A DNA stretch of 34,617 nt. Source: Rhizaria sp. SCN 62-66. Lineage: Eukaryota. This document shows, piece after piece, positions 1 to 34,617 of the stretch. The position numbers and the translations under genes are program-made. The notes under the pieces were generated by a model, which was not told where the DNA came from, ran no database searches, and saw only the letters and a list, made by a program, of their open reading frames with translations. The DNA lies in the NCBI GenBank assembly GCA_001724265.1, contig MEDY01000327.1:1-34617 (forward strand), given 5' to 3'. The first letter of the stretch is position 1, and each line of letters starts with the position of its first letter.

Positions 1-1861
1 CCGCCGCGGGCGCCGCCATGGCCGCCGCCACGGCCGCGGCCTCTGGCGCTGAGGCTGCGCGCGAGTCGCTGGCCGCTGTGGCGGCGGCGCAGCGCGAGGC
101 CGCGCGCACGGCTGCTGACGCCGCCGTGGTGGCTGCGGACCGCGCCAGCGTCGCCGCGGCCGGCCAGGAGGTTGTGGCCGCGGTGCAGGCGGCGGCGGCG
201 CGCGTCATCGACGTCGTCGCAGAGACCGCGGCCAGCGGCCCCCGCAAGTCCGGCTCCAGCGCCAGCGCGGCCGACGGGGGCGACGGTGCCGACAGCGGTG
301 GCGCGGCCGCTGCCGCCGGCGCCGCCGCGGCCGCCGCCGTTCGCGCCTCTGTGCGCGAGGACCTGGCTGCCGTGTCGCGCGCCGTGGCCGCGGTGGCGGA
401 TCAGACCCAGGCCGTGGTAGCCGAGTGGGGCCGCGCCACGGGCAAGAAGCTCGACCAGCAGGCCGAGCGCGGCGCCGCCGCCGCGGCCGCGGCCGCCGCG
501 CTGGCCGCCACGGTCGCCGAGGAGGGCCCGCAGCTGCGCGAGGCGGCCGCGGCGCTTCGCGGGGCAGTGCGCGACGCCGACGCTGCCGCTGCCGCGCGCG
601 CAGCCGCGCAGCAGGAGGCGCTGGTGGCCGAGGTCTACGAGGTGGCGCGCGCGCTGCGCCGCGTTGACGCCGCCGTGGGCGAAGCCGCCGCACGCGGGGC
701 CGACGCCGCGGGCGCGCTGCGCGACCAGGTTTCCGCGCTTGCGTCCCATGTCACGGCCTCGACCTCTGCGGCGCACGGCGGCGACGGCAGCGGCGGCGGC
801 GGCAGCACGACGACCGCGGCGGCGGCGGCCGCGGAGGAGGCGTCGTTCCGGCGCGACATGCGGCACGTGCTGACGGCGCTGGCCGAGCAGGTGCGCGCCG
901 CCGCGGCCGCGGTCGCGCAGNGGCCTCGGCGCGCGCGCTGCAGGCGCTGCAGAGCGACGTGCGCGCCGTCGGCGAGGCCACGGCGGCGCTGCGCGCGCGC
1001 TCTGAGGCCGAGGCGGCGGCCGGACAGTCGCACGGCGCGACCGCGGCCGCCGTCGCCGCCGTGGCGCGCGAGGTCTCGGCGCTCTCGGGCGCGGTCGCAC
1101 GGGCGCAGGAAGAGCTCCAGGAGGAGGCGCGCGCCGCCGCTGAGGCCCGCCGCGCCGCCGCCGAGGCCGCCGCGGCCACGCGCGCCGGTGAAGCGCGGCT
1201 GCGGACCGAGGCGCGTGACGCCGCCGCTGACACGGCCGCGCAGCTTAAGCGCCTGCTCGCAGTCTGCGGCGAGGCCCGCTCTGCCGCGGTCGCCGCCAAC
1301 AGCGCTGCGCCCGGCGCCGCGGCGGCGTCCGAGGCCGTGGCGGCGCAGCTGAGCGCTATCGTCCGCGCCCTCGGCGACCGTGACCGCGAATCCGACTCTG
1401 GCGCTGGCGCTGGTTTGACTGGCGTGAGCGGCGAGGAGCTGCGCGCCGTGCAGAACGAGCTGGCGGCGGGCTTTGCGGCCGTGCAGACGGCGCTGACGGC
1501 GGCGGACCAGCGGCAGCAGCGCGCGGCGGCCGCGGGCGCGCAGCAGCAGTCGGAGGAGCGCGCCGAGCGGCAGCAGCGCGCGCAGCAGGCCGAGGACCTG
1601 CGCGGCGCGCTGAGCGGCATGGCCGAGATGCTGGCTCAGACCACCGGGCTCGTCGCGCACCTGCGTGTGGTGGCCGAGAGCGAGGCCGCGCAGAACGGGC
1701 ACGCTCGCGCCGCGCTGCTGGGCGAGGTCCGGGCCATCGGGACCTTCCTCGGCAACGGCGGGGTTGGCGGCGCTGCGGCGCAGGCGCAGAGTGACAGCGG
1801 CAGTGTGAGTGGCAATGGTAGACAGGCGGGGGCGAGGGTGAGTGACGGGGAGGACAACTGA
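1..1861 (+). CDS. Ala-rich predicted coiled-coil protein, 5'-partial, function unknown. The frame changes at the ambiguous base N921.
   Basis: The ORF 18..1352 frame is coding-like (GC3-rich Ala/Glu/Gln/Arg helical segments) up to N921. The same composition continues in the ORF 959..1861 frame to TGA 1859-1861, after which the DNA turns AT-rich. The frame is open from the window start. Confidence 0.75.
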
Positions 1862-2377
1862 ATCCGCCAAGCACGTCGAAACAAACAACCAGAGCCTGTT
1901 GGCTGACTGATTGACTCATTCTCTCGATATATTAGCTCCCTGCTCTTACCTAGTCCCATTTCGTCCGAAGAACACAAGCCCAAAACAAGCACCAGAATTT
2001 AGCATGCATGTTGTTTATTTCAGGACTTCTTATCATTAGTTCAAACAACAATTATTAATACAATCACATTGTTTTACATCTTTAGCGACACAAGTGAACC
2101 TTTTCAGGGAAGCCGAATACTTGGGAGTGTTCAACTCGTCCGGCTGTTTCCCTGTCCATGAATCTTGATATCTTGACTAGAACCATGGTAATACTGTATT
2201 CGGTATTGATATTGATGTTTCTGGGCCCTGTACGTACACATGTGCGTCCAATACACAAACAAACGTACACACATGGTAACATCGCAGGCTTACACCGCTC
2301 CGCTCCACCGTCCGCCACTTGCATAGTCATCTCACGTCGGATTTGCTCAGCTGTTGATGTTGCTGCTGTTGTTGTGT

Positions 2378-3424
2378 TCAGCCACGTGCGTTGTTGTCGC
2401 CGCCGCCGAGCATCATCTCGAGCATGCTCTTCTTCTGCTGAACGCCACAGTAGACGCCGGCGGCCTTGTTGACGAGCTCCTTGAACGCGGCGTCGCGCTG
2501 CAGCACCACGGCGTACTTGGTCACGAGCATCTTGTACAATTCCTGCGACCCGCGCTCGCAGGCGACGGGAAAGAACTCAGCGAAATGCGTCAGCGGCGAC
2601 GCCGCGAGCGCCGAGTCGTCGTGGAACTTGGCCTTGTAGACCTTGCTGAGCGCGCGCGCGTGCGCAGCGTCGCCCGCGGCGAGCGCCTGCAGCACGGCGC
2701 GTGTGAGGAAGAGGTCGCGCTCCTCGGCGGGCGCCGTCTGGGCCCACGCGGCGAGGCACAGTGCGTGCTGCGCGGGCGCGCCTGCCTTGAAGTAGGCCTT
2801 GGAGGCCAGCGCGAACGACTGGGTGCGCGCCAGGTGCGCGGCCAGCGCGACGTACAGCGGCGCGAGCGCGCGCGCGGGGAGCAGCGCCTGCTCGGCCTTG
2901 TCCAGCGGCGTCACGGGCGCGCGGCGGGGCTCGGCGAAGGCGGTGTTGGAGTCGAAATGGAAGGGCGTGTATGCCAGGTCGCGCGACGCGCCAAGGGCCC
3001 ACTTGATCGCGGCGCGCATGAAGCGCACGGCCTGGTCCTCGCGCACCACGGTCGCCGCGGCCGCGGACGAGGTCACGGGGCCCGCCGCGGCATCGGTGGC
3101 TGCGACAGAGTCGGCGGGGAAGGCCGCGAAGACGCGCTTGATGGTGTTGACATGGGCCTCGGTCACCTCAGCCTTGGCCTTGGCCAGCAGCTCCAGGTAG
3201 TGGATGCCGACCTGCGCGCCCAGGCTGGCCTCACCCTGCGCCAGGAGACCCAGCGCGCCGTCGACGGAGAGCGCGTAGGCGGCGTCGTAGGCCTTGGAGG
3301 TGGCGTAGCGGTTGGCGATAGTGAAGATGAGACGGATGGCCTCGTAGCACTTGCCGTCCGTCAGCATGCCGCTGATCGTCGTCTGCACCTTGCGCAGCTG
3401 CGCCAGACGCGCGTCGGAGCTCAT
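2378..3424 (-). CDS. GET4: Golgi-to-ER traffic protein 4 (GET4/TRC35) homolog, about 348 aa
   Basis: ATG at 3424 (MSSDARL), TGA at 2380-2378. Motifs match GET4: GKCYEAIRLIFTIANRY, DLFLTRAVLQAL, SPLTHFAEF, YKMLVTKYAVVLQRDAAFKELVNKAAGVYCG, and a C-terminal SMLEMMLGG. A possible upstream intron (GTATGA at 3656 to CACTTAG at 3432) could add a 5' exon. Confidence 0.85.
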   Translation of the reverse strand: MSSDARLAQLRKVQTTISGMLTDGKCYEAIRLIFTIANRYATSKAYDAAYALSVDGALGLLAQGEASLGAQVGIHYLELLAKAKAEVTEAHVNTIKRVFAAFPADSVAATDAAAGPVTSSAAAATVVREDQAVRFMRAAIKWALGASRDLAYTPFHFDSNTAFAEPRRAPVTPLDKAEQALLPARALAPLYVALAAHLARTQSFALASKAYFKAGAPAQHALCLAAWAQTAPAEERDLFLTRAVLQALAAGDAAHARALSKVYKAKFHDDSALAASPLTHFAEFFPVACERGSQELYKMLVTKYAVVLQRDAAFKELVNKAAGVYCGVQQKKSMLEMMLGGGDNNARG

Positions 3425-4259
3425 CGGGGAACTAAGTGCACGCACGGGGATGTGGCGAATGTGTCGTGAGGAAGTAGGCAATGAGATCAGGGAACAGACA
3501 AGGGGCGAAGAGAAGGGTAGTTCGACAGAGAACAAAAGGTCATGTCAGAGCGAGTTCAGGGATACAATCAAAAGCTGGAAGGACAAAACTAAAAATTCAC
3601 ACTACAAATCACACGTGTCATTCTATTCAAATTAAAACAAACACAAAATATCATACACAGGACGCGTGGTTCGTTCACAGAGATAGCCCAATTCGCTGGT
3701 CCGCACAGTCATCAAATATCAACCGACTCTGCTCACGGTCATCAAGCAGCAGGGAGACAGCAAAGAGGCCCGACCTGCAACTTTCAACGCGGATACGGCG
3801 AGGATAACAATGGCATAAAGAAATAAAAACAGAGATCACGTTTGTTAATGAGAATATTGTATTCCCCGGCATCCTAAGCGGCGCACAGGGGTGATTTCGT
3901 GAAACATATACAGCATAATAGCGATACTATCACTACGAAGAGGAGCTAGCTAAAAGTTGAATCAGCAGAGCCCGCCGCGCCCCGGCCTAGCAGGGGCCAC
4001 GGCGGGGCGGGCGGGGAGGGGGCGCGCGAACCAGCGACGACAGGCGACACAGAGCGCGCTGTAGGTCAAACCGAGGCGCGCGCGCAGGGGGTGATGATGT
4101 TACGATGATGCCGTGACAAGAGGCGCCTTTACAGCGCTCTGTCCCTACTCTCTGGCGTGCTACCACCCGCGAACGTTGGTGAGCTCACTCATTGAGTGGA
4201 ATTTTGTCCGGCCGGTACGATGGGCGCTACATGGACAACACAGTTGACGGTAGGAGCAC

Positions 4260-4544
4260 TTAGTTGAAGAGGTAGCGGAGGCGGGCGGGGATGGGCTCGA
4301 TGGCGGAGGTGGCGTTGAGCTCGCAGATGAAGACACCCTCAGGGAGGCCGGCAGCGCGCTCAGCGTTAACACAGGTGCTGGGAACAGCCATTGCAGCGCA
4401 CCAGACACACTTCTGGCCATCAGCGGGGCCCTCCTGGGACTTCTTGCACACATCCTTCGACTTGACGTCGAGGCAGGAGGGGACATCGCCAGCGGAGACG
4501 AGGGCGACGGCGAGGAGGGCGAGAAGAGCGAGAACGCGGGACAT
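4260..4544 (-). CDS. Small secreted cysteine-rich protein (94 aa, signal peptide, 6 Cys)
   Basis: MSRVLALLALLAVALVSA is a classic signal peptide. The mature part contains C-x8-C...KCVWCAAMAVPSTC...AAGLPEGVFIC. Codon bias is strong and the ORF ends in TAA. Confidence 0.8.
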   Translation of the reverse strand: MSRVLALLALLAVALVSAGDVPSCLDVKSKDVCKKSQEGPADGQKCVWCAAMAVPSTCVNAERAAGLPEGVFICELNATSAIEPIPARLRYLFN

Positions 4545-5169
4545 AGAGAACTAGCTGCGGGGAATTAAAGGAGTGGTGAATAAGAAAGTGGTGAAAAGAG
4601 TCGGATAGAGCAGAAGGGGTGAGTGAACCAGGGTAAACAAGGGCGATGGGTATGGATGACGACATCGCCACGGGGAGGGCTTTCGCAGAGTCAGTACGCT
4701 CCACAACTGACGCCCAAACGCAACAATGGAAATTATAATGAAACACAAAACAAGCAGTTATGTCTAAAAACACTAATCACAAACGCGCAGAAGTGCCTGA
4801 ACATCGCAGATCTACCCAGTGGTTTCCGCATCACAAGCCCCGGGCCCTGCCCACGTCGCCCTTCCCATGGTCCGACAGTCTGTGGCCAAAACAGAAGTCT
4901 GGTCAGTGACCACAGTCACTTCGGTCACAAAATGACTGGGACTTTTCATGAGGCTAGAACTCGATCAACTTTCCGATAATAGGAATGATTTCGTTTGTAC
5001 ACCTATTAACATGTTGTTTTATCGCTTATTTTCTTTTGTATTTGCTATAGAAGACTTTCTTAGTTCTCTGCGCTTCCGCAAAGAGACCCGCTTTGTAACT
5101 CGCCAACACCCCTTGTTGTCACTCCCTCTTCACTGCAACCACAGACTCACAACTCTCTCTGAGTCGCGA

Positions 5170-6406
5170 ATGCAGCTGCCTACCTGCTCCTTGGCGCCCG
5201 ATGCGGCGACCGTGGCCGTGCTGCACTGCCTCAAGTACCCGTCCAACCCCGTCTTCGGCCTCCTCCTCGGCCGCGCGTCCGCCACCAGCATCGAGGTACG
5301 ATCGACTCCAAACCAGTTCATCGCGATACAACACACGTCCTGTTGCAGCCGACGTTCTGCATAAAACACCAGAGTTTATAGACTTGCACTGGGGCAAACA
5401 CCACCTTTGGCCCAGTGCAAGCCTATAAACCTTGGTGCTTTATGCAGAACGTCGGCTATGACACGCAAGATTCGGCTATTCAGCTTAAACGCACAATAAC
5501 ACATATTTCTCTGTAGGTTAGTCACTATATTATCTTATAATGTTTCTATATTTCCTCATTTTGATTCTTCCATCTGTTCAGATCGTGGACGCGGCGCCCG
5601 TGTCGCACCTGCCCCTGCTGGCGCCGACGGCCGAGGCGGCGCTGCTGCAGGCCCGCGCCGCCGCCGCCGCGCGCGGGCTCGCTGTCGTCGGCGCCTACAC
5701 GGCCCCCGCGGCCGCCAACGACCCCCCGGCCGTGCTCCCTGCGCGCCTCGTCGCGCAGCTTGTCTCTGTCTCCTCCTCCTCCTCCTCTGTGTCCTCGAGC
5801 GCTGCGGACGCGGCGCTGCCTGCCGCGACGGCGCTGCTGCCTGCGGCGGTGTTGCTGCGCGTGCGCGCGTTCGGGCTGCTGGAGCAGTTCTCCCCCGACC
5901 CGTCCAACGCCGGCGACGACGACAGCGGCAGCGACGACGACACTGACGGCGACAGCAAGCGTGAAGATGGGGACAAAACCGGTGCTCCTGCCAGCGCGCC
6001 TGCAAGCGCTAAGGCCGAGCGCAACGACGGGCTCAAGGGCAAGTCCGTCTTCCGCGTGCTCGTCGCCACCAAGGCCTCCGTCGCCGCCGCCGCTGCCACC
6101 GCCGCCGCCGCCGCCGCGTCCGGCAACAGCAAGGGCCCGGGCCGCGAGCAGGCGACCGTGGGCGGCGGCGGCGGCGGCGGCGTCGCTGTCGCCGGCGCGG
6201 GCGACGTGCCCCCCGGCTTGACTTACTTCGGCGGCATGCTCATGCCGGCCGGGGAGCGCTTCCTGCAGGGCCTGCGCAGCGCTATCATGCAGAACGCGTT
6301 TCCGGGCGACTTCGACTCGTACTTGGATGGCGAGGTTGTGGGCGCTTCGGGGCAGTGGCTTGACAACTCCGCCGTGCTGGCCGCAGCTGGAAAGGCTGGG
6401 CAGTGA
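5170..6406 (+). CDS. EMC8: ER membrane protein complex subunit 8/9 (UPF0172, MPN-like); exons 5170-5295 and 5582-6406, about 316 aa
   Basis: Exon 1 LHCLKYPSNPVFGLLLG matches the EMC8/9 N-terminal H-x-x-KYP-x-x-x-V-x-GLLLG motif. Exon 2 begins IVDAAPVSH and includes VVGAY and a C-terminal DFDSYLD...WLDN. The phase-0 GT-AG intron joins the frames. Ends in TGA. Confidence 0.85.
5296..5581 (+). other. Spliceosomal intron of EMC8/9 (286 nt), containing a long hairpin
   Basis: GTACGA donor, pyrimidine-rich 3' end and TTCAG acceptor. Removal restores the reading frame. Confidence 0.85.
5341..5463. repeat. Long imperfect inverted repeat (58-nt arms, 7-nt loop)
   Basis: 5341-5398 is the reverse complement of 5406-5463 at 50 of 58 positions, with no indels. 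The loop is CACCACC at 5399-5405. Confidence 0.95.
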
Positions 6407-6766
6407 GTAAATGCTTACGAAGTAGCTAGTAAACACTGATCACTTCATCATATTCTGATTTTGGCGCTGTTTATTGAAATTCTCAATGATGTCTGTGTCA
6501 TTTAGTGTGGTCGCAGAGGGGCCATGCTGCACGTAAAGAAGAATATCTACACGCCTGTGGAAAGCGCGCGTTGATGTGCGATTAGATTCTTATGAAAAAT
6601 ACATACTCGATCGTCAACTCGGGTTATCATAGCTATAAATAGACACTGTTTGATGTTATCTATTTGTCCTTATTTAATATCTCTTGTGTGTTCTGTTTTC
6701 ATTGCGATACGTCTGTTTTAGTGTCTCTGCTCGTTCCGCTGCGTTCGTCAAGCGTTTGCTGACCTC

Positions 6767-7243
6767 ATGACCGATCGCAACGCCTCGCCCTGGGGCCCGC
6801 ACGCACCGCAGCCGCGCGCAGCATACGCCCGCGCGCACCGTACGTCTTTATTTTATGTTTTATTTCTTGCATGTCTCTTTGTGTCGCTCTATTTCGATCC
6901 CCTCACCCGCTTTCCCATCTTCCGGCTTGCCTTATCTCTCTTAACCATCACGTCCAACAACACCGACCGCCAATTTCCGTTGCTTGTCTCACTTAGAAAG
7001 CAACATGGGCAGCGGATTTGGCCCCGCTGCAGTCTCCTCTGCCGCTAGCGGCGGCGGCGGCGGCGGCGCGTATGTCAACAACCCTTGGGGAGGCGCCGGC
7101 CCCTCAGTTGGCCCCTCTGCCGGCCCTAGCTCCGGCGCTGGCGCTGGCGCTGGCGCCTCTGGCTTTGACTACAGCAGTCACGGCCACACAGATCCGTATC
7201 AACAGCAGCAGCAACCCTATCATCAGCAGCAACAGCCGCCGCG

Positions 7244-7283
<40 letters not shown>

Positions 7284-8645
7284 TATCCGCAGCAGCAGTC
7301 GGGACCTGGCCAGCTGAAGCGGCCTTACACCGAGATGAATACTTACAGCGGCGACCAGGGCGGCCCTTACACTGGAAGCGACTGCACTTACAGCAGCGGC
7401 GGTGGTGCTGCGTTCTGTAGCAACGGCGGCGCGTCTAACCAACGCGTCAACATGAACGAAAACAGCACAAACAGCGGCAATGCCAGCGCGAGAGCAATTG
7501 CGGCTGCTTACGACCAGGGCTCCAGTCACTGCCACGGCCACTCTGCCTCACACGGCCACGGCGGCCCCTCCAACAAGAAGCCAGCCCCTGCCCATCGACC
7601 ATCCAACAGCCACAGTGCGGGTGCGAGCGCGAGTGCGGGTGCGGGGGCCGGGGCGGCTGCGGGGGCCGGGGCGGGGGCCGGGGCGGGGGCCGGGGCGGGG
7701 GCGAGGGCGGGTCGCGCCAGTGGGCTGGCTCCGAGTGCGCTGGCTCCGTCGGCCGCTCTTTTGGCGTTCATCAGCAATGTCCGCAACCTCTACAGCAGCT
7801 CGGACACCAACTCTGTCCATGGTCACTCCGCTCACGGTCACTCTGCAGTGGCCTCGGCGACGCTGCACGCGGCCCTCACGGCCTCCACCAGTCTGCAACA
7901 TCAGCAATGCCTGCTGCAGCTGCAACAACAGCAAAAGCCCAGCTCTGAGTCGGACATGGCTGCTGCTGCAGCGGCAGCGGCTGCTGCTGCCGTCGTCGCT
8001 GAGGCCAAAGCCAAAGCCGAGGCTGAGGCTGCCGCCGCCGTGGCCGAGGCTGAGGCTGCCGCAGCAACGGCCGAGGCGGCCCGCTGGCAAGCCCGTTGCC
8101 AGTCGCTCGAGGCCACCGTCGCCGCGCTCAAAAGTCAGGCCGCGTCGCCCGCAAGTCAGGCCGTGTCCCCGGCGACGAGCCAGGTCGCCCCGGATGATCA
8201 AAGTCAGGCTGCCGCCGCGGATCAAATGCAGGCCGCGCGCCGCGAGTGTTTGTCGCTCCAGCAACAGCTGTCCGAGGCCCAGGCCAGGCGGGAGACTGAC
8301 ATTGCGGCGGCGGCGGCGGCGGCGGCGCAGGCCGCGGAGGCCGCGGAGGCCGAGGCAGCGCGGCAGCGGCAGCAGCACGCGCACGAGGTAAAGCAGCTCC
8401 AGCTCCAGCTGCAGCAACAACAGCAACAACAGGAGCAGCAGCAGAACAATAACACAGGTTTGGACTCGTATGCGCAGGCGCAGCTGCAGGCGCAGGCGCA
8501 GGCTGCGGCGGCCGCGTTGGCCGAGGCCCAGGCGGAGGCGCAGGCGCAGCGGCGGCAACTGCAGGGCCAGCAGGGCGAGCTGGGCCACCTGCAGCAGCTG
8601 CTGCAGCAACAGCAGCAGCTCGTTCAGTCGCTCAGGGCGCAGTTG

Positions 8646-8677
<32 letters not shown>

Positions 8678-9041
8678 GCAGCAGCGCAACAACGGTAGCT
8701 TTGGTTTCGACGACTCCAAGACGGGCGGCCTAACTTCCGGTGGCGGCTTACCTTCTGGCGCGGCCCCTGTCCCGTCGGCGGCGGCGGACCCCACGAGCGG
8801 GTTCATGACCGGCAGCCAGCGCATGCTATACGACGAGAACCTGCGCCGCCGCCGCGCGGGACTGCCCCCCCTCACGTCGCTCGCGCAGATCACCAGCGGC
8901 GGCAACAACAATACCAACAACAACAAGAACATGTATAACAACAACAATAATAATAATAATAACAATGCCAACAACGGCGCCAAGCTTGCCGGCGCGCCAG
9001 GCTTCGTCCGCAACGCCTTCGCCCCACCCCGCCCCCTCTCC

Positions 9042-9075
<34 letters not shown>

Positions 9076-10682
9076 GCAACAGCGGCTCGGTCGGCTCGAA
9101 CGCCAACTCCGCTGCGGGCGCCAGCGGCGGTGCCGCCGGGAGCGGTGGCGCCGGTGCCGCCCCGACCGAGGGCCCCGGCGGGATCCCTCTGGACGAGAAC
9201 GGGCGCATGCCGGGGCGGCTGGCGGCGTGCGACCCGGCGCTGGTGGAGACGATCCTGCACGACATGCTCGACAGCTCGCCGCAGGTCCGCTGGGACGACA
9301 TCGCCGGGCTTGAGTTCGCGAAGAAGTCCGTGGTCGAGGCTGTGGTGTGGCCGCTGCTGCGCCCGGACCTCTTCTCGGGCCTGCGCGGGCCGCCCAAAGG
9401 CATGCTGCTCTTCGGGCCGCCGGGGACTGGCAAGACGCTCATCGGCAAGGCCATCGCGAGCGAGGCCAACGCCAAGTTCTTCTCCATCTCAGCCTCGACG
9501 CTGACGTCCAAGTGGCACGGGCAGGGCGAGAAGCTGGTGCGCGCGCTCTTCGCCGCGGCCGAGTACTTCGCGCCTAGCGTCATCTTCATCGACGAGATCG
9601 ACTCGCTGCTGTCGCAGCGCCAGGACGCCGAGCAGGAGGCGAGCCGGCGCATCAAGACCGAGTTCCTGGTCCAGCTCGACGGCGTCGCGACCAGCACCAA
9701 CAGCGTGACCACCGCCAGCGCGAATGGTAGTGTGGATAGCTCCGGGTATAACAATAACAACAACAATGACGACAACAGCAGCACTTCCCCCTCCGGCTCC
9801 CAGGGCCAGGGCCAGGGCCACGGCCACGGCCAGGGCCAGGGTCAGCCACAGCAGCCGAAGTCGAAGCACGTGCTGGTCGTGGGCGCGACGAACCGGCCGC
9901 ACGAGATCGACGAGGCCGCGCGCCGCCGCCTTGTCAAGAAGCTCTACGTGCCGCTGCCCGACGCTCGCGCGCGGCTGGCGCTGCTGACGCTGCTGCTCCG
10001 CACCGAGCGCCACTCGCTGCCGCCCGCCGCGCTGGACGCCGTGGTCACCGCCACGGACGGCTACTCGGGCGCGGACCTGCGCGCGCTGTGCACCGAGGCC
10101 GCGTTCGGGCCGCTGCGCGAGCTGCGATCCGTCGTTGACGTACGGCCGGAGAGCGTGCGCGGCATCGAGGGCAGGGACTTTGACCAGGTACGTGCGGTGC
10201 TGTGATGCAGCGAAATGATGCAAAATATGTGGGGATATGCATTGGTGCTGCGAATTTCACTGAACTTTTTTGTTTTGTGTTGTTAAAAGTGTTCATTTTG
10301 CGTATTTATGTTGCTTTCATGCTTGCTCATCACTCTATGCTCTTTGTCTCTTTGACTCTTTGTTGTTGTTTCACCCACACACACGCAGGCGCTGACGCTG
10401 GTGCGCGCGTCGGTGGACAAGAAGGACCTGCGGCAGCTGGAGGACTGGAACCGCTCGTTCGGCTCTTTCCTCACCGACGACGAACGCTCTGACCCCAACA
10501 GCGGCACCAAGAGCGGCCAGGCCAACGATGCGGGCGTGACTAGCAGCGGCAGCGGCAGCGGCGCTGGCGCTGGTGGCGGCGGGAGCAGTGCGCCGCTGGG
10601 CGCGGTGGCTGCGGCGGCGGCGCGGGCGCTGGCGGCTGAGGCTGCGGCGGCTGGCAACAGCCGTGGCGGCAGCCAAGACTGA
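6767..10682 (+). CDS. FIGNL1: Fidgetin-like 1 AAA+ ATPase; exons 6767-6839, 6997-10187 and 10389-10682, about 1185 aa
   Basis: Contains [58 protein letters not shown] (Walker A), [19 protein letters not shown] (Walker B), [16 protein letters not shown] and GYSGAD. The last exon gives the Vps4_C-like [22 protein letters not shown]. Introns 6840-6996 and 10188-10388 are GTACGT...AG and preserve frame. Confidence 0.9.
7641..7711 (+). repeat. GCGGGGGCCGGG-type tandem repeat encoding an (Ala-Gly)n tract
   Basis: Repeated G4-G5 runs separated by C or CC within the FIGNL1 N-terminal region. Confidence 0.85.
9042..9074 (+). repeat. (AAC)11 microsatellite encoding poly-Asn
   Basis: Perfect trinucleotide run in frame in FIGNL1. 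Confidence 0.9.
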
Positions 10683-11230
10683 GAAGAGAGTTACGGTAGG
10701 ACGCATTCAGAGGATATGTAGCCCTGGAAAGACGATGAGTTATTTATACTGCGACATTTATATAGAACGTGCTGATTTAAGTCATAATACAGATATTCAC
10801 CTCAATAAGCAACTACTAGAGTGATGTGATATGCGCTATACATGTAATTAGTGTAGAGTTTATGTGATTTGTGGTGGATTGTGGCGCGCCTTTGAGCGAG
10901 CAAAGCGGACGAAGATACTTAGTAATATCACAACATTGGCATCGTAGCTTGAGCTAACAAGATGGTCACCTCGGTCAACTTTTAATGTTTACTATTTTCA
11001 CAATTTGTGTGCTTGTGGGCGCCAAGTTATGTGGTTGAGCTTGTGCTGAGTTAAATTGGCTCAGCCCGTGGTTTGCGCGCCTTCTGCCGTTCACCTATTC
11101 CAACCCACACTGCTAGAAGACGCATCCCAATCAACGGCACACACTAGGTGCACATATTGGCGCCATTTATCTCACGGTTTGTTGCACCATTATTTTATTA
11201 CACTCTGTTTCCACCTCCATAGAGCGACTC

Positions 11231-13292
11231 ATGCCTCCCCGCAAGCGCCCCGCCGACAGCACCACCGCAACCAACGCAAGCGGCGCCGCTGCCGCCATCT
11301 TCCAGGCCGCCAAGAAGCCCGCCCCGTCCTCTTCAGCGGCAGCTAACGACGCGCTTGGCAACTGGCAGCTCCTGGGCCCCAAGCAGACCCTCTACGCCCG
11401 CGCCCCCACCTCCCTGCCCGCGGCATTCATCGCCGCCCTCGCTGCCCATCGCAGCAACGACGATAGCAGCGGCAGCAGCGGCGCCGACGCCGAGGCTGCG
11501 GGCGCGGCGCCGAAGCTCAAGGTGGCCGCGTTTGACATGGACGGGACGCTGCTGGTGCCCAAGTCGGGCGCGCCTTTCCCGCGCGACCGCTTCGACTGGC
11601 AGTGGTGGAGCCCCCACGTCGCGGAGCGGTACGATCATTCGATACTGTTGCACTAAAACACAATCATTATGTTTACTGTTGTTCTATAAGTAAATTCTCA
11701 TTCGTTTACTTTGACTCTTATCCTGTTTGTATCACACTCTGGTTGTTTCTTTAGGTTGAAAGAGCTTCACAATGAAGGCTACGCCATCGTCATCTTCTCC
11801 AACCAGGCCGGCGTGTCGAAGAAGAAGCAGAGCGCGAGCGACCTGACCGGCAAGATCGACGACGTGGTCACGGCCACGGGCGGACTCCCTATCGCGGCGT
11901 ACTTTGCGATCGACAGCGACCACTACCGCAAGCCGTGCCCGGGCATGTGGTACCAGTACTTAGACCATCTAAGGGTCCTCCTGCCTTCGTGGCATCACGC
12001 TGCGATCAGTCAAGACGCGGCAGGCCTTGTCTCCCTCTCAGACAGCAACGGCGACAGCAATAGCAACAGCAACTGCGCCGTCCCGCCCGCGCTGAGCTCC
12101 TGGGTGGACACGGCCGCGTCCTTCTTCTGCGGCGACGCGGCGGGCCGCACGGCGCCCACGGCCCCCACGGCGCACAGCAAGGACTGGCGCAAGGACCACA
12201 GCGACGCCGACCGCTGCTTTGCCGGCAACGCCGCGCTGCCCTTCGTGGTCCCCGAGCAGGTCCTGCTGCCCGCGGGCCGGGTCAGCGCGGCGGGCCCCGC
12301 CAAGGGCAGCTGGGCCGTCAAGGCGGGCGCGGGCGCTGGCGTGGCGACGGCGGCGCTGGCGGACCGCGCCGTGATCGAGCAGTACGCGCGGCAGAACGGC
12401 GCTGCGGTGGTGGCCAGCAAGGAGGTCGTCGACCGCCTCATCGCCACCGGCCCCGGCGCTGCCACCCGCAGCAACAGCAACGCGCCTGGCGGCGACGGCG
12501 ACGAGAGCAAGACGAGTGACGGCAACGACGCGCTGGAGGTGGTCGTGATGGTCGGCGCCCCCGCGTGCGGCAAGTCTACCATCGCGCGGGCCCTCTGCGC
12601 GCTCCCGGCCGCATACGGCCACTCCGGCGTCGCCGCTTCCGCCGACAGCGTCGTCGGCGCAGCGGCCTACGAGTGGGTCAACCAGGACACGCTCAAGACT
12701 AAGGAGAAGTGCGCCGCGGCGGTCGCGGCGGCGCTCAAGCAGGGCCGCAACGTCGTCGTCGACAACACCAACCCCACGGCCGAGACGCGCGCGCTCTACA
12801 CACGCGCAGCAAAGATGGCCGCCGCGGCGATGTACGTATCCACGCCTTATTTGCGAACATATTCACTCCAGATTTATTTGATTTTGTTCAATTTAATGTT
12901 TCTATGCTATGTTATATCTTTACTCATCACTTTCTCCCTCGTGTCTCCTTGTTTTTTCTTCCCTCAGCGGTCGCCCCGTGCGCCTGCGCTGCGTGTTCGT
13001 GGCCGCGCCCAAGGCCGTGGCCATGCACATGCTCTCGGTGCGCGCGTGCGTCTCCGCGGGCGCCGCGCCGCACGTGCCGGGCATTGCCGTTAACATGTTC
13101 TACAGCAAGCTCGAGACGCCCGCTAAGGCCGAGGGCTTCGACGAGGTGCTCTACGTGCCCTGGGAGCCCGTGTTCCCTGCGAAGCCCGACAGCAACAGCA
13201 ATAGCAACAGTAGCGAGAGCTCTGCGCTGGGCGGGACGGCGCTGTACAGTGATGTATGGCCGCTGGAGACGGTGTTCAACTGGTATCATTGA
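11231..13292 (+). CDS. PNKP: Bifunctional polynucleotide 3'-phosphatase/5'-kinase; exons 11231-11628, 11755-12831 and 12968-13292, about 599 aa; no N-terminal FHA domain visible
   Basis: HAD phosphatase motifs: AAFDMDGTL, IFSNQAG, YRKPCPGMW, FFCGDAAGR, DHSDADRCFA. Kinase motifs: VMVGAPACGKST, WVNQDTL, VVVDNTNP, EGFDEV. Phase-2 introns 11629-11754 and 12832-12967 join the frames. Ends in TGA. Confidence 0.92.
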
Positions 13293-13648
13293 AGTATGGC
13301 GAATGGGGGATTTAGATTGACGAACTTCACTTGATTTTATTGCCTTGCGATGGCCAGGCCACGTTACAGCATGACACCTCCTAGACCTTCATTGAACTTG
13401 AATTCGTGATTTATTTTTGTTTTATAAATCATGGAAACACTTTATTATAATACAACTACACTGTTTGTGATTATTTTCATTGCTCATCACTTTCTTTACG
13501 ATCACAAAACACTTCAAAACAATTTACATGTACAAGCTGAATGCAAGCATGACACAAACTTCGCGAATCTTTCGCGTGGCAACGAAGCCGCGCTCGACAA
13601 CAGCCAACTCTATTGCGCAATTGGTACTGATCAAATCTAAGTACCCCC

Positions 13649-16600
13649 TTAGAGCCCGCCCTTGGTGGCGTTCTGCAGCAGCCCCATCCAGGCGACCCAC
13701 GACGCCCTGTCGGCGGCGTACAGGTGGAAACTGCGTGCGTCGCTCCACGCGCTCTGCCCCGCGGTGAGGTTCACGGTCACCAGCACGGCGGCGTCGGCCG
13801 TCGCGCGGCGCCTCTCGCTCTCGGCCGCCGCGCGCTGCTCGCGGTCGTACTCGTCCTCCAGCGTCGTGGCGCCCGCTAAGGGGGTACTTAGACCGCCGAG
13901 GCTTTGCGCGGTCGTCGATGCGAGCGGCGAACCCAGGCTAAAGCCGCCATCACTGTTGTTGGCATTGCCGCTGTTGTTGCCGCGGCCCTTCACGGTCGCT
14001 CCGGAGACCAACTCCGTCGCGCCCGCCTCGCCGCCCGCGCCGCCCCGGGCCTTGCTGTTGCTCGCGAAGGTCTTCGCGCGCGCCGCGTCCAGCTCCGTGG
14101 TGACCTTGGGCCCGACGACAATGGCGAACTTGCCCGCGTCGCCCGCGAAGACGGAGCGGCCGCGGAGGTCGATGAAGCCCTCCTTCATGGGCTCCTCCGC
14201 GCGCCGGTCGCGGTAGTACTGCAGCACGAACCCGCGGAGCTGGAACCAGCGCCGGCGGAAGTTGCGCAGCCGGAACAGCCCCGTGCCGCCAGACAGCTTC
14301 ACCAGATACCCCTCGGCGCACGTGCGGTGGTTGCCCAGGCCCGTGGGCTGCAGTGCGCGGCGCGGGCCCACGGAGCTGTTGCTGCTGCTGCTCGCGCTGC
14401 TGCTACTCGAGCTGCTCGAGTTGAGGCTGGAGAGACCGAACTTCTGCTGCTGTTGCGGCTGCTGTAGCTGTGTCTGTTTCTGCTGCGAGTCGGCGCTGTT
14501 GCCGTCGTCGTGGTCACTCGCCAGACTCGAGCTCAAGCCCGCGTTGCCGCCGCCGCTGCCGCTGCCGCCGCTGCCGCCGCTCGCGTGTGAAGGGTGCGAC
14601 TGCGGGACGGACATGGGGTAGGCGGCGACGAACACCACGGGCGTGAAGTAGCGCCCCTCGCTCGCCACATCGCCCGGCTGCGTGAAATGGTTGTGGATGC
14701 TCGATGCCGAGCTCGTCACCGTCGCCGAAGGCACGTCTGGCATGCTCGCGGCCGCAGCGGCCGCCGCCGCGGCTGCAGCGGCTGCGGCCGGGGTCGCGAC
14801 GGCGGCGATCGCGGCCGCTGCGGCGGCGGCAGCAACGGCGTTAGCGTTCGGCTGCGGAGGAGTCGCAGGAGCAGCAGCAGCAGCAGTAGCAGTAGCAGCA
14901 GCTGGAGTGGCGCTGGCGGCGCTGGGAGTAGCCACAGAGTCGGAGTCCTTAGCACTGTCACCAGCAACATTGACGCGGGGAGAAGCTGTCGTAGAGTCGT
15001 CGTCGTCGTCGTTATTCCCGTCGGGGTTAAATGCGTCGTCTGCCTCGGTGTTTTGAGTGGAGCCAAAGTACGAGGTGTCCAGTGAAGCGATGATGGAACC
15101 ACGCTTGCCCCGCTTCGACTTCGCAGTCTGAGCAGCGGCAGCCTCCTCCTCGTTGTCACTGATGACGGTGTTGATGTTCTCCTCAAGCTCGTCGTCGTCG
15201 TCATCTTCCCCGCCGCCACTGCCGACGTCTTCGTCGTCGCTCGCGCTATCGTCCTCATTGGTCATGCGAGTAAGCTTGTTGGGGTTGGTATGTGCATTGT
15301 GAGCTCCGACAGGTGACACGGGGGGAGAAATAACCAGCTTGTCATCGGAAGTACTCATATCATCAGACATGGCACCGGCAGCGGAGAGACCACCCTTGGA
15401 TGCAATCTCTCCTCTGTCTTTGCCCTTGTCCTTGCCTTCCTTGTCCTTCTTCTTGCTCTTCGACGTGAACAGCGCCTCGACCCGCGACACCGCGGATGCA
15501 AGCTTCTGCGTGACCTTCTTGGCCGCAGTCGGCTTGCCGCCGGCCCCAACTGCACCGGCAGCACCGTGGGCGCCCTTCTTGCCGCCGCGGTGGCTCGCCG
15601 ACGCCGCAGCCGCTGCGGCGGCGCTGACGGCCGCTGTGGCGGCAGCGACGGCGTTCGCAGTCGTCTGCGCATAGATAGGGTTGTAGTAGCCGCAGCTCTC
15701 CGCCCCAGCCACCGCGACAAGCCCGACGCCGTTGATACCCACCGCGGCGCCAGCGCCAGCGCTGCTGCCGTAGTTCGCGCTCATGGCGCTCTGCACGGAA
15801 GTTAGGCCGCCCTGGTGACCGTGCGCAGAGTGCCCGTGAGCGCCCGCTCCACCGTGCGCTTGTCCGTGCCCGTGACCGTGAATGCCAGCAGCCGCGGCAG
15901 CGCCACCGGGGGCGCGGCCTAAGTGACCGTGCGCGCTGTGGAGCGGGACCGTGGAGGCCGCGTAGAGCGCGCGGGCCTGCGCGCACAGCGCCGTGACGTC
16001 GCTGACGGGCGGGTAGTGCATGACGGACATGAGCACCGTGCCGGCGTCGCCCGAGAGGAGGCGGCGGCGGATGTGCGTCAGCATCGCGAGCGCGAAGAAG
16101 TCCACGGCCACGCCCAGGCCGGGGTCTTCGGACAGGAACAGCGCGCTGCGGGCCGCGGTGCGCGACGCTAGCACGCGGCCCAGCTGCTGCTGCGCCTGCG
16201 CAGGGGCCAGAGTCACAGCGCCAGCGTCAGATGCTGCGGCGGGAGCAGTAGGCGAGGCAGGAGAGGCGCTGGAGGCTGCGGCGATCAGTGCCGCGTCGGC
16301 TGTTGCAGTCGCAACGGCCTCGGCCTCGCGTGCCTGGACGCCAAGGCCCTTCTTTCTAACATTCGCGGTCTGATTAGCGCTAGCTGCACTTGAAACTTCA
16401 CTGCCATTCGAGATGCTGACACCCGCGGCCCACGGGGCAAAGCTGGCGCCCGCGCTATCAGTGGAAGTACATGTACTCGCAGCACTGCTGTTGGCGTTAG
16501 CGTGCACAGCATTGCTGCTGCCACTCTTACTAGTACTCGCGTTGTTGTTAACGAGCGAGCGGTTGAGCTCCTCGGCGTGCGCGAAGAGCTGGTCCCACAC

Positions 16601-19600
16601 GACCATGACCTGGCTGGGCGGGAACTCGCGCGCGAAGAGCAGGCGCAGCCAGCGCAGCAGGAAGATCTGCGGCAGCGCGCCGGCCTCCTCGAGCGCCGCG
16701 TGCACGGCCGGGTCGGCGTGGCGCAGCAGCACGTCGTAGATGAAGAGCATCTTGCGGTCCAGCAGGCTGCCGAACTGCTGCAGGTCGCGCGCCGTCGTGC
16801 TGGCGCTGTCGCCCGCGTGCGACGAGTGCAGCTGCAGCTGCTGCAGCGACAGCGGCAGCGGCACGGCCGGCAGCGCCAGCTGCGGCAGGTGGTAGCGGGC
16901 CCGGACTAGCTGGCGCTGTTGCAGCAGCGACTGCAAAGTCTGCTGCTGCTGTTGTTGCTGAGAACCTGCGGTACTCGGCTTGTCAACGAGAGTATTGCGA
17001 GTGCTTGTACTGCGGAGAATCGTCGCTGCAGCCGCGGTCGCAACAGCAACGCCAATGCTGTTGTTGCTGCTGTTGCCGCTGCTGCCGTGCGTACTGTGCC
17101 CGTGGCCGCCGTGGCCGTGCGCAGCGGAGGCCTCCATGTGATCGTTGGCGGTGAGGTAGTACACTGCGACCCGAGACATGATGCGATCGAACAGCACGTA
17201 CGCGTCGGCCTCGAGCGCCTTAGGGTGCAGCAGCGCAATGACGTCGCTGTTGACGTCCATCGCCACCGCGCTGTTGCCGCCAACGCCGCTCGCGTTGCCG
17301 GGGCCGTAGTCGCCGAAGCCGCCGCCCCCGCCGTGCTGCTGCTGGTGGTCGCCGTAGTCGTCGTCGTCGCCGGTGTAGCCCACCGCCGCGGCCTCGGCCT
17401 CGGAGTCGAAGAGCGAGTTGGCCTCACCGTCGCTGCGCAGCGCGAGCAGCACAACGGCCAGCACCTCGTTCATGCCCTGCTTGTAGCCGACCTCGCAGTG
17501 GTCGAGCGCCCACGTCACGAGCACGCGCTGCATGAGCCGGCGCGTGGAGCGCAGGCAGAAGAAGACGCGCCCAGCGTGCGTGCGTGCAACGTCCTTGGCG
17601 ACGAGCTGGCGCAGGTCGATGTGGTACTGGCGCTGGTGGAACAGCGAGGCGTCGTGCCGCGACAGCGTCAGCGGGTCAGACGCCGTCGCGGCCGTGGCCG
17701 TGATCGAGTGGCGTGCGACCGGGGTCGTGTTGCTGTGCGAGACCGCGCTAGGACGGTGGCAGCTGCTGTTGTTGTTGCCAGGGGTGTTAGCGCCCATCAA
17801 GGACGTGCTCGTTGTGCGCGTCGTGAAGGCGGTAGTCCGCAGCAGCGGGTCGGCCTGCTCGCCGTCGCTGTCGTCGCCGTCGGGGCCAGCGCTGCCGATG
17901 ATGCTCTTGACGCCGGCAGGGCGACTCGCGGTGTTTTGGCCCTGCTCATCGTCACATGTGTTCGCTTTGCCCGCAAACAGCGCCAAGCCGCCGAGTTTGC
18001 CGGCGTTCGCACTGCTGTCCTCGCCGCTTGCGCTAGCAACGCCGATGCTCGCTCTCGCTGCGCTAGCCCCAGCGCCAGTGCCAGCGCCAGTGCCAGTGTT
18101 GGTGGCGCCACGCAGCGTCATAATCTCGACGTGCAGCGCGCCGTAGGCGGCGGCGATGCGGCCGTACTCGCGCCGCAGCGCGCCTGCACAGGCCGCGGCG
18201 GCCTTGAGGTACCGTTCGTGGTGGCTGCGGCCGAGGTGCGCCGTCAGCACGGCCGACGGGATGACCGCCAGTGCGGCCGCTAAGGCCTGCGCCGCGGGAG
18301 GGTGGCCGCTCGCGGAGCAAGAGGAAATGGGAGCAGCAGCAATGAGGCTGTTGCCCGCTGGGTTTGTGCAACTACTGGTCGTGCTTGTGCTGATGCTCTC
18401 GTCGTCATTGTTAGTGTACATATCAAGGTCGTAGTAGTCGCTATCGTTATAGCATCCACAGCTCGAGCAGCGGTAGCAGCTGCACTGAGTTGCCGTGTTG
18501 GTATCGCTGTTGTTGCTGCTACTGCTCTTGTCAATAGAAACACCATCTGTGTTCTGATTATTGGCATCAAAGCTACGATTCGCGGCAGTGATGTTGTTCC
18601 TATTGTTTATCATACTTGCGTTGTTGTGAATATTGAGGCTGTGACTGTGGTTAAGGCTTTGGCTGTGAGTGTGGTCGCCTCCGGTGCCTGCGTGGTACTC
18701 CGTGCCGCGAAAGCCGGCGTCGTAGCCAGACATGTCGAGCGCGGACACGTAAAACATGTCACTGTTGCTGCCAGAAGCGCCACCCGCACTCACCCTCGCA
18801 CTTGCACTCGAACTCGCACTCGAACTAGAGCTAGAGCTCGTCACAGCCAGTTGCTGCTGACTCAAGTTCGCATTGTTTGGCAAAACGACAGTTGGAGGAA
18901 GGTTACTACCATTGCTTGCATCATTTTCAGTGTTGCCATGGTGAATCACAGAGTAGCCGTGAACGCAGCGGTCCCCGTTGGCAGTCTGTTGTTGTTGCTG
19001 TTGCTGCTGCTGCTGGGACTGCTGCGGGTGCAGCGGCGGCAGCGTGTCGTAGTCGTAGTCCTCGCGCCAGACGGCGCCGTCCCTGTTGCCGGGCGCAATC
19101 TGCCCCAGCAGCGCGCGCAGCACGCGCGGCGGCACGGCAGCCTTCTGCTCGCGCGTCAGCGCGCTGGGCAGCGCCGAGACCGCGGTGTCGACGCCCAGGC
19201 AGCGGCGCCACGTCAGCGTGCGCCAGATCGTCGCCACAGGCGCGGGTGACACCGAGAGCAGCAGCGCCACCGCGGTCGCGGGCGTGAGCGCCGCCGCCGC
19301 CGCCGACGGAGCGGCTGGAGCAGACGCAGCCGCGGCCGCGGGGCTAGCGCTTGTCGTCGATGCTGCAGCGTCGCCGGATGCTGCTGCATTGGCCGGGCTA
19401 GAGCGAGAGTGTTGGACACCGTAGGACCGCGCGCGGCTGGCAGCGCTCCCGCTCACAGCGTCGAAGCCTGAGCCTGCCGCCGAGGAGCTGCTCGACGACG
19501 AGGTAACCACGGCGTTCGCACCTTTGCCACCACTCTCCGCGTTATAGTCGAAGTTGTTACAGGGCGCGGTGGGCGTGGTGAGCATCATGTCGGCCGGTGG

Positions 19601-20266
19601 CGCGGGCGCGGGGCCGAGTGCGGGGCTCGAGAACGAGATGTTGACGTCGTCGAACTCGCTGGGGTCGAACAGGATGCACTCGGACACGCCAGGCGCCGCC
19701 GCTGCCCCGGCTGCACTCGCGCTCGCAGTCGCGGTCGCAGACGCAGCTGCAGAAGCGGCCGTGGCCCGCGGTGCGCGTGCAGGCGTGGATAGCGGAGCGG
19801 CGCTCGTGCTCGCGCTCGCGCCCTGCGGCGCCGCGCGAACACCGGCGTGGACGAAGCTCGCGCTCGACCGGTGGTTCTGGGGCAGCGTCGGCGACGGGGG
19901 GAACGGCAGCACGCTGTGGTCGCTGTGGTCCGCCGTGTCGCGCCGCAAGTACGCGTGCGCAGCGTTGGTGCCAGAGCCGGGGCCGTCTGTGTGGGCGTTG
20001 CCGCCGGCGTTGGCTGCGCGGCTGGGGTGGCCTGGAGGAGGCTCGATGGCGCTGAGCCTGAAGGCGGGGAAAAACGCGGCCGCCGCCGCCTCTGCCGCTG
20101 CGGAGCCGGTCGTGGAGTAGCGGAAGCCAGACCGAGAACGCTTCGCCATCGAGTTGTTTGCGCCGGCGCTGCTAGTGCTGTTCGCAAGCACACTCGCGTT
20201 GGTGTTCGAGCTGTCTTCTTCATCGTCGGACGAAGACGGGAACGAAGATTGAAACAAGTCAGACAT
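13649..20266 (-). CDS. TBC-domain Rab GTPase-activating protein (TBC1D5-like) with a C-terminal PH domain, 2205 aa, apparently a single exon
   Basis: TBC motifs: WRTLTWRRCLGV, VAKDVARTH (Arg finger), YKQGMNEVLA (Gln finger), EADAYVLFDRIM, LPQIFLLRWLRLLFAREF, VWDQLFA. PH motifs: AEGYLVKL...NFRRRWFQLRGFVLQYY...GFIDL...FHLYAADRASWVAWMGLLQ. Ends in TAA. Confidence 0.88.
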   Translation of the reverse strand: MSDLFQSSFPSSSDDEEDSSNTNASVLANSTSSAGANNSMAKRSRSGFRYSTTGSAAAEAAAAAFFPAFRLSAIEPPPGHPSRAANAGGNAHTDGPGSGTNAAHAYLRRDTADHSDHSVLPFPPSPTLPQNHRSSASFVHAGVRAAPQGASASTSAAPLSTPARAPRATAASAAASATATASASAAGAAAAPGVSECILFDPSEFDDVNISFSSPALGPAPAPPADMMLTTPTAPCNNFDYNAESGGKGANAVVTSSSSSSSAAGSGFDAVSGSAASRARSYGVQHSRSSPANAAASGDAAASTTSASPAAAAASAPAAPSAAAAALTPATAVALLLSVSPAPVATIWRTLTWRRCLGVDTAVSALPSALTREQKAAVPPRVLRALLGQIAPGNRDGAVWREDYDYDTLPPLHPQQSQQQQQQQQQQTANGDRCVHGYSVIHHGNTENDASNGSNLPPTVVLPNNANLSQQQLAVTSSSSSSSASSSASARVSAGGASGSNSDMFYVSALDMSGYDAGFRGTEYHAGTGGDHTHSQSLNHSHSLNIHNNASMINNRNNITAANRSFDANNQNTDGVSIDKSSSSNNSDTNTATQCSCYRCSSCGCYNDSDYYDLDMYTNNDDESISTSTTSSCTNPAGNSLIAAAPISSCSASGHPPAAQALAAALAVIPSAVLTAHLGRSHHERYLKAAAACAGALRREYGRIAAAYGALHVEIMTLRGATNTGTGAGTGAGASAARASIGVASASGEDSSANAGKLGGLALFAGKANTCDDEQGQNTASRPAGVKSIIGSAGPDGDDSDGEQADPLLRTTAFTTRTTSTSLMGANTPGNNNSSCHRPSAVSHSNTTPVARHSITATAATASDPLTLSRHDASLFHQRQYHIDLRQLVAKDVARTHAGRVFFCLRSTRRLMQRVLVTWALDHCEVGYKQGMNEVLAVVLLALRSDGEANSLFDSEAEAAAVGYTGDDDDYGDHQQQHGGGGGFGDYGPGNASGVGGNSAVAMDVNSDVIALLHPKALEADAYVLFDRIMSRVAVYYLTANDHMEASAAHGHGGHGHSTHGSSGNSSNNSIGVAVATAAAATILRSTSTRNTLVDKPSTAGSQQQQQQQTLQSLLQQRQLVRARYHLPQLALPAVPLPLSLQQLQLHSSHAGDSASTTARDLQQFGSLLDRKMLFIYDVLLRHADPAVHAALEEAGALPQIFLLRWLRLLFAREFPPSQVMVVWDQLFAHAEELNRSLVNNNASTSKSGSSNAVHANANSSAASTCTSTDSAGASFAPWAAGVSISNGSEVSSAASANQTANVRKKGLGVQAREAEAVATATADAALIAAASSASPASPTAPAAASDAGAVTLAPAQAQQQLGRVLASRTAARSALFLSEDPGLGVAVDFFALAMLTHIRRRLLSGDAGTVLMSVMHYPPVSDVTALCAQARALYAASTVPLHSAHGHLGRAPGGAAAAAGIHGHGHGQAHGGAGAHGHSAHGHQGGLTSVQSAMSANYGSSAGAGAAVGINGVGLVAVAGAESCGYYNPIYAQTTANAVAAATAAVSAAAAAAASASHRGGKKGAHGAAGAVGAGGKPTAAKKVTQKLASAVSRVEALFTSKSKKKDKEGKDKGKDRGEIASKGGLSAAGAMSDDMSTSDDKLVISPPVSPVGAHNAHTNPNKLTRMTNEDDSASDDEDVGSGGGEDDDDDELEENINTVISDNEEEAAAAQTAKSKRGKRGSIIASLDTSYFGSTQNTEADDAFNPDGNNDDDDDSTTASPRVNVAGDSAKDSDSVATPSAASATPAAATATAAAAAPATPPQPNANAVAAAAAAAAIAAVATPAAAAAAAAAAAAAASMPDVPSATVTSSASSIHNHFTQPGDVASEGRYFTPVVFVAAYPMSVPQSHPSHASGGSGGSGSGGGNAGLSSSLASDHDDGNSADSQQKQTQLQQPQQQQKFGLSSLNSSSSSSSSASSSSNSSVGPRRALQPTGLGNHRTCAEGYLVKLSGGTGLFRLRNFRRRWFQLRGFVLQYYRDRRAEEPMKEGFIDLRGRSVFAGDAGKFAIVVGPKVTTELDAARAKTFASNSKARGGAGGEAGATELVSGATVKGRGNNSGNANNSDGGFSLGSPLASTTAQSLGGLSTPLAGATTLEDEYDREQRAAAESERRRATADAAVLVTVNLTAGQSAWSDARSFHLYAADRASWVAWMGLLQNATKGGL

Positions 20267-21334
20267 TGCTCACGCGTTTGGAACAATGTTTTCGTTAGAG
20301 GCAGTCGTGTGACAATGCAGAGTTTGGGCCCTGACTTGCTTGCACAATGCAAATGCAATGTGATCGGGGACGAGCGAGCAAGCGATGCGTAGCAACAAGG
20401 CTAGCCGGATAGAATGAAGCTTTCAGGAACTGCTACTAAGAATTCCGTGTAGATCAATAAGCAGACAGCCTAGAAAATGGTGTTTTGTGAGTAGTGAATT
20501 GCGCGGAACCACGCTGTGTGTAGGTAGGATGCGATGGAAGCAAGATGATGCAGAGGAGAAAGAAAGCGACTTTGTGAGACTACTGATAGAGCTCAAAATG
20601 CATGCTGATAAATTGCAAATTTGACAATATAGGGATTATAACGTATATTATATTATATTATTATTGTAGTATCTACCAACGATGCATTTGGCGCTGTAGA
20701 TCTAGTCTCATTGGTGACGTCGCCAAGCTTCGTGTCGAGCAAAAAAGAAGAAAGCAAGCGCTGCATCAGCACAACACCAACACCCACGAGTAACTGTAAA
20801 AAATGTTGGAGTACACTCGATATATGATCTCGTGCAATAAAAAAATAGTTGATTTGAGAAATGCTACAGAATATATTCTCATGGCGGTATCATTTATTGC
20901 GAAAGATATGTTGTTATGTGTGTTCCTTATCCGGAGACTAATCCACTACAGACACTCGAACCCAAGCCACAACAAACACAATTAGGTAGAATGCGTGATA
21001 GATAACCATGAAAAAGAGCAAAGCCGTGCACGGTTTTTTCATTTCAAGCACACGAATGACATAAGACAAATTAGTCTCGAAATTTCCGATGTGTGACCCT
21101 TGTGCAAACAAACAGCTTTGTGTATAAACATGTTTGTTAATCACGGTACGCGAGCGCATCAGCACCGCATCTACTCTCTTGACATCAACTATGTAAAATT
21201 ACCACCCGCAAATCCATACATTCCACCGCTCCCGACACTCACAAACATTCGATGCTCCTCGTGTGTATCCTCCCTCATCTCGTGAGCGGACTCAAAGGCC
21301 AGCGAGCGAGCGAGTGCGCGTGCAAGTGCGCGGC

Positions 21335-22057
21335 TTAGTCGAGCAGACGGTTGGCACCCTCCCTGTTCATGTACTGGCGGAACTTCCTCTTCTTGAGCAC
21401 GCGCGCGTACGCCACGTTCCCGCCCGGCACGTGCTGGTTCTTGGTGGAGCCGAACTCGAGCGGCAGGTCCAGCGCGGCGAGCACGTCCGCCTCGGCCATG
21501 CCGGCAATGGTGGCGGCGTCGAGGCGCCGAATGCGGTCCAGCTGTTCGCGGTCCCGGGCCTCTTGCGCGAACGCCGCGCGGGAGCCGAACCCCACGCTCG
21601 CGATCGAACCAGAACCAGAACCAGACGCAGACGCGGACGCAGACGCAGGAGCAGGGGCGCTCGCGGCGTTGGCGTTGCTTTTGTTGTGGATGTTGTGGGG
21701 GCGGTCTGTGAGATCGCCCGCGTTGCGGTTGCGCCCACGGTCACGGTCGCCACGCTGCTCACGGTCACGATCGCGGTCGCGGTCGCGGGTGTCGCTGCGG
21801 TTGTCACTGCGGTTGCGCTCGTTGTAGTCACGGTCGCGGTCGCCCCTGTCGCGGTCGCCCCTGTCGCGGTCGCCCCTGTCGCGGTCGCTCCTGTCGCGGT
21901 CGCGGTCACCGCGGTCACTGCGGTCGCGGTCATCACGGCTGTCACGACTGTCGCGGCCGTTTGCACGAGAGCTCGAGTAGCTGTTGCTGCTGCCACTGCT
22001 GCTGCCGCTGCCAGAGCCGGCGCCTGACGACGAACGGTCGCCGGCGCGGTCGGACAT
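21335..22057 (-). CDS. SNRNP27: U4/U6.U5 tri-snRNP 27 kDa protein, about 240 aa
   Basis: ATG at 22057 and an RD/RS-rich N-terminus. The C-terminal FGSTKNQHVPGGN...KKRKFRQYMNREGANRLLD matches the SNRNP27 signature (F-x-STK...KRKYRQYMNR...NR-x-LD). Ends in TAA. Confidence 0.9.
   Translation of the reverse strand: MSDRAGDRSSSGAGSGSGSSSGSSNSYSSSRANGRDSRDSRDDRDRSDRGDRDRDRSDRDRGDRDRGDRDRGDRDRDYNERNRSDNRSDTRDRDRDRDREQRGDRDRGRNRNAGDLTDRPHNIHNKSNANAASAPAPASASASASGSGSGSIASVGFGSRAAFAQEARDREQLDRIRRLDAATIAGMAEADVLAALDLPLEFGSTKNQHVPGGNVAYARVLKKRKFRQYMNREGANRLLD
21833..21892. repeat. Four copies of a 15-nt tandem repeat (GTCGCGGTCGCCCCT), encoding RGDRD/RSDRD units of SNRNP27
   Basis: Three perfect copies plus one with a single substitution. 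Confidence 0.9.
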
Positions 22058-22457
22058 GTCTTGCGGTGTTTGTGAGTTTGATGGGAAGTTGCGGTTGCGC
22101 TCCTCTGTTGTGGTGCTGGTCAGAAGGGCCAACTGGAAAAGCTGTGGGGGAAGAGTGAAGCACAGAGGAGCCAGAGCAGGGGTAAGAAGAAAGTCTACAG
22201 GAAGTCAATAAAAGTATTAAATATTGATAGATAGTGTTGATAAAATATCTCGAGTAGAGATCTATTGACGAAATAGATTATACAGACCCGAGGTGGTTTT
22301 GAAGGCTCGAGACGGTTGGTTGGCTGGACGAAGCGGGTTCGTGAAAAATCAAGTTCGCCCCACTTCGCTCGCCGACCAAGCCAATGGGGGACAGAGGAGG
22401 AATTTGTTTGTTGACAAAGAGTGAATCCTACGTCAAGTGGGGATACCAGTGACAAGT

Positions 22458-25400
22458 ATGGGTAACGTGGCAACAATGCTTTTGGGCATTGTGCTTCTGA
22501 CCCATCTTTTAGTGATGGCTAGTGCCATAGACCAGGGGTCTTCTGGCCCTCTCGTTGGTCGTGGTTCTGCTTCCTTTGCTCCTCTGTCACACGCTCAGGC
22601 GCAACAAGATCGCCACTCGTACGTTTCTCATTCATCCCAACGATACAATATCCAGTTAACTATCTTTTCATTTGCTTGTATGCCTTCACACTTCTATCGT
22701 CCCTCCTGGCACCTCCATTGGTTCCCCCTCTCTTTGTCTCCTCTTGCTCCCACACCAACTCACTCTATTCCGCCGTTACCTTTGCTTCCCACACGCACAG
22801 TCCCGCCTCCGCGGAGACCCCTGGTGTATTTGTGCAGACCAACGAGCGCACCCAGCTCTCCCGTGGCGCTCTCAAGAAGCTCCAGCAGCAAATCTCGGGC
22901 GTTCTCGCTCTCGAGAAAGCGTCTCGCAACAGCAACTCCAACAGTGCTGACGCCGCTGCCTCTGCGTCCCTCACCGAGTCTGGCGCCACTGCGACCGCTA
23001 CGGGCGAGGATGCAGGCCTCCCCGCAGACATGTCGCTCGCGCTCAACGAGAACCCCACCCCCTGGTGGCCCGGACGCACTGCCATGTCACAGGTACGTCC
23101 TCCTTTTAACTGCAACAAAATAAGACGTTGCCCAATGTCAATGCTCGCTGCTCTCGGGAGTATTCAATCAGCATTCATATCACATCTTTTTTCAACAGTC
23201 TGTATTCTGTCGTCTCCTAATCATTTTATCTCACTCTGCTGCACGTCTTTCTCTCTTCGCTCTCTCGCTTCTCTCGTATCACACAGGCGCTGAACGAGCA
23301 AGGCTCGACCATCAGCGGCATGGCCTCCGCCCCCGAGCCCGCGGCCCAGGCCAACAACCCGCACATGCCTGGCGGTCCCGCCGGTCTGTGGTGGCTCAAG
23401 AACGCGCCCTGGTTCCTGCCCCCGCCGCCGGAGTGGGGGCCGATCAAGCCCGAGATGTACGCCAACTACTACTACAAGCCCGTCAAGCGTAACTACATGC
23501 TGCCCAACGTGCAGCAGCGCTCTGCGCCGTGGTACGCGCCCAACACCGACGCCGACGGCTCGGCCTCGCACCCGCAGCTACCGGCCGCCTTCCCCGGCCA
23601 GGCCGGCGCCGCAGCTGCTGACGGCGGGATGGGCGTCGAGGGCCAGTGGCAGGGGATCCTCAACGCCGCCGCGGGCCTCCCGTCGAACGTCGCGGCCGGT
23701 CCTGGCAACCCCGGCTCGCTGTTCGCCCCCGGCGCCGCGGCGCCCGGCGGCCCCGGCGGCGACGCTGACGCGCTCTACGGCCACAGCAACTTCGCCGGCA
23801 TCACGGCGCCGGGCGCCCAGCCCTCGGGCCCCATCGGCGCCGGCACCGACGGCGTCGTCTCGCCGCCCTTCCGCGGCATGTACGCCTCGGACCTCAGCAC
23901 CCCTCTGCCGACCGAGACGCTCGCGGGGCCCTCGCCCTCGCTGACTGCCGCGGCCTTCGCGGCCGGCCTCCCGGGCTCTGACGGCAAGCCCTACTCGGCG
24001 CCGCTCTCGGCCAGCGACAACGGGCTGGGCCCCGTCGCCGCGGGCGCCGTCGCGCCGCCCCTGGCTGTCTCGCCGGGCGGCATCTACGCCATGACGGGCA
24101 ACCAGCTCACCGGCGCGTTCCCCGGCGCCGCCACGGGCACCAACACAGGCACCGGCCCCTACGCAGGCCCTGCCGCCAGCGCCGGCCGCGGTTCCGCCCT
24201 GCTCCAGCAGCAGCAGCAGCAAGGCGCCGCGGGGAGCCTGCTGGGCGGTGGCGCGGGCCCCGACAGCCCGTACGCGGCCACGATGGGCGCGCTCGACTCG
24301 AACGGCCTGCCTCTCTACTCGCCCACCGCCTATCCCGGCGGCAACGGCGACGGCGGTGCGGGCGGCCGCAACGGCATGGGCGGCAACGGGCTCGGCGACA
24401 TGAGCAACGCGAACTTCTATGCGGCCAACAACTACAACCCGGCCAACAGCAATTTCAACGCCAATCCCTACGCCGACTCGGCCGCGGCGGGCGCGGCGGG
24501 CGTCAACAGCTACCCCGCGGACCGCGCGCCCTACAACGTCGACCCCCACGCCGCCGGCGGGGCCCCGATCGGCGGCGACGACGCCAGCAGCAACGGCAGC
24601 AACGCGCCCTACGCGCTGGACCCCTACGCCGCCGGCGCGAGCGCGCTGAGCGGGCCAAACGCCAACAACATGTGGCAGCCGCAGTCGGGCGCCGCCGCCG
24701 CGGCCGCCGCCGCTGCGGGCGGCCCCATGGTCGTCGGCGGGAGCGTGGTTGACTATAACACGTTCTCGCCGTCGATGGCGCAGACCCCGTCGGTGGATGC
24801 AGTGACGCCGCAGCAGCAGGCGTCGTTCGCGCTGACGCGGTCGCTGGGCCCGCAGTCGCCGTTCGAGTCGCACTCGGCGCACCACCGCTTCGCGCGCAAC
24901 CGCTTCGACGCCTCGAGCGCAGGCCCCAGTGACCGCTTCGGCCCGCACCGCGGCGCCAACGGGTACAACATCAACAATGGCGAGAGCTACGGCAACGACG
25001 GGATCCGCGTGAGCGGCGATGGCAGCAGTCTCGACGACGCGGCGACGGCGGGCAACGTCGACGCCGCGCTGCGCGACCCCCTGTCGGCGAACTTCGACCC
25101 CGCGAACTGGGTCTACAGCGCGCCGCCCGGGTCCGTGCTGCCGGCCGTACCCGATGCGGGCATGCTGGCGCACGGCGCCACGGGCGTCATGGGTGCGCTG
25201 CCCAGCCCCGGCGCTCTCGCGGTCACCTCCTCCGCGGCCGCGGTCGCAGGTATGTGTCAACACACTCATTCTGCACAGTCATGTGAACCGCTTTTTTACA
25301 TGTCACACGTTCTTATGAATATCTTTTTTTAAACGACAAATCGCTCATCTGTATTTCTTCTTTTTTTAATATGTTTCTCTCTCTCTCTCTGACCCTGAAT

Positions 25401-25849
25401 TCTCTGGCTCTACAGCGTCGGCCGGCGTGCCCGACCTGCTCCACGGCGGCGCGGCCCTCGGCGGCGGCGGCGCGGGTACGTACCGCGACACTGCCGCGTA
25501 CCTGGTCAACGGCCCCGGCGCGGCCATCGGGCTGCCCTCCGTCCGCACGTCCGCGCACTTCACGGGCCTGCAGGGCATGGTGGGCGCGCCGCAGCCGTTC
25601 CCCGACCGGCCGTGCCCCCCCGGCACTCCCGAGGGCTGCGGCGGGCCCGGCATGGCCACGCCTGGGTCCATCAACCAGGACATCAGCACGGGCGGCGGCG
25701 GCGAGGGCGCGACGGGCACGGCGAGCGGCACCGGCAAGGCCGGCCCGTACCCCGGGCTCGCCCCGTGGTTCCAGCCCGATCCCACCAAGGAGCTCGACGT
25801 GACGGGGGAGCAGGCCGCGCTGGGCGATCCGCTCAAGCCAAACACCTGA
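22458..25849 (+). CDS. Secreted Gly/Pro/Ala/Asn/Tyr-rich protein of unknown function; exons 22458-22618, 22801-23092, 23287-25249 and 25416-25849, about 949 aa
   Basis: N-terminal signal peptide MGNVATMLLGIVLLTHLLVMASA. Three GT-AG introns (22619-22800, 23093-23286, 25250-25415) splice four ORF-track fragments into one continuous frame ending in TGA. Confidence 0.8.
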
Positions 25850-26479
25850 GCAATGACGTGAAGTGACTTGAAAGGAGAAGTCTGTGTGTTTTTGTTGCTG
25901 TTGTTGCTGTTGTTTATTTGAAAAGATGAAACGATCGATTCAATAATGGTAATCTTTCGAGGTAACAATGTGTTACTCTCTGTATGATTGCTCTAATAAT
26001 TGTCGTTTTGTTTGGAGTTAAGCGACGGGAGAATAGCGAAGAGGGGCCAGGAACAAAATGGGATAAATTTGTGCAAAAGTACAAACCACATGCTAAAAAA
26101 AATGGCACTCGTTTTATGGCAATACAATAAGACAAAATTCAACACACACCACACTTACAATAACCAAGACTGCTCGACTCCAGTACGTATTGTGTAGGCT
26201 CTCAATAAACTCTACCATATACTACTTTATGATACCGATAAATATATTTTAATCTCCATTTATTGAATACTACATAGTTGTATTTCTCAACCATGCAGCA
26301 AAAACACTATTTGATATGAGTTTAACATGGACTCATGTGGCCTGCGTCACTCAGGATTCTCGTTCACCACGTAGTCCGACGCAAACTTGCACAAGGTGCT
26401 GAAAAGTCAACAAAGGAATTGCTTGAATTGGCATATGCAATGCATCAAGAGTCACCGTAATAATCTCACAATCTTCCTC

Positions 26480-27904
26480 TCATGGTGATGTCACCAATAC
26501 CGGTAGCAAATCGTTCGGAACACTCTCCATCACGCACTTCTTGCGGTACCGGCCGTTGCTGTCTTTATACACGACAAAGTCGGTCCCGCCAGCACCCACG
26601 TTCACAGTGTCGCCGCTGCTGCTCGCACTCGCGCTCGCGCTCGCGCCGCCGCAGTCGCCGCTGCTCCTGCTGCTCGGCGTCAGCACCCCCTTGGAGGGGT
26701 CGAACAAAGGGTCCGCCCTGCACACTGCCTTAACGTTGCCGGCGCACATCGGCGTCATGAAGGGGCAGTACCATCGGTACTTGACCACTTCCCACTGCGA
26801 GAACGCGGACAGGTGACTGTGCGCACCGGAGTAAAGCGCAGAGTTACTCGCACTGTTAGAGTTGGGGTCGGTGTTCACACCGGCGCTGACAGCAGGCGGC
26901 CGAGAGGGGAGCGACGCGGCCTGGCTCACCGACCCGCCGCAGTACAGACGGCTGACAATGTCGATCTCGCGCTGCAGGAAACTAACGCCGCCAGGGCCCG
27001 CGCCACCGCCACTCGCAGTCGAGCTCGCAGGAGAACTCGAGGCGCCAAGTCCGCTGTACGTGGCAAGCGCGCGCGTGGTCGTGGCGAACTGGCACTCGCC
27101 GAAACACTGCGTTTCGCCCCAGGCCACCGCGCAGTCACTATCGTTATCGCAGGGGCCCGCCAGCGCCGCGCGCGCGGCGGCCAACGCGGCCGAGGCTGAG
27201 GCAACCGCGGCGTCGCAGGACTGGCACTGCGCAACATTAGCGGCGCTAGAGCTCGAGCTCGAGGCAGTGTTTGTGGTTCGGGGCCCTGGGATGGGGAACT
27301 CGCTCGCGCCGTAATCGTACATGTCGCCAGCGCCGTCGGCGTGCGCGATGCCGTCTTCTGCGCCGCGGGTGCGCGTGAGGCTGCTGCAAGACGCCGGCGG
27401 CGCGGGCTGCGACAGCGGGTGTGGGTGCGCGCTGATGCCGTCAGTTACGGCGGCGTGGCTCGAGCTCGCAGTCGAGTGAGAGGTCGAGTGAGAGCTAGAG
27501 CCGGGGGCAGAGCACGTTGACGCCATTGCAACACTGCCAGCAGCGGCATTGGCGCTGCCGGTGATGGGCGTGCTCGAGAGCGTGATATACTCCCTTTCCG
27601 TCGCGAACGGATTGAAGGGGAAAACGGAGAATATGTCTTCGAGAGTGACAAACGCGGTCGCAGGAGCGACTGAGAGCGAGGAGAGCGAGAGGAGTAACAG
27701 TGCGGACGTCGCCGTAGCAGCTCTAGCCGTGATCACTGCTGGCGTGGCAGCTGCCGTCGCAACAGCCGCTGAGGCTGAGGCTGTGAGCAGTACCGTTACG
27801 ATGGCAGTGAGCAGAAGCAAGCGGGAGAAGGATGGTGATACAGAGCCGAGAATAAATCGGCTGCGCGGCAACTGGGCCCGCATTAATAAGGCGGCACCTA
27901 GCAT
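26480..27904 (-). CDS. Cys-rich putative membrane or secreted protein, about 474 aa, function unknown
   Basis: First in-frame ATG at 27904. Two hydrophobic stretches (LLLLTAIVTVLLTASA; ALLLLSLSSLSVAPATA) precede a Cys cluster: CQSC...CDNDSDC...TQCFGEC...YC...YCPFMTPMC...AVC...KKCV. Ends in TGA. The start position is uncertain. Confidence 0.7.
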   Translation of the reverse strand: MLGAALLMRAQLPRSRFILGSVSPSFSRLLLLTAIVTVLLTASASAAVATAAATPAVITARAATATSALLLLSLSSLSVAPATAFVTLEDIFSVFPFNPFATEREYITLSSTPITGSANAAAGSVAMASTCSAPGSSSHSTSHSTASSSHAAVTDGISAHPHPLSQPAPPASCSSLTRTRGAEDGIAHADGAGDMYDYGASEFPIPGPRTTNTASSSSSSAANVAQCQSCDAAVASASAALAAARAALAGPCDNDSDCAVAWGETQCFGECQFATTTRALATYSGLGASSSPASSTASGGGAGPGGVSFLQREIDIVSRLYCGGSVSQAASLPSRPPAVSAGVNTDPNSNSASNSALYSGAHSHLSAFSQWEVVKYRWYCPFMTPMCAGNVKAVCRADPLFDPSKGVLTPSSRSSGDCGGASASASASSSGDTVNVGAGGTDFVVYKDSNGRYRKKCVMESVPNDLLPVLVTSP

Positions 27905-29079
27905 ATCGAGCAAGTCGTCGCAAACCAAGTCAGCGCGACTGTTGCTATGGTTGCGCTGAGGCTATGTTGGCTGGTTGTTGTTGCTGTTGATTATCGAGCA
28001 TTCGAAGAAGTATTATTAAGATATGGCGTAGAATATAAAGGATTTCAAGTGAGATTCCTCACTAAATTAGTTATAACGCTTTTTTAATTACTATACTAGC
28101 GAGTTAAATTCATCGTCATTTGTTCATGTGTGTGTCTAGTGCGTGAAAAACAGGGCTTAAGAAGGATTCTATCACGAGGCACGTGGGCCCAACACAAGGC
28201 ATATTCTGGCAAGATCAACACAAACCAAAGCAACGCTGGGATATTATTGACGTACAATGCTTAAGAGCACGAGAAAAAGTCTATATTAGCGCTGCCCTCG
28301 GTCTTCGTTGCTTGCTGGCGACGGGGCGTTACAAAGCTCGAGGATGTAAAGCCGTGCGAGTCCTGCGATTGAATGGTATCTGGGAAGCAAGAAATATCGC
28401 TACAAGTGAGCGTGTAATTTAGTCAGTATACATATATAAAGTGCGTATAACATATATCCAAGCTACGTGACCATCTGACGACGTAAAACGCTTGAGCTGA
28501 TCTCGCCTGTACCATCGAGTCCCCCCTCTCCCACCACAGTCCATCGGCAACAAAGTTGCATGTCGTCGGCAAGCGCGGGACACCCTTCGGGCCATGTCGC
28601 TCCCTGCGAGAAACCTGGCCGACGAAAGAAGAGATAATCTTGGGTTCCCGTCGAACCTCTTCCCTGTTTTCTTATTCGGAGTTAATTATGTTGATATCGT
28701 TTTTGGTGGCAAGTTTCTATCGTCATAGCTGTCGATATAGGCTGTGTTTGACGCCATTAAAGTGTGCTGTTTCTCCCTCGAGACCTGCAGACCACAGCAC
28801 TACTGTATCTACCTCTAGCAGCTTCACACAAGCAGCGGGTACTTCATATTTCGAATATCTATCTTATTTAACATACTGTTCTATCTTGTTGTGCGTGTTT
28901 TATCTCATCAGCTGCTGGCATCCCCTCCAATCTCCCCTTTCCAATTGCCTCCTCGTGTCACCCTCGCTTCCAGAGCTAGCCCCCACGCCCTCGGCTCCGA
29001 CGCTCGACAACAAACACCTCTACGGCTACCCTTGTGCCACAGCGCTGACCCGAGGCGCTTGTGTCTTTTAGAGCCGTTG

Positions 29080-29847
29080 ATGCAGCCGACCCGCCCTCTC
29101 CGCGGCGGCGCCGGCCGTGCCCCGGTTCCCGCTGTTCCTGCTGCTGCACCTGCACCTGCACCTGCACCTGCTGCTGGAACTGCTGCTCCTGCACATGCAA
29201 CCCACGGCCACAGGCACCACGTCCCGGCTCCCCCCGTTGCTGCCACGGCGCACCTGCTGCCCGCGAACGACAACGTGTCGCAAATGCTGCTTGCAGGCTC
29301 CTTCGCGCCCTCGCACCCGTACCTCACCCTCAGCGGCACCACCAACAACCCCAGCGCCCCCGCCGGCGCCGCGAGCGCAAACGCCCTCAACATGAGCGGC
29401 AGCGGGAAGATCATGGCTGCCGCGGTCACCCCGGTGGTTCCCGGCGTCACCAGCGCGAACATCATGCTCACCAACGGCATGATGCCCTCGCTGCCTCTCG
29501 CCACAACATCAGCCAGCGAGACCGCCGCGTGTCCGCCTGACAGCACGGCCGCCGGTGGGATCGGCGACGCCGCGCTGTGGGGCATTTACGGCCCCTACGC
29601 CGCCAACACGCTTGCGCCGCTGTTTCCGCCCGCGGCCGCGACCGCAGCCGACTGCGACGCCGTCAACGCCAATGCCGACGGGGGCTGCAGCACGAGTAAC
29701 AGCAATCCCGTTGGGGCGACGCCGCCTGCAGCGAGCACTGGCGCGAGCGCCATTTCCGTGAGCGGTACGAGTAGCTTTGACGCCCACGCCAACGCTGGCA
29801 CTGGTGTCGCTGCAGTCTCTGAGGCTGACGCGCATGCTGCTGCGACA

Positions 29848-29894
<47 letters not shown>

Positions 29895-32800
29895 AGGCCC
29901 TATTGCGAGTCCGGTTGCTGTGAGCGATGCGACTAGCGCGAGCGGCCTCACGACAAGCGACATCAGCACGGACTCTGATTCGAACGCCTCGAGCCCGGTC
30001 TCGCCCACCTCCGAGAGCCACAACGGCAGCAACGCCGACGCAGCGGCTGCGGCTACGGCTGCGGCAACCGCAGTAGAGTCGCTCTCGCTCAACGTGTCGG
30101 GCAGCAACTCGACCACAGCAGGCGCCAACGCGAAGCAGAGCTCCAGCGCCGCTGTCAGCGCGAGTGTTGGCGCCGGCTCTACTGCTGCTGCTGCTGCGGG
30201 AGGCTCTCAGCTGTCCCGCTTACTACGCAACCACAACCAACAGAGCTCTAGCTCCAGCGCCGCCGGCGCCGGCAGCGCGATGGTCTCGGGCACCTACCGC
30301 GGCTCCACCCCTCTGGCGTCCGGCAGCGCGTCGAGCGCCGGCGGCGGCGGCAGCGGCGGCGGCGCGGGCGGCGGCGCGCAGGATGCCGGCACCGTGTACG
30401 TCCCGGGGCTGGGCGCGGTGCCCGTCGCCGCGGCCACGGCCACGGCGGCGTACCCGGGCACGGTGACGACTCTGGACATCACCACTCGCGACGACCTGGC
30501 CTCGAGCGCGGTCGCCGTCGGCGCCATCGGGCCCGCGCCCGCGCAGACCACCAGCGCCAGCGCTCTCGCCGACTCGAGCAGCAGCAGCAGCACCGGCGGC
30601 GGCGGAGGCGGCGGCGGCGTCATGACGGGCGCGTACGGCGGGGCTCCTGTCTCCGCGAACGCCGCTGCGGGCGGCAACGGCGCCGGGGCGATCAACACGG
30701 CCGCCGCGGGCGCCGGCCTGGGCGGCCTCGGCATGGGCATGGGCATGGGCACAGGCGCCGCGGGCGGCCGGCTCGGCGGCGGCCTAGGCGCTGCCGGCGG
30801 CGGCGGCGTCAGCGGCGGCGGCGGCATGGGGCCGGACGGGTTCTACTGCACTGTATTCTTCCCGTCGCTGCCGTGCGCCAACGCGACGACGCTGCATCAA
30901 ACGCACACGAACATCACGAGCAGCAACGGCGCCAGCGCCAACGCCGTGGCGGACCCGCTGTTTATCCAGCTCATCGTGCCGCCCAACTGCACTGCGCAGC
31001 ACCTGACGACGCTGGCGCAGCGCACACTGCACAAAGACCTCGTGCGCCGCCGCCTGCGGTCCGCCACGGGCGTCAGCGCGGGGCTCGCGGCGCACATCGT
31101 GCTGCGCTACCGCCACAGGCTGGGGCTGCACCCCATCACGTTCACGCCGCCCAGCGCCAGCGCCGGCGCCGGCGCCAGCGCCGCGGGTACTGCTGTCGGG
31201 GGCGCGAGCGCGGCTTCGCCCGCCGCGAGTAATAACGTCGAATATGTGAGCGACCCGTTGAGTGTGCTGGAGCCCAACTTCACGGTGTCAGACCTGTTTG
31301 GACCGCTGCCGCCGTGGTACGTCGAGATGTACTGCGAAAAGCGCCGGCACAACAAGCGGCACGGACACGGACACGGCCACGGACATGGTCACGGTCACGA
31401 TGCTGCCCCAGGCGCCACAAGCAGCCGCTACAGCAGCCACGGCGCCGCGGGGGCGCACGGGCACGCGGGCGCGGGCTCTGCTGCGGGCTCTGGCTCTGCT
31501 GCTGGTGTGACCTCGGGCGACATCGCGAATGCGTACAGCTTGGTTGCGTGGAACGAAGTGGACAACAACATCGACACAAACTACCCTCCGTTCACGTCCT
31601 ACTCCAAAGTGACGCTGCTCGACCTCACTGCGTTTGCCGTCGTGCCCAACGACCCCGATCCGCCTCTAAGTACCCCCGGCGCGGCATCTAAGGGCGGCGT
31701 GCGCCGGCGCGGCCAGGTCAACGACTCGGACTCGGACAATGCAGGCCTCAATAACAACAGCAACACAAACGCCCACGCCGGAGGCTTCGGCGGCCTCAGC
31801 GACAGTGATAGCGAGAGTGACGACGACGGCGCTGGCTATCGTGGCGGCCGCCGCAGCATCCGCGGCAGTCGCCTCGGCGGCGCGGGCGGCGGCAACGACA
31901 ACGACCCGCTGGGGCTGGAGCAGTTCCGCCGCATGCTGGCCGCGCAGGACGCTGCCGCTGCCGCCGCCGCCGCCGCCGCGGGCGCGCCCACCCCCAGCAG
32001 CGCCGCCTCGATAGACGCCATCGGCCACGGCCACGGCCGCGGCCGCCACGGTGGCGGCGACGGCCACGACGACGGCCACAACGACGATGACGACGACGAT
32101 GACGACGACGGGGCCTGGTTCGGCCAGTCGTCCCGCGGCCGCACCTCGTCCCAGGCCCCGCCGCGGCCGCCGGCGCACCTGCGGGCGCCGCAGACGCAGA
32201 CGCAGACGCGGCAGGGCGCCCCCACAGTTGTCGTCGCCGGCAGCGGAAGAGGCGGGCGGAACCAGATGCAGAGCAAGCGCGACCGCAACAACGCCGACGG
32301 CATCAGCAGCAGCAAGAGTGTTTCTGGCAGTCAAAGTGGTGTTTCAGGTGGCAAAGGCAATGGCAAGAGTGACAGTGGCAAAAAGAAAGGTTTCTTTGCG
32401 CGGCTCTTTTCGTGCGGCTGTCTGAGCCCTGGGTCGACTGGCGGACTGGCCCTGGAAGATGGCGGCAGCGACAGCGACGGCGACGACGGGCACCGCAACA
32501 GCAACAGGCACAGTAGTCACGACAACCACAATAACAACCGCAATGCTCATCATAGTAGTAGTAATATTCAATTGACTGAAAACATCCCCAAGATTCATCA
32601 TATCAGTGTTGGCGCTGGCGCTGGCGCCGGTGTTTATAATGGTGCTGGTGGACAGCAGCATGAGATGTAGCAAAAGAGCCTGTACCGGACCGCGAACAAT
32701 GCTAGTACGAAGACGAACAGTACTGGTAACACTGTTCCCAATAACAGCAGCAACAACAACGTTGATGTGGCCGTGACCTCTGCCGGGCGTCCGTCTGTGT

Positions 32801-33450
32801 CGATCACGAACACAACTGCACCGACACCGAATCACAACAACAATAGCCATAACCGCCACAACAGCAGCAGCAACACGAACATGAACGCGATCGCCGCTAC
32901 GTACGACAACGACAACGATGATGAAGCGGAGAGTGGCGTCGGCGCTGGCGCTGGGGGGCGCAGAGGCAGCGGAAGTGTGAGTCTGATGAGTAGCGCGAGC
33001 TTCAGTCAACAGAGCAAGAACAGCCACAAGAGTGCGTCGCACGCGAACATCACGCACAGCAAGAGTAAGGGTGGCAAGGGCAGCAAAAGCAAGACTAAGA
33101 CTAAAGGTGGTGCGTACGGTGTTGGTGACAGCGAGGGCGACTATGACTTTGACAGCGTTAACATCAATGACGATAAGGACAACCACATGGCAAATAACAA
33201 GAGCGGTCACGCGGATAATGTCAACACCAACAAGCCATTGGGCAGCGTAAGTCATAACAACAGTCGCAGTGCAAGCCGGAGCACCAACAGGAGCAACGAG
33301 CATTCGACGCGTCACTCTGCACACTCTATCGGTGTTGATGTCGACGTTGATGCGATCGGCGCCGCGGTCCGTGGCGGTGGTCGTGACTTTGATCTTGACG
33401 ATGTTGACCACCGAGAAGACGGGGTGGCTGTGGAGATTGAGCTGAGCTAA
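29080..33450 (+). CDS. Large low-complexity protein of unknown function: 1196 aa to TAG 32668-32670, or 1456 aa if that TAG is read through to TAA 33448-33450
   Basis: Continuous GC-rich frame from ATG 29080. ORF 32767..33450 is in the same frame with no stop between 32671 and 33447 and has similar Asn/Ser/Gly/Asp/His composition. AT-rich DNA starts only after 33450. Confidence 0.7.
29851..29892 (+). repeat. (GCT)14 microsatellite encoding poly-Ala
   Basis: Perfect trinucleotide run. Confidence 0.9.
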
Positions 33451-34354
33451 TCTTCTGTAAATTGCACGCACGCTTTTAATAGCTTTAATGTGTGGTTTTG
33501 TGTTTTTGAGGCTGCCTCATGTCACCCTCTTGAGCTGAAATGATTTCGATCCTTCTTGAATTCATATTCAAGTTTATTTGTTTCAATACATTTTTAATTA
33601 TGAACCACGGCTGTCACACTGAAACTATTCATATATGCTGCTCAAACACAAACCTTGAGCGGTTATTTCGCTGATATTAATAAGCTTACTGTCCAGATGC
33701 CGTCAGATGAGAATTTGCCGAAATCGGCTCCGGAGGCACTTATTTCGGACGTATTTCTTTCCTATAGAAGTCGTTTTAAACCGCTAAAATTGTATTTTAA
33801 AGCGGAGTTAGCCCTATATAGTGTTGTTTTGTTATTATTTGCGCGCAGTTTGAATTTGATGGGCGTAGCTAGGTCTAAAAAAGCGTCAAAATTCGAATTG
33901 TTGGCGTGTTATAAAATTTTATTGCCTATATAGGCCTTTGTTAAAAAATACAACATATGTTTATAAATACAAAGAGATCACACACTTAAATATACCCCTG
34001 TTTTTTCGAAACACTTTCATTGTAAAAATCTGCAATGTGCCAAAGTGGGGCTGCTCCTGGAATTTCGATTGAAGTCACCTTCGAAGCCCCTCCAATGCCG
34101 TTTTATGTGTTGTCAAAGACACTATGAATCAAAGTTATTTTAAACAAAACTAAGTATTTAATCGTCTAAACTACTGTTGTGCTAAGTGATAGTGCTTAGT
34201 TTTGAATAACTCATGATCTAACCCACTTTAGTAGCGAATGCGTCGAAAAACATCGTTTCTGTGGCCGCTTTCTTCTCGCTTTTGTCCTTATACCCGGAAT
34301 TAGTTTGAGAATAAAACAACATATTAACAGAATACTGCGCTTAAAAACACGCAT

Positions 34355-34617
34355 TTACAGCTGGTCTTGGGTCAAGCCAAGCATCATCCTGAACCCGTCG
34401 ATGACGGAATGCGCTCGGGTCAGTGACAGACCGTACAGGGTCGCACGCACTCGCAGCATGATACTGTCCGCAGTAGATCCACCGGCTGCGGCTGCTTTCT
34501 CTTTCTTAATTTTCGCCGCCAGCTCACGCGTGTACATCTGGTAGAATTTCCGGAGTGCGTCACGATATAGCCTGAAGATCGTGATGTCCAGTGGCTGCAG
34601 CACCTTGGTCGCCTTGA
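34355..34617 (-). mobile_element. C-terminal fragment of a pogo/Tigger-like (Tc1-mariner superfamily, DDE_1) transposase, continuing beyond the window
   Basis: The minus frame reads KATKVLQPLDITIFRLYRDALRKFY, matching the T-x-x-LQPLD-x-x-IF motif around the third catalytic Asp of pogo-family transposases. Codon usage is less GC-skewed than in host genes. Confidence 0.7.

Follow-up and report, generated by a model that had tools for sequence, protein, structure and literature searches.

A lone in-frame TAG in a coding-like frame of a wastewater eukaryote most probably reflects a recent truncating mutation or leaky termination rather than a new genetic code

What does a single TAG signify when the coding-like frame that it interrupts continues behind it for hundreds of codons: the end of a gene, a stop that leaks, or a codon with another meaning? 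The question arises from positions 1 to 34,617 of contig MEDY01000327.1 of Rhizaria sp. SCN 62-66, the stretch of 34,617 nucleotides that was analysed as a whole and is called the window here. The host is an uncultured, GC-rich wastewater eukaryote, and the GC content of the window is 62.6%. Rosculus was discarded as a candidate for the organism, its genome having a GC content of 37.7% (PMC10770858). The TAG lies on the plus strand at 32668-32670, in the run ...CAG CAG CAT GAG ATG TAG CAA AAG AGC CTG... The frame before it is free of stops from 28819 to 32670 (stop-to-stop, 1283 codons), and the first ATG of this frame, at 29080, leaves 1196 codons to the TAG. Behind the TAG follow 259 stop-free codons, which are closed by a TAA at 33448-33450. 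The features referred to below are the following:

29080..32667, plus strand: ORF upstream of the TAG, counted from its first ATG; 1196 codons, codon score +0.33 per codon
32668..32670, plus strand: in-frame TAG, preceded by GAG ATG
32671..32676, plus strand: CAA AAG, the two codons after the stop; the +4 C and the CAA are marks of weak termination; of the viral CAAUYA motif, the UYA half is lacking
32671..33447, plus strand: in-frame tail of 259 codons, Ser/Asn/Gly/Ala/Asp-rich, with a coding-like signature
33448..33450, plus strand: TAA closing the frame; GC drops from 0.59 to 0.33 across it
32290..33450, plus strand: lower-GC module (GC about 0.51-0.58, GC3 about 0.5-0.75), beginning ~380 nt 5' of the TAG and ending at the TAA
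33451..33687, plus strand: AT-rich unique 3' flank, presumed 3' UTR; a multi-copy transposon begins beyond it
32344..33516, minus strand: antisense open frame across the TAG, 390 codons; a shadow of the sense codon usage

The lone TAG breaks a single continuous coding-like frame. The initial annotation had described one in-frame TAG followed by 259 open codons, and this is confirmed: only one of 20,000 dinucleotide-preserving shuffles of 32671-33447 was free of in-frame stops (mean 9.2 stops), while the other two plus-strand frames of the tail contain 7 and 28 stops. Neither a second stop nor a frameshift occurs across the 259 codons. Scored for codon usage with four other ORFs of the window as training set, the tail gave +0.205 per codon in the frame of the TAG, compared to -1.11 and -1.34 for the other plus-strand frames and -0.40 for the best minus-strand frame. 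Third-position A amounts to 6-8% on either side of the TAG and to 28% beyond the TAA, and the period-3 composition, which is an intrinsic signature only, carries on past the TAG. GC in 150 nt is 0.53 after and 0.46 before the TAG. The 50 codons directly 5' of the TAG have the lowest codon score of the ORF (-0.19 to -0.25), with the other frames over these codons far worse (-1.0 and -2.0). The composition shifts at about 32290, 380 nt 5' of the TAG, and there is no break of codon usage at the TAG itself. In-frame codon repeats are found on both sides: the copies of repeat family D6 are placed at 32610 and 32934 (spacing 324), and the spacings in family D4 (195, 363, 156 and 33) are all multiples of 3. 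The tail had also been said to share its composition with the upstream part. This is true for the 126 codons directly upstream of the TAG (G 19%, S 17.5%, N 9.5%, with S 16.2%, N 13.5% and G 9.7% in the tail) and does not hold for the bulk of the ORF, which is instead Ala/Gly/Ser-rich. That AT-rich 3' DNA begins only past the TAA is in agreement with the drop in GC at this position.

It is highly improbable that the tail is no part of the gene, be it a gene of its own starting from the ATG at 32881, a minus-strand gene (32344-33516) or a frame open by chance. The ATG at 32881 is indeed, as had been claimed, the first in-frame ATG behind the TAG (in-frame GTG codons occur at 32767, 32773 and 32797), and the minus strand is open over 390 codons. 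However, the coding signal begins right after the TAG, the position-specific composition of 32671-32880 equals that of 32881-33447, and an AT-rich spacer is absent, though GC drops after most other ORF ends in the window. The antisense frame was rejected as a gene on its codon score. The codons TTA, CTA and TCA occur 0 times in the tail and therefore no antisense stops arise, which explains its openness; no Pfam family was found for it at E up to 1. A chance frame is excluded by the shuffles described above (1 of 20,000).

The TAG was also read in other assemblies. A contig of another study (X4, 2025; 32416-33653) spans the TAG and agrees with the window at all of its 1,238 nt, and a contig of a further study (X2, 2017; 32655-33028) reads the TAG with 0 differences, just 13 nt of it lying 5' of the TAG. 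A third contig (X5, 32561-33220) bridges the TAG with one differing letter, A>C, somewhere in that span. Across the unique parts of 28400-33653 no other letters were found in the X2 and X4 contigs listed, and contig L001 is identical to the window over 33216-34617. The TAG is present in all assemblies that cover the site (runs dated 2017 to 2025 and a run of 2015 from which the window may stem; several studies), and no sense allele was seen among them. The sampled populations are nearly clonal: besides the agreement of the X2 and X4 contigs, a PNKP copy from another source is identical in 459 of 460 residues, the sole difference being the start residue. The base-call error that the initial annotation had kept as a caveat is refuted by the X4 contig, and we give an assembly or base-call artefact practically no credence as the explanation of the TAG. 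Nothing was found in favour of such an artefact.

A polyA-RNA library (X8) yielded an identical 212-nt contig within the tail (32983-33194) and, in the upstream ORF, contigs with 0 differences at 29294-29453, 29535-29833, 30703-31048 and 31531-31943; among the X8 contigs listed, none covers 32668-32670. Gaps in this coverage upstream of 29232 and after 33392 are absences of contigs and not evidence. The contig in the tail does not favour polyadenylation just after the TAG, with the reservation that DNA can be present in polyA-RNA libraries as well.

Could the stop be removed at the RNA level, either by A-to-I editing of UAG to UGG or by an unconventional splice? Such editing takes place in filamentous ascomycetes during sexual development. 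Genes whose premature UAG must be edited before a full-length protein can be made are known from fungi (PMC11156358, PMC5496914). In addition, a 39-nt in-frame segment GT...TAG (32632-32670) can be drawn. Such a mini-intron is unlike the introns of the window, which start with GTAYG, are AT-rich and measure 125-200 nt, and it was discarded. Between 32290 and 32668 there is no GTAYG intron start, the nearest GTACG (32705) being located 3' of the TAG, and a polypyrimidine tract is absent before the TAG. None of the 15 joints listed of 54 spans the TAG with plausible ends; for the joints near it the sides measure just 21-24 letters, a length often due to repeats or to DNA of other organisms. Moreover, nothing points to an ascomycete. 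We regard removal in RNA as very improbable. The claim that neither a GTACG-type intron nor an intergenic gap surrounds the TAG is thus supported, insofar as no GTAYG intron removes it. The locus holds a genuine TAG with an intact coding-like frame behind it and no splice signal.

The interrupted gene is, judged by sequence searches, an orphan encoding a low-complexity Ala/Gly/Ser-rich protein with a less repetitive stretch at about 30829-31665. A word-indexed search for homologues of the read-through protein gave no match, and phmmer with its last 1,200 residues gave 0 matches against 1.84 billion representatives. In Pfam no family was obtained for the gene at default settings or at E up to 10, the sole match (EPO_TPO, E 0.23) being meaningless, and no related locus was confirmed in metagenome_contigs, genome_contigs or viral_contigs. 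Exact look-ups of 17 start variants and TAG=Q read-through forms found 0 of 17 in the collection; as the gene caller may have placed the start elsewhere, these look-ups do not speak for a lack of sense alleles. For 30829-31665, the single-sequence model by AlphaFold2 was unusable (mean pLDDT 35.8). A transposon fragment used as search bait matched only L001, which consists of the 3' end of the window itself plus 591 nt, and nothing in genome_contigs.

If UAG were decoded as an amino acid, by a UAG-only reassignment or as a rare or ambiguous sense codon read by a suppressor tRNA, the gene would comprise 1,456 codons. In a possibly rhizarian eukaryote, the reassignment of UAG would then be at an early stage or depend on context, UAG being read as sense just rarely or with ambiguity and TAA and TGA being the sole true terminators. 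The seamless coding signal across the TAG would fit, and so would the ends of the 8 other ORFs (some perhaps not gene ends), which are TGA or TAA and in 0 of 8 cases TAG; however, with a TAG share of 25%, 0 of 8 would still turn up in roughly one case out of 10. The best named matches of FIGL1, Paulinella micropora (57% identity) and Nonionella stella (78% over 46% of the query), hint weakly at a rhizarian affinity, and the one known UAG=Leu code is rhizarian (PMC5304391). PNKP does not repeat this hint, its best named matches being chytrids and Mucorales with about 30% identity. The counts argue against a sense codon: this TAG is the only in-frame stop in ~7,900 codons of 13 coding-like ORF segments of the window, whereas 384 in-frame UAG were found across 71 genes of Rhizaria sp. 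exLh, in which UAG encodes Leu (PMC5304391). The initial annotation had counted one TAG in about 8,500 codons; the TAG is indeed alone, and the recount lowers the number of codons. Within this one 34.6-kb window the FIGL1, PNKP, RabGAP-TBC, GET4 and SNRNP27 ORFs contain no in-frame TAG. Of 112 scored stops, each flanked on either side by 50 or more open codons, 16737 alone passed, which is antisense to the RabGAP gene, and no other stop in the window has best-frame coding on both sides; the TAG studied here itself falls below the score threshold on its upstream side. The window contains 0 tRNA genes, and a new nuclear code is improbable a priori. With exLh (Leu) and Iotanema spirale (Gln) the locus shares an in-frame UAG, ORF ends of TAA or TGA within the window and the weak rhizarian hint, but in these organisms a gene has several in-frame UAG, located at conserved positions, while here one occurs in ~7,900 codons and in a non-conserved tail (PMC5304391). 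A non-standard code, as had been considered, is therefore unlikely, and we regard a sense UAG as improbable.

Alternatively, the UAG might be an old, maintained leaky stop, with a regulated fraction of the product being an isoform of 1,456 residues that has a disordered C-terminal extension of 259 residues, as in many insect genes. We consider such programmed readthrough possible, although rather unlikely. In its favour are the in-frame second ORF with a coding signature behind the stop, the fixation of the TAG in all covering assemblies and the tail piece 32983-33194 in the polyA-RNA library. The same holds for the stop context: a weak UAG-C or UAG-CAA context had been noted and is present at 32668-32676, and according to PMC4615788 readthrough in yeast tends to be high where CAA follows the stop, while the type I readthrough motif of viruses reads UAG-CAAUYA. 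As in the tobamovirus-type stop and the yeast CAA or CAAUUA context of that source, CAA directly follows the UAG, but here the second codon is AAG and not UYA, so that just 3 of 6 motif bases agree (CAA), and the gene is a cellular one. A stimulatory RNA structure 3' of the stop, which a minority of known readthrough cases have, was not predicted at a significant level: for the 123 nt that begin with the stop, z is -1.09, and 30 of 200 shuffles fold at least equally well. A match to an Rfam family is lacking too, and codon usage has no discontinuity at the stop. The motif CAGCAGCA, which is enriched in insect readthrough genes, is found 8 nt 5' of the TAG; it was set aside as a sign of readthrough and carries no weight because it occurs 75 times in the window. 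Readthrough extensions of 259 codons are unusual. Relatives in which to look for conservation were not found. The insect readthrough genes of Drosophila and Anopheles (PMC5100048) resemble the locus in the length of the first ORF, in the C after the stop and in the coding-like second ORF. In contrast to these genes, for which that source indicates a preference for TGA with TAG less usual, the locus has a TAG, no predicted structure and a very long extension of 259 codons. The insect genes are moreover defined by cross-species conservation, while in this protist the signature is an intrinsic one only. Programmed readthrough, as had been suggested, has a modest probability and is weakened by the incomplete motif, the lack of significant downstream structure and the orthologues not found.

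Taken as a whole, the observations are best explained by a truncating mutation of recent origin or by a leaky stop, rather than by a new genetic code. The CAG>TAG nonsense allele, which the initial annotation had mentioned as a caveat, is in our judgement at least as likely as readthrough, and our best, still tentative, explanation is a nonsense allele of recent origin with an incidental leak, the stop context UAG-CAA being weak. We propose that TAG would keep its standard meaning in this organism and would here be a fixed, evolutionarily young nonsense substitution within a former ORF of 1,456 codons, with CAG to TAG in the run Q-Q-H-E-M-?-Q-K as the simplest origin. Most ribosomes would terminate at the TAG and produce a protein of 1,196 residues, while a small share would insert a near-cognate residue (Gln, Tyr or Lys), reach the TAA at 33448 and produce the old full-length form. 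In this explanation we infer that the mutation is young, which codon preceded it and that the stop leaks. A coding signature continuous across the TAG and repeats common to both sides are what a recent interruption of one ORF predicts, and since 259 codons lack a second stop or a frameshift, any loss of constraint would be recent. Because the populations are nearly clonal, a young neutral or mildly harmful allele could reach fixation everywhere. In a GC3-rich gene, NAG codons are the commonest one-step neighbours of a stop (23 CAG and 7 CAA in the gene), so that TAG would be the expected nonsense codon, and in an orphan gene with a low-complexity tail a truncation should be tolerated. Due to the weak context of the stop (UAG, then C and CAA), a small share of readthrough would be expected. 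In the population genomics of yeast, flies and humans, truncating alleles hit a few genes per thousand; outside insects, fewer genes than that are known to have a long extension made by programmed readthrough.

That the TAG is genuine, being read with 0 differences in the X4 and X2 contigs, is in favour of a nonsense allele. Like natural nonsense alleles of eukaryotes, the locus has one stop in an otherwise intact ORF, the downstream frame is open and coding-like, and the stop is located in the last fifth of the ORF, in a low-complexity and presumably dispensable tail. Unlike in those cases, neither a sense allele nor an orthologue was seen, and the termination context is notably weak. Several observations weigh against this explanation. 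UAG-CAA is the context expected of a selected leaky stop, CAA being rare in the ORF (7 of 1,455 codons), and a C at +4 follows just 1 of the 8 other ORF ends in the window. None of these 8 ends is a TAG, which mildly fits poor termination by TAG. The TAG occurs in every covering assembly from several studies, as described above, and no sense allele was seen. A tail that is still translated equally predicts the intact 777 nt, and the X5 contig has its single A>C somewhere within its span.

The meaning of the locus depends on the explanation. A young nonsense allele would be ordinary and would call for caution in annotation, with a gene model that ends at the TAG and carries a note. If the leaky stop were under selection, the locus would join the few documented cases of long programmed readthrough (here 259 residues) in free-living protists, and UAG-CAA-AAG would provide a simple reporter context. 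If UAG were a sense codon, this would be a further UAG-only change of a nuclear code, in an organism common in treatment plants; existing metagenomes would allow its genome to be binned, so that codon reassignment could be tested directly at an early stage.

The in-frame TAG at 32668-32670 is a genuine genomic codon. The frame around it is continuous, intact and coding-like, there is no splice signal, and the termination context is weak. In this frame no stop occurs between 28819 and the TAG (GAG ATG TAG CAA AAG); counted from the first ATG, at 29080, the upstream part has 1,196 codons, and the frame continues beyond the TAG for the 259 codons proposed by the initial annotation, up to TAA 33448-33450. 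The tail was free of stops in 1 of 20,000 dinucleotide shuffles (mean 9.2 stops), and its other two plus frames contain 7 and 28 stops. A codon score built from four further ORFs in the window reached +0.205 per codon in the frame of the TAG, compared to -1.11 and -1.34 in the other plus frames and -0.40 in the best minus frame. The signal is not perfectly smooth, since the last 50 codons before the TAG have the lowest score of the ORF (-0.19 to -0.25, GC3 0.42), but they still score far above other frames. An antisense open frame of 390 codons (32344-33516, minus strand) was rejected as a gene and regarded as a shadow of sense codon usage; TTA, CTA and TCA do not occur as sense codons in the tail, and the antisense frame scores -0.40 per codon and matches no Pfam family. 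That the tail is a separate gene, an antisense gene or a chance frame is scarcely to be expected.

Base composition shows the same continuity. Third-position A amounts to 8% upstream and 6-7% downstream of the TAG and 28% past the TAA, and first-position T to 6-9% on either side of the TAG and 35% past the TAA. A switch from ∼75% GC, Ala/Gly-rich, to ∼52% GC, Ser/Asn/Gly-rich sequence occurs in the same open frame at ∼32290, 380 nt 5' of the TAG rather than at the codon itself. Two families of short in-frame codon repeats (D4 and D6) are present on either side of the TAG, with spacings that are multiples of three. GC does not drop across the TAG (0.46 before, 0.53 after) and falls from 0.59 to 0.33 across TAA 33448, in agreement with the proposal that AT-rich 3' DNA begins only there. 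Comparable drops occur at the stops of FIGL1 (0.81 to 0.37) and RabGAP (0.72 to 0.45), which belong to the following features.

6945-10682, fidgetin-like AAA ATPase (FIGL1), AAA match, E 8e-37
10189-10389 and 11630-11754, examples of introns
11711-13093, polynucleotide kinase/phosphatase (PNKP), PNK3P, E 2.2e-30
in the window, RabGAP-TBC protein of 2,206 codons, E 9.8e-20
in the window, GET4, E 1.2e-33
in the window, UPF0172 protein, E 3.6e-07
in the window, SNRNP27, E 5.1e-12
33688-34617, pogo/Tigger-type DDE_1 transposase (PF03184, E 4e-10), with an ORF at 34355-34615 (minus strand) that runs past the window end; positions 195-851 in L001, a contig identical to the window's 3' end that extends 591 nt beyond it

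The window represents 34.6 kb of a eukaryotic nuclear genome (GC 62.6% overall, a single N at position 921) with GC3-rich coding parts and AT-rich spacers. Its introns are AT-rich, ∼125-200 nt long and start with GTACG(T/A), less often with GTATGT or GTAAGA; the unusual GTACG(T/A)-type 5' splice-site consensus might help to place the lineage. Best named matches of FIGL1, whose N-terminal part of ∼800 residues is of low complexity, are rhizarians (Paulinella micropora, 57% identity at 95% coverage; Nonionella stella, 78% over 46% of the query). These relatives may give a weak hint of rhizarian affinity, weak because the best named matches of PNKP point to chytrids and Mucorales (∼30% identity) instead. 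The PNKP ORF also exists as a prokaryote-style gene call (P0124, 460 aa) running through the intron that begins at 12832; since it was seen on 6 contigs (largest 35,907 nt), assemblies of the same organism have been produced repeatedly, but their genes were called with software for bacteria. DNA of the window was found in bioreactor, wastewater, activated-sludge and fuel-cell metagenomes, and 18 of the 20 public runs listed (9 studies) contain the window or part of it, 4 of them at least half of its words.

The transposase region begins ∼238 nt 3' of the TAA. In X4 and X8, two of the sequencing runs aligned here, it is covered by a ∼94% identical contig with a depth of 54 in X4, which makes it a transposon with multiple copies in this organism, present also in the polyA-RNA library X8. 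One contig each in X4 and X8 omits 572 nt (window 33712-34285, ends AT..TG, side of 21 letters), possibly a deleted copy.

Contigs from four runs were aligned to 28400-34617. A 1,238-nt contig of X4 (separate study, 2025) spans 32416-33653 with no other letters and no gaps, and a base-call error, considered by the initial annotation, or an assembly error is thus very unlikely; an artefact is the least probable of all readings. The contig of X2 (separate study, 2017; 32655-33028) shows no other letter and starts 13 nt 5' of the TAG, too short a side for the alignment tool to count it as bridging. A 660-nt contig of X5 (2024; 32561-33220) has one other letter, and the run summary lists one A>C, which would turn the TAG into a sense codon if it lay at 32669; the 40 of 61 differences listed all fall in 33749-34368 and do not include it. 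The sampled populations are almost clonal, since no differences occur in the X2 and X4 contigs listed and a PNKP copy from a different source is near-identical (459/460, the sole difference being the start residue).

In keeping with the initial annotation, no intron was apparent around the TAG. GTA[CAT]G is absent from 32290-32668, the nearest copy being 3' of the TAG at 32705 in non-AT-rich sequence, and no pyrimidine tract directly precedes the TAG. Among the 15 of 54 contig joints listed, none would splice out the TAG between credible intron ends, and those near it have low-complexity sides of 21-24 letters, typical of repeats or other organisms. In X8, tail sequence over 300 nt past the TAG is represented by an identical 212-nt contig (32983-33194), and the upstream ORF by four identical contigs; X8 is a polyA-RNA library, and such libraries can contain DNA. 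Repair of the stop at the RNA level is quite improbable.

Reading of UAG as a sense codon is improbable, if less so than RNA repair. The TAG is the sole stop that breaks a best-scoring frame in ∼7,900 coding-like codons (13 ORF segments), and conserved ORFs of the window have no in-frame stops, so that the non-standard code initially suggested is not favored. The other ORF ends, some of which are not proven gene ends, are TGA or TAA (TAG 0/8), a result expected about one time in ten at a TAG share of 25%. For exLh, a rhizarian with UAG=Leu, PMC5304391 reports a total of 384 in-frame UAG across 71 genes, which terminate in UAA (56) or UGA (15). If UAG were a general sense codon here, its use would be far rarer than in any described case. 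No tRNA genes and no Rfam families were found in the window.

Selected programmed readthrough is a close second, possible although doubtful. It is favored by the UAG-CAA context and by a TAG apparently fixed in all assemblies that cover the site, in runs from 2017 to 2025. The +4 base is C, as in 1 of 8 other ORF ends of the window, and the next codon is CAA, used 7 times among the 1,455 sense codons of the ORF. PMC4615788 describes the +4 base as the strongest influence, UAG-C as rarely used in mammals, CAA 3' of the stop as linked to high readthrough in yeast, and UAG-CAAUYA as the viral type I motif. Of the proposed leaky context, C and CAA are present, but the second codon is AAG and half of the viral motif is missing. 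Predicted folding of the 123 nt from the stop codon onwards does not exceed that of shuffled sequences (z -1.09; equalled or bettered by 30 of 200). The 8-mer CAGCAGCA, enriched close to insect readthrough stops according to PMC5100048, sits 8 nt 5' of the TAG and is uninformative because of its 75 copies in the window.

As far as sequence searches reach, the gene is an orphan. A word-indexed search gave no match, phmmer gave none against 1.84 billion representatives, no related loci were confirmed in metagenome, prokaryote-genome and viral collections, and none of 17 exact queries with alternative starts or with TAG read as Q matched the protein collection. For the least repetitive part, AlphaFold2 run on the single sequence gave no usable model (pLDDT 35.8). 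We tentatively rank first a nonsense allele of recent origin, with incidental leak through near-cognate decoding, because no break is visible at the stop, an NAG-rich gene would be expected to acquire TAG as its nonsense codon, and the orphan protein has a disordered tail. Moreover, population genomics finds truncating alleles to be commoner than long programmed readthrough, insects excepted. Confirmation of either of the two rarer readings aside, the finding is of modest interest.
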